Positions 1 to 64,000 of a stretch of DNA of 64,000 nucleotides are shown in pieces. A model generated the notes under the pieces. It saw only the letters and a program-made list of their open reading frames with translations. It ran no database searches and had not been told where the DNA came from. The stretch is from Vicugna vicugna (Eukaryota). Where the stretch lies: the NCBI GenBank assembly GCA_013265495.1, contig MU057801.1, positions 1,357,879 to 1,421,878 of the forward strand. The letters run 5' to 3'. The translations under genes were made by a program, and so were the position numbers. Positions within the stretch are counted from its first letter, which is position 1, and every line of letters begins with the position of its first letter.

Positions 1-240
1 TTTTGATGCTCAGATTGTCATAGGTGTTCCCAGTGGGTGGCCCTTCAGGCTGTCTCCTGTGTCCTTCTGATCCATCCCATCACTGAGCACTTATTTCTGT
101 GTTCTGACACAACAAGATATTCCACGTTCATCCCGTGCCTTCCCTGGAATCAGCCATTCCTACAGGGAACCCTTGTTCCTTTTTGTGGCGAATGGTATTT
201 AGAAACCAAGATCTGGGCTGTAGAGGTGCTCACAGCTCCT
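1..240 (-). mobile_element. Old L1 (L1MC4/L1MC5-like) 3' region fragment
   Basis: Contains tttgatgctcagattgtc...ctggaatcagccatt...gaatggtatttagaaaccaagatctggg, matching my recollection of antisense L1MC4/5; a homologous segment lies at ~55180-55350. Confidence 0.7.
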
Positions 241-619
241 AGGGTCTCCCGAGCTGAGAAACTGCTTTTCTCCCTCCTTCCCTGACTCCTTTTTCTTCTC
301 TCTCTCTCTCTCCATCCATTTATGTTAAAAACCCTAAGTTCATGCTGAACTCATTTGCTTCATTTGGGATAGAAGTTCAAAACAAATACTATGAGTTTGT
401 TGAAATTGTTGAAAGATCTTTTCTTCCATTCCTAAAAAAGTGACCTTTGTGGACTGGTTTCTGTACTGTCGTGTTATTAAGGCCAAACTAGAAACAGTCT
501 AACTATACTTTCTGTGCTGGGAGTAGAATTGTCAATCCAACCTGGGTCATGTTTGTGAACAAGAGAGGAGAAGGCTCATGTGTCATGTTAAAAACTTTGA
601 ATATTTTGTGTAGTTTTTG

Positions 620-1105
620 TTTGGGTTATCTATTACTAAACTGCCCCCTAAGCCGAGTGGCTTAAATACAACCACATTGCATCATATGTCATGAATGTTC
701 ATGATGGGAATTCAGACCTAGCTCAGCTGGGCACATCTGCTTTACCTGGACGCTGCCTGAGGTTACTGGGTGCTGTTCAGCCACTGGCCGCTCTGGTCTG
801 GAAAGTCCAAGATGTGCCTGGTGCCTTGGAGGGTGTGGCTGGGACACTGGACTGATTCTGTGGACTCAGGGGCTCTCTTCACAGTCTTTCCCACAAGGTC
901 TATGTGGTGGCTTGGGTTTCCAAGAGTGTGTGTTCCAAGACACAGGAAGTAGGATTTTCCCTCTCTTGAGGCTCAGGCCTTGAAGATGGTGCATTGTCAC
1001 TTGCCCCACATTCTCTGGGTCAGTGTTGTCACAGAGCCTGCTCAGACAAATGGGGAGGGTACAAGTCCCACCTGCCCAGGGAAGGGTGTCAAAAAACGTG
1101 CGGCC
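620..1105 (-). mobile_element. MLT1 (MaLR) solo LTR, degraded
   Basis: agtggcttaaatacaacc at one end and tgtcacttgccccacattctctgggtc...gtcacagagcctgctcagac at the other, typical of antisense MLT1. Confidence 0.7.
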
Positions 1106-2364
1106 CAGACGAAATGCCCTTGATTTCAGCTGCCGAGCAGCAAGGACTCACGGGTGCCACTGCCATTTTAGACGGCCGCCTTGACACTCCTTCAGAAGAA
1201 CGTGCCCAGTTCTCAGCATTCTTTTACTTCCCATGATGCTGGTTTTGATCGTGTTTATTGAAATGCAGTTTTCTCTCTGATTAATCTAAAAAAGAAAATC
1301 TGGGCTTATATTTTGTTTGTCTTTTTTATTTTATCTTCTGATAATTCGTTGTTACTGTATTTTACAAAAATACTGGTCTGAGGCTGATTGGGAACTTAGA
1401 AAAACCTGGTCTTCCCCCTCAGATGCTTTGAGAAGCGCTGTGACAGAAGACTGGGTTCTCAGAGTTTGTGCGATCTAAGCGGGTGGACCCACGGGTGAGC
1501 TGGGGCAGTGGCGCAGGGTGGGGAGCTGGGTCCAGCCTCTCCTCCCATCCCACGCTGGGCTCTTTGGAACCCGGGTGTCCATTCAGTGAAGGAAGAACTT
1601 TTTCTTCTCACAGATGTGAGATTCCCGGGAAGCCTGCCGGCAGCTTCCTGCCAGAGGGACAGCTGTCTGTCCACGGACGAGCCATGCGCCCAGCCAGGAG
1701 GGGAGCCAGTTCCAACCGAGGCCCCCAGAGACTCCTGGTGGCATGAATCAGGGCCCCCAAAGGTCTTCTCTATCAGGAACATCAAAGGAAAGGGTATTTA
1801 GTGTCCAATGTAAAGGCTTACATCTGGATAGTCACAACCCAGCCACACAAGTGTGGAGCAAAAATGACACATGAGAAAGGGGTGTGGTTGATCCTCAGTA
1901 AGGCCAATTGAAGTCACTAAGCCAAAAACAGAAGAATTAAATTAAATTTTAAAAAGAATGTTTCTAGATTCCATTCATGGGAATTCATATCTGGTCCAAA
2001 GGAAGTGTTCTGCTCCATGGGGAAAACGTGTGCATCCACTTGTCAGTGATTAACGCTCCACGGCCCGGGCTGGACTCCAGCGACACAGGAATGAGTGAGG
2101 TGCCGGCCGGCCCTGGAGAAGCTGCTGTTTGTTTTCCTAAGACTCACAACGGGGCGCCCACACTGGGCTAACTGCAGAGGGCTCGGACCCGATGCCACGC
2201 CATCATGGGGGTGTGGAAAATTGCAGTGAGTCCCGAGGACAGAACTGGAAGGCAAGAGACTCCGATGGTCACATATGGAGGAGGCTTAAAAGGACTGAGG
2301 CTGGCTGACCTGGTGACGAAAAGAGAGGGGACGATTGCTGCCACTTTTTAAATCTCCCGAACTG

Positions 2365-2700
2365 TGCCCACTGCTGCGAAGACCACATGGGGCTATTTAA
2401 ACAAACTTAATTACAACCGAGTACACTAAGACGTTCAGTTTCTTTTTTAAAGTTGAAGTAGCCTTGATTTGCAATGCTGTGCTCGTTTCTGATGTACAGC
2501 ATGGTGGTTCAGCTACACGTATGTAGACATACGTTCCTTTCCATATTCTTTTTCATTACCAGCTAGTATGAGCTACTGAATATAGTTCCCTGTGCTACAC
2601 AGTAGGTCCTTGTTTAGAACCTCAGGTTCTTATTGCAGTGGTCGCAGTCCGATGGTCAGTAGCCATAAGCGCCTGGTGGCAGTCGTATCGGACCGCACAG
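2365..2700. mobile_element. MER3/MER33-like hAT element, split by an L1 3' fragment
   Basis: accacatggggctatttaa on the left and gtagccataagcgcctggtggcagtcgtatcggaccgcacag on the right resemble MER3 arms. Confidence 0.55.
2441..2614 (-). mobile_element. 5'-truncated cetartiodactyl L1 3' end
   Basis: ttgaagtagccttgatttgcaatgctgtg...tgaatatagttccctgtgctacacagtaggtccttgttt; homologous to in-window copies at 6150, 15623 and 56655. Confidence 0.85.
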
Positions 2701-3049
2701 ACGCAGGGTCCTTCCCTCGTCCCAGGGGGCTCTGGTGGACTGTTCTGGAAGGACCCCACGTGGAAGACGAGTCCCCTTGTCCTCACTTTGTTTAGATCTG
2801 AGGGTTGAAATAATGATGATAAATAGTTGAAAATGTGAGCTGTGTGTTAGGAAAACCTTCTGCGCAGAAACAGCTCTTCAGAGGTGCCCCGTGGGCAGTG
2901 AGCCCTCCGTCGCTGGAGGAATGCCACCGGGCGGGTTGCTTTGGCTGACTTTTTCCTCTGAAGGATTCTCCAGGTTGTGAAAGGTCTTCTTCACCAAATG
3001 CTCATTCTATTCTAGCTGCTGAGCTCCAGGCTTTCCGGACATGACCCCC

Positions 3050-3140
3050 ATTTATCATTTCAGCAATTCTGCAAGTCAGGTGTTCTTATCCCCTTTTGAC
3101 AGATGAGGAGACACAACCAGCCAGGTGAGTTGCCTAGGTT
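3050..3140 (-). mobile_element. MIR SINE fragment
   Basis: ttatccccttttgacagatgaggagac MIR core. Confidence 0.65.
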
Positions 3141-3499
3141 CTGGAAAACGCAACGGGTCAATGGACTTTGGGGGTCTGATTCTAAAGCTCTTCACAGGTG
3201 CGCTTTAATCTTGAGACTGTAGATGCTCAGTAAAGACGGCTTGGCTAAACAAACTGCACCACGTAAATACACTAGTGTCTGAAAACAAAGCACAGATGAA
3301 CAACATTCTTGTGTGGCTTGTGATCTCAACCAAGTGAACGTAAATTACGTGTAGAAGAAAGGAGCATTAATGACAAAATATTAGCTTTGGTTGATAGTTT
3401 TGGTAGGAGTAGAGTTCATTTTTCCTTTTGGACAAAAAATATAACATATATGTTGTTTATTCAACAAAACAAACTTTACTTAAAAATATTAGATGTTGA

Positions 3500-3680
3500 G
3501 GGAGGGTGTAGCTCAGTGGTGGAGCGCACGTTTGATGCAAGAGGTCCTGGGTCAATCCCCAGTGCCTCCAATAATGCATGCATGCATTAATAAATAAATA
3601 AAGCTAATTATCTCCCCTCATCAAAAAAAAGAATAAAAAAATAAAATAGTTGGACAAAAAAAGAGAAGAGTTTATTTTAA
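3500..3680 (+). mobile_element. vic-1-type tRNA-Ala-derived camelid SINE
   Basis: Head gggagggtgtagctcagtggtggagcg (A box), ggtcaatccccag (degenerate B box), aataaa/ctaattatctcccc tail, A-rich end; TSD aaaatattagatgt (3483-3496) / gaaatgttagatgt (3681-3694). Confidence 0.9.
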
Positions 3681-3725
3681 GAAATGTTAGATGTGCACTA
3701 AGAGAATTTAGTGCCCACATAAAGT

Positions 3726-4190
3726 TGTAGTTAACTGTGGCTAGATTACAAGCCACCCCAAACACAGCGGCTTAAAGCAACAGTTTATTATTTCGATTCT
3801 GTGGTTGGCCGGGTGGCCCCTTAGCTGGTCTTCCCTGGGCTCACTTACATGGCCACGTTCGCTGGAGGTTGGCTGGGCTGGGCGGTCCCTCGGGGCTTCA
3901 CGCGCGTGGTTGGCGGTGGGTGCTGATTCCTCCACGTGTCCACTTCCCCCTCCCTACAACAGGAGGTTTCACCTGCTTCCTCATGGCTTCCAGGTAGCGT
4001 TCCAAGAGGACAAGGTGGCCCGGTAAGTTCTCTGGAGGCCTACGCTTTGGAACAGACCACATCAGCATCTCTGCCACATTGTGGGGCTAAAAGGCAGCCC
4101 AGATCCCAGGGATGGGAAGACAGACTTCACCTCATGATGGGAGAAGCCATAAAACATTGCGGCCGTTTTTGAAAATCCATCATCCATCAC
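3726..4190 (-). mobile_element. MLT1 solo LTR
   Basis: ccaccccaaacacagcggcttaaagcaacag...ggcagcccagatcccaggg...cagacttcacctcatgatgggagaagc...ccatcaca. Confidence 0.8.
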
Positions 4191-5789
4191 AAAATATGCA
4201 TTTACCCTCATCGAAAAGGGGCAGATAATGGTCTGTGGATTGTCTCAACCGCCATCATGGAAGGCTGGATTGATGTCCTTGCCATCTCTGGATGATGTGG
4301 TTAGACGACCACTGCTAGCAGCAAGGCGGCTGGGACGAGCGGGCTTTGGAGTGGGCTGGCCCATGGTGGGCACATCTCCTGCGGTCAGTCCCCTGGCCAA
4401 GGTGCTGCGCATCCACCTGACTGGCAGCCTCTGCACACCACCACCTCCTGGACAATCACCACTGGAAGCAGAGCTCTGCCCAGATGTCAGGGAAGCTGGG
4501 GGGGCCTCCCCAAGCCCCCTTGTCTACTCCCCCTGCTCCCAGCAATTCCCTTCATAGCGATAAATCCCTTAAAGGCAAGACATTCTGCGTAACTTTACCT
4601 CGCATTTGGTTTGGCTTAATATACATTTGTTAATTTTCTGAAATGATTGGATTTTTTTCCTCTCTTGTCTGAGGATAATTCCAGGCTGTTCCAGGGCTGG
4701 TCACTGGGAAGGGGCAATAGGACAACAGTTACTAGAACACAGGAATGCTTGACTTTGCTTCGAGATGGCAGAGAGAGCAACTTCACCTTGGGGTCTGCTC
4801 CTTCCCGTGGCTTGATGCCTTGTGCCCACGCCTCTCTCTATCCTCTGCCTTTTGCTGGGTCTCTGCTGGCAGGTGCACCCAGGTACACTTGGTAGCTGAC
4901 TCGGTGATGCAATGAAGTAAAAAAAAACACAAGCTCTGCCTTTCCCCTGATGACAACCACAGGGTTGTTTAAATAGCAGGGTTATTGATGCGCATTTGTC
5001 CCTTTCTCTCTCATTCCGCTTAATCATTGTCAGGAGGCAGAGAATGGTCTGTATGTTGATCAAGACCTGGAATCACTAACTTGGTGCTAAACCTCTAACG
5101 GGAGTGCAAGGAGGGGTGCCTGCCTTCCCAGGACACTCACTTCCTTCTGGATCCTCACGAGCCCCTGGAAGCCCCAGAGCTGCCTGGAGCAGGCGGGGCC
5201 CAGGCGGGCAGCCGGGGCCGATTGGCACCACAGACTGACTTGTATTTTCTCACTGTCCCTGTTTCTGAATCCTCAGTTTCTGAGGTCTTCCTGGGCACAC
5301 TATAATTTCAGGATTGACAATGAGGCTGACAAGAGTGAAAAGAAAATATATTTAGGGAAACAGGAATTTCTCTCAACCTTTATCCTGACATTCAGCAGTA
5401 GATGATGGATGTTTTAAATTGCTCTTGATAAGAAGCTATCAGTAGGAGTTATTTTGTTTCACAGATACCTGGCAGGTCAAAAACATACTCAAATTGAACA
5501 AATATTCTCAAATTAAGTACAGGGAATCGTAAGGCCAGGTAACTGGTGCTGCAGAAAGGAAGGGATTCAGAGGAACACATCTTCCCCCCAGCACTCGAGT
5601 GAGCCAAATTGTGTGGGAACAGACAGACAACTGGGGAGGTCAAAATGGAAATCAGGTGCTAGCTGGTTTCATCCAGAGAGCTGGGGATGCTTACGGAAGA
5701 CCCGCCACCCACGCTGTCAGGAGAGCTGGGCGGCTCAGCTGAGAGGACAAGTGGACGAGGGTCATTTAAGGACCCTTCAGTTTCAAATG

Positions 5790-5905
5790 TATTTCACTAG
5801 TCACTTTACCTCTCTGGGGCCTTAATTTCCCCGTCTGTAAAATGGGATGGTAATATCTTCACCACTGTTTGAGGAGTGAAGGTGTATACGTGAAACTGCT
5901 TCGAA
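5790..5905 (+). mobile_element. MIR SINE fragment
   Basis: cactttacctctctggggccttaatttccccgtctgtaaaatggga. Confidence 0.75.
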
Positions 5906-6149
5906 AATGACAATGCTCTCTTTGGCTAAGTGGTACCTGCTGTAATGATTAAGGCAGTGGGTGTGCCTCCCTTGCAAACCGCTTCCAAGCTGTCAGAAGT
6001 CGTGCACTTAATATATACATAAAACATCTATGACAGGTACATGATACATACATTATTTTAAATAATAGTCATCATTCACACATGTTTTTGGTGATTTCAT
6101 TTCTTTTTATTTAAAGAGTGGTTCCAAATTCCTTCTGGAGAAACGCAGA

Positions 6150-6358
6150 TTTTTTTTATTGAAAGATAGTTGATTTGCAGTGTTGCGTTAGTTTCAAGTG
6201 TGCAGCAAAGCGATTCAGTCATACATCTATACACGTATGTGTATGTATGTAGATACATACATTCTTTTTCAGATTCTTTTCCATTATCCGCTATTACAAG
6301 ATATTGAAGACCCTTCCCTGTGCTACACAGTAGGTGCTTGTTGTTTATCATCGTATAC
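6150..6358 (-). mobile_element. 5'-truncated cetartiodactyl L1 3' end
   Basis: Poly(T) then tattgaaagatagttgatttgcagtgttgcgttagtttcaagtgtgcagcaaagcgattcag...ttccctgtgctacacagtagg. Confidence 0.9.
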
Positions 6359-6359
6359 A

Positions 6360-6432
6360 CTTTGATTGAGCACCTACTACCTGCTGGGCACTGTGCTCAG
6401 TGCTGGAGATGTAAAACCAGTGAGGCAAAGCC
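6360..6432 (-). mobile_element. L2 3' end
   Basis: attgagcacctactacctgctgggcactgtgctcagtgctggagat. Confidence 0.75.
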
Positions 6433-7049
6433 CAGGTAATAATGCTCTGTCATAACATCACAGCCCATATCACCTGTTACAGTTCGTAGATAAAGAATTG
6501 TGAATATTTTTAATGCGAAGAATTTATTTCATGGTTATATTTTATATAAAGTATACAACGTATTCATTTTATGGCTGTCCACTAGTCTCATGTGCAGTAA
6601 GTCATACACATGGGACAAAATGTTCCAGCAGTAAAGGAAGATGGGACAGTCTTTATGTGAATTCGCAGGGCATTCTCAGGCATTCTCTAAGAAGCAGACC
6701 CTAAGAGCAGGATTTGAGAGCAAGGTGTTCATCTTGGAGAACCGATGTGTAGACACATGGAAATAGTGGAGTGAGGGCTTACGTGTGTGTATGTGTTCCC
6801 AGTACGTCTGGGAAGGCAACTCTGCAGCCCAGCAGATGGGGCTGGTTGGGCGCCTTGTAAATATGGCTTTTTGGCCACACTGCCTATATTTGTACTCAGC
6901 TGCTGAGAAAGTTGAAACACTCCAGTTATGCCTGGACCACTAAAATGTAACTGCAAAATATTCGGTGGATCTTGCGTATAAAAGTGTCTAACACTGATCG
7001 GGGTGAACCCTGACTGTGTGAGCTGAGCCCAGGTGTCAGACAGCGGGTC

Positions 7050-7270
7050 AGAATGGAGCACGTGACCTCGCTCAGGCCAGGAGGGGTGGGTGGGGCCAGG
7101 AGGTTTGGGAGAAACGTCCCTTCCTCCTAAAAAAAGAAATTGTCCTGTTTATTATTGAAGGCAAAAAACTGGAACTGACTCACCTTTTGTTACGTGAGAT
7201 CATAGATTTTCTTTGTTGTTGAGCCATTTTGAGTTGGGTTTTCTGTGACTTTAATTTGAGAGCATCTGAG
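7050..7270 (+). mobile_element. MLT1 (J/K-like) LTR fragments
   Basis: ttgttgttgagccattttgagttgggttttctgtgact...agcatctga resembles the MLT1 3' terminus. Confidence 0.55.
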
Positions 7271-7554
7271 CAGCCTCTGGAGCTGAGACAGAGACTGTGG
7301 TGGTGGTGGGGGGGTGGACAGTAGGATCAGCCTCATTCCCACAGGTGGGATTTGCTGGGTTCCGGCTGCTTTTAAAGGTCTGGGAGGAGGCTGGAGCTGT
7401 GTGTCATCCCAACGGAACCGATTCACACTTCGAATTCGGATGGCATGAGAAGTACGAGTAAAAGTACCTTTAGTGGTTGGCTACGACTCCTGCTTACTCT
7501 TTAAGACATTTATGTTCAATAGTGGTAAAATCCACTTAATATAAAATTCTCCAT

Positions 7555-8131
7555 TGAGGCGGGAAGCCCTATAAAAAGACCAGCAGGACCCCAAGCAGGG
7601 CCACTACTCTCGCGCCGGCACCATCCGGTTCCCTGGCCCAGAGGCTCTTATCTCACTTTTTGCCTCTGAAAGGGCTAACTTACCCCTAAAATTCTATTGG
7701 TTCCCTGAGCTCACTTCTGATTGGTTATTTCCTTCACTCCTGATTGGTTATTACTCTCACTTCTGATTGGTCCACTTCCCTAACTTCTGATTGGTCCATT
7801 TGTAGTACTTCATTTGCATGGAGCTCACTCCTGATTGCTTACTTCTCTCACTCCTGATTGGTCTATTTCTACAAAGCTTGTTCCTGGTTGGTCCACTTCT
7901 GTTATACTTTATTTGCATATGATGTTGCAAACTATAAAACTGGCAGCCTATAAAGGCCTGTGTAAACCTACAGACAGAGTCCAGAGCTTCGAGTGTTAGT
8001 TTTTGTGGGCCTGCTGCCATGATAAACCTGAGTTCTCCAACTCTTCGAGTGCTGCGTGTTCTCTCTCCTGGATCCAGGTTGCTGTCATGTGTGAACTATA
8101 ACACCTAGCTGTAACACATTTTTCCACAACA
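7555..8131 (+). mobile_element. ERV1-class solo LTR (577 bp) with tandem CCAAT-box array
   Basis: TG...CA termini; 4-bp TSD ccat (7551-7554) / ctat (8132-8135); ~23-bp internal repeats; TATA-like tataaaa 7933-7939; degenerate polyA signal gataaa at 8021. Confidence 0.85.
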
Positions 8132-8454
8132 CTATCTTAACATTTTTAATTGCACAGTTCAGTGAACTAAGTAGATTAACACTTGTGCACCCACCTCCCC
8201 CATCCATCTCCAGACCTTTTCCATCATTCTCAAGTGAAACTCTGTCCTCATTAAAAAATCACCCCCCATTCCTCCCTCCCCCAGGCCCTGGCAACCGCCA
8301 TTCTAATTTTTATCTCTGTGAGTTTGACCGTCCTAGGTACTTTACGTACCTGGAATCATACAGTGTTTGTCTTTTTGTGCCTGGCTTATTTTGCTCAGCG
8401 TAATACCCTCAGGGCCACCTCTGTTGTAGCATGCATCAGAACTAACTTCCTTTT

Positions 8455-8578
8455 TGGGGATGGGGAGCCGTCATTAGGTTGATTGATTAAGTAATTAATT
8501 TAATGGAGGCACTGCGGATTGAACCCAGCACCTCGTGGATGCTAAGCATACACTCTCCCACTGAGCTACACCCTTCCC
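8455..8578 (-). mobile_element. vic-1-type SINE
   Basis: aatggaggcactgcggattgaacccagcacctcgtggatgctaagcatacactctcccactgagctacacccttccc is the reverse complement of the tRNA-derived head. Confidence 0.9.
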
Positions 8579-8586
8579 TCCCTTGC

Positions 8587-8862
8587 CCAGTTTTGGTATC
8601 AGAGTAATCTTGGCCTCATACTGAGTTGCACAGTGTATGCCTTCAGTTTTCTGGAAGAGTCTGTGTAGAATTTCTATTACGTCTTCCTTAAATATTTGAC
8701 AGAATTCACCAGTGAAGCCATCTGGACCTGATGCTTTTCGGGGAGGTTTTACCTGATTCAGTTTTTTGGATAAATGCTGAGCTATTCAGATGATTTATTT
8801 TTGAACGAGCTTTTGCAGTTTGTATCTTTCACATATTTCGTTCATTTCATCTAAGTTGTCCG
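8587..8862 (-). mobile_element. Old L1 ORF2-region fragment between two vic-1 copies
   Basis: ttttggtatcagagtaatcttggcctcata...tttgacagaattcaccagtgaagccatctggacctg; from the L1 ORF2 interior, not colinear with the flanking L1MB 3'UTR. Confidence 0.8.
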
Positions 8863-8986
8863 ATTTTTTTTTTAGAGGGGGAGGTAACTAGGTTTATTTA
8901 TTTATTTTTTAATGGAGGTACTGGGGATGGAACCCAGGACCTCGTGCAGGCTAAGCAGGCGCTCCACCCCTGAGCTGTGCCCTCCC
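8863..8986 (-). mobile_element. vic-1-type SINE
   Basis: ggggaggtaactaggtttatttattt...aatggaggtactggggatggaacccaggacctcgtgcaggctaagcaggcgctccacccctgagctgtgccctccc. Confidence 0.92.
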
Positions 8987-11859
8987 TTCCTCTCTCCTTT
9001 TAAGGCTGAAAAATATTCCTGTTTACTCTTCAGGCTACCGTTTGGGGTCTTATGAGGTCTTCGAAATTCATGGTTGTGCTGGGAACCCAACCCAAGGAGA
9101 ATCCATGGGAAATCTCATGTTGTGGGGGTCCAGACCTTCCATACGGCAGCATCGTGCTCTGCCTGGACCTTCATGGCTCTTCTTTGCATCTGTGCCTCCT
9201 GGGTCCCCAAGGGAGACCAGGAGTCCTCTCTCCAGTCACCTGTGAAGGGCGTGGTGGGCTGAGAGGTGCCTTCACACGTCCTCTGAGTCTTCCCAGAAAC
9301 CAAACACATACGGTTTCTCTGTAATTATGTTCTGCATCATTTTTAGGTGGTGGTAGTGGTGGGGCTTGTTACAGCAGAGAGGTTCCCAAATAGGTGAAAG
9401 GGACAATCATAAAGGAACATGTCTGTTATGAAGTGGAGATTCCTTTTCTTTTTTAAATGTAGAGATTGAATACTTTTTTTTTTTTTGTTAATTCACATAC
9501 ACCTCTTTGGATAAGCAAGCCCCTCAGATGGAACGGCCCTCCTGTGGCAAATTCTAGTCCTGTAAACGGTTTAAAAAAAATAAGAGTATTTTTGTCGCCT
9601 CCTTCTCCTCCCACGAAGCTAAAACAGTTGATTTCTCCCGCTCTCACCTGCAGTGTGAACGTTGAATTAAACACTTACGGCGTTAACAATTAATGTGAGA
9701 GAAAAAACACCCAGCGAGGGCGATGAGCCGCCTCTAAACCCGGTGGAACTGAATGCAAATAAAAGGGGTTCAACAGTGTCATCTTCCTGCCCCGGACTCC
9801 TGGGAGGTTTTCCTTGAACTGGTTCACGTAGTCAGAAGCCTTACATTCTTTTCTGAAGGACGGTTGAGATAATTTTAATCATAATGGAGACGATATGCCG
9901 TGAAGTCTTTACAAAAAGGAACGGAGTGCGATGTGGGGGCGGGGTGGCGCCTGCATTAACGCGCACCCCTCTTGTCCTCACCGCGACGCGTGGTGACGGC
10001 GGAAAGTGACGCCAGGCTGCGCGAGGAGCCAGGGCTGTTCAGCGTGTTAACATCTCCATTATGTCTAGAAGCAGAAAATGGAACAGATAAAGCAGGTTGG
10101 GTTTTCCCCGCACTGTAATGTATGACAGAGTGTCACGGGAACTCATTGTCTGCCATGAATACAAAAATACGGGCCGTTCAGGCCCGACAGTGAGAACGCC
10201 AGTGAGTCCGTGAAAGCGCCCCGCTCGCAGGAGTCTGGCTTGCTTTTACTCTTATTTATTTCCCCCCACTAAGGCGGTTCCTTGAGTTGTCTCATCTTTA
10301 AAGTTTACGTGGCGTCCAGAATTGCTTCTTTTTTCCCTTCCTGCTCTGTTTCTAAAATGCAAGAAAGGCAGGATGAAATACAATGGAACCCTCGCATTGG
10401 TTTTCCTGGCCCCTTCATTCAGGCCAAGCGCCGTCTTGTTTGAGCGAACGATGGAACCATTTTCACAGGAGGCGCAGGCAGGACGTGGCAGAGCCCCCGC
10501 GCCGTGGGCCTGCTTTCCCGGCAAAGCGCGGGCTCCGACGCCCTGGCGGAGGCGGTCCTGATGGGCCCGCCCGGGGCGCACGCGTGGTCCTGCCCGCTCC
10601 CCAGCCTGGGACCTGCCTGCTGGGCACCGGGAGCGGAGCGGACGCCGTCCTTGGAGAGAGCCCGGGTGGTCTTCTCTGTGTCCCCGGGGCTCCTGGCTTG
10701 AGAAGAAGGGATTTCGGGAGGGAGCCCTTAGGACTCAGGAGTGATTCTGACCTCGAGCTGACGTTTTCAGGGCGAACAGCCTGCGGCGGGGCTGGCACGT
10801 TGGATGTCTGGCTCTGCCTGTGGCCACAAGGGGGTGTCAGGGACCGGGCGTGAAAGGAGAGGACATCTGAATTTGGGGAAACTTGAACATGTTACTTCCT
10901 GCCCCGCTTTGGAAATGACTGCTAATTCCGTGTGGGAAAAGCCCACATGGAGCCCTCGTCTCGTCTGGTTCACTCAGCCTCGGCCCCTGGAGACAGAAGC
11001 CGGGACAAAGTAGGATGATTTGGACTTAGTACACGAGGCCACACAAAGGTCCTACCTGCCGCAAGCAATCAGAAGCTTCGGGTCGACCCGTGCTTGGGTC
11101 TGCACAAAACTGTTTTTTTCAACCTAAAAGTTACTCTTGGTGCAAACTGTATCCCTGTTTCCTTAGCCCTGTGTCCTTTTTTTTTTTTAATCATTGCTGA
11201 TCCTGCTTACTCTGGACTCACTAAACATGCAGCCTCCAGTGCTGCCCTCTGCCCTCTCTCCCTTCTCTCCGTGAACTCAGAGCTCACGGTTTTCTTCAGG
11301 CATCAAGCTCGAGGTAGCAAGAAAGACGGGCTGAACGCTGAGGGCCCAGTCAGTTCAGAAACCATCCCAGCAGGAAGAGGGCAGAGGGAGGGAGAGGCCA
11401 GAGGTCTGCAATCCAGCTGGAAGTGGGGGAGGGGTGGAGGAAAGGGGGGCACCGAGGCCGGGGATTCTCAGAAAACACGGAGGATGCTTTCCTAGAAGCC
11501 CAGCCTCGCTGAAGCTGCTCCCCTCCCAGAACCCTTCCGGCTCTCCCAGCCCCAGGGCCTGGCCCCGTCCCTCTCCCCACCCCTTCCTCCTCCACCGACA
11601 GGAACACCCTCAGCTCCCTTTCTGCCAGAGCTTGGCTTGTCCTGCCACCTGCAGCCTGGACCTGAGAACCTTCACCATTTCCCCCAAGTCTGTCTAAATC
11701 GCCATCTCCCCCAGACCCCCGTCCTTTCTCCAGGGAAAGTAAGGTCTTCCCGGCCCTGGGCTGAGCTCCCCCTCCGCAGGCGTTGGGATGTGCTGCCCGG
11801 TGGCTTTCCCTGTCTCTCCAGGCTGGCATCAATTTTCTGTCCTCAGCTTTGCATCGGCC

Positions 11860-12810
11860 ACGCCAGTGCCTCTCAGGCCCGAAGGCCGAGGGCACGCCGC
11901 CTGCAGCTGTTGAACTGAGCTGCGGGCCACCCTGAGGTCTCCTGTCCACTCTTGGTCGCAGCCCGAGGCCCTCTCAGTGAGGTCTTGACCGCCTGGCTGC
12001 AGGCAGGCGGCGCGCCGCCGCGAGCCAGCTGTCTTTGAAAACACGCGAGACGGAGGGCAGCCAGTCCCTCCATCCGCTGGTTGGGGTGAGAGACGCAGAA
12101 AGCCTCGCCGCTAGCCGAGCTGACTTCGCAGCCGGGGCCCCGCTCTGCTGGGCGGCAGCAGCTTCGTCTCAGTCTCGGGGAGCACGCGCTCCCCCCGGGC
12201 CGGGGACCGGGGGCGCGGCCCTCCCGGAGCCTCCTGCCGCCTGCGGGCCCCTGCCCTCGGCCCCGCCTGGGCAGCGGTGCCAGCTGTTTGTGGATGAAGG
12301 CCCTGGGGAGCTGCCTCCAGAGAGATGTGACCTGTCTTCATTTTACCCACGAGAAAACCAGGCCCATTTTGGTGAAATGATTTGCTCCAGGTCTCAGAAC
12401 TGGCTTCTGGAAGATCCAGGATCAGAGCCCAGGCTTAACATTTCAGGGTCTAGAGCTCCTCCTCCCCACTTGCGTTTATAGATCGTTTTTGCGAACAGCA
12501 GTCTCGCCTCCGGGCGGGGCGCTCTTGCCCCCGGGGTGTGGGGACGAGGGGGCGCGGGGCGCACGTGCGGAGCCAGGTCCCCGCGTGCCAGCGGCTCCGC
12601 TCGCGCCGCATCTGCCGGGCTCGGGCTCTGGCTGGGCTTGCCACTGCCTCTCGCTGCCCCGAAGCACAGCTTTCTCCCCTGCCGTGGCGGGTTCGCTTAA
12701 GCCAGCACAGCCGTCGGGGTTCACGCCGCGGAGCGCGGCGGCCGCCTGCCCGGCAGACGGACAATTTGGTAGTCGTTCCACAAAGCGGGCAGCCGGCTGT
12801 CCGGCTGGAC
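11860..12810. other. CpG-rich, GC-rich patch (orphan CpG-island-like)
   Basis: Visibly dense CpG/GC (e.g. ccgcggagcgcggcggccgcc); no linked exon seen; contains a MIR at ~12330-12460. Confidence 0.6.
12330..12460 (-). mobile_element. MIR SINE fragment
   Basis: cattttacccacgagaaaaccaggccc...gtgaaatgatttgctccaggtctcag...agagcccagg. Confidence 0.6.
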
Positions 12811-13036
12811 TATACCCCGAACCCATCCTTTGCTGGCGTTCCCCCTGCCTGGATCCGTTCCCCTCAGTCCTACTTCCTGGGGTCCCCTTCCAAACAAGCC
12901 CCTGCACCCAAGACCTGACCTCCGGAGCTGCTGGGGGCCCCACACTAAGGCAGGTGAGGAATGGAGCTCACAGGCCCAATTCCATCTGCCTACCTGCTCG
13001 GCCAGCCATGCCAGGCAGAAGGTGCACCCCAGTGCC

Positions 13037-13063
13037 GTGTGTGTGTGTGTGTCTGTGTGTGTG
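13037..13063. repeat. (TG)n microsatellite, interrupted
   Basis: gtgtgtgtgtgtgtgtctgtgtgtgtg. Confidence 0.9.
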
Positions 13064-13065
13064 TA

Positions 13066-13860
13066 ATTTTTTATTTTGGGGTTAGGTTTATTGAGGTATA
13101 ACTTACAGCACAAGTCACTCGTTTCAGTGTGCGGTTCGATGAATGCTTGACCAGTGCACACAATCGTGATTTAACTACCACCAAAATCAAGATTCAGAGA
13201 AGTCCCACAGTCCCATCACCCCTCAAATTCCCTCATGACCATTTCAACTAAACGCCTGTCCACTCCAGCCCCTGGAGACCCCTGTGTGCTCGCAGCTTTC
13301 CCAGAAGGGCTTAGAAATGGAATCGCATGACATGCAGTCTTCGGAGTCTTCCATCAGCACGCGGCGTCAGAGGTTCACCAGGTTGCTGGCGACGTCTCTA
13401 GTTTGTTCTCTTAATCGCTGAATGGCTCCGCCTGCTGTGGATGGACCGCAGTTTGTTCCTCCATTCACCTGCAGAAGAGCACGGGGGTTGTATCCACGTG
13501 ATTGTGAATAAGACTGCTGTGGACATTTTCGTGTGGGTTTTCATATGAACGTGATTTTTCCTTTTCTCTGGTAAATACCTTGGAGGGGGACCTGGATCAT
13601 GTGATACGTGCTTGTTTAACGTGTTAAGAAACTGCCAGGCTGTTTACGAATGGAGTTCCAGTTGTCCTGGACCCTCATCAGCACTTGATGTTGGCAGTGT
13701 TTTGACTTAAGTCGTGGGAATGGCTGTGCAGTGATAGCTCACCGTGGGTTTATTTTGCATTTCCCTGATGACGAATCATGCTGAGCCCCTTTGGGGCGGC
13801 TCGTGGGCTGTTTACATACCCTATTTGGTACATGTCTGTTTAAATCTAGTCCCCTTTAAA
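13066..13860 (-). mobile_element. Old L1 (L1ME/L1MB8-like) 3' region
   Basis: tttattgaggtataacttac...aaatggaatcgcatg...ttgtgaataagactgctgtggacatt...ttttgcatttccctgatgac. Confidence 0.8.
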
Positions 13861-14239
13861 AACAAACTGAAGTTTTGTTTTGATGCCAGCTCCTTGGAAT
13901 TTTTCAAGAGAATCCAGAAATTGAGATTTTTTTACATGGAATCTTTTGATTCTTAAAGTAGGACCCTGTTTAAGAGATTTAGAAAGATTACATGGCATCT
14001 GCAAGGTAACAGTACTGGGTTTTCAATCCCAAGACTTCTGAATCAAGCTCTAATATTCCTGTCCCCGCCACGGAAGCTCCAGTAGGCAAATGAGGGGCAC
14101 CAACTGGGGGGACAGAAGACCCCTCCTGTGACCCCATTTGGTGAATTTACTCTATGGTCATACAGAGAATCCCAAACTCACTTGCTGGGCAGGTGACATG
14201 TTCTGACTCTTGTCAGGATTTACCCAGCCATGAATCATG

Positions 14240-14500
14240 CATATGTCACACGCAGAAACAGACGCAGATTCATAGAGACAGGCGGTGGAGTGGTGGTTAC
14301 CAGGGGCCGAGGGGAGGGGCCTGGGGCATTAGAGTTTAATGGGCAGAAAGCTTTGGTTTTGCAAGATGAAAAGAGCTCTGGGGATGGGTGCTGGGGATGG
14401 CTGTGTAGCAATATGCATGAACTCAGTACCGTTGCTCTGTACTCAGAATGGTGAGGATGGTCAATTTTATATTCTATGCATTTTGCCACAATTTAAAAAA
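14240..14500 (+). mobile_element. L1MB-like 3' end
   Basis: attcatagagacag...gtggttaccagggg...gagtttaatgggcaga...gcaagatgaaaagagctctgg...ttttgccacaatttaaaaaa. Confidence 0.85.
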
Positions 14501-15622
14501 GTAAAACAACAACAACACACTGAAACAGAGGAAGCAAGAAGCAATGCACTTCGTAATTTTCCCACCAGTTACACAGTAGCTGAAGTGTCTTCCGAGGCAA
14601 GAACGTCTGTGTCTTCACTGCCGCATGAACTCCATCCAGAGGCAGTTTCTTTGGGTTTACGTGGCTGTCGCTAGTGACCAAAGTTTCTTTAGAGCTTTTG
14701 TGCTCACAAGGAGTGCTTTGCATTTGGACCTGAGGGCGAGCCACACAGCTGTGATATGCTGTAATCGCTCGTTAATGCAAGTCCCTGATCTTGTGAATGT
14801 CAAAGAATTCCACAAAGACATGGTTAAAAAAGCATACAGATCCTTAAGGCAGGGGGTCCAAACAAAGCACTCCGATCACCTATTCAGTGGGAAGGTGGGT
14901 CCAACGGCGGCGGCAAGGATGCGCACGGATGTGGGTCAAGGCTGTCGCCGGCGGAGGCGTCTGACTTCGCCAGGACCCGAGACCCGAGACCTGGAGCGGA
15001 GCTGGGTTGAAGCGTTCTGAGGGCCCTGTCTGAAATCCACTCTCTCATTATCTGGGGAACCACGTGTGTGTCCCTGGTCGTCCTTAAGAATCCGTGTTCA
15101 AGGCTGCAAGGATTGCTCTGTGTTTGTGAAGCCCCTTTCAGGCCCACCCTTCCCACGTGATCGGGGGACCGTCACCCGGTCTCGCTGCTCACGGTGAGCA
15201 GGTTTGGATAATTGGCAGCCACTGATTCTCACTGGGGAATGTTCACATCCTTGGGGCTGAAACCTATTTCTTTACCTGTAATAAGGGGGAAGTCCCAGGC
15301 GATCTGAGTGGGATCTTAGTTTTCCACAGAAGGAGCGGTAAGGGCCAGAGTCCAAACGTTTAAACTCTAAGCCAAACAAACAGCGGCGATTAAGGCCCTC
15401 TGCCCGCCCCACCCCTTGCCGGCTCCGGGGGTCTCTTCCAAGGCTTGGGGTGGGATGGACCTCCTTGGGCGGGGCAGGCCTTCCTACCTTTAAACTCCTG
15501 GAGGCTTCTGTGCTGTAGGACGGTGCTTCCTCAAATCCAGTGACTCCTGCACAGCTTATGAAGTTTTTGCTATTTTCACAAATCACCTACATTTACTTCG
15601 CATTTTTTCACTAATACACTTT

Positions 15623-16084
15623 TTAAAAATTGAAGTATGGTCAGTTACAATGTGTCAATTTCTGGTTACAGCACAATGTCCCGGTCATGCACATACGTAC
15701 ATATATTCGTTTTCATGTTCTTTTTCATGAAAGGTTATTACAAGATATTGAATATAGTTCCCTGGGCTGTACAGAAGGAATTTGTTGTTTACCTATTGTT
15801 ACATATAGTGGCTAACATTTGCAAATCTCAGACTGCCAGATTTATCCCTCCCCATCCCCTTTCCCCCAGTAGCCATAAGATTGTTTACTATATCTGTGAG
15901 TCTGTTTCTGTTTTGTAGATGAGTTCATTAGTGTCCTCTTTTTTCTTTTTTTAGATTCCACATATGAGTGATATCATATGGTATTTTTCTTTCTCTTCCT
16001 GGCTTCACTTAGAATGACCATCTCTAGGTCCATCCGTGTTGCTTCAAACAGCATTCTTTTATTCTTTTTTATGGCTGAGTAGTA
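15623..16084 (-). mobile_element. Young lineage-specific L1 3' end with TSD
   Basis: 14-bp TSD cactaatacacttt (15609-15622) / cactaatagacttt (16085-16098) followed by AA (L1 EN site); L1 3'UTR such as ttagattccacatatgagtgatatcatatgg. Confidence 0.92.
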
Positions 16085-16128
16085 CACTAATAGACTTTAA
16101 ATCAGTTTTTTATTGACTCCTCTATAGC

Positions 16129-16285
16129 CAGTGGTTCTCAAACTCGAATGCACGTCGGAAGCACCTGCAGGTCTTTTACCCCCAGGGTTCCGTAGGTCTG
16201 GGGAGGGGCTGAGAATTTGCATCGCCAGGGATTTCCCAGGTGATGCTGAGGCTGCTTGTGTGTGTGTGTGTGTGTGGGGCACACT
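16129..16285. mobile_element. MER5A hAT element with internal (TG)n
   Basis: cagtggttctcaaact...gtaggtctggggaggggctgagaatttgcat...ttcccaggtgatgctgaggctgct. Confidence 0.8.
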
Positions 16286-16459
16286 TACACAACCACTCTT
16301 GATAATACTACCCCGGAAATCGCAGATTGGATGTGGCAGTTGTGCTGCTTTTCTAACACACGTTAATATAAGGATAAAACCACCAGAAAGAGCCCTTCTG
16401 GGCACCAGCTGAAACGGTCCTGTGAGCCACTGAGTGTCCCTGGCGTGGGGCGAGGACAT

Positions 16460-16560
16460 TGGATTTGGATTCAGAATCCCGCACTATGTTACCTTGGAGA
16501 AGCGCTAATCTCTCCAAGCCTAGCTTCCTTATTTGTACGATGGAAAGATCTCAGACCTGC
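16460..16560 (+). mobile_element. MIR SINE fragment
   Basis: tggattcagaatccc...tatgttaccttggagaagcgctaatctctccaagcctagcttccttatttgta. Confidence 0.55.
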
Positions 16561-18239
16561 CACCTTTAAGCCCAGCACACAGAGACGGGGCTATGACAGG
16601 GGCCCAGGAATGGGGTGGAGACAATGACTAAGACTCCCAGACCAGACGGGTAACGTGGCGGCGAGGGGCCGGACTGCAGAGCATCTGTTTGGAGGAGAGG
16701 TTCCCCGTGGAAGGCAGGAGGACACGACGCTGGTGAGCTGGCGGGACTGCGTGCGGGAGGGACGGAGTGCTGGATGAGGTGGAGTCCAGAAAACAGGAGT
16801 CTTAGACCTGACTTAATTCAGGCAGGAAGTTGGCGCCAGAAGCAGGAGCGTGACAAGCTGGGATGTGCAGGAATTGGTTTCAAACTAGGAGCAGAGACTG
16901 GAGGTGAGGAAACCAAGCAGGCTTGGACATGGTCACAGACCAGCGGGGAAGGCTCGGGTGAGGTGGGGGGTGGATTTGACGGCAAAGAGGAAAGTGTGGC
17001 ACATGCTGAGGTGGGCGCAGATCCCCCAGGGACAATGCCGAAGGGACACAGAGATGTGGAAGTGTCACGTGCAGCCTTCCCCCCGCCATCCCTGAGACAG
17101 TAACTGGAATAACTGTAACGGGGTTTTGAGTTTTCAGAGCAGTGGGGGGGGGAGTGATCGCTTCACAGAAGTGCTGCTTCAACGATGCTCCTCGCAGTGA
17201 ACTGCACAGCAGCACACGAAAGGCTCTGACAAGGTCTGCAGTGAAAGGAATTGATTGTCAGGCCGCGTCTGTTCAAATACCCACAAACACCTCAAGAACC
17301 AGTGTTCCCAGGGACAGCGCAGGATCAAGCGGAGAGAAATGATTTTTCCCATCCCGTAGCTCGGCTCTGTAGAGTCACCTACACCCTGGACTTCGTGCTT
17401 CCCACGACAAAGCTTCGGAGGTCAAAGGAGAGGTAGCTGGCCATCTGTACAGGCCCCCACATCAGGTCCGCGCTTCCCCGGGTTAGACCGTCGATGAGAA
17501 AACCAGCCTAAGCGAGTGCCTCTCCTCAGTGTGAGAGACCTGGAGCCGCGGACAAGGGTCGGCTGGTAACAGTCCCACGCAGCTGCTGCTGGTCTGGTGT
17601 GAACTCTACTAACTACTGTGCACCAGGCACTAGCCGCTGAGTGAACGAAGACGTGTGAACGCCGTCTTCGTGGAGAAGTACACAGAAGCAGGTCCGGAGA
17701 CGAGGGAAGAGCTGGCGAGGTGGTGCTAGGCAGTGAGTGGGAGGCAGGCAGTGGTGAGGGGCCCGACTGAGCGGCGCGGCTGGGGAGCTCCGCGGGGCGG
17801 GGTGGAGAGGCACTCCCGGGTCCCTCCTCCTGCCGGGCGATGGAGGCTGGGCGTCTAGGGCTCCCGTCACTCTGGGTTGATGACTGATTCCGGGCATGAC
17901 GCTCCTGCAGGCAGGGAGAGAGGGCGCCAGTGGGGGACCGTCTCCTGGGGGAAGAGAGCCACAGGCATTTACGGAGAGCAGCCTTGCCGTGTGGATGTGA
18001 GTCCCTGAGGATGTGGACAGGGCGTGGCCGTGACCACCACAGATAAGGACCACGCGGCATGGGGAAGACGGGGTCCTCCCGGGCCTGAGAACCAGGAACA
18101 GCACCGAGACCCGGGCTCTGCTGTTTTCCAGCTGACTGTACCTCGCCTCGCACCCTGTTGGACTCTGCCTCCTGCTCCCACATCGAGACATGTCAGCCAC
18201 GGTCACTGCTTACATAAGTTACTTCCCCTTGGGTTCTCT

Positions 18240-19000
18240 GGAGCAAAGCGCTGTCCTGGCAGGCAAGCACCGCCTGTGTCCCCGGCCTGCCGGGCTCCGC
18301 CCGCAGTGTGCTCGCCACGTCCGGCTGTCTGCCCGGGCAGCGGGGGGCACTGCGCGGCCCGCCGAGGGTCCCGGGAAGGCTGCGGGTCTGCCCCGCACTG
18401 GGGGCCCCGCCGGCCTGCTCCCGTGGGGGCGGGCGGACGCCGCCCCTCAGAGCAGCTGCAGGTGTAGCTGCCGCATCACGCGTGGCGCCTGTCTCCTAAA
18501 AGACAAAGCTACTCCAGGTAATGACATCAGGTAACACCGAGAACTAGCCGCTGTCTTCTTGATTGTTTTCCTTTGGCTCTAAAATGAATATTTAAATTAT
18601 TAAGGACAAATATCAATATTAAAGCTATCCTTCGCGTTAGCACAATTTTTCAGATTTGAACTCAACTTTGCACTTTCCCAACTGAAATAAGTTCCCACAC
18701 AGTGTGCCTTCTGGTCACTGTTTTGAATTTTAATCACGAATTAAAAAAAAACTCCAACCGGTCACACGGGGGGAGGAGCTGGGATGACGCGAGGCGTGCC
18801 GCTTTGCGCTTCTAACGCCGCGCCAGGCATCCCCTGGTGACCTGCGAATACTGGCATCCCAGGCGCTCGAGACCGGACTGCGCCTCCAGGCTCCGCGAGC
18901 TCCAGCCGCTCGGAGCCGAAGAACTCGCGTGTCAGGCACAGCCCCGCGCTGCGCCCACCTGGGCCGGGGGCTGACGGAGTAACTGCGAGTTCTCTGCGTC
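18240..19000. other. Two CpG-rich patches flanking an AT-rich segment
   Basis: CpG-dense at 18240-18490 and 18760-19000; AT-rich at 18540-18750. Confidence 0.5.
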
Positions 19001-19259
19001 AGCTTCCATGGAGAATGAGGTGCCAACCACGAAGGCTTCTGATCTGTCCTAGGAGATCCAGATCCCACCCCTGGAAGCAGCCAGAGGCATTTCTACAAGG
19101 ACTGCCCACAAGCCACGGAATCCTTACATTAAGGAGGTAGATGCCCCTAAAAAAGAGTGATCCTGGGGAACCTGCTCGACCAGGTCGCAAGAGTTGTCAC
19201 AGAAGCCCAGTAATGTGGATGTGGATGTAAGTGGTGTCCTTCCCTTTTAAGCTCGTATT

Positions 19260-19437
19260 CGAGCTGTTCATTCTGGGAGAGAAATGCAATTGACTTGTAT
19301 GTTGATGTGCAACAAGCAGCCTTGTGGCGCGCCTACCATTTTCACTTTCTTACAGGTTCTTTTGGTTTTCTCTATACACAGTCACTCTCTCTGCAAAATA
19401 ACAATAGTTTAGCCCCTTCCTTTTAAATCCTTATGCC

Positions 19438-19479
<42 letters not shown>

Positions 19480-20070
19480 ATTTTTTTCTCTGTTGGCTAA
19501 AACCTCTGTTATAAATGTTGAAAGGGAATAGTTATGGTGGGCATTTAGTTCTCACCCTGGGCTCCTAAGAAAAATGGTTAATATCTCACCACTAATTTTG
19601 ATGTTTTCTGAAGGGTTATAGTCGGTACCCTTTATCACATTAATAAATCACTTTATTTTACTTTGTTGATAGTGTTTATTTTAAATGATAAATGAATGTT
19701 ACACTTGATCAATTAATTTTTTGCATCTATGAAATAATCACGTGATTTTTTTTTTGGTTTATCCTCTTACTGTGATGAATTACATTGATTTTCTAACATT
19801 AAGTCAACTTTGTATTCCTGAGATAAACCAAGTTTAGTAATGCGGAATCTTCCTATTTTACATCACTGGTTCAGAGTGTTAATTTTTTTGTTTAGGATTT
19901 CTGCATCTACGTTCATATATAGTATTGATCTTAATTTTTTTCCTTCTACTATAAATTTGGGCATCTACTCTGTGTTAACCTCATAAGATGAGTGGAGTAA
20001 CATGCTCTCTTCCATGTTCCAGAAGAGATTCTAAAAGATTGGAGTTATTTCTCACTTAAGTGTTTTGTAG
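19260..20070 (-). mobile_element. Old L1 ORF2-region fragment
   Basis: gaaatgcaattgacttgtatgttgat...ctctctgcaaaataacaatagttt...ctttgtattcctgagataaacc...tttaggatttctgcatctacgttcat. Confidence 0.75.
19445..19474. repeat. (TG)n microsatellite
   Basis: Pure TG run of about 15 units. Confidence 0.95.
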
Positions 20071-20277
20071 AATGCACACGTGTGCCACCTCATTACATAA
20101 AAGGCCATCCCCCAAATCATGTTAAAATTGACAAAACTGTAATTGTGTCAAATTATAATTATGTAATTACAGAAATTTACAGTTACAAAATTATAGTCAG
20201 ATAAAAATCACGTAAGTTACAATTTCACAAAAATTACATAATAAACTACAAAGTTACATTTCAAAACCTTTGCCAAA

Positions 20278-20485
20278 ACAGACTTTGGAGTCAGATTATC
20301 TCCAGTGTGAGTGATGGCCCTGCTGACAGGCTGTGCAGCCCTGTGCTGCTCTCTTGACTTCTCTGAGCTCTCAGTGTCCATCTGTCATGTTTGCTCACAG
20401 TCCCTCTATCTCCTGAAGACGTCTCAGGAAGATTAAATGCAAGCTGGGTACACAGCAAGTGACCAATAAATGGTAATGATTTTTA
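20278..20485 (+). mobile_element. MIR SINE
   Basis: acagactttggagtcaga...ttctctgagctctcagtgtccatctgt...gaagattaaatg...caataaatggtaat. Confidence 0.65.
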
Positions 20486-20514
20486 TGATCATATGTTAAT
20501 TGCTCAGTTAGCCA

Positions 20515-20595
20515 CCCAGGCATTTATTGAGCACCTGTTGTGGGCCAAACGTGGTATGAGTACTGGGGATACACCAGGAGGCAAAATCAGACATG
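20515..20595 (-). mobile_element. L2 3' end
   Basis: catttattgagcacctgttgtgggcca...tactggggataca...aaaatcagacatgg. Confidence 0.7.
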
Positions 20596-21311
20596 GCGGC
20601 CCATGCATCGCAGCAGGGATTCAGCGCTGTCCCCGCAGGTGGATGTCCCGCCCCCACTGAAATGAAGTGAGGTTATTTCTGGAAACACCCTGACCGTCTC
20701 TTGGGTGTCAGACAGGCAAGAGTAAGCGGAAGCAGTGATCTCTGCTCAGGGGCAGTGGGAGCCTAGCATCGAGCTCTCTGGACCAGCTGGGGGCTGTCAT
20801 AAGGAGGAGCCACTTCCTTTAGTGGGTGAGTGAAGACGTCTCGCTTCTCCTGACCCAGGATCCTTGCCTGCATTTCTTTACAGGGGCTGAAGGCTGCCCA
20901 TGAGGGTCTGTCTCCAGGGCCCCATCTTTCCTCCGGCTGCTGCTGGGGTTACCAGGAACCCGGCGGGAACACGAAGGAGCCCCTGAAGAGCCTGGCACGC
21001 TGCCGGGAGCTGAATCCAGGTGGCCTGAGGTTGAGCCCTCCTCCACATCAGGTAACTTCTCCCGCTCACAGCCGAGGTTGCGCCGTCGGCGTCCCTGGAG
21101 GTCTTGGCACCAGTGCCTCAATTTCTGCCTTCTGTGGCTTTGATTCTTTGGTGCACATGGCCCGGATGGGTTTTTGGGAAATGCCTTGGTTTGGTATGGG
21201 AGTGAAAAGCAATGGCTAGAGAACAGGTCTTCTGCCAGCTAGGATTTCTACGGAAAGTTAAAAAATTCAGGCTGTGATGCAGGCGGATTTGTGTTTGTGG
21301 AAGGATTAGGA

Positions 21312-21913
21312 CAGTGGTTCTCAAACGTCAGCGAAAAGTTACCTGGGGGAGGTTTTAAAATGCAGAGACCCAAAGCCGAGCCCATGACGCACATTCAGTT
21401 GTCGGGGAGGGGGGCTCTGGGGGGAGGGGTCCCGGATTCAACGTTTCTGGCATGGCTGCCGTGCTGATGGGGCTGGTCTGCGCACCATCCTGTGGGGAGC
21501 GCTGTGCGTGGATGTTAATTTTGGTTCTTGAAGGTGTGTGTAGAGAATGGCTCTCAACTTTGGTAGCGGGGGATTTTGAAAAAAAAAATCCCAGAACTGT
21601 GCACATCCCAGACCAGCTGCAGCAGGATCTCTGGCCGCAAGGCCCGGGCATCAGTATGTTTTAAAGCTTCTCTGACGGTTTGGTGGGAGCCTAGGGGGGG
21701 AACCCCAGACCAAGGGAGATTCCTGGGTGATGGCAGCCGGAGTTCTCGGTGCTCACGGTGCACCAGAATCACCTCGGGAGCTTGTGAAATGTGCTGATGC
21801 TCGGCCCCACCAGGGAAACAGGGTCTGTTGGTCTGGAGTGGGGCTGCGGCACTGATGGCATTTTTAAAAAGCTGCTCTGATGATTCTGATGGAAAATCAG
21901 GGTTGGAGACCAC
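21312..21913. mobile_element. Cluster of three MER5-type hAT elements
   Basis: cagtggttctcaaac (21312), ggctctcaacttt...ggcccgggcatcagtatgttttaaagct (~21545-21700), agaatcacctcgggagcttg...gatgattctgat...cagggttggagaccac (~21735-21913). Confidence 0.7.
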
Positions 21914-22026
21914 AAATATTTAAAAAAGTGTCCTTTACTGCCCTGACACGAAATTCGTAGTGTAACTTATTCATCTGCACTATGAAGGAGAAGTAGAAGG
22001 AAATAAAAAGTAACATTTGGCAGATT

Positions 22027-22678
22027 TATGTATGTACTTGACACAATGAAGTGGCCAAGTGTTTGTCCTGCCAGAATGTCACCGGTCCAGCCCCAAATCC
22101 AGACCACGCCTGGAGTGTGCTGTGGGTCACTCAGGTTCCACCAGCTGCGCAGGCACCTGGCTTTGGTTTCCCAACCCTGTGCCAAACCCTTGGTCAGTTC
22201 TGGACATAACAAAGCACCCGGACTCACCCCGCAGCTGGATTCTACCTAAGTGAGCGCACTAAACCAGGCGATGACACCTTATGCTCCTGCGTCTAATGAG
22301 GCAGAGTTAGGGTCCAGGGGGCGAATTACAGTCGGTTGTTCACACACGTGCATATGTATGTACTTGACACAATGAAGTGGCCAAGTGTTTGTCCTGCCAG
22401 AATGTCACCGGCCCAGCCCCAAATCCAGACCATGCCTGGAGTGTGCTGTGGGTCACTCAGGTTCCACCAGCTGTGCAGGCACCTGGCTTTGGTTTCCCAA
22501 CTCTGTGCCAAACCCTTGGTCAATTCTGGACATAACAAAGCACCCGGACTCACCCCGCAGCTGGATTCTACCTAAGTGAGCGCACTAAACCAGGCGATGA
22601 CACCTTATGCTCCTGCGTCTAATGAGGCAGAGTTAGGGTCCAGGGGGCGAATTACAGTCGGTTGTTCACACACGTGCA
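22027..22678. repeat. Direct tandem duplication, 2 x 326 bp
   Basis: 22027-22352 and 22353-22678 differ at five positions by my manual alignment. Confidence 0.97.
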
Positions 22679-23229
22679 TTTCAGGCTGAGCTGTGGTCAT
22701 TTCTAATCTCTAGCCTCCACCTCCCCACCCCAAGGCCAGGCATTCTCTCCAATCTCCTTGCACAACCTCGAACGCCCCCTCCATTTCGCAGCTCCCCCCA
22801 TCCTTCTTAAATGAAGGGATGAAGAGGAGCTCGTGGACATGCGCTCAGCCGCCGGTTCTGCTTTCTGCGCGGGGGCAGCACCGCGTGGAACCCACCGACG
22901 GGGAATCTGTGGTCCTGCCGGGGAGAATGCCTCCCACCCCCACAATGCCCCCTTCGGGCAAGGGGGTGGCGGGAGGAGGCCTCGGGCTGCCGGCCGAGCC
23001 CAGCCCTCGCTGCAGGCTCAGGTTTGTCCCCCGCCGGAACGTGCACAGGGCGCCTTAGAGAAAGAGGCGAAGGAGCCTCCTTGACTCCAGCGCCCCCGCG
23101 CCCCCTCCCCCAGGAAGCCCGGGACTCATCCCGCGATCTCTAGTGCCCTCTAGTGGCCGACATGCGTCATGTCCGGTACCCAGAGATTGATTTTTATTGT
23201 ATATAAACCTACCCGAGTGGGCCCTGAGC

Positions 23230-23503
23230 AGGGACATCACACACGCACACACACACTGTGTGGTCCCTCTTCTGGGCGGCACCGCGGGTGCTCAGAGCCC
23301 TAGCGCGTAGGAGGGTGGTTGCCAGGGGCTGAGGGCGGGAGAGACGGGGAGCTATTCTGCACTGGGTGTCAGTTCGGGAAGGAAGCGTTCTGGAGGTGAA
23401 TGGGGGTGATCGCTGCAGAACGATGTGAGTGTCCTGGGGCCCCTGACCTGGACACTTCACAGTGGTTAAGAAGGTGAATTTTATATTATGTATATTTAAC
23501 ACA
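23230..23503 (+). mobile_element. L1MB-like 3' end
   Basis: ggtggttgccaggggctgaggg...gttctggaggtgaatggggg...gtggttaagaaggtgaattttatattatgtatattt. Confidence 0.75.
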
Positions 23504-23634
23504 CACCCTGCTACACAAGGGAGATTTCAGCCTGTGGGGGTTTCCAGAGTGAAAAGTGCATGCGACCTCACTTTTCCTCCTCAGTTCCAGCCCTGCTGCA
23601 CCCCTAGAGGGCGTTTCCACGCTAATGCTGCCCA

Positions 23635-23820
23635 TTTTGGGGGTGAGGTGGGGTGGGGTGGTAATTAGGCTTATTTATTTATTTTTTGTTTGTTTGTTTT
23701 TGGGAAGGAGGTAATTAGGTTTTTATTTACTTATTTATTGTTAATGGAGGCACTGGGGATTGAACCCGGGACTCTGGGCATGCTCAGCATGCGCTCCACC
23801 CCTGAGCTGTACCACCCTCC
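23635..23820 (-). mobile_element. vic-1-type SINE with duplicated tail module
   Basis: Head aatggaggcactggggattgaacccgggac...ctgagctgtaccaccctcc; two ggtaattagg modules in the tail. Confidence 0.9.
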
Positions 23821-23829
23821 TCAGGTCTA

Positions 23830-24090
23830 TCCATTTCAAAATTATATATGTGTATTATATGCACTTGTTTCTCTATGTGCACACAGAAATGTAGATTTAT
23901 AGAATTACCTACTATATATATATCTATGAGATGCTTTAAGATGTATGTATAAAAATAGGTATTTCATTTGTGTTTCTAACTCTATTTTATATTTATGTAT
24001 TTTTTAAAGTTTTTATATACAGATATATAAGTGTATGTGTATATATGTACACACACACGTTTTAGATATAAAAACTTTAAACACATCTTA
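23830..24090. repeat. AT-rich low-complexity (TA/TG) tract
   Basis: Degenerate tatatg/tatata runs. Confidence 0.7.
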
Positions 24091-24834
24091 AAATACAGAA
24101 GGGATCTGGCCATGTCATTGCCCTGTAGCAGGTGGCGGTGTGGGTGTCACCTGACTTGCTCGGCTTCCCGCTCTGCGGATGCACATTGTGGTGGTTGTCA
24201 TTTACAGGAACGCCTCGTAGAAGTAGCTTTGTGCGCATGTGTGAGGTTTTGTGTGGGATGGTTACCCCTATGCTTCCAGCTTCTCACTCAAATCAGAAAT
24301 TCCAGTCGGCAGAGGGGCCCAGTTTGCCCTGGGCTGGGAGCCGGCCCCTGGGGAGACTCCCCTTTCCTGCAGTTCTGTGTGTGTCTGTGAGTAACCGTGT
24401 GGGAGCCAAGTCCTCACCTGGAGCTACAGATAAATGAGGGTGAAGCCGCAAATATGGAATCAGCAACTCAGGAGGGTGGAGGGTGTTTTGGCTTAATTGC
24501 TACTAAAAACAATGTCTTGTTCCAATGTGTCCATTCATCAAGATGCCCAGTTTCAAAAGTAAATGCCCCTGTGCCCCAGTGGCCATGCGAGGGCCTGGCG
24601 AGACTTGAGTGGCACTAAGAACACAGCGGGAGGCGTGGCGCCCCTGGCCAGCTGGTTCCGCTCTGGGACTGCGGGCTCCTTGGGGTGGGCCCCGTCGTTG
24701 CTGCTCGGGAGGGGAGGCTGGGGTTCCAGACGGGGATTTCATGATTAACTGGGGGTGGGCTTGGGGATCTGGTGACGACTAGGGCGGCTGGGCCCCCATA
24801 TCATCCCTTGGTGCCTCCCTAGGTACTCAATTTT

Positions 24835-24990
24835 GTCAGAGCTCCTGAGTTTTCAGGAGAAAGCTGGAAATCCAGATTTTTAAAATCTGGAATACTAGGA
24901 TTTTAAAATACAGGCAATTCATTAAAAACAAAACATAACCTAAAGCACTGTGCAGGTCAAACTGAGCAAGAGTCATCTGGGCACGAGTCT
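24835..24990. mobile_element. MER103-like hAT element
   Basis: ttttcaggagaaagctggaaatccagattttt...aaagcactgtgcaggtcaaac. Confidence 0.6.
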
Positions 24991-26393
24991 GACGTCACCT
25001 GGGATGTTGGTGAGAGGCTGCCGACAGGCCCGGGGAATCCACCTGCCCGTCACCTGCCCGTTCAGTCTGCCGTGGTTGCTTCATACGATTGACATCACCT
25101 GCAGGTGTGTCTGCTTGAAGGACTGATATTGGAGGGGGTGAGAGTGTGTCTGTGCTGGGAGCATAGCTGAGCTGTAGGAGGCGAACCCCTACCTTGAGTG
25201 GGGCACCGCTGGGGCTTGTGTACACTGAATTAACCCACTTTTACAGCTGGCACCACATGAACCCGGCCACTAGCTACTGAGGATGGCCTGGTGCCAATAA
25301 TGAGGGACATGTGACCTCTCCACGGAGAGTGGAGGTTTCCTCGCACTTTCAAGTGTAGCTGGGGTCCCCACACTCCGTGTGTTTTGTTTCATCTTGTGCT
25401 GCTTGTGCATGAAAGCCTTCTGTGAGGTTATGTCCGTGAAAACAAACGCCTTTTTTCTTTTCCTAATAAGAGTGGGGTAATGAAAGATAAGGGTGAGGTT
25501 ACCCCGTGGCTCCGGTGGCTGTCAACAGCCTTTCGAGATTTTCTTTTTCTGTTGAAATCGTTAATGAATTGGAGTTTTCTCCGGACCTTGTAGAAGGTAG
25601 CTTTTCAGATCTGGGCTCAGAAAATCAGAGACGCTTGTTCCATGCGGAATGTCGAAGGGCTTCGTTTGGTCTCGTGGCTGCAGACGCCGCCGGGTCCGGA
25701 CCAATCTTGCTAATTATGGCAGGTGGCTCTTTGGCCCGGGGAAGAAAGCAAGGCTTCTCTGTGCCCGCCTCGGGGCCTTCAGAAGTGATGGGAAGCCAGT
25801 CTGAGGGCCGCTTGGCTTCTAATGGTCCTCGAATGGGCTTTTGTGCGGACGTGGAACGTGATCTGAGGCATCGGGGACACCAGACAGGATGCTTTTTATG
25901 CAGCTGGGGATGTGGGCAGAGAGCAGAGCGGGGTCAAGACGGAAGCAGGGCTGCGGCCTCGAGCATCGGAAAGCAGCTTTGGAGTTGGGACAGTGAGCAC
26001 CGCGCGGGAGTTGTTCTCAGACTTTGCATTTTCAGAAGATAACCATCTGGGTGTTCGCTTCTGGTGGACCCGGGGCGGACCTAGGTGTTTCATACATGAG
26101 AGGCCTCGCTCACTTGGCCTTTGCAGCGAACTGGGGAGGTGGGAGTGATTCTGGTCCCCGAGTTACAGCGGCCCGGCTGGGACGGGGGCCCATGGCTGCA
26201 GACCCCAAGCTTGTGCTCCCAGAGGCTCAGGAGACGACGGGTCAGCAGCGGAGCAAGGTCAGAGCGAGTGGCTTCGATGTGGCCTGACGTCTTCTGCTTT
26301 CCTGTCCCTCTAAGGCGGGCAGTGGGAGGCGTCAGGCCGGCGAGCACTTGCTGCGAAGCTCAGACGGCCTTAGGCTGCTCAGAGCCCTGCTGC

Positions 26394-26586
26394 TTTTTTT
26401 TTTCTTTAATTTTTTCTTAGGTTTTCCTTTTTGAGATAAATTTTATATTTTATATTTTTATCTCTTAGGGGATAATTAGGTTTTATTTATTTAGAATTTT
26501 TTCTTTTTAGCAGAGGGACTGGGAATTGAACCCACGACCTCGTGCAAGCTAAGCACACGTCCTACCACTGAGCTGTGTCGCCCCCT
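26394..26586 (-). mobile_element. vic-1-type SINE, diverged, long tail
   Basis: actgggaattgaacccacgacctcgtgcaagctaagcacacgtcctaccactgagctgtgtcgccccc; gataattaggttttatttattt tail. Confidence 0.85.
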
Positions 26587-26655
26587 CAGTAACCTGTTTC
26601 TGCTCGCCTGACAGATTTGCCCTAAACCCTGGCAGTTGGTGCACATTTACGGCCA

Positions 26656-26709
26656 GCATGAGAAAAAAATCGTGCATGAGAGAAAAATCATGCGTGAGAA
26701 GAAAGCCGT
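26656..26709. repeat. 18-bp minisatellite x3
   Basis: gcatgagaaaaaaatcgt / gcatgagagaaaaatcat / gcgtgagaagaaagccgt. Confidence 0.85.
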
Positions 26710-27261
26710 GCACTACTGGTGCCAAGTGACGAGCCACTCTGGACCTGCTCCGTGACTAATGATGCCGGGCGGGGATTTTCCTTCCTTTCCTGTTTCCTCT
26801 TTTTCCTGTAAACTCTCCAGCCAGATGCCTTGACCAGCCCCAGCCCCTCACACCTCCTTGGGAAGTTTGTGGCCCCTGCTTGCTTTTCCCTTTGAACAGT
26901 CTTCCCTGTTACCTTTTGCATCAATGTGAAAGCTGGGAGAATCGGATGGAGCCCACCTGCACACGCAGCGCCGCGATGCTGCTGTGAGCACTTCCGCTTT
27001 CTCACGCGCTGCCGGGTGCCTGCCTCCCCCGCCCGCCAGTCCTTTTTTCCCCTTGAAATGCACTCACAGTGCATCACAGACATTCTCCACTGCCTCCCCA
27101 GACACTTCAGCGTGCGTATCCTTGAGATTTCAAAAATATTTATTTTTGGTTTCTTTTCTGTAAAGTAAAAATGTACTTATGGTGAAATGCAGACTTCCTC
27201 TGTGTACCTTTCATAAAGTTTTCTTTCCATTTGCCTTTGTCCACATTCAAATATCCTCTCG

Positions 27262-27648
27262 TACTAAGTGAAATTGGTCAGACAGAGAAAGACAGATCAT
27301 ATGACATCACTTACATGTGGAACCTAAAAAAAGTGGTACAAATGAACTTGTTTACAAAACAGAAGGAGACTCACAGACATAGAAAACAAACTTACAGTTA
27401 CTGGGAGAAAGGGGATGGGAGGGACAAGTAAGGAGTTCGGGATTAACATATACACAGTACTTTATATAAATAGACAAACAACAAGTCCCACTGCCCAGCA
27501 CAGGGAACTGTAACACCTTGTAATAGTCTATAATGAAAAAGAATATGAAAAGGAATATATGTATACAAGTAAATGCATAACTGAGTCACTCTGCTGTGCA
27601 CCCGGAGCTGACGCAGCGCTGTAAGTCAACTGAACTTCAATAAAACAA
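27262..27648 (+). mobile_element. Cetartiodactyl L1 3' end
   Basis: tactaagtgaaattggtcagacagagaaagac...cacagggaact...aaagaatatgaaaaggaatatat...acttcaataaaa. Confidence 0.92.
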
Positions 27649-27829
27649 TCAGACCGCCATGCCTTCAACCCCGCAAGATCTCCTTCCGCTACTGCCCCGT
27701 ATCTCTCACCCTCATCTTCACCCAGGCTCCGAATGCCCCCCCCACCTGCTTGCCCCCTTCTGGCTCCTTCCCCACCCCTCCTGCTGTCTTCACGGACGCT
27801 GCCAACAACCTCCGATCCCCAAACCCAAA

Positions 27830-28920
27830 GGGTGTTTCCAGCGGTGACGTCCTCACACCCTCCGTGGCCGTGGACACTGGCCTCTCCTCCCCTCGGCACA
27901 CTGTCCTCTTGACCCTCAGGGGCTCGACTGCCGTGGTGACCCCCCGCCCTCTGCTGCCCGTTCTTTCTCTGCTGTGAGGTCACGTTCACCACCTTCTCCG
28001 CAATTAAGCACAAGATCTGCCTGGGGCTCCAGGCTGAGCCCCACTGTCCTCCCGCCTCTTCACCTCCCGAGATGCCCTCACCCACTCCCCTGGCTCCCGT
28101 GTCCACCTGCACAGGTGCGGCTCTCAGATCCAGGCTCCGGCTGGTGCCTTTCCTCCAGCGCTGCACCCGGTGCTCAGGTCAGCATCTCCTCTTGGTGGCG
28201 TGGAAGCCCCCGCGGTCTTCACGTCCAAACCAAGCTCACAGTCTGTCCTCCTCACACGCACGGGGCCTCCTCCGGGGTCCCCAGCACACTGGGATGTTAC
28301 CCAATGGCATTACCTGTTAGAGCCACTCCATCCCCAGCTCTGTGATTTGCCTTCAGCAGCAACCATCTCTCGCCTTCTGCTTCTCGCCACTGCCGAGGTC
28401 AGGGCTCCCGCCGGTGCCCTCCCGCCGCCCATCTCCACCAGGCAGCCACGCGCCTGGGCCTGGAGCTCCCCGGCCTGAGACCCCGGTGCTTTTCCACAGC
28501 TTTCTGTCATCACAGGGTGGCAAGGACCCCTGCCCGCCTGTCCCGCCTGCCTCCCACCCCTCCACCCTCACTGGGCACCTTTAATGCCCCAGCACGCCTG
28601 CCCCTTCCCACCCACCGCTGGCCCCTCCCTGTGCCCGGCTCCCCTGTCACCCCCTCTCTGCCCGCCCAGCACCCTCTCCTCCACGCACACACCTTGCCCC
28701 CGGACACTCTGTGTCTGTGAGGACCACTTGCCTCCTTTCAGATACTTAGACAGTCACACCTCTGCGTGTCCGTGGGATTAACGTCCACCTCCTCCCATTT
28801 CCTTTCTTATTTATTTATTTATTTATTATTTATTTATTTTTGCTTTTGTTTTGTCTTCAGGGCCCAGTGCAGTGTCTGGCACATACTAGATGCACAGCAG
28901 TGTCTGTGGACCGAATACGC
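27830..28920 (+). mobile_element. Degraded L2, several fragments
   Basis: C-rich L2-like body (cacgtccaaaccaagctc) and 3' end cagggcccagtgcagtgtctggcacatactagatgc. Confidence 0.55.
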
Positions 28921-29099
28921 GCACGCTCATGCTTTCGGTTACTCCTCGGCTTCCAGGGTGGAAGGCACTTAGTGTGACCCCAGGCATCGAAGTTGGAGAA
29001 GTAGCATGACGGCTGCCAGTTCAGACTAAAGAGAACGTTCTGATAAATCTGGGAACCTAGTTCCTCGGGTAGGAAGCAAAGGCTCACTCATGTCCCCTC

Positions 29100-30500
29100 A
29101 ATTTTGGTTTTGTTTTGAATTTGGACTTGGTGGCCGTGCACCCCGTGGCTCACGGCTGGCAGACGGCCGCCTCCACCCGGGCGCCGCTGGCGAGTCCGGC
29201 CCTCCTCCTAGTGGTGGGACCTTCGCGGGGAGGCGGATTAGTGCGCTTCACACGGCCGCCTTCGTCGCAGATGTTTCGAGAAACGCTTTGCTATTATTAC
29301 TGTTCCTGGTGTGGTGTCTGCAACTGTCTGCACACGCGGAGTCTCTTTATTAAAGCAAATAAAACCATAATTAGGTGCAGCCCAATTCAAACAGTGGCAG
29401 CAGCCTGGAGCAGGAAGCCATAATTCAAGAACGAGGGGGTTCTCGGCAAGTGGCACGGCGCCTGCCCGGTAACTGGCTGTGTGCGGGTGCTGTGAGCCGC
29501 CCCGGAGAGCTCTGACCTGCGTCCCTGAAGCCTGGCAGGGAGGGCGGACAGGGGAGGGAGGAGGCAGACCACCAGGGTCACGCCGGCAGCTGCCTGAGGC
29601 CAAGCCCTTGAAGAAACCCGGGGGACGAGGCCGAAGCGGAAAGAAGTGTCCCCGCGCGCACGGCCGGGGGACGCGCAGTCCCGAAGGCTTTGGGAATCAC
29701 ACGGAAGCTGGGAGTTCAGAGAAAATCCAAAGGAGGCTGTTCCCTGCGCTCAAACTGTGGTTTCCGGGAGACGAGAAGGATGAAGCCAGAGATCAGATCA
29801 GCAATTCGAGGGCAAGCAGACAAAGACCACGGGTGGAGCCTCGACCGCGGAGGCTTCGGCTGTGCTCCCGACGGCCGGCGGCTGCGCTGTGAGGTCGGCA
29901 CGACGCCGAGTGGATGGCGGCCGCTTTAAGTGAAATTAATGCCCGGAGCGCGTAGAGCGTCCTTCATTATTCTCCGTGATGCGGAGACGCGTTGGAGACC
30001 CTTCCCGGCCTCTCAGTGACACTCTTCACGCAAAATTTATCTCTTTTATGGGTTTGAAGCTCTTTCAGATACATATCAAAGACCTTCCATGCCTCCACCA
30101 CGCGTAATGCATTCTGCAGCCGCGGCAATAAATCATCTTCCTTCCCGGCCGTCCGCGGGAGCAAGCACGGCGCTGCCTGGGGCGGAAGGGGCGCCTGGCG
30201 CTCGCGTTCGCACGCTGCCTGCTGCGCCGTGGCGCCGCGCTCCTCACCCCGCTAGGGCCCCGCAGAGCGGCGAGGCGTGGGGAGCACCCCAGTCACTCTT
30301 CTGCTTCCGAAGCCACTGTCCGTGTCGCTGGAGCAGGAGATGTAGTGGACCGACCGCGGCTGCCTCTGAGCCGAGGGCCGAAGGCCTCTGTTGCCGCCTG
30401 TTGACAGAGAAACCAAATGAGACACGAGGGGCCTCGGGGCCGGGAGGGGCGCCAGCATCCTCCTGGCTGCCACGCGGGGCAGCGCCCAGCCTGTGGCTCC
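29100..30500. promoter_or_regulatory. CpG-island-like region with homeodomain motif clusters (candidate enhancer)
   Basis: CpG-dense, no recognisable repeat; AT-rich cores at 29340-29430 and 30030-30140 carry TAATTA, TTTTATGG and TGATTTAT motifs. Confidence 0.45.
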
Positions 30501-30749
30501 GGGAGCTTCCGTCACTCAGGTGACTGGTGCCGAATCAAAGGCACTGGGCTTTGCAGAGCTTGTGGGTCCATGGGGCTCTGTGTGTGGTGTCGATCACAAA
30601 GCAGCAGGACAGGTACTTTCTAAAAAAAGGAAACAGAATTTTGCTCCCTGTGGTGTCATTTCCAAAGGCCAACCTGTGTTGGAGGAAAGGCGCCCTGTAG
30701 GGGAGATGGCTGGGTGTCTCCATGCCCATCTGCCTTCCTCTTCTTCCAC

Positions 30750-31065
30750 AGGAGCAGAGCCCAGATTTACAGCTGGACAAATGATAGCGCAGGTGACCGC
30801 TCCCAGTCTCCTCTGCAGCTGGATGTGGCCCTGGGACCAAGGTCTGGCTTTTTGGGATGTGGAAGTCAGAGTGTCTGACGGCAGGTCTGAGAACTCCCTT
30901 ACATGGCAGTTAGTGTGTGCTCTTTGCCTCTTTATCCTCCTTTCTGGCTGAGATACTGGACGTACTGGCTGGAGCTGGAGCAGCCGCCTTGGGCCATGTG
31001 GTAGAGTGGAGGTTGTACACAAAGAAGCTACAAAATAAGAGGCAATGAGTTCTTGAGGCTTCATG
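30750..31065 (+). mobile_element. MLT1 (J-like) LTR fragment
   Basis: ctcccagtctcctctgcagctggatgtggccctgggaccaag...tggctggagctggagcagccgccttgggccatg. Confidence 0.7.
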
Positions 31066-31329
31066 GTGTAGAGACGCTTAATAAATGGGTCAGGATGGCC
31101 TGACTGTGGACCACAGTGGGTGAGAGTTATAGACTCCAATCCTGGTGACCGATCTTATAGTTCAGACAGAGGCTCAGCTGTACCCTAGTTGGCGGAAAAG
31201 AGAACTTTCTCTTTCCTCCTCCTTTCTCCCTGGTGCGGGTCCCCGGTGAGCCACCTGGGCCACAGGACACCCACATGGATTCCCTAACTCAGCCTCCCTG
31301 GTGCTAACGGGAGTACTACAGGACGCATC

Positions 31330-31690
31330 CGGGAAGGGGTGAGGAGGTGAGGGTCGGGTGCACAGGGGAAGAGCATTTGGACAGAAGGATGTCTTGTGCA
31401 AAGTCCCTGTGGTCCGAGAGACCGAGGGGAGTTAGAGGACCTGACGGAAGACCAGTGTGGCTGGAGGGCAGAGAGGGGTAGGGTTGGGCGTGGGGACAGG
31501 AAAAGACCCGGAATCGGCTCTTCCAGGGGTTTCATCCTAATAAGAGCAGATTGGGAAACTTTAAGCAGTGGGGCACTGTGGTAAGATCTGTGGTTTGATC
31601 AGGCTGTGACAGTGGCCCCAGAGAGAGACGACAGTGGCATGGATGGGAGGGGGTGGTGGTGCAGGAGGAGGGAAGTGGGTGGATCCAGAA
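31330..31690 (-). mobile_element. L2 fragment
   Basis: gggaagagcatttggacagaagg...gtgcaaagtccctgtgg...ccagtgtggctggag...ctttaagcagtgggg. Confidence 0.7.
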
Positions 31691-32329
31691 ACCACGCAGG
31701 AGGCAAAGCACCTACTGTGCGCCAGGCGCCGCTCTAACGAAAGCTCAGCGAGCAGAGCTGGCGTTGGGAGGCGCGGGAGGGGGCCTTGAACTCAGCCACT
31801 GGAGGCACTTTACACGATGTCAGTCTGTTCCGTGGCTCAACATCTCCAAACGCCATCAGCCCCTTCAAGACCTGCTGCTGCATGTAACTAGGGTTCACAG
31901 CTGACACGAAACCCTTCCAGATGCTGTTAAACCCATGGCTGCATTCCTGGCCTGTATCTCAGGGAGGCTGGGGAACAGCTCCAGGTCACCAGGCAGCGAT
32001 GCTCGGGGGACAGTGACGCAGTCTGCTTTCTCATCTGCCAGAAGTGTTACCAGCCTTTTTAATAATGTCTGAGTCCTTTTAGTTTAGTTTGTTTTACTCT
32101 CTCCAGAGGCTCAAAGGTAAGGTGTGTATTTACTCGATGCCAGCAGCTTAAAAGTGAGGACTTCATAGAAATTAAAGTCCATCTGTCCGGGTTGGTAGAA
32201 CCAGCAGCCTCCGCTTGTCAGGATTTAGTGAGCGCTGAGAACTCCGCTGAATCCTGACAGGCCACTGATGTGCACTGAACACATGGCCACCTTGCCTCTC
32301 ACCCCCTCATTATGGTCTTATTTAATCGA

Positions 32330-32470
32330 GGGAAGAACTATTATTATTCCCATTTAGTAGATGAGGAAACTGAGGCTCAGAAAGATCAGGTAAAGCTTCC
32401 TAAGTTATACAGCTAGAAAAACAACAGAGGCAACATTTGAAACACTGTCCGTTTGCTTCCATAAGCAGTG
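32330..32470 (-). mobile_element. MIR SINE
   Basis: attattattcccatttagtagatgaggaaactgaggctcagaaag. Confidence 0.85.
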
Positions 32471-32561
32471 ACCTCTGTTGCCTTCTTTTAATCTCCTAGA
32501 AGCTAAAGGCTTCCAGTTGGATAGTTTTTAGAATTTCCAGAGAGGAAAGAACATGCTTAAT

Positions 32562-33195
32562 ACCCAGCAGCCCCGCCCCTGGGCGTGTATCTGGGAAAGA
32601 CGAAAACTCTGATTCAAAAAGACACCTGCACCCCAGCATTCACAGCAGCACCATTCACAATAGCCGAGACACGGAAGCAGCCTACATGTCCACCGACAGA
32701 TGCCTGGGTAAAGAAGATGTGGTATATGTACACAATGGAATACTACTCAGCCATAAAAAAGAATAAAATAATGCCATTTGCAGCAACATGGATGGACCTA
32801 GAGATTATCATACTAAGTGAAGTAAGTCAGAGAAAAACAAATACATGTCATTTATATGTGTAATCTAAAAAATTTGATACCAAGCAATGAACTTATTTAC
32901 AAACCAGAAATAGACTCACAGACATAAAGAACAAACTGTGGATACCAAAGGGGAAAGGGGTCGGGGGGAGGGATAAATTAGGAGTTTGGGATTAACATAC
33001 ATGCTATTATATATAAAATAGATGAACTACAAGGACCTACTGCACAGTGCAGGGACCTATATTCAATATCTTGTACCAGCCTATCATGGAAAAGAATCTG
33101 AAAAAGAATAAATATATGTATATTTATATTTATAACTTTATGGTACACATGAAGCTAACACCACATTGTCAATCAACTGTACTTCAATAAAAATA
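32562..33195 (+). mobile_element. Cetartiodactyl L1 3' end including ORF2 C-terminus remnant
   Basis: ORF 32585-32863 ...KKMWYMYTMEYYSAIKKNKIMPFAATWMDLEIIILSEVSQ is the L1 ORF2p C-terminus; 3'UTR and aataaa follow. Confidence 0.95.
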
Positions 33196-33339
33196 GTCTA
33201 ATAAAAGTGGACTTGACTTTATTTTATCAACTACAGATTATCTTCTTAATAGGTGACGTGTATTAGACATCAACAAACAGAAACACATCATTGGGACAAT
33301 TACTGAACAGTGTCTCATAAATAATAAAATAAAGTGTAC

Positions 33340-33950
33340 TTTTAACCAGCTTTAGGGAGGAACAGTTCATACACAATAAAATCCATGGGATTTGGGGCAA
33401 GCTTGATTAGTCTGGCAGGTGTAGACAGTCAGGTGCCCACCCTCACAGACATTTCCGTCTCCACCAGAGCCGCCCTTCCCGGCACCTCGGGCCCCAGGGA
33501 ACCACTGGTCTGCTTTCTGTCACTGCTGCTTTGCCTTCCCTGGGATTTCAGATATACATGGAATCATGTAATATTTAGGGTTTTTTCACAGCGTGTGTCT
33601 GGCTTCTTTCACTTGGCAAAAAGCTCTCACGATGCATCCATCCTGCTGCGTGTGTCCGCAGTTCCTCTCTTTTTCTTACTAAATAGTGCTCCATTGTGTG
33701 GAGGTTCCCTGTTAATGGCCGTGTGGGTTGTTTCCAGCGTTTGGCTGTTGTGAATAAGCTGTTATGGTCACTCCTGGGCACATCTGTGGTGAACGTAACG
33801 TTTCCTTTCCCCTGAGTGCATACCTAGGAGCGAGTCCAGTGGATCGTACGTACGGAAGGTACACGTTTAACTTTGCAAGAGACCGCCAAAGTGCTTCCCA
33901 GCGTGTCTGTACCACAGAACCCCGCCAGCAGCACACGCGTTCCAGCTGCG
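33340..33950 (-). mobile_element. Old L1 (L1MB7/L1ME-like) 3' region
   Basis: aaccactggtctgctttctgtcact...atggaatcatgtaata...ggttgtttccagcgtttggctgttgtgaataagctg...catacctaggag. Confidence 0.8.
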
Positions 33951-34929
33951 CCCTGAGTGGTGGCTGAGCATCCCTGGGCCCTGCTCGTTCCCCCGGGCCC
34001 TGGCTCTTCCGCTGTGAAAAGTGTGCGCTTGCTGAAGGCCCCCACCTCCCATGACTCAGCGAGGAGTCTTTACGGCCCAGGCGCCACCTGCCACGTTCCC
34101 CCCGGGCTGGTGGTGCAGAGGTGCAGAGTTTGAGTTCCCCGGAAACCTTACTTGTTCTTTTCTAAAATTTTCTTTTCACCAGAAAAAGAATTCTAAGTAG
34201 ATGTGGTTGAAACCTGGGCTTTCAAAATTCTGAGGCTTAAGATATGATTGTGTTTTATACAGTTTCTTAGAAGTTTCCCCTGCATGACCCACTGGGCTGT
34301 AGCCAGGCTATCGGTGGTTCCAGTGATTCTTTATTTCACCTTGGCATGTCTTTTATCAGAAATCATATGGAAACTTTTAATTTATGGGCTTTTATTGCAA
34401 TCCACAATTCACCCTGAGTAGGCTATTATTAAGTGTCCTCCAAGTTCTTATTGTGCCTTATCGGAGAATTGTATCTCAGTGCAATTCATCTGGAGTCATT
34501 CTTCACAGAGAGACTCTTTCATATTACCTTTCTTTCATCAGACAACGACAACCCTTGAATACATCATTATTCCACAATGAGCTTATGAATTATTATCATT
34601 AGGCAATTTTTTATGTAATCTGATGTTATAAACTGTTCCTTTGTATGACCGTTAGGGGAGACAGTAAATGTATCTGTCTGTTTTGATCCGCCATGAAAAC
34701 AGTAATAGAAAAACCCAGTACGAACATCACATTGAGCCACAGACACACCGGATCTGCCGTGAGCTCGCCTGGGACGCTCACGCACGCGTAGCCAAGCACC
34801 CGGCCCCGCTCTAATGAGCCACAGGTGCCACCTGCAGTGCTGACTTAATCGGTCACGTTGAGTTATCAGAGTGTCTTAAGCAGGATTTTTTCTTCTTCAC
34901 AGCAGTGAGTTTTACAAAAGGAAAAATAA

Positions 34930-35102
34930 GGGGGGAAGAGGGCAGTGGAGGGATAAATTGGGAGTTTGGGATCAGCAGACACACACTACTATGTATAAAA
35001 CAGGTAAGCAACAAGGACCTGCTGTAGAGCACAGGGAACTGTGTTCAGTACCTTGTCATAGCCTAGAATGGAAAAGAATATGAAAAGGAATATATATCTA
35101 TT
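34930..35102 (+). mobile_element. L1 3'UTR fragment truncated at both ends
   Basis: gggataaattgggagtttgggat...acaaggacctgctgtagagcacagggaact...aaaagaatatgaaaaggaatatat; lacks the terminal part seen in other in-window copies. Confidence 0.85.
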
Positions 35103-35331
35103 AAAAGGCAAACCAAATATTTTTTAAATGGAGCAAAAAGCCAAAGTGGATTATTTAGAATATCTGATTCAGGGTGTGACCTGGCAACCCAAAGAAGAGC
35201 AACCCCCTGCTGTGCTCCAAACTTGGGGTCACTGCCCCCCTCACCCTCCTTACCTGTTCTGAGGGGACGCAGAGTTTTTTTTCTGGTCGTAGAGAAGTGA
35301 GAAGGAACATTTTCTGCATGTGGCTTTTAGA

Positions 35332-35557
35332 CCAGCATTGTCCTGTGACTGTGGTAGTGGGGATGTTTTCTCATCTGCCCTGTCCACTGTGGCACCCACC
35401 AGCCACTAGCCACGTGTGTGGCATTGAGCATGTGAAACGTGGCTAGTGCAACTGAAGAACTGAATTTTAAATTTCATTTAATTCCAATTAATTGAAATTT
35501 AAGCTGAAATAACGTTGTGGGGCTGGCGGCTACAGAACTGGACAGTGCGGTTTTAGA
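35332..35557. mobile_element. MER3 hAT element
   Basis: agccactagccacgtg...tgaaacgtggctagtgcaactgaagaactgaattttaaatttcatttaatt...ctggacagtgcgg. Confidence 0.85.
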
Positions 35558-35739
35558 TTGTCCACAGTTTGTGGTATTCATAGTCTGCATGACTGCTTGT
35601 TTCCATTAGAATGGGTAATTGAGAACGGACTTATTATTTTCCAACCTGGGTGATGCTCCAGCTGAGTGGGACATGTAACGTCCCTGAAGTAACGTCCTGC
35701 AGCTACAGACCTCTGGCCGTGGTGAGGCGAGGCTCTCAC

Positions 35740-35900
35740 ACTTTCCCTGGGTTGGCTCATCTCCTCCTCCCAACAGTTACAAAAGAGGTACCGCTTTTAC
35801 CCTCATTTCACAGTTAAGGGAATGGAGGAAGCACAGAGAGGTTGAGTGACTCACCCAGGGCCACACAGCTTAGCAGCTGCCTGGTTCCAGAGTCCCTCTT
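35740..35900 (-). mobile_element. MIR SINE
   Basis: cctcatttcacag...agcacagagaggttgagtgactcacccagggccacacagct. Confidence 0.75.
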
Positions 35901-36254
35901 TACCAGTCTACCAAACTGTGCCCTGGGTCTGACTCTCAACTCGTTTGCGACGGTCGTTGGAATGAGGTTAAGATGGGATATGCTATGATGATGCTTATCT
36001 TGGTGAGAGATTGGACTGGATAAATTCTGACACCTGTCCTATCTCCAAATTTCTATGATTGTAAAGATTAAGACAGTTTAATGGAATTTTAATTTCCTTA
36101 CAGGTAAGACCCACTTTTTTTTTTATGATTAACTATAACTCAATAAAAATTTTTTTTTTTTAAAAGAAGACCCGCTTTTTAAGGGAACCTAGTTTAACAT
36201 TCCATCTCCCGCTTCGGAGGCTTTGGGGATGACGGGCTATTTTCCTGTTTTCTT

Positions 36255-36359
36255 CCTTTTTTCACTGAAGTACAGTCAGTTACAGTGTGTCAGTTTCCGG
36301 GGCTCGGCGCAGTGCCGCAGTCATGCCTGCGCGTACACACGTGCATTTTCGCGTTTTGT
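36255..36359 (-). mobile_element. Short young L1 3' end, strongly GC-shifted
   Basis: Aligns to the in-window copy at 15631-15725; TSD tttcctgttttctt (36241-36254) / tttcttgttttctt (36360-36373). Confidence 0.8.
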
Positions 36360-36869
36360 TTTCTTGTTTTCTTGGTCGGGCGCGCGGCACCGCGCTGACT
36401 GGTAGTCATGCGCGCAGCCGGGGGAAAAGGGCCCCCAGGAGGTCTGTTCTTCTCTCCTTTGACACCAAAGGGAGGACACCCGGGCTGCCACCGCGCACGG
36501 ATTTACACAAACTGCATGTTGGAGCTCAGCCCAGGTTACTGAGAAGTCTGATGTCTTCTCCTTCTACCGTGTTATTGCTGGAATTCACTGTATGTTCTAC
36601 CGAAAGACTAGAGGGCAAGTACCACGTACACAGACTGGAGGCAAATTACGAAGGCTCGTGGAGATGCTACATCCGGTAACACACAGAGGATACGAACACA
36701 GGCTAGATCCAGGACATGCGACGGTTTTGTGGGGTCCCTGCACTGCCAAGCTGCAGCCAGGCCTTCGGGGGGCCGGCTGAGTCTCCGCAGTTTCACAGTA
36801 GAATGGAAGGAGTGCCGGAACATCCAAGAAAACGGGTGTGTACATATTTTAAAGCTCGGTTAGGAAGTA

Positions 36870-37023
36870 CAGTTGTCTGTCTGTTATCCACAGAGGACTG
36901 GGTCCAGGACCTCTGCGGGCACCAGAATCCTCGGATGCTCAAGTCCCTTATAAACAGTGGAGCAGTCAGCCCTCAGGGTGCTTTTCCATCCACAGGTGTG
37001 GAGCTGTGGGTACCGAGCAACTG
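36870..37023. mobile_element. MER2/Tigger-family non-autonomous DNA transposon
   Basis: Preceded by TA; imperfect TIRs cagttgtctgtctgttatccacag / ctgtgggtaccgagcaactg; internal ggatgctcaagtcccttata. Confidence 0.75.
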
Positions 37024-37399
37024 CTCTACCCATTCTTGGCTATGAAGACAGGCAGACCTTTCGAGATCAGCTAATTTAACCGTATTCGCTTCCTTTCTAA
37101 CTCCGTTCGTAGGAGTATGTGTTCTTTTTGGCTTCTGAGCAGTCTGTGTGCACGTGTGTGTGGTGTCCTCTCTGTGCGTGGTCCTTGTGTTTTATATTTC
37201 CTAATGTGATCTTTCGCCACACATCCATTTAAAAAATCTGAATTGACCAAATTATGACTGTTTTTCTTTGCATTCTTTTTAAATGGGAGAAAATCACATG
37301 AAAGTTGAATAGCAAGTATACATGACTGAGACCCAAGAAAACTGAGGAGCTCACCAAAGTGGCCGAGGCCCTCACCGTAAATCTGCATTTTGTTTTCAA

Positions 37400-37556
37400 T
37401 AACTTTTTCCATCGGCTTCACCGAGGTGTAACTGACGTGTAAAGCTGTATACACCTCAAGTGCACAACATGACGACCTGATGTACATACACCCTGTGAAA
37501 CAGTTACTGCAACCAAGGTGGGTAACGCATTCGTCCTTTCGCATAGTCACCTTTTT
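37400..37556 (-). mobile_element. L1MA9-like 3' end
   Basis: ccgaggtgtaactgac...gtgcacaacatgac...tgtgaaacagttactgcaaccaag...catagtcacc. Confidence 0.65.
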
Positions 37557-37599
37557 AAAAAAATAACTTTTAAAGAAGCAATTCTTTGCTTTCTAAGTC

Positions 37600-38620
37600 T
37601 GTAGTTTCTTAGACTGAGCTTAAGATTTTTAAAGGCCTCATGCCCATCCCTAGTTTGTTTCTGTGTGTGCTGTGAATAGGGAACCTGCTTTTATCTTGTT
37701 TTTGCAACACCGCCCATGAAGGAGAGCCTCCCTCGCACCCCATCAGCCTGTGCTGCCGCTGCGCCCACCCTGAGGTGGGTTGGCTTTTTATTCTGCTGCA
37801 TTTAAAAATGCATCTATCCCTGCTACTTCCACATGGTTTTAATTCCTAAAATTTCATATCAAGCCCTCATATTTTGTAAGGCAACCCCCGCTCCATGTTC
37901 TTCATTTTCAAATTAATCTTATATATTCCGAATCTTCCCTCGCTGATACCAGGGTTTCTCCACTTGGGCCCTGTGGACGTTTGGGGCCGGGGCACCCTGT
38001 GTCGTGGGGGCCTGTCCTGTGCTTTGAAGGATGATTGACTGCTCCCTTGGTCTCGTGCCAGTGCACCGTCAGACGCCTAGTGTCCACTTGGGGGCAAGAT
38101 CACCCCTGGTCACGCTGGGCGTTGGCTGAAATTCTGTTAAGTTTACAGATCACTTCTGGGGAGAATTGCTGTCATTATGCCGAGTCTTCTGGACCATGAA
38201 TGTGTTTCTTGTCTCTACACTTTCTCAGTTGCATTTCATGTCTTTTAATAATAACGTCCCCCAGGAAGGTTGTGCGCGTCTCTTGTTCGATTTGTTCCTG
38301 AGCTCCAAGGAGTGTGTTTGCTGTTAAAAAAAAAAAATCTTGTCTTTTCTAGTTCTGCTCTCGAAAGGGTCACCCTTGGTGGAAAGGAACGTTTGTTCTG
38401 TGTGTGTGTCCATCTGCGCCTGCACGTCTAGTTGGATTCTTAAAGCCTCATTGTCTGTCTGTGCGTCTTCTAGAATGTCCTCTGGAGACCGCCACATTGT
38501 CTGCAGGTAACCACAGGCCTGGCCCACCTTCTAGCATGCTTGCACCTTCACCTTCTTTTCCCTGTCGTATTGCACCGGCCGGGACCTGCAGGAAGAAGCT
38601 GAATGTGGCAGGGATGGAGG
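37600..38620 (-). mobile_element. Highly degraded old L1 ORF2 fragments
   Basis: ttttgcaacac, acatggttttaatt, ggggagaattgctgtc...gagtcttctggaccatgaatg, cattgtctgcaggtaac motifs in colinear order. Confidence 0.5.
37949..38115. mobile_element. MER20 hAT element
   Basis: cagggtttctccacttggg...ggacgtttggggccgg...gggcctgtcctgtgc...gggggcaagatcacccctggt. Confidence 0.75.
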
Positions 38621-39094
38621 GAGACTCATCTCACGAGCACGGCACAAAGCCTTGTCCTCGTCCAAGATCGTTCGGTGAGTCAGAGCTGAGGCCAGGCAAG
38701 GCTTGAAGGCTGCCGAACTTCTCTTTCCTTTATTCTTTCTTGCTGCTTCTGTCTTGGGCTAGTTAAGATGAAAACAATTTGCTGTCGGAACTCTTGTGAT
38801 TTTAAACCTGATAAAACCTTAAGAGAAAGTTACCTCTAGTCTTTTGTGTGTCTTGATACTGACACGAAGCCTGTGTTCTTCTTTGAATATTCAAGCACGC
38901 CAGCTATTTAAAGCTAGTGTCTACAGGCCTGTGAGCGCGTTTCCACATCTCGTCAGCGCGAGGCTTTAGGATGCCGCGGGTCCTGTAGCAGAACTCGCCA
39001 CGTGCTGTGGATCACGTGAAGCGAAGCGGGCACTGTGCTGGGTCCTTTTAAAATCTGCTTCTGTGGTGTCTTTCTAACAGTGCTCTGTATGGAT

Positions 39095-39190
39095 GAGCCT
39101 CATTTTACAGATGAGGAAACTGAGCTTCAAAGCATTAAGTGACCTGCCTAAGGCCTCTTGTTTCTAAGTTTGCAGCGCCTGGACTCAAAC
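39095..39190 (-). mobile_element. MIR SINE
   Basis: cctcattttacagatgaggaaactgagc...taagtgacctgcctaagg. Confidence 0.8.
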
Positions 39191-40379
39191 GAAGGTTGGA
39201 CACCAAAGTGCGCGGTCTTCTTGCTCTGTATTGTGGTTACCGTCAGGCGCACACGTGGGAGATTCATATTAGCTGAATTCCAGTTCTGTTTGGAGGGTCT
39301 AGGGATGAGCTCTTCTTGGTGCTTTAGACATTCACTGTGTCTGCTTGGATTGGGAGAATGCAAGAAAAATAAAGCCAGTGAGGTTTTCCCTCAGCATTGT
39401 TTCAATGTACACGTACACACAGCGATAACAGGTCCACGCTTGTGAACGTCTCCCCTGTGCGGGGCACGTTGTGCGTGTTATATCTTATCTGCATAAAAAC
39501 TGGGGAGGAAAGTCTGTCTAGTACCGTTTTAGAGATTGGGAACCTGGGCTTCTTCGAGATTTAGCAACAGTTAAGAAGGAGCAGAGCCGGGTCGCACCGG
39601 CCGGACACCGCAGCGGGCTGACCAAGCTAAGCTGGCTGTCAGCTCAAAGCTGTGTTTTGGTTGTGCTAGATTCTCCATGGAAAAAAAATGTGCTCCAGCA
39701 GCTGCATTATAAAGAATCATTTCCATCATTAGGCAGTATGTGGAGCCCAAGAGGGGCTTCTGTAAACATGAGTACATGTTCCCAGACAAAGGAGATAATA
39801 TCTACGACAAACAGCCATTATCCAGAACATCTGTGAGGCTGTTTCTCCGCGTTTTAGATAATGCACGGTGAGCCCCGACTCAGGTGTGCTCCGGAGGGCC
39901 CCGCCGCTCCCGCCCGGCTGGCGGTGGCCTCTGGGTGGGATGAACGAGAGGATCTGTTGATCGTGGCGCACACCGCTTAATCAAGCACTTTGGCTTTGGA
40001 TCAAGTCTTCTATATTGTTAGCTCTAATTATAGCTGTAACCAACACTACTCATCCTGCTTTGCAATTTACATAGCGATCCCACATTCAGTGTCTCCTAAG
40101 CATTTAATCCTCAAAACAGTTCTGCTCGGCATCATTAATACGATCCTGCTAATAGTGTTTTTGAGATTGTCCACGTGACTCGACAAAGAGAGACAGCCAG
40201 GAGGCGCCATTTTCTGAGGAGAGGGCACTTTCGCAGCGGGGGTTAATGTGCTGCTCCGCTGTAATCGTGACCGGAAAAGAAGATGAAGGAATTTGTATCC
40301 AACAGCAGACTGCATTGATCTCCGGAAGTAAGAAAGTTTCAGAAAAGCATCCTCATTCAGTAGAGCATCGCATTTCTTT

Positions 40380-41660
40380 CATTTTTTTTAAGTGTCATTT
40401 TTATTTTACACATATAAATGGTCCCCTTAAGTACACACTGTCCACAAGTACAAAGGTACACAGGTGTGTCTCTGAGGAATCACGTAGTCCCTTAAAGCTA
40501 GCGGTGAGACGGTGCCCTGCCCCACCGCGCCCTCGCCCTGTCACCGCTGGCGGGCGGCGCTGAGCTCCTGAGGTGCTCGGTTATTGATCACTACATCCCA
40601 GACTAGGTGTTTCTAGTGCTATTTCGTGTCATACAGTTTGCCGTACGGTGTGCTGACTTCCTGCTCTGAGGGGGAGGGTCTAGAAAGCACGCACTTGTGC
40701 CCCCCGCCCCACCCCCCCAACTGCGGCCTGGCCCAGGTGAGCGTCGCCTGGAGCCCAGACTCGCCACGTGCCAGACTTGCTCTGCTTTTCACGTGCAGCT
40801 TTGCCCCCCAGTGTTGGTTATGGTCTCTTTTAGAAAACAATTGTTCTTTTTTTTTTTTATTTACCAATCACAAATTCATTTTTGAAAGTTTGCCAGAAGC
40901 CCGTTTCTTCCCCAGATATTCAAACATTTCAGGAACCCATCAGTTTCTGGCCTGGGTGACACCCCTCCTGGAGGCCCCCACCCCCTGTGCCAGGACAGCG
41001 TCTCTCCAGGCCTCGGGCAGCTGTCATCCTGGGAGATCCTTGGACCTTCCTGACTCTCTGCTTTCCTTCTGGGATGGAGCCCGTGGTTTCTAGGTCCTGC
41101 ATCTTATTCTTTCTTTACTTCTCCTCCCCCATTTTAGCAAAGCGTCTCTCAAGTTGCTTCCTGGAAAAGGTGCCAAGACGAGACATGTCTTGAAGGCTCG
41201 GAGGTTTGAGGATGGCTTTATTCTGCTGTTTTCACTGGCTGACAGTTTGGCTGAGTATAGAATTCCAGGTTGGAAGCATTTTTCCCCCTAGTTTGGTGTT
41301 GCTATTGAGAATCAAAGACATTTTGATTCCTACTCCTTTGTATACGAAACTTTATTTTCTCTATGGAAACGTTAGGGTCTCCGCTTTATCACCAATACCC
41401 CGAAATTGCCAAGTAATCAGCCGTGATGTGGGTCTATTCCCACCTGTTTTGATGGGCATTTGATGGGCGCTTTCAGTCTGACTCATGGCTTCCAGTTCTG
41501 ATAAACTTCACCAAGTCACTGGTTTTTAGATAATATTCTCCTTTCTGTCATTTTGCTCTTGAACTCTCATTACTGGCTGTTGGGCCTCCTGGACTGACCT
41601 GGTTTCAAAGATACCTGAAAATTTAAATTCTATCTCTTTTGTTTTTCGGAAGAGATTTCC
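40380..41660 (-). mobile_element. Old L1/HAL1-like fragments
   Basis: gacagtttggctgagtatagaattccaggttggaagcattttt...gttgctattgagaa...ttgattcctactcctttgtat resembles HAL1. Confidence 0.6.
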
Positions 41661-41835
41661 TTAACTGTGCTTGGCAACTGCTACAATGCGGGTGTTTACT
41701 GCGTGTGTGCAGCCGTTTTCACCACAGCAGAGTGGCTGTGGCTGAAAGAGATGCCTCATGAGATGCACCTGTTTCAGGCCAGGCGGGGAGCGCTGCCGTA
41801 GCAGCATCCGGTCATGCCCACCCTGGTGGGATGCC

Positions 41836-41930
41836 CATTCGTTCACTCGCTCATTCGCTCGCTCAGCAATTCAGCAACTGTTAATTGAGAGCCGACCCAG
41901 AGCCAGAGGCAGAGCTTTTGGCATCGGAAG
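41836..41930 (-). mobile_element. L2 3' end
   Basis: cattcgttcactcgctcattcgctcgctcagc...attcagcaactgttaattgagag. Confidence 0.55.
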
Positions 41931-42379
41931 TGGTTACAAGTGGTGACAGAGTTACCGCTGGGAAGTCGGAAGGGGGCCCCAAGCACCCCCACTCCACTGG
42001 GACTCCTCCTCTAACTGCTCCTAAGCAGACGGCTCATCAGCTCCCGTTTGCAACCTTCCTCAGACCTTTGGAACTCAGCCCGCCAGCGCCCGACCCTCCA
42101 GTTCTTAGCCTTTCCTTGTGGCCTCAACTCCAGGCGTCTGCTTCCGTCTTCCTCTGCCCTGACACTGCCTTAGACGTCGCAGAATGCGTCATGGTATTGG
42201 TACCTGCTGGAAGTGCATCTCCATTTCTGGTTTTTACCAGGAAGACCCAGCAGGTGCACATTCGGCTGTGCCGCTCGGAGCACCTGCCGGCTCAGGTGTT
42301 CACTGACGGGAGCCGCCTGCCCCCGCGCGCAGCCCCACAGGCATCGTGGGCTGGGAGCGCGCCCCTTCTGAGACGCCTT

Positions 42380-42482
42380 CCTCTCCTTCTCTCACCTCCT
42401 TACCCTTCTGCCAGTGCTGTGCTCACCCCCCAGATAAGCTACCTGTGCCCGAGTCTGCTGCTGGGGGAACCCAAGCCAAGAT
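42380..42482 (+). mobile_element. LTR16/LTR33-like ERVL LTR 3' end
   Basis: cagataagctacctgtgcc...gtctgctgctgggggaacccaagccaaga. Confidence 0.5.
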
Positions 42483-42999
42483 TTGCGTTTAGACGCCTGG
42501 GTAATCGTAGGCATGACGTCGGGGTTTGTCCTCCTTGTTTCATCAACACTAGGCTGTATCGTGATTCTTCGTGGTCTGAGATGAGATACTACTTACCCCC
42601 GCCGTCTCCTTCGCCTTTTCTCTTCTCTCCCATGTTTTTTTTTCCCCAGCTGTCTTTACTTTGACAGTTTACTTTCCTAACATTTACGTCTGCAACCATA
42701 TTGAAATCCTCTTGGATTTTTTTTCCCTACAAGTTGATTTTAAAAGTTGAAGGCCAATCAGCGTATGTCAGTATGCCTTGAAAATGATCTGTAATTCAGG
42801 AACCAGGTCGGGTCACCTGCCTTCTGCACGGGTTCAGTGTCCAAAATCATAGGTCACTCAGAGGAGAATGCTTCTCACGCCAGGAGTGAACGGTGCCCCC
42901 TTGGTAGACCCCAGTCCCTTCCTCACAATCACGCCACGTTTTAGTGTGTTCCATGCCAGGACCCGACCCTCTCATACGGTTTTGTGGTTTTTGTTTACG

Positions 43000-44100
43000 C
43001 TGGAGTTTTTTGCTTGTAGAGACATGTTGCGAGTCACGAGTCCTTCCTGACTTGCTGTTCCTCTGGGCTGGTCCATTCCGGTTTTTCTCGACGCCGCTGC
43101 TTGCAGCCCACCCACGTGCTGTGCTGCTTTGGACGGGCTGGTCTCAAGACTGACTCTCGACTCTCGTAGACTTCCTTTCAGCGCACATCAGGGTTAATTC
43201 TGCTGTTTCTTTTTGTCCTGTTCTTTCATTTTCACTAGTCGTCCTTCTTCTTTCGTTGTGGCAGAGTTATGTCATCTCCACAGAAGGATGTGTGAGAGGT
43301 TTATCTTCTGAGTCCTTGCATGATCGAAAATGTGTTAATTTTATCCCAGACTTAGTAATCATTTGGTTAAACATAAAATTACAGCGCACATTAGAGTGTA
43401 AAATACTAACTGTTGGGCACACTAAGTTTCTCAAGTAGCCTTGAAAGTTCTCTGCGTTGTCTGATGATACTCAGTGTGGATGATACTAGCGTGCACCTCA
43501 AACCTTTGTGTTTGACCTGTTTTTCCTGTCTGCAAGCACTGCGTGTTTTCTTTGTCTCTTTGCTCTTCTGACCCTTCAGAAGTAGCTACAGAGTTCTGAA
43601 TCATTTCTCATTCGCTTTGCTGGTGCTCAGAGAGCCATTTTAATGTGAAGTCTTGGATTAAATCCTCTGATAACTTCCCTTATCGCGTGGCTGTGGGAAT
43701 TTTTTCCGAAGCTCTTGTTTCTGAGGCCGTTTTCCTGGACTGCGCCCCCGTGCGCGGTGCCATCCCCACCGTGGTTTTGGTTGGTGTATGTTTGTTCTGT
43801 GTTCTTGGGAATCCCCTTGGCATTACCTCTCAATTCCTCCATTCACTTTTTAAAACCAGAAAACGCTTCTGTTAGTTTCCAAGAGCTCTTTCTTGTTCTT
43901 TGTTCTGTTTTCAGAGCATCCTAGTCTTGGCTTGTGGGTATAATAGCTCAGATCCCTCTGAGGGTACCCATTCGAGTTTCTCTTTTTCCCTAAAGTCTTC
44001 TTCGGTTTCCTGAATTATGTCTGTCTTCTCCAGGGTCATTTCTTCCCGTCTGTTCCAGTAGGCTGTAGTGTGTGTTCTCCGCGTCCCCGGGGTGGGGGGG
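43000..44100 (-). mobile_element. Second HAL1-like degraded fragment
   Basis: tctgagtccttgcatgatcgaaaatgtgttaattttatccc...aaacctttgtgtttgacctg; colinear with 41100-41660. Confidence 0.5.
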
Positions 44101-45539
44101 CCTTTGTTGTTGTCAGTTTCAAAGGAGGAGGAAATGCGTGAATTTCCCTAGGCAGCTGGGGTGCGCCTGGCCGCTGTCACCGTGCGGACTGGATGGGGAG
44201 CCTTCGGGGGGAGCAGGGCTGATTGGATCAGAGGCTTTACTTTGTTCTGGGGGAAAAGGCAGGGATGGAGCCTTGGGCCGGGGGCCCTCAGATGCCAGCA
44301 CGGGCTCTGATGCTGGTGCCCACCTAGGAGTCCTGACTCCCAACGCCTGGAAAGTTTATTCATTTTAGAGAAATGCTTGAGGTGGCGCTGCCCTTCCCCG
44401 CCCCCGAAGCCGCAGGTGCACGCTGTGTGGTCTGCCCGGCTGCCCGGGCTGTGCTCAGAGTCCGGCAGTGCTGCAGGGAGGGACCAGCTCGGTGGGTTGG
44501 GGCATCGATGTGGAACCCCTCTCTCCCCAGCAGCCCCTCTCTTTCCACACTTGCCCACCGCTGGGCCTGCCCACACCGCGCCTGGAGGCCCCTTGGGGTC
44601 TCCCAGCAGCTCAGCCCCTTAGCGCACTTGGAGCCACGGTTTCCCCGCACAGCTGGCTGTGAACATGCTTCCGCCCACCTGGTCCTGATGCTCTGTGTTT
44701 GGTAATCTCTCATCCCTTGATGGTTGCTCTCCTGGCCGTTACCTTTTGCTCTTAAGGGATGGCTCCCCTTTCCCGTTTCCCTGTTACCCTGGGGAGTCTA
44801 GGAGAGGAGGACAGATGTTTATGCCTCTTCCTCTACTGTTTGCTCAATTTTGAAATTTCTCCTTTGGGTTCATTGTCCTGGAAAATAACTTGTGCCTCTT
44901 TAGATGTTTGTCGATCAAGGAAGGGGCCTGGGGAAGGTGGGAGGGGCGCCTGCGGGCGGCCGGCTCGGCCCTCTGTCCTCCCAGGAACCTGTGTTTGTCC
45001 TGGCAAACGTGACCGAAGCCTGTCTTAACCCGCAGCCTCCGCGCTGGAAGGAAGTTCGCTGTCTATCTGCTGTTACCTAAACGGCCCTTGGAAGGTCTTC
45101 CTTCCTGCCCCTGCGAGCTTATTAGAAAGCATTGTTTTTAGTCATTTTGTTCCGAAAAGCCCTGGTGAATACCGTTTTCTCCAGGTGGCTCCGTTTCCAA
45201 GGATGCTCCAGCTACCTTGCAGAGCGCATCCGGCTGGCCCGGGTGCGGCGGCTCCCACCCCAGGGCACCTCTGGGCGGGTGGGCAGGTGGGTTTTCCAGG
45301 GCAAGCCCTGTCGGGAGCGCAGTTTGGGGGAATTTCAGCGCCCCCCTCCCCCGCCCAGAGGGGCAGCCCTCAAAGCTGGGGACCCGGGACGGTAAGCTTC
45401 TCCCGGCTGCAGGTCCTGCCACTCAGCCGGCCCCTTGTCTCCTCCCTGCACTCACTCCAGCCTCTCCATCTCTGCCCGCTTCCAGCAGCTCAGAGTGGGG
45501 TCACCAATTAGAGCGAGAAACAAAAAGCCCCCCAGGCCA

Positions 45540-46050
45540 GCGTGGTGCCCAGCCCTGGGCTTCCCGCTGCTGTCTGCGTGCGTTTCCGCCCCCGCGCCCG
45601 GCCGCTCCCCCGCGCGCCCACCCGCGCCTTCTTTATGCCCCTTGAGCTTCGGTTTCCTCTCCCCTCCTTCCCCCTCGAGCCACACAGAAGGAGGCAGCCC
45701 CCTTTCCTGTCCCCTCGGGACCCCCTCAGCATCTCGGCATCTCGGCGCAGACCCGCCACCTGTGGGATCGCAGGCCATGGCACGCAGCCACTCAGAGGCA
45801 CAATGGGGGCTCTCAGAGCCTCCGGTCGCGCCTGGGCCGCGCGCCAGCTCGCCGGAGGGGCGGCCTGGCCTCGCAGGGGGAGTGTGGGCCTGGCGATCGG
45901 AGCCGCACAGAGCCGCCCCGACTTGCTGTGGGGTCTGGGGCCGTCACTTGACCTCTGCTGGGCACCTCGTCCTGGACAGGAAGTCGGGGTGGGCTCCCCG
46001 AGGATGCGGGTGGAATTGCCAATGAGGCCCGGAGCCCCCACCCCGCCCTG
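45540..46050. other. CpG-rich patch
   Basis: ccgcccccgcgcccggccgctcccccgcgcgcccacccgcgcc and similar. Confidence 0.55.
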
Positions 46051-46083
46051 CAGTGGCTTATTGGATGGGGGCTGTGGGCACAT

Positions 46084-46320
46084 CACTCACACACACGCAC
46101 ACACGCAAGTGTACACACATCCGTGCCCACAAAGACATGCAGTCAGAGACACAAACACAAGTACACACCCACAAGCTTACACAGACTTTGACGTAAACGT
46201 GCACACCCAGACATGGAAATAGCCACACATCACGGACACGTTTGCACACAGACACGCACACCCGTTCTACAGGCACACGCTCCCTCACACGCCTGTTCAC
46301 CGCAGTCAGGGCACACATGC
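46084..46320. repeat. Degenerate (CA)n low-complexity tract
   Basis: cacacacacgcacacacgcaag...acacgcacaccc. Confidence 0.75.
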
Positions 46321-47419
46321 ATGTGAAATAGAAACAGAATGTTAACTCTTCTTCACAAAGAGAACACAGGACCCCTCCTTCTCTCATTCTCAGTGCACAG
46401 TCCGCAGCCCTTGTGAGCTGGTCCTGGGCCAGGCAGCGAGGGGGACGACAGAGCAGCAGCGTGGCCCCGGCCTCGGGGGGCTCAGTGGGTGCGTTCAGAT
46501 GACACAAGCCACCCGCTACGAGCCACAGCAAGTTGTGCTCCGGAGGAGAGCTTATCTGGTGGAGCACCTGACCGGGAGAGGAGGGTCCAGGAAGGCAGCG
46601 AGGAGGAGGTGTCCTGGTTCGTTTGGGTAGACGCGGGTACCTGTCATTTAGCTGGACTTGGTTTTGGAGCACAGGCCGCAGCTCTGGCTCCAGGCAATGC
46701 TATAGAAGGCGTGGAAAGAATGAAGGATCCCTTTGACCCTTTCTTCTCCGAGGACGTGGCACCATGTGCCGGCTGTGGCCGCCCTGGGCTCTTGGCCAGG
46801 TCAGCGGGCTGGTGGCCAGGCTGGCGCCGCCCTGGGCATCTGTTGACACCTAGACTCTGTCGACACCACAGTTAACTCCCTGCATGTGTTTCTCTTGTGG
46901 ATAAACGTCTGCAGGGGTCAGTGGCATTTTCCGAACATGGCTGCAGCAACATTTCTGAGCCCCAGATGCTCTTCTGGAACCTCGTCACAGCCCTTCAAGA
47001 GGCAGAGTCCCTGTCCCTCCCCATGAGCCTCTCTGAGTGCCTTCGAGGACGCAGTGGCGCCTGCGCCCTGAGGCGAGGTGGCAGGACTGGCTTTGTTTCC
47101 GCGTGGCTCTCTTCTTACGGACAGCGCCTTGGGAGCCCGGTGCTCACGCGTAAGGAGGCTGGCTGGGAGATGTGCGGGGCAGGGGAGGGTCCCCCGTGCT
47201 CCAGGCTCAGCCCTTCGCGACCCCCCAGCCGAGCACCAGCTGTGAGCTCGAGGACTTCGGCCCGCCTTCGGGCTGCCCCGCGGGCGCCGAGTGGCCCGGA
47301 GGGGCCTCTCCCTGCAGGGTCCCACACTGACCCCACGTGCGTGACCAAACCAGAGGTGCAGTTGGCTTAGGTCACTAAGTTTGTTTGTTGGGTTCTTTTT
47401 TAAACCATCATTGATTTAT

Positions 47420-48375
47420 GTATTTTTATTAAGGCTTTAGTTTTTAAGCGTGGTTTTAGGTTCACAGCAGCTGTGAGCAGAAGGTACAGAGATTTCCTTC
47501 CGCACAGGATCCCCGCCTTGCTGTCAGCATCTCCTCCCAAAGACTCCCCTTGACCACTGACAAGCCGGCTCAGACCCGCCATCATCACCCGGAGTCCAGT
47601 TTGCCTGGGGCTCGCCCTTGGCGCTGTGCCCTCTGCGGGTTTGGACACACATATAGTGACAAGTACCCACCACGACTGCCACTCAGAGTAGCTTCACTGC
47701 CCTGAAAGTCCCCTGTGGTCCCTGTTCGTCCTTCCTTCCCCCAGCCCTGGCAACCACTTGTCTCTTCACTGTCTCCACAGGGCTGAACGTCATAGTGTTG
47801 GAATCATACGGTATGTAGCCTTCTTGGATTAGCTTCTTTCAGTTAGTAATAGGCATTTAAATTTTTCCATGTCTTTTCATGGCTTGATAGCTCATTACTT
47901 TTTTAGTGCTGAATAGTACTCCATTGTACGGATGTACCACAGTTTGTTTCTCCATTCATGTACTGAAGGCGGTCTTGGTTGCTTACAGGTTTTGGTAATT
48001 ACAGGTAAAGATGCTAGAAACATCTGTGTGGAGGTTTTTGTGCGGACATAGATTTTCAGCTCACTTGGGTGAACATCAGGGAGCAAGCCTGCTGGATTAT
48101 ATGGCAAGAGTGTGGTTAGTTGTGTAGGAAAGCCCCACACTGCCTCCCAAAATGGCTGCACCATTTTGCACTCCCACCAGCCATGGACGGGAGTTCCTGT
48201 TGCTCCACGTCGTTGTCAGCGGTTGGTGACATGTCCCGGGTTTGGTCCCTCTCACAGTGTGCAGTGGGGTCTCGTTGCTTTAATCTGCACTTTCTTGATG
48301 CCATGTGATCTTTGAGCATCTTTTCAGGTGCTTATTTGCTCTTTGTGTCTCTTCTTTGGTGAGGGGTCTGTTGAG
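47420..48375 (-). mobile_element. L1MC1/L1MC2-like 3' region with ORF2 C-terminus remnant
   Basis: ggttttaggttcacagca...agaaggtacagagatttcc; ORF 47895-48164 (-) ...KQPRPPSVHEWRNKLWYIRTMEYYSALKK. Confidence 0.88.
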
Positions 48376-48917
48376 GGAGCCACCAAGTTTTGGGGAGATT
48401 TGCTATTGAGAAATAGACAATTGGAGAATCAGGTCGAGGAAGAATTCAGTCAGCTTTGGCCTGAAGGACTGAGAAAACCCTTGAGTGCTCTTGGAGGTCT
48501 TAATTAAACATGCACAGTCTTCATGTGTGGACTGTTTCCAAACTGTTCTCCTACTGACAGCCCCACAGAGGGAAACCCAAAGCATCAAACTGCCTCTTCT
48601 CATGCGTGTGACGTCACACAAGCTACCCACACCACAAAGAGGACAGTCACTTGCGGTGAGGGACACCTGCAACCAGGAGCCTCCTGCCCCACCTGCCCCA
48701 TGATGCATGATGTAACTGGTCCACAGGGGGAGTTAAGAGACAGAACATCCTGACTTAAAGATACATGTTTAAAAGCATTTCCAATCTACCATGGGTGGGA
48801 TGGATAGTTTTATTAGATACAGTACAAATGAGTTACTAGGAAAATGAAATAAAAATAGACATTCAAAATTCAGTTCCTAATTTATTATTAGACTTCACAG
48901 ACCTGAAGTCACCCTGG

Positions 48918-50530
48918 TTTTCTGAGTGTCTTTTTTAGATTCCACATGTAAGGGAGATCATACAGTGTCTGCCTTTCTCTGTCTGGCTTATTTCATTCAG
49001 CAAAATGCCCTCAAGGTCCATCCAAGTCGTTGCAGACGGGAAAGTTTCCTTCTTCCTCGTGGCGGAATAATACTCCTTTGTGTAGACTTACCACATCTCC
49101 CTCATCCGCTCACCCACTGACAGGTTGATTCCGTATCTTGACTGTTGTGAGTAATGCTGCAATGGACACGGGAGTGCAGGTATCTCTACGAAATCCTGAC
49201 TTCAGTTCTTTGAATACTTCCCCAGAAGGGGGATTTCGGGATAAACTGTGACTGTTTCCCATCGTGGCTCTCGCAGTCTGCATTTCCACCAGCAGCGCAT
49301 GAGGGCTCCCTTTCCTCCACAACCTCGCCAACACTCATTATCGGGTGTCTTTTTTGGTGACGGCCGTTCTAACAGGTGTGAGTGATGTCTCTTCGTGGTT
49401 TTGATTTGCATTTCCAGTGATGAGGGGAGTTGGGCATCTTTCTGTGTGCCTGTTGGCCCTCTGTGTATTTTCTTTGGAAAACTGTCTGTTCTGTTCCTCT
49501 GCCTGTTTTTAACTCAGGTTGTTGGTCCTTGTCATCGTTGTTAGCGAGTTGTGCCACTAACAACACAATCTTCATGTGCTTTGAATATTACCCTCGCCTC
49601 AGGTCAGCAGCTTGCGGCTGTTCCGTCCCGCTCTGCAGGCTGCCTTTTATGTTGCCGGTTGTTTGCTGTGCGGGAGCCTGTTGGTGTGATGCGGCTCCTC
49701 GCCGTGTAGTTTTGCTCTTGGGGCTTGTACGTCCATTGTCGTATCACGGAATTGCTGCTGAGACCAGAGTCAAAGCTTTCCCCCCGTGTGTTCTCCTAGG
49801 AGTTTTATGGTTTTGGGTCTTAAATTTACACCTTTAATCCATTTCAGGTTTTTTTTTTGAGTGGTGTAAGATGGGGGGCTGTCCAATTTCACTCTTCCGC
49901 ACGTGGTTTTCCAGTTTCCCACACCATTTCCCCACTGAGTGTTCTTGCCTCCAGGGCCCAATATTAGTGGACTGTATATGTAGGGGTTTATTTCTGGGCT
50001 CTCAGTTATGTTCCACTGATCTTTTTTTGTCTTTCTTTGGCCAGCACCACCCTGCTCTGATTACTGTAGCTTTGCAGTGTAGGTTGAAATCAGGGAGTGT
50101 GACGTCTCCGGCTCTGTTCCTCTTTCTCATGATCGCCTTGGCTATTCAGGGTCTTCTGTGGCTCCAGGCAAGGTTTACAAGTGTTTTTTCTGCTCCTGTG
50201 AAGAATGCCACTGGAATTTGGACAGGGATTGTATTGATTCTGTAGGCAGCTTTGTATAGATGGGTGAATATGAGCATCTTAGCACTGTTAATTCTTCTGA
50301 CCCTTAAGTGTGAACCGTCTTCTCACTCACTGGTGTCTCCCTCAGTTTCCTTCACCAAAGTCGCACAGCTGTCGGTGCACAGGCCTCCCCCCTCCGTGGG
50401 CAGAGGGACTGACTTGAAGTGTTTCATTGGCTTTGACGCTGTTGTGAATGGGATGGTTTTCTTTCTTTCTTTCTCAAATGTATTGCTGTCAGTGTATAGA
50501 AACACAATTATTTTCTGAATTATGATTTTG
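48918..50530 (-). mobile_element. L1MA-like element, ORF2 distal part plus 3'UTR, frameshifted
   Basis: Peptides MQIKTTKRHH...ECWRGCGGKG, KWIKGVNLRPKTIKLLGE and QKIIVFLYTDS...IPFTTASK are L1 ORF2p-like. Confidence 0.9.
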
Positions 50531-50859
50531 TTTCCTTGTGTTTTTAAGTGAGGAAGCCACACACGTCTTATTTACAGAGTTATAATGTCAGAAACGTGGA
50601 TATGCCGCAAAGTGTGGGTGTCACCCATAGACTGTCAGAGTAAAGGCGGGATAAAGATGGACGAGAGGACTGGGAGGAGACAAGATGGCTCAGGGTGGTG
50701 CCCAAGGCTCGGGCCACGACTCTCCCAGTAGAGGGGGCGTCTGGTGTCCAGCCCAGCTCTGTCACCAGCTCAGGATATGGCAGCCCTCAGAGATGACCTG
50801 GACCTGCCACAGCCACGGAGCAGGAAGGGAAGACAGTGGCTTCAGGCATTTCAGTCCCC

Positions 50860-51030
50860 AGCCATGTGACCCTGGGGAAATTATTTAACCTCTCAGTGCC
50901 TCAGCTTCCTTGAGTATAAACAGTCATAATCATATGGGACTATTGTGAGGATTAACTCATACGACAGAACTTTAGAATGAAGCCTGGTTCAGTAAAACAT
51001 CTGTGTAAATATTATCTATTACTACTAATA
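50860..51030 (+). mobile_element. MIR SINE
   Basis: tgtgaccctggggaaattatttaacctctcagtgcctcagcttcct...attgtgaggatta. Confidence 0.85.
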
Positions 51031-51104
51031 GTAATAAAATTTTTTTCTAGAAGATTCTCCATGAGTGAGTTGCTTAGTTTCCATGGAGATCAAGCCAGGA
51101 TTAT

Positions 51105-51620
51105 AGAAGCAACCCACGTGCCCATCAATGGATGATTGGGTTAAGAAAATGTGGTGTATATATACAGCAGAATATTATTCAGCCATAAAAATGAATGCAA
51201 TACCCCCACTTGCAGCAGTGTGGATGGACCCAGAGAATATTACGCTTAGTGGAATAAGTCAGAGAAAGACAAGTACTATATGATATCACTTATATGTGGA
51301 ATCTAAAAAGTAATACATATGAATGTCTGTGCAAAATGGAAACAAACTCACATAGAAAACAAAGTCGTCATTATCAAAGGGGAGAGGAAAGGGGGAGGGG
51401 CAAATTAGGAGTATGGGATTAACAGATACAAACCACTATACAGAAAAGAGATAAGTGATAAAAATTTACTGTACAGCACTGGGAAATATACCCAATACCT
51501 TGTAATAACCTATAATGGAATATAATCTGCAAAAAAACTGAATCACTGTTGTATGTACACCTGAAACTAACACAACCATACTTAAACTAAAAAAAAAAAT
51601 TTAAAGAAAGTTAAAAAAAT
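51105..51620 (+). mobile_element. Cetartiodactyl L1 3' end with poly(A)
   Basis: gaagcaacccacgtgcccatcaatggatgattggg...tgatatcacttatatgtggaatctaaaa...acacctgaaactaacaca, then A-tail. Confidence 0.92.
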
Positions 51621-53849
51621 AAAGATCAAGCCAGTGTTCCCGTGTGGTCTCTGACGGCTGGAAGTTCTTGGTTCCCAAAAGCCCCCTCCTTGGCTTCCGA
51701 TCCTTGATGAATAGAATTACAGGGAGTAGGAGATATTCCACGAGCGCAGACACTGGGGCCAGTCGTGGGCAGAGGGTGGGCCCCAGACCCTCCACTTGTG
51801 ACACCTGATGCCTCTAGCCGGCACTCTCTCCTGACACCACACACACCTGTCACAGGAGGAGGAAGTGGCACTGGCTTGCGGGACAATGGAATTGGAATCC
51901 GTGTCCAAGGTGACTTCTTCCACTTTAGAAATGGGCAGGATGCATGCGGGTCTGGCCTCACTTTCTGTCCCACCCAGTCCTCATTTGCAGCCCAGGTGAC
52001 GGTGCAGACGGGCTGGCCCCTGCTGGTGCGCAGCCACTGTGGGAAGCCCTTTGGGCCAAAACAGACAAGTTTCCCCCAATTAGCACATGCGCCCCTGTGA
52101 CAGAGACACAGCCCCTGGTGGCTCCCCGAGCCGGAGGCCCCTGGACTGAGACAACTCCCTGCAGGCAGCCAGCTGCCCTCCCCTCGGATGGAAACCGCCC
52201 CCCGCTTCTTCAATATTGACCCACAAGGGAAGAAAAAAGGCATCTTAATACTTTTTCTGTAGAGAATGAAGCAGCTTATTTAATATTATTTGGATAACAA
52301 GCCTCCCCATGAACAGGATTCGAATGTCAGTTGTCTTAGGGGAAAAAAGATTTATTGCTTGGTAAATATTGAGAAAGAAAAGTTGATAAAGAGCAGCCTC
52401 AGCTGCAGCTTCTGTCCGGAGCAGGAGAACAGGCCTGTGTTGTATTTTGGGGCCCTGGGAAGGCAAAAAATTGTGAATGTCTTTCTTTGTTGCTGGGTGT
52501 AAAAGTGGCGACCGCTACAAATAATTTCTTATTTCTGTTCGCATAGATTTTAAATTATGTCGCTTCCCTACCTTGTTAAGTATTAAAGCGTTCTTGTTTA
52601 AGGAAAAGCCACTTAAATAATGAAGCTTATGTATCTTGTTTTCAGGCATCAATATCTGGCTTTGAGTGGCACAAAGAGATCAAGGAATGTGGGTTCAGAG
52701 CTGGCCGGGATGCTTGGCAATGCTAATTCCACCCCAGACTGCAAATGGGCACAAAACTGTTGAAACTTTTGTTGAAGAGCGGGCTGGGTGAGCACGTGGG
52801 GCTGGGAAATTGTATTTTCTTCGTCGAGTTCTTCTGTTTCTGAATAGTTAATCCCACTGTTCTCGCCTTCAGTGAAGATCTCTTTAGCAAAGGGGCGCTT
52901 TCCTGAAATTGCTTTGGGCAACACAGACCCTGGATTCAGAAAACGTGTGTGGGATGCTGGTTTCAGCAGACGTGACGCGGGGAAAGACTGCCATCTGGTG
53001 GGCAGCTGGGTCCTCGCACCTGTGCGCGCGCCCAGGCTGCGGGAGGCAGGGCTTGGGGACTGAGGGTGCAGGCAGGTGGGTGTCTTTATAGAACACCCAG
53101 AGAACAGCTGGCAGGTGTCAGTCCTCCCTATGTCTACTGCTGTTCCCTGACCTGCACGGTGCAGGTGCGCAGTCCCTGCTGCATGGCAGTGAGGTACCAA
53201 AGTGGGGAAGACCCAGTCTCGTGGTGAAGAGTAAGAAGCAAACACGCATCTACGAAGTGCCTCCTGCGTGCCCGGTGGAGGACTGGCCGAGGACCCCAGG
53301 TGAGGGAAGGAGGCGGCGAGCTGTGTCCAGGGTCATCGGTGTCAGCGTGGATGGGTGGGGGCGGTGAGGGACGAGGACAGGCGTCTTGTCCTTCCTCATC
53401 TAGGACGTGGGGTTGATCCTCCGCAAAGCCAGGTGTGAGCAGGCAAGGTCCAGGGAGCTCTGATTTATTTATCATTTCAAAATTAAAGAAAAGTCTGATT
53501 GTAAAACTGCTATACGTGTGTTGTAAAAAGAAGGAAATCTAACAACAGTGCACAAATGAGAAAAGACAGGACCGAAGGCCCTGCTGGTTACCCGCCGTTA
53601 ACAAGTAGGTGGCCATCCCGGGGGACATCTAGCTTTCACTCTCGCTGGATGGAAATTTAAAGTGCTCTTTACAGGACTGGAATTCAGCCTCGCGTTCTCT
53701 TCCGTCACCTGCCGTTCATTCAACACTGTCATGGGCTTCCTTGCAGGTCAATAAACACAGGTCTGCGCCATCGCTGTTACTGATTACGTAATATGGAACA
53801 TTGACTTGCTGCCTGTCCTGTGCCAGCGCCCAGTGCTCTACCCAGGTGA

Positions 53850-53950
53850 TCGTAGGCAGGGTTTCTTATTGTGCCCATTTCACAGATGGGGAGACCGAAG
53901 CACGAGGGAATTGAGCAGCTCTGCCACAGCACCTGACTTCAGAGCCCTGC
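53850..53950 (-). mobile_element. MIR SINE
   Basis: ttattgtgcccatttcacagatggggagaccgaagcac. Confidence 0.7.
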
Positions 53951-53989
53951 TCTGACGGCCGGGCTGCCGGTGCTCCGTGCTTCGTTTAC

Positions 53990-55360
53990 TGACTCTTCAC
54001 TGATGGGCATCAAGTTGCTTCCTATTTCTTTGGTATAAAAAATAAGGATGTAACAAAACTGTGGGGCTTGTATGTCTTTGTGCATTAGTGCGTCCTCTCA
54101 TGAAGTTAGCACGAACGTGGGTCAAGGTGTCGCTCAGGTTCAGTGTGCTCCGTGTCTGGCTCCCCTCCAGGCGGACGTACCAGCTCCGACTCCCGCCCTG
54201 CGTTGCGAGCATCCCCGGGGCGCCACGTCCTTGTCAATGCGAGGCCTTCCTCGTCCCTGCAGAATGCTTTTTCTTTTCCCTCTGCTTTTTATTTTGAAAA
54301 ATAGTCTTTGAAAGAATTGCCGTGATAAGCAGACTGAGCCCGTAAATTCTCCAGCTCTTGTGGATCCACCAGTTGTTAACATTCTGACTCGTGTTTGTTT
54401 TTATCAAGCGCTTAGAGTTAGTTATAGACCTCGGGGCACGCGGCCCTCAGGCACTTCAGTGTGTATCTCTCTTACGAACAAGGACGTGTTCTTCCGTGAG
54501 CACCCTATAATCACCACACTTGGCAAATTTTACATCGATGTGATACTTTCCGAAGGTAAAGTCCACAGCAAATTATTGAATACTTACTAGAGTCTTGTTT
54601 TGATCCAGCACGGAGTCAAGGGTGACATGCAGTTTCGTAGTCATCGGGAACCGTTCTCGAGTCTCCTCTGTGGCCTCTCGTGGCTCTGACCCCGGGAGAG
54701 TCTTTGAGAGCGTTCCTCAGCCTGGGTTCGTCTGCTGGCTTCTAGGGGATTCGCTTTAGCCTCCCTGCGGTTGCCAGGCTTCCTACCCAATGACACGGCT
54801 TCTGGAGGAACATGATCCCACCTGTCCTGTGACGGTTGATGTGAACTTCCTGATCACGTGGGTAAGGAGGTGTCTCTCCATTGGAAAAATGCCCCGATCC
54901 TGTGCTTAACGAGTGATGACTGAGCGATGCTTTGAGAGCCAGTATTCGCTCACCCGATGACGGCAGACACCACGGGTGCTCCTCGTCCGACTTGGTGACT
55001 GTGCTGCTGCCTGTAAAGTGATGAGTTTCATTCTCTGTTACTCCCTTTGCATTCTTTTTTTTGAGTGGCCACTGTTCTGGGAGGAAAAGCTTTCCCTTCC
55101 ATCCCTCACCTTTTCCAGTATCGGTAGCGACTCACGGATTCTTTTGGTGCTCAGTGTGTTTCTGCAGCTACCTGTTCTGAGAGCCAGATCACCCCAGATT
55201 TGGCCAATGACGGCCCTTCAGGCTGGACCCCACCCAGGGCGTGTCCTTATTTTGTGACACAAGATGTTTCATGGAGGCTTCCCTTGATCGCTCCTTGCTT
55301 CCAGCCTGGAATCAGCCGTTCCTCCAGACCCGCCCGTCCTTGGCTCGTGGTTTAATCTCT
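53990..55360 (-). mobile_element. Degraded old L1 fragments (L1ME then L1MC5-like)
   Basis: tgatgggcatcaagttgcttcc...; tttattttgaaaa...caccagttgttaacatt; ccagatttggccaatg...ctggaatcagccgttcctcca. Confidence 0.6.
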
Positions 55361-55374
55361 CCCTATTATTACTT

Positions 55375-56030
55375 AAAGACTTGATATACGGCACTGTTGC
55401 CTTTTCCGGTGTACAGGTTTCAGATTTTCCATCAAGATGCGGAGCAGTCCCATCACCCCAGGAGCTCCTTGGCTGCCTGTCTGGAGTGAGACGCCCCCCC
55501 AGCAGCCCTGACAGCCTCTGACCTTTTCTCCATCTCTGCAACTTTACCGTCCGGGGATGTGACAGGAAATGGGACCACACGGAAGCAGCAGCGTCTTGCG
55601 TCTGGCTCCCGCGCTCAGCACGATGCCTGGCGCCCCCCCCCCGCCCCGCCGGCGCAGGCGGCAACAGCGCCCTTAGCCCGTCGCGCTTGTCCGCCCGCCC
55701 GGCCGCTGCGGGGCGCTGGCGGCCGCTTCCAGTTTCCGCTGGTCCTGAGCAGCGCGGCCTCGGCGCTCCCTTGTCGGTCCTCTCCGCTGAGTGTGTGTGA
55801 GCGCGGAGGGAGCGCGGCTGCCGACCCGGGCCGCGCGGCAAGCGAGCGCCTGCCGTGCCCGGCGCAGCGCCCAGGCCGCTCGACGCCCGCCCCTCGCCGC
55901 CGCCGCCGCGCTGGTTGCGATCTTTCCGTCCTTCTGGTACACGTGTAGTGTCCCCGTGCTTTTCAGTCTTCGCCAGTGTGACGGTGAGTAGCAAGCGCAC
56001 ACCCAGCACGTGCTGGCCGCTTCCTAACAC
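55375..56030 (-). mobile_element. Old L1 3' region whose distal half is a CpG island
   Basis: ccatcaagat...cccatcacccca...aaatgggaccacacgg...gtctggctccc...cttccagttt stay colinear with in-window L1 copies at 13300-13620, 33500-33870 and 47750-48120. Confidence 0.7.
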
Positions 56031-56040
56031 TGAGAATCGG

Positions 56041-56492
56041 CGTTACCGCGGCAAACCTCAGTAAAAGGGAACCTCAGGAAGGAGCCGGGAGGCCACGCGG
56101 GCCCCCACGCAGCGCCCCTCAGGGTCAGCGCGGGGCCCAACGGGACAGAGCGCCGTGCGTCCCAGCAGGAAGGCGCACCGCCTTGCTGCCGCCACCAGGA
56201 GGGGAAGGGCTTTCCTCCTCGCCTGGCGACGGCTCAGCCAATGGCCGACTGTCGCGACTCAGCCCGGAAAAGCCGCCGCACCTTGAGCTCCCGCTCCTCC
56301 AGTGGCCTTTGTCCGCAACAGCCCTTCCTAACCGCCCCGCCTCCTCTGTAAAAGAGTTTCCCCTCCCTTGCTTTACCTTTTCGCTGGTGCTTCACCATAG
56401 TGGCGTGTCTCGAACTGCATTTTTTTGCTGCTCTGGAATGAACTCATTTTGCTGGTAAAAATAACTGGCAATCTTACTGTTTCAGTTTAACA
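56041..56492 (+). mobile_element. Probable ERV1 (MER34-like) solo LTR
   Basis: cagccaat box, ctgtaaaag TATA-like, gaatgaactcattttgct degenerate polyA region, ends tttaaca; 5' boundary and TSD unclear. Confidence 0.55.
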
Positions 56493-56654
56493 GTATTTTA
56501 TAATGCCAAGAATTACAACCAGTCTCATAGATAAAAGAGATGTTTTATGATATTTAAATTTTTGCTTTTGCTGTTATTGCTATGAGGAACATTAAAGTGG
56601 CTCATTTTTAAAATATTTTATTTCTTTAATTAAATTTTTTAATTACATTTAATT

Positions 56655-57445
56655 AATTTTTTATTGAAGTAGCGTTGGTTTACAGTATTGCGGTAGTTTC
56701 AAGCGTGCGGCATAGTGACTCAGTTATACACATGTGTATCATTTTCAGATTCTTTTTCATTATAGGCTGATACAGGCGATTGAACACAGTTCCTGTGCTC
56801 TACAGCAGGACCTTGTTGTTTATCTATTTTGTGTACAGTAGTGTGTGTCTATGAATCCCAGACTCCTAATTCATCCCTCCCACCCCTCCCTTTCCTCTTT
56901 GGTAACCATAGTTCTTCTATGTCCATGAGTCTGCTTCTGTTTTGTAAACAGATTGATTTGTATTATTGTTTAGATTCCACATATAAGTGATATCGTATAT
57001 TTGTCTTTCTCTGTCTGACTTACTTCACTTAGTATGATCATCTCTAGGTCCATCCATGTTGCTGCAATTGGCAGCATTTCATTCTTTTTTATGCATGAAT
57101 AGCATTCCATTGTATGTGTGTATGTATATAGTGTATCTGTCTATCTATCTCTATCTATCTGTATGTCCACCCACACCACGTCTTTATCCAGTCATCTGCT
57201 GATGGACATTTAGTTGCTTCTATGTCTTAGCTATTTTAAGTAGTGCTGCTATGAACACTGAGGTGCATGTATCTTTTCAAAATAGAATTTTTGTGTTTTC
57301 CAATGCCCAGGAGTAGGACTGCTGGATCATAGGGTAACTCTAGTTTTTAAGGACCCTCCATACTGTTCTCCATGGTGGCTGCACCAATTTACGTTCCCAC
57401 CAACGGCGTAGGAGGGTTCCCCTTTCTCCAAACCATCTCCAGCAT
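56655..57445 (-). mobile_element. Cetartiodactyl L1 3' end
   Basis: ttttattgaagtagcgttggtttacag...tagattccacatataagtgata...ccctccatactgttctccatggtggctgcaccaatttac; peptide [28 protein letters not shown]. Confidence 0.92.
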
Positions 57446-58554
57446 AAAATGGCTTGATTTTTATACTGAGAGAGAGGACGACTGACAGGTGTGTTCCTGC
57501 CTGAAGGTGTCCTGTCCTCTGACTGCTTCGTCCTGTCTCTGGCATTTCTGGTGCCCGTGGCCCCTTCCACAGCTCCTGGTTTTCGTGGCGGCCACGAGTG
57601 AGAAATAACGGTCAGCTCTTTCTCTCTCTCTCTGCTGACTAAAGACGAGGGAGCAGAGTCACGTGGAGGAGAAGGCAAAGCCAGTACCAGCTGCGGCAGA
57701 TCAGGGCGTGGGCCCTGTTTCTGCACAGTCCTTCCAGCTCCCACCGGGGATTGTTACACTCAGTTCAGTTTGATTCAGCTCCACAAAACCACCGGTGGCA
57801 CCGGCAGGGGCGGGTCCCATGCTGCTCACTGGAGTCACTGATGTCAATAAGACCCTGTTCTCAGAGGGGCTCCAGGCTCACAGAGACAGGCTGGGAGGAG
57901 ACGTGGACGGGATCAGCCATGGGGTTGGTGAGGCCACGAGTCTTAGCCGGATGAGCCGCGGTCTGACCTCGGAAGGAAAGGGCGCAGCTGTCGGAGGCTG
58001 AGCTGAGCTCTGAGTGACCGTGGCTGTCTGAACCTGCCTCTTCCCCTCCCAGCTTCCCATTCAGAAGAAAAAAACAGTGTTAAGCTCATGCGTGGGTCTG
58101 GAGGACAACCAGAGACGGCATTTTACAGCTGCCAAGGTCTGAAATGCTCGGTTGGCTCTGCGGCTACGAAACCACCTGCCGGGTACAGAGCAGGTGCTCA
58201 CCGCGCCTGGAGGAACGACCCTGCTTGCCAGAGCGCTCGCATAGAGGAGAGCTGTCGACCGAGCGAAGCTGCCGGCCCCGCTGGCCCGGGGCACAGGGCA
58301 GCTCCACTGTCCGGGTCTCCCGCTGGCCCTGGCACGGCCGGGGCGGCCACTGGAGACTTGCTGTCTGAAGCCACTTCCTTGGGGTTGAAGGAGACTGCCC
58401 CGGGGGAACCTCAGGCTGGAACCCAAGTGTTCGCCCAGTTCAGCATAAATGCAAAGGCTGATTTATCTTGGAAGCTGTCCTCTCTCCTTGGGAAACATGT
58501 CGGCCTTTGGTGGGGGCTCTCTTCTTCCGGTCCAGAACTGAACGTGGGACTTCC

Positions 58555-59080
58555 GTGCTGGTCGCAGAGTGGGCTTGAACCAGCCAGGAGGCAAAACCAC
58601 ATGGTTGTTTGAACATAGAGAATTTTGTAGAAAGAACTGTTAACTGGGCAACTGCAGGGCAAAAGCTGACTCTGAGGTGCTCTGCTGTTGGAGTCTGTAG
58701 GAAATCACTTCCTCTGGGGACGAGTGAACAAAGGAAGGTTGGAGATTATCCAAACATAGAAACTCGAGGAGGGGCCTGTGGATCTCAGATGTCTGAGCAG
58801 GCGACGCACGGAAGTTGGTCCTGCCAGCGTCAGGGCCACTGCAGACTCAGTTGAGTTGCTGCTGCGGGTAGGAACCACCGCCAGCTGGTGGAGACACATC
58901 ACTGAGGGACACAGACAGTCACAGGAAGGGACCCTCCCCTCCCCCCCCAGTCTCCCTCTATCACCTCCTGGCAGAGGCTGACGGGGGCAGCCGGCCGAGC
59001 AGAAATGTGGACGCAACAGCCTAAAGCCCAATATGGAAGGTGGGTCTGGAGCTTGGCGATAACAGCTCAGCGGCTGGCCC
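58555..59080. mobile_element. LTR78/LTR79-like ancient LTR
   Basis: ccaggaggcaaaaccacatggttgtttgaacatagagaatttt...aaagaactgttaactgg and gaaggtgggtctggagcttggcgataacagctc. Confidence 0.55.
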
Positions 59081-59167
59081 CTTGTTTACTGGGTCGGTCT
59101 GAATGACTGGATAATTGTGTGTGCAATAAACGTCCAAGCGTTTACTTTCACTCAATAATTATCTCAT

Positions 59168-59270
59168 GATGCATGTAGGTCAAATCGTCGTGCTGGACGC
59201 CCTGAACTTATACAGTGCTGTATGTGAATTATATCTCAATAAAACTGGAAATCAAAGAAAAGAAAAAGCA
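59168..59270 (+). mobile_element. Short L1 3' terminus
   Basis: tcaaatcgtcgtgctggacgccctgaacttatacagtgctgtatgtgaattatatctcaataaaactggaaa. Confidence 0.75.
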
Positions 59271-59659
59271 AAGACACTTTTTGCAAAATAAATATTTTAT
59301 AAAACATTTCTATGTAATAACTGACACACATAAAAGACAATGTATATTTTATTTTTCAATTTATGAAGCATGATACTAAAATAAGCAACGACTCCATTAT
59401 CCATCTCGAGAACTGGCACGTCACCCACTGTCCGTGCCTCCCTGTTCTCCTTCGCTTACCTTCGAAGGATAAGCAGCATCTGGAATGCTGTGGGAAGTCG
59501 AAAACGTCTCCGCCCCCTCTTCTATTTGAAAAAACATTTTTATAGAAAAATTGCCAAAGTAGTACAATAAATGTCCACTTGCCCTTTGTTGAGACTCACC
59601 AGCTGTCAGCAGTTGCCTCCTCTGTGCCGCTGTCCCTGGCTGGCGGGCCGCCTCTGCTG

Positions 59660-59917
59660 TTTTTCTGACTGAAGTCTGGTCAGTTCACCGTGTGGCGGTT
59701 TCTGGCGCACAGCGTCACGTTTCAGTCGGACATACACATACATGCATTTGTTTTCATGTTCTTTTTCACTATAGGTCACTACAAGACATTGAATATAGAT
59801 CTCTGTGCTGTGCAGTAGAACCTTGTTTATCTATTTTATCTGCAGTAGTTAACCTTTGCAAATCTTGAACTCCCAGTTTATCCCCCACCCCGCCCTGGGA
59901 ACCATAAGTTTATCTAT
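59660..59917 (-). mobile_element. Young lineage-specific L1 3' end
   Basis: Homologous to 15631-15890: tgaagtctggtcagtt...ttttcatgttctttttcac...tttgcaaatcttgaactccc. Confidence 0.85.
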
Positions 59918-60383
59918 TGTTAAGGAGAAACAATGCAGGAACACCTGTTACAGAGGGAAAGGCAGACTTCACTCGGGCGCATCGCAGTAGGTGCAGGGAC
60001 CTTGGTGCCGGGATTTTGCGTTGGGGCAGAGAGAGACTGGGCTCATCCCCGCCGCAGCCTGGGCAGGTGGGAATTCATAGCCAAGGAGTGGAGTAGGTCT
60101 GTGGATGAGAAGTTACTCAGAGGAAACATCGGGGTGAAAGGGTTCTGTCTGGTTAAACTGACCTAGTGGAGTTCTCTGCTGAAGACAGGCCTGGTGAGCA
60201 GACACCGCCGGGGTGGGGGGTGGCGCTAGGGGAGAAGGAGCCGGTCAGGTACTGAGGGCGATCAGATACTCAGTGTGGGGTTTTGCTTACACTGACGTAG
60301 GGGCGTTCTTGCTAAAACTGGATTTTACAAGGTGCACAGATGGGCCTTGGAGAAGGTTCGGGAGCCGGACTGAAGTTTGGTCA
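59918..60383 (-). mobile_element. MER31-like ERV1 solo LTR
   Basis: tgttaagg...gagagagactgggctca...atagccaaggag...ttcttgctaaaactgga...ctgaagtttggtca; TG...CA ends. Confidence 0.7.
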
Positions 60384-61759
60384 CGCAAAGCCTCTTGGTC
60401 ACTACTCGCCTCAGTGCTTGTCCTGAACCCATCTGAGCCACAGTCACAGACATCTGTCCTTTCGTCTCTGGACACTTTGTGTGTCTTCTAAGACCAAGGA
60501 CGCCGGCCTCCGTCCCCGTAGTGTGGACCGACACCCAGTCCCGCCTGTGCTCGCCTGTCCCCAGCTGTCCCACTGGTCCCCTCTGTAACCACTGCCTTGT
60601 TTGTTTGCTCCAGGACCCAGCCCAGGTCACACAATGCATTGTGCTGTCTTCGCTCTTTGGCATCCTGGATCCTAGAACAATCCCTCAGCCTCTTCCCCAC
60701 ATGACAGCGAGTTTTGAAAAGTCCAGGCCAGCTGTCTTCAGAAGGTCCCTCAATCTGGGTTTGTCTGACTGTTTCCGCCTGTGTCGGTTCAGATGAATAA
60801 AACCCCCAGCTTTTAAGGCCCCTTTAAAAGCTTCAAACTGAATGCAATCTGCTTTCAATTTGCTTTTGCACCAGGGACTTTATTGCCCGGGGGAACTGAG
60901 GCCGTAAGGCAAACCCAGCCCCTGGAAGAGACTGTGGCTCAGCTGGGTAAGGCCGGTCGCTGAGTGGTCCGCTTACAGTTTCTCTCTGGCCCTCGGGGGC
61001 TCCAGAGGCCTCCCTTCCAGCCTCAGCCGAGACCCAGTTTCCGTCCACCTCTGCTGTGTGCCGCCCCAGCCCGGAGCTCTGGGCTGCTCCGAGCTGACCG
61101 AGGACTCACCCAGGTGAGGCCCAGGTGCCCGGTCGCGGGCCCCCTGCCTGGCAGACGCAGGATGGAGCCCAGCAAAGTGAGAAGCACTTGGGGCTCCCAG
61201 AGACAGGAATCAATTTCCTGAGCTGGGAGTTGGCCAGGAGTCTGCAGTCTTCTACCTCTGTGCATTCAAAGGCTGGGATGGGGGTTCAGGGGTGCATTTG
61301 CAAAGGCCCAGCCTCTAGGAGCCGTCGGATTACTTCCACCCGCTAAGTCTTCCACCTCCTAAGTCCTCAGGGCCCCTACGTGGGTGTGAACCCGGCTGGG
61401 GACACCCAGAGGCGGCGGGTTCCCCCACTAGGTGGCACCATCTAACTGCAGGCCAGTTCCATGGAGTGGAGCTCTTCGCACCCTTCACTCATCTTCCCCA
61501 GAACCTGCTGGCGTATGTCAAGTATGTCAAGTCTCCCTCTCTCCCTGAGAACGATCCTGGGGAGGCGGGCGGGGTGGGAACAGCTGCAGGGTGTTCCGTG
61601 TTCCTGGTGGGGACTAGGGCTTTTTCCCCCCTCCCTGCTCCGGAACCTTCCAGAATGAATCCACATGTTCCGCGGCAAAGCCAACCCCCATCGGGACTGA
61701 GATCCCTGGGGACAGCGGGCACTGAGCCCCAGGAAGCCTTCCCGAGGGCCTGGCAGAGG

Positions 61760-62050
61760 GTCGGCGTGCCGGCTGGCAGATGGGGAGCTTGGAGATGCGG
61801 CGCGCGCAGCGGGGGCGCCGGAGGCCGCGTGGGTGCGGACGAGCTGCAGGCGCGGACCTCCCTCAGAGCCCCCGTCGGACGGGCAGGTCTCCCCGCAGGG
61901 CCCTCCACCTCCTCCCTTCCCGGGGACAGGGCGCGAGAAGGCGGCTTCCCCGCGCCGCCGGGGCTGCTGCGATGGGAGGGGCGCCCTGGGAGGGCAGCGG
62001 TCCACCCATGGCGGGGAGGGGGGGCGCCGCGTTTGCCCCCCACCTCCTGC
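61760..62050. other. CpG-rich patch
   Basis: gcggcgcgcgcagcgggggcgccggaggccgcg and similar; no linked exon. Confidence 0.55.
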
Positions 62051-62919
62051 CCTTCAGGGGGATTGAGCATCTCACCGGGGACAGGTCCCCCCGATGTCCA
62101 GCGGAAGATGGTCTCAGCAGAGCAGCCCCAGGGTAGGGGGTGTGGACGGGGCGCCGGCAGGGACACCAGTACCCTCTGACAGTGCTCAGTGCCCCCAACG
62201 TTGCCCCCCGGAGATGCCCACTCTCCCCTCCCCTCGCCCCTCAGCCCTGCACCTCCGTCCCTGTCAGAACGTGCCCCTCTGGTGTTCTGTCCTGGCTGTA
62301 TCCTGCCTGCCAGAGTGACAGCATGTAACACCCAGGGCTCAGACCTCACATCAGATCTGGGCTGGAGCCAGCCTCGCAGGGAGCCCGGTTGAAAGAGGCT
62401 CCGCTCCGAGGAGGGGCGGGCAGGCCGGGTGCCCACCTCCTGGGCCTCGCGCCTGCCCTTTGCTGACCTCGGAGGTGTCCGTCTGCATCTCGGCATCCTT
62501 AGTGCAGATGAGAAGCTAGTCTCCATGGGGTCTTTGATTTTAAGAAATAAAAATGGACACCAGTAGCATCTTAGGTGGGCCAGAGAGGAGAGCTAAGGGG
62601 AGGAAAGGATGCGGAGGTGTCTGCGTCCCCAGCCGGGAACACCACAGCTTCCGAAAGGGCCCCACCTCTCTGATTTGGTCCTCGTGGCACCCTGTGGGGT
62701 CCAGCACTTCATGGGACTCGCCTGCCTCTGGGGGCCTGTAAGCATGTCCATGTGTGGGCAACGGCTATGATCATCCCATTTAATCTTAACGACCCCCAAG
62801 TAGTGGTTGCTGGGTACAGAGGAGGACGGTCCCCTCAGAGAGGCTGCGACTTGCTCTAGGTCCCCCTCCTGGGAAGTGGGGAGCGAGGCCTCCCTGGTTC
62901 TCCTTCTCTGTTACCATCT

Positions 62920-63263
62920 ATGGGATGGATTGTGTTAAAGATGGCGCCAACAGTTCCTCCCCGCCTCAGAGGTCAGATTGCTCCACGTAAGGGGGCCCGG
63001 GAGGATGAGACACCAGCTGGAGCGCCAAGGCTGCCGACCCCTGACAGGGCGGTCTTGGTTCTTCCAGCCCCTCCCAGATGAACATGTGAGTGGCCGCAGC
63101 CTGCATGACACGGAGCAGAGGAACTGCCTGGCCAACCCTCAGCATCCTGAGAAGTAACACGTTGTCACCGAAATTTGGTAATTTGCTTTAATTGAATCAC
63201 AAATTGTTGTTTTAAGCTGTGCCATTTTGGAGTGGTTTGTTACATAGCAGTTGATAAATCAAA
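62920..63263 (+). mobile_element. MLT1 (G/H-like) solo LTR with internal deletion
   Basis: aaagatggcgccaacagttcctcc...ggagcagaggaactgcctggccaaccc...ttgttgttttaagc...ttttggagtggtttgttacatagcagttgataa. Confidence 0.8.
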
Positions 63264-64000
63264 AGACTGCCTGCTTTTTTTTTTTATTGGAAATTAACTT
63301 TTTGTGGCAAACGGTCAACCCTCAAGTTTCTCAAAATCAGGGACAACTGGGTTACATTCTTCCTGGAGCAACAACAGACATCAGAATGGGAAGCAGGAAA
63401 GGACCAGTGTCAGACACTCGCCCTCACAGAAAACCATCCTGAGCTTAACTCCCCGGAACCCGTCCTCGGATTTTGTTGGGGGTCAGTGGTGGTGGCCTGA
63501 GTTCACAGCCGGGAATTTTCAGTGCAAACGCCTCCACTTTGGATGGCTTGGGGCACAGCCTACATCCTACTTGGGGAATCACTCGTGCTTTTTGAGAAGA
63601 GTGTGATTAATCTGCCTCAGTGGCCGTCCCTGTGCTGAATGTGAACGAGAAGGATCTCCATGTGGCATTCGCTTTGTGTTTGAGGCCCTGGCAAAGGTAG
63701 GTAACCTGACGGAAGCCTCTGGATGCAAACTCTGCTGAAGCCACGTGCTGGGAAAGTGGGCCTGGACACCAGCTTCCAGACAGTGGGAAGCTCACCGCCG
63801 CCTGGGACTCAGCTCTGCCTGATTTTTGTGGATGCTGGTGCCATGTTGGAGTTTCCTCACCCAGGCGGACAGAGCCAGAGTCTTTGCAGAAGCGTTTCTC
63901 AGGCATTGGATTCTCTGCACGTTGACTTCTCCAGTGATCACGTCCCAGCACCCTGCTACCCGCAGAGCCCCAAGACTTGAGGGGCTCCCCGCCGGCGCTC

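What the first reader, a model, noticed from the sequence alone, without database searches (positions are those of the whole stretch)
8448..9003. Composite SINE-L1-SINE cassette in a single target site: possible vic-1 read-through transduction
Seen: the host L1MB 3'UTR breaks at ...actaacttcctttt and resumes at ctcctttt|aaggctgaa. tcctttt is duplicated (8448-8454 / 8995-9001) and the right copy ends in TTTT/AA. Between the copies, on the minus strand, are vic-1 (8986->8863), about 280 bp of unrelated old L1 ORF2 sequence, and a second same-orientation vic-1 (8578->8455) ending in a short A-run. I find no AAAA on the + strand across 8455-8986, so the minus transcript has no TTTT. Established: TTTT/AA is the L1 endonuclease site and TTTT terminates Pol III. 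Inference: a Pol III transcript started in one vic-1, read through flanking genomic DNA and a second vic-1, and was retrotransposed as one ~540-nt unit, meaning this SINE can move genomic cargo. Alternatives are ectopic recombination or conversion between vic-1 copies, or two sequential insertions.
Basis: partly seen in the sequence, partly recalled or inferred. Interest (0 to 1): 0.7.

Follow-up and report, generated by a model that had tools for sequence, protein, structure and literature searches.

The report
Two-SINE insert carrying old L1 fragment
A 540-base insert made of two short jumping repeats with a dead piece of another repeat between them landed in one step inside an older repeat; it probably came from one over-long RNA copy, a rare but already described by-product, and its source was not found.

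Summary
The structure is real. On the minus strand: SINE A (~8989-8863, tRNA-like head), a decayed L1 ORF2 piece (8862-8582, ORF2p aa 424-519, E 6e-11) and SINE B (~8581-8455). They lie between two copies of a 7-bp direct repeat at an L1-endonuclease-type site, and the host L1 3'UTR is collinear across the break with two in-window paralogues. Neither SINE has its own duplication. It is not shown. The missing TTTT is weak evidence (59-76% of simulated sense-strand spacers also lack it), only 3 of the 7 duplicated bases are informative, and only one tail A lies outside the duplication. Ectopic recombination between SINE copies (0.25) predicts the same anatomy. No donor, sibling or empty site could be examined: no genome was held and no reads were laid. 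SINE 3' transduction is reported for Alu but disputed, so this is a single, old candidate of a known, rare kind. Interest is low unless siblings exist.

The parts
9002..9025 (-). 5' stub of the host L1 3'UTR (upstream flank of the insertion; the L1MB label is untested)
   Evidence: matches in-window L1 3'UTR paralogues 51161-51190 (0 of 500 shuffles) and 49089-49046 (4 of 500)
8995..9001 (-). 5' copy of the 7-bp target-site duplication; TTTT/AA nick site on + at 9001/9002
8990..8994 (-). 5 unassigned bases between the duplication and SINE A: decayed longer duplication, untemplated addition, or donor 5' flank
   Evidence: paralogue 49089-49046 aligns through them, which favours a decayed longer duplication but does not prove it
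8863..8989 (-). SINE A, full length, tRNA-derived head 8984-8913, three overlapping AATAAA, A10 tail; 8 of 93 positions differ from the majority of the other four copies
8582..8862 (-). decayed L1 ORF2 fragment (ORF2p aa about 424-519), sense to the SINEs; 2 stops, 3 gaps and an apparently out-of-frame middle; estimated 12-30% neutral decay (upper-bound method)
8455..8581 (-). SINE B, full length, more decayed (15 of 93), degenerate A-rich tail, a single A before the duplication
8448..8454 (-). 3' copy of the 7-bp target-site duplication
8120..8447 (-). remainder of the host L1 3'UTR (left end approximate)
   Evidence: blastn matches to in-window paralogues at 49016-48957, 51229-51284 and 23308-23420; junction continuity

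Best explanation
At an unknown donor locus two copies of this tRNA-derived SINE had inserted about 280 bp apart, in the same direction, into a dead L1 ORF2 (inferred). Pol III started at SINE A. The family has no terminator of its own, so Pol III read through A's tail, the T-poor L1 piece and SINE B to the next T-run beyond B (inferred). L1 ORF2p nicked the host L1 3'UTR at TTTT/AA (site shown), primed on B's A-tail, the A-tract nearest the RNA 3' end (inferred), and copied the whole 540-nt RNA, leaving one duplication around the block (shown). The result is a one-off, old SINE 3' transduction with no known function, in effect a SINE dimer with a long spacer.
For: One outer duplication, none for A or B alone. 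Host 3'UTR collinear across the break. Insert begins within 5 nt of A's 5' end and ends at B's tail. All parts co-oriented; longest T-run in the 540-nt sense strand is 3 and there is no TCTTT-type terminator. An antisense spacer would almost never lack TTTT (0.003), and 9 of 84 GC-matched tiles lack it. Decay rises from A (8 of 93) to B (15 of 93) to the spacer (33 of 53 conserved in-frame ORF2p residues kept; P=0.001 if it were only 9% decayed), as expected of a younger driver carrying older passengers. T-minus SINE transcripts end at random downstream terminators and are copied efficiently only when the terminator is within about 40 bp of the A-tail, which would favour priming at B over A (PMC9599045 Introduction). 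An Alu construct lengthened by 439 bp still retrotransposed at about half efficiency (PMC3415434 passage). 14 of 24 listed runs, 7 studies, hold 0.79-0.81 of the sampled words, more than the 0.63 possible without the spacer, so the spacer sequence is not peculiar to this assembly.
Against: No donor, sibling or empty site was seen. Lack of TTTT is expected for sense L1 ORF2 (0.59-0.76). The duplication is short, with 3 informative bases, and only one tail A lies outside it, while A's internal tail keeps A10; L1 needs a tail over A20, so heavy later shrinkage must be assumed. The A-versus-B age difference is not significant (Fisher p=0.18), and the spacer cannot be separated in age from B (P=0.20 at 16%). 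A's promoter boxes today fit a recalled consensus no better than B's (2+1 versus 0+1 mismatches). Five bases before A are unexplained. A strict survey confirmed 0 Alu transductions among 118,489 AluY (10.1101/2024.04.29.591526), so the prior is low, although that survey excluded cases with another Alu or L1 inside the transduced segment, which is this architecture.
Confidence: 0.45

Rival explanations
1. DNA-level capture: one ordinary SINE first inserted here with the 7-bp duplication. Later ectopic gene conversion, a double crossover, or integration of a small excised circle using SINE homology copied 'A'-L1-B'' from a donor into it. Both SINEs are then chimeras and no long RNA was involved.
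For: Predicts exactly the same outer anatomy: one duplication, full 5' end, tail at the 3' end, same orientation (inference). SINE-SINE homologous rearrangements are common in human genomes, with a median junction homology of 15 bp (PMC9675761 passages).
Against: Gives no reason for the sense-strand, TTTT-free spacer (11-34% of tiles qualify). The passages read describe mainly deletions, duplications and inversions, and explain most insertions as ancestral alleles. B looks more decayed than A in both halves rather than in a mosaic, but with low power. No donor lies in this window.
Confidence: 0.25
2. RNA-level chimera: RNA ligation, or two template switches during L1 reverse transcription, joined SINE RNA, a piece of L1-containing RNA and another SINE RNA; no genomic donor with this arrangement exists.
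For: 113 Alu/L1 chimeric insertions under one duplication, mostly a full-length sense Alu 5' of L1, are described (10.1101/2025.02.02.635956 passages). An unchecked note from this scan reports another SINE-headed mosaic in this genome (e1-8043680).
Against: Those chimeras end in an L1 3' end and mostly pair contemporaneous elements. Here the L1 part is an internal ORF2 piece that looks older than SINE A, and two switches are needed. Both inner junctions begin with A-runs, as independent SINE insertions into L1 would, although for B this has a chance rate of 87 of 262.
Confidence: 0.1
3. Retrocopy of the 3' end of a Pol II transcript (3'UTR, lncRNA or orphan L1 transduction) polyadenylated at SINE B and 5'-truncated near SINE A.
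For: Five unassigned bases precede A. The family carries AATAAA repeats shortly before its tail.
Against: Truncation within 5 nt of A's start would be a coincidence. A holds three intact AATAAA and the spacer one, while B now has none, so a Pol II RNA should have ended earlier.
Confidence: 0.08
4. Not one insertion: sequential insertions plus SINE-SINE deletions within or between old L1s, a chance 7-mer match, or a join made by the assembly.
For: The duplication has only 3 informative bases (2.8%). The run index cannot vouch for the outer junctions, which make up only 7% of possible words, and about 20% of words are missing in all 14 good holders for an unknown reason.
Against: The ORF2 piece lies out of order, after a 3'UTR stub that continues exactly on the far side. 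Neither SINE has its own duplication. A deletion route needs several independent events at the same 3'UTR position, and a misassembly would not make a duplication at an endonuclease site.
Confidence: 0.12

Closest known systems
Alu 3' transduction (AluSx-WaluSat and 386 high-confidence Alu 3' events in 10.1101/2021.07.12.451456, passages; 0 confirmed among 118,489 AluY in 10.1101/2024.04.29.591526, whole main text; Kojima's Alu-monomer case seen only as cited there)
   Same: Pol III SINE at the 5' end, foreign genomic sequence behind it, one duplication around both, L1 endonuclease site.
   Different: tRNA-derived, non-primate SINE; the priming tail is supplied by a second SINE copy, a class the 2024 survey excluded; no source element identified here.
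Dimeric/complex SINEs (SINEBase definition, PMC3531059 passages)
   Same: Two SINE units retroposed together as one.
   Different: A 280-bp L1 fossil separates the units, and only one copy is known; SINEBase asks for at least 100 copies for a family.
Alu/LINE-1 chimeric insertions (10.1101/2025.02.02.635956 passages)
   Same: Full-length sense SINE followed by sense L1 under one duplication.
   Different: There the L1 supplies the 3' end and tail and is usually contemporaneous; here the L1 piece is internal, decayed and followed by a second SINE.
Transposable-element-mediated rearrangements (PMC9675761 passages)
   Same: Chimeric SINEs at both ends of a moved segment would look the same.
   Different: The events described are mainly deletions, duplications and inversions; an ectopic insertion into one SINE was not among the passages read.

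Membership tests
L1-mediated (TPRT) single insertion | Target-site duplication flanking the whole insert | tested here: met
   7 bp exact; short, 3 informative bases; host continuity supports the site
L1-mediated (TPRT) single insertion | Endonuclease site TTTT/AA at the nick | tested here: met
   8998-9003 on +
L1-mediated (TPRT) single insertion | Poly(A) tail directly before the 3' duplication | tested here: inconclusive
   one A outside the duplication, five including it
L1-mediated (TPRT) single insertion | Empty orthologous site | not tested
   no genome held; no reads laid; only paralogues within the window were used as a stand-in
SINE (Pol III) 3' transduction | Full-length SINE at the 5' end | tested here: met
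   tRNA model positions 1-71 at 8984-8913; start within 5 nt of the duplication
SINE (Pol III) 3' transduction | No Pol III terminator inside the unit | tested here: met
   longest T-run 3, no TCTTT; weakly informative
SINE (Pol III) 3' transduction | Source locus with the same SINE and flank, and a terminator downstream | not tested
   none in the 64-kb window; genome-wide search not possible; metagenome scan and scan index empty but these barely cover the genome
vic-1 SINE family | tRNA-derived head plus tail only (simple SINE) | tested here: met
   SINEBase lists vic-1 as a simple SINE of camels
vic-1 SINE family | Identity to the vic-1 consensus; camelid host | not testable with these tools
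Complex (dimeric) SINE family | At least 100 copies of the combined unit | not tested
   1 copy in 64 kb; no look-alike in the scan index; genome-wide count not possible
Alu/L1-type chimeric insertion | L1 3' end and tail form the 3' part of the insert | tested here: not met
   the L1 part is internal ORF2, aa 424-519, and the 3' end is SINE B

The most novel reading that the evidence does not exclude
The cassette is one member of an undescribed multi-copy composite SINE (SINE - fossil L1 ORF2 - SINE) that arose by Pol III read-through and then amplified as a unit. It would catch the birth of a complex SINE family with a traceable source locus, and show that tandem SINE pairs let Pol III elements carry genomic DNA, a route that the strict Alu survey excluded by design.
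Probability: 0.07. Interest if true: 0.5.

Novelty: new member of a known kind. Interest (0 to 1): 0.22.

Why it matters
Whether Pol III SINEs transduce flanking DNA is disputed: 386 Alu events in one preprint, none confirmed in a stricter one that left out cases with a second repeat inside. A case with a proven donor would be a clean non-primate example, and would suggest that a downstream SINE supplies the priming tail, a pattern that is easy to screen for genome-wide. As it stands this is one old insertion of dead repeat sequence with no sign of function, and its mechanism is undecided.

Tried and rejected
Whole-genome donor search: no genome is held. No reads or contigs were laid on the stretch, so junction support, empty alleles and paralogous copies of the spacer are untested. 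Local donor: the spacer has no other blastn hit in the window, and the second ORF2 fossil near 19730-20090 aligns over only about 110 nt at low identity; rejected. Independent duplications for A or B: best matches were 5-6 nt, none placed as a duplication; rejected. Stop-codon count as an age test: 2 stops in 91 codons, uninformative (P=0.24 at 9% decay). Pfam on three spacer frames: only one weak, below-cutoff unrelated hit. Metagenome scan with the spacer translation: 147 pattern matches, 0 confirmed. Scan index: nothing near, by words or by sequence. ARAGORN: 0 tRNA genes. RNA fold of the cassette: z = -2.1, 3 of 100 shuffles as good, consistent with pairing inside and between the tRNA-like heads; not taken as evidence. 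Gene context: 0 Pfam hits in 48 of 65 ORFs of at least 130 aa, so it is unknown. The third paralogue (23050-23450) did not cover the junction. Literature: no paper on vic-1 transduction or this architecture turned up in searches; the library lacks most subscription journals and PMC3242629 was not held. PMC3272025, PMC13023118, PMC8605555 and PMC4859970 were read as passages and added little.

Full report
Observation. The 7-mer at 8448-8454 recurs at 8995-9001 and the right copy ends at a TTTT/AA site. Between them lie 540 nt, all on the minus strand: SINE A, a spacer and SINE B. The window holds five copies of this SINE in all. A has a tRNA-like head at 8984-8913 (29.4 bits). The spacer matches human L1 ORF2p aa 424-519 (E 5.9e-11) and 50 ORF2-like proteins. 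Its similarity runs from about 8866 to 8582 and does not continue beyond either SINE.

Is it one insertion? The duplication alone is thin. The tail supplies its A's, and 20 of 709 AAAA ends in the window continue with the same three bases; an unanchored scan did not single it out (228 of 1000 random pieces did as well). The better evidence is the host. The 5' flank 9025-8998 matches two other L1 3'UTR copies in the window (0 and 4 of 500 shuffles). The 3' flank continues on the same copies from the abutting position (15 and 4 of 1000 shuffles in an anchored global alignment), though a free local alignment of that short flank was not significant. Neither SINE has a duplication of its own. So an ORF2 piece sits out of order inside a 3'UTR that is otherwise continuous, bounded exactly by SINEs. 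Public DNA runs hold the sequence: 14 of 24 listed runs, 7 studies, two coded organisms (13 and 1 runs), carry 0.79-0.81 of 81 sampled words, above the 0.63 possible if the spacer were missing (sampled words need not be evenly spread). That does not prove the outer junctions, which are 7% of possible words, and the roughly 20% missing in every good holder is unexplained.

The no-TTTT argument. It is true (longest T-run 3, no TCTTT) but weak. 222 of 1270 overlapping 540-nt windows lack AAAA on +. A simulated sense spacer lacks TTTT with probability 0.59-0.76, an antisense one 0.003; 9 of 84 GC-matched and 157 of 456 of all 276-nt tiles lack it. I put the likelihood ratio for a Pol III route over a DNA route at about 2-8 (inference).

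Ages. A differs from the majority of the other four copies at 8 of 93 positions and B at 15 of 93 (Fisher p=0.18). The spacer keeps 33 of 53 conserved in-frame ORF2p residues, against a median of 94% in 42 comparison segments. Simulation puts its decay at about 12-30%, rejecting 9% (P=0.001) but not 16% (P=0.20). This is an upper bound, because lineage differences count as decay. The stop count was uninformative. The spacer is thus probably dead genomic DNA older than A, which favours a genomic donor over live L1 RNA. The gradient A, then B, then spacer fits a young driver with older passengers but is not significant between A and B.

Mechanism. Best reading (0.45): Pol III read-through from A over the spacer and B at a donor, then L1 target-primed insertion using B's tail. 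For SINEs without their own terminator, transcription ends at random downstream T-runs and copying is efficient only when the terminator is within about 40 bp of a tail longer than A20 (PMC9599045 Introduction). A downstream SINE near a terminator would therefore be the natural priming point (inference). A 439-bp-longer Alu construct still jumped at about half efficiency (PMC3415434 passage). Against it: only one tail A lies outside the duplication, A's boxes are no better than B's against a recalled consensus, five 5' bases are unexplained, and no donor was seen. The main rival (0.25) is ectopic conversion, double crossover or circle integration between SINE copies, which predicts the same ends; SINE-SINE homologous rearrangement is common (PMC9675761 passages). 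RNA ligation or template switching (0.10) is documented for Alu/L1 chimeras, but those end in an L1 3' end and mostly pair contemporaries. A truncated Pol II retrocopy (0.08) must pass four AATAAA and stop by chance at A's start. Multi-step, chance or assembly explanations get 0.12. Shown: the parts, the site, host continuity, no donor in 64 kb. Inferred: the donor, the transcript and the priming.

What was not done. No genome is held and no reads were laid, so donor, siblings, empty site and junction reads are all open. A metagenome scan (147 pattern hits, 0 confirmed) and the scan's own index gave nothing and cover little of this genome. An unchecked note from this scan describes another SINE-headed mosaic under one duplication in the same genome (e1-8043680); I did not test it and it is not support.

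Known context and novelty. One preprint counts 386 high-confidence Alu 3' transductions and the AluSx-WaluSat case (10.1101/2021.07.12.451456, passages). A stricter one confirmed none among 118,489 AluY but excluded segments holding another Alu, SVA or L1 (10.1101/2024.04.29.591526, whole main text; tables are images and supplements were not seen, and they may list comparable cases). I found no paper on this SINE transducing DNA in searches, in a library lacking most subscription journals. The locus works like a SINE 3' transduction or a long-spacer SINE dimer. Membership is not established, because the defining source locus is untested, and it fails the test for an Alu/L1-type chimera. Verdict: a real, probably single, old insertion; a new candidate member of a known rare kind; interest 0.22, rising to about 0.5 if sibling copies show a family (probability 0.07).

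Noticed in passing
window 3479-3694 (+): Another copy of the same SINE has a clear 15-18-bp duplication (9 of 1000 random pieces score as well), but about 30 nt of mixed sequence ending in a T-run lie between its A-rich tail and the 3' copy: either a short read-through to a Pol III terminator or a decayed tail.
   Followed up: partly
window 23825-23640 (-): SINE copy with a second, tandem copy of the 3' end and tail; it shares A's variant of box A; no clear duplication found.
   Followed up: partly
window ~7400-8120: LTR-like element (my recall, untested) with tandem CCAAT-box-type repeats at 7711-7899, directly beside the host L1 3'UTR; a simple end-and-duplication scan found no boundaries.
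   Followed up: partly
window ~19730-20090 (-) and one site in 50000-50500 (-): Further decayed L1 ORF2 fragments; the first overlaps the spacer's ORF2 interval but is too distant to be its donor.
   Followed up: partly
window 8300-9150: All 14 good holders stop at 0.79-0.81 of the sampled words; the systematic 20% shortfall (sequence difference from the window's individual, contig breaks or filtered words) is unexplained.
   Followed up: no
window 8990-8994: Five bases between the duplication and SINE A; one paralogue aligns through them, so the true duplication may have been longer and has decayed.
   Followed up: partly
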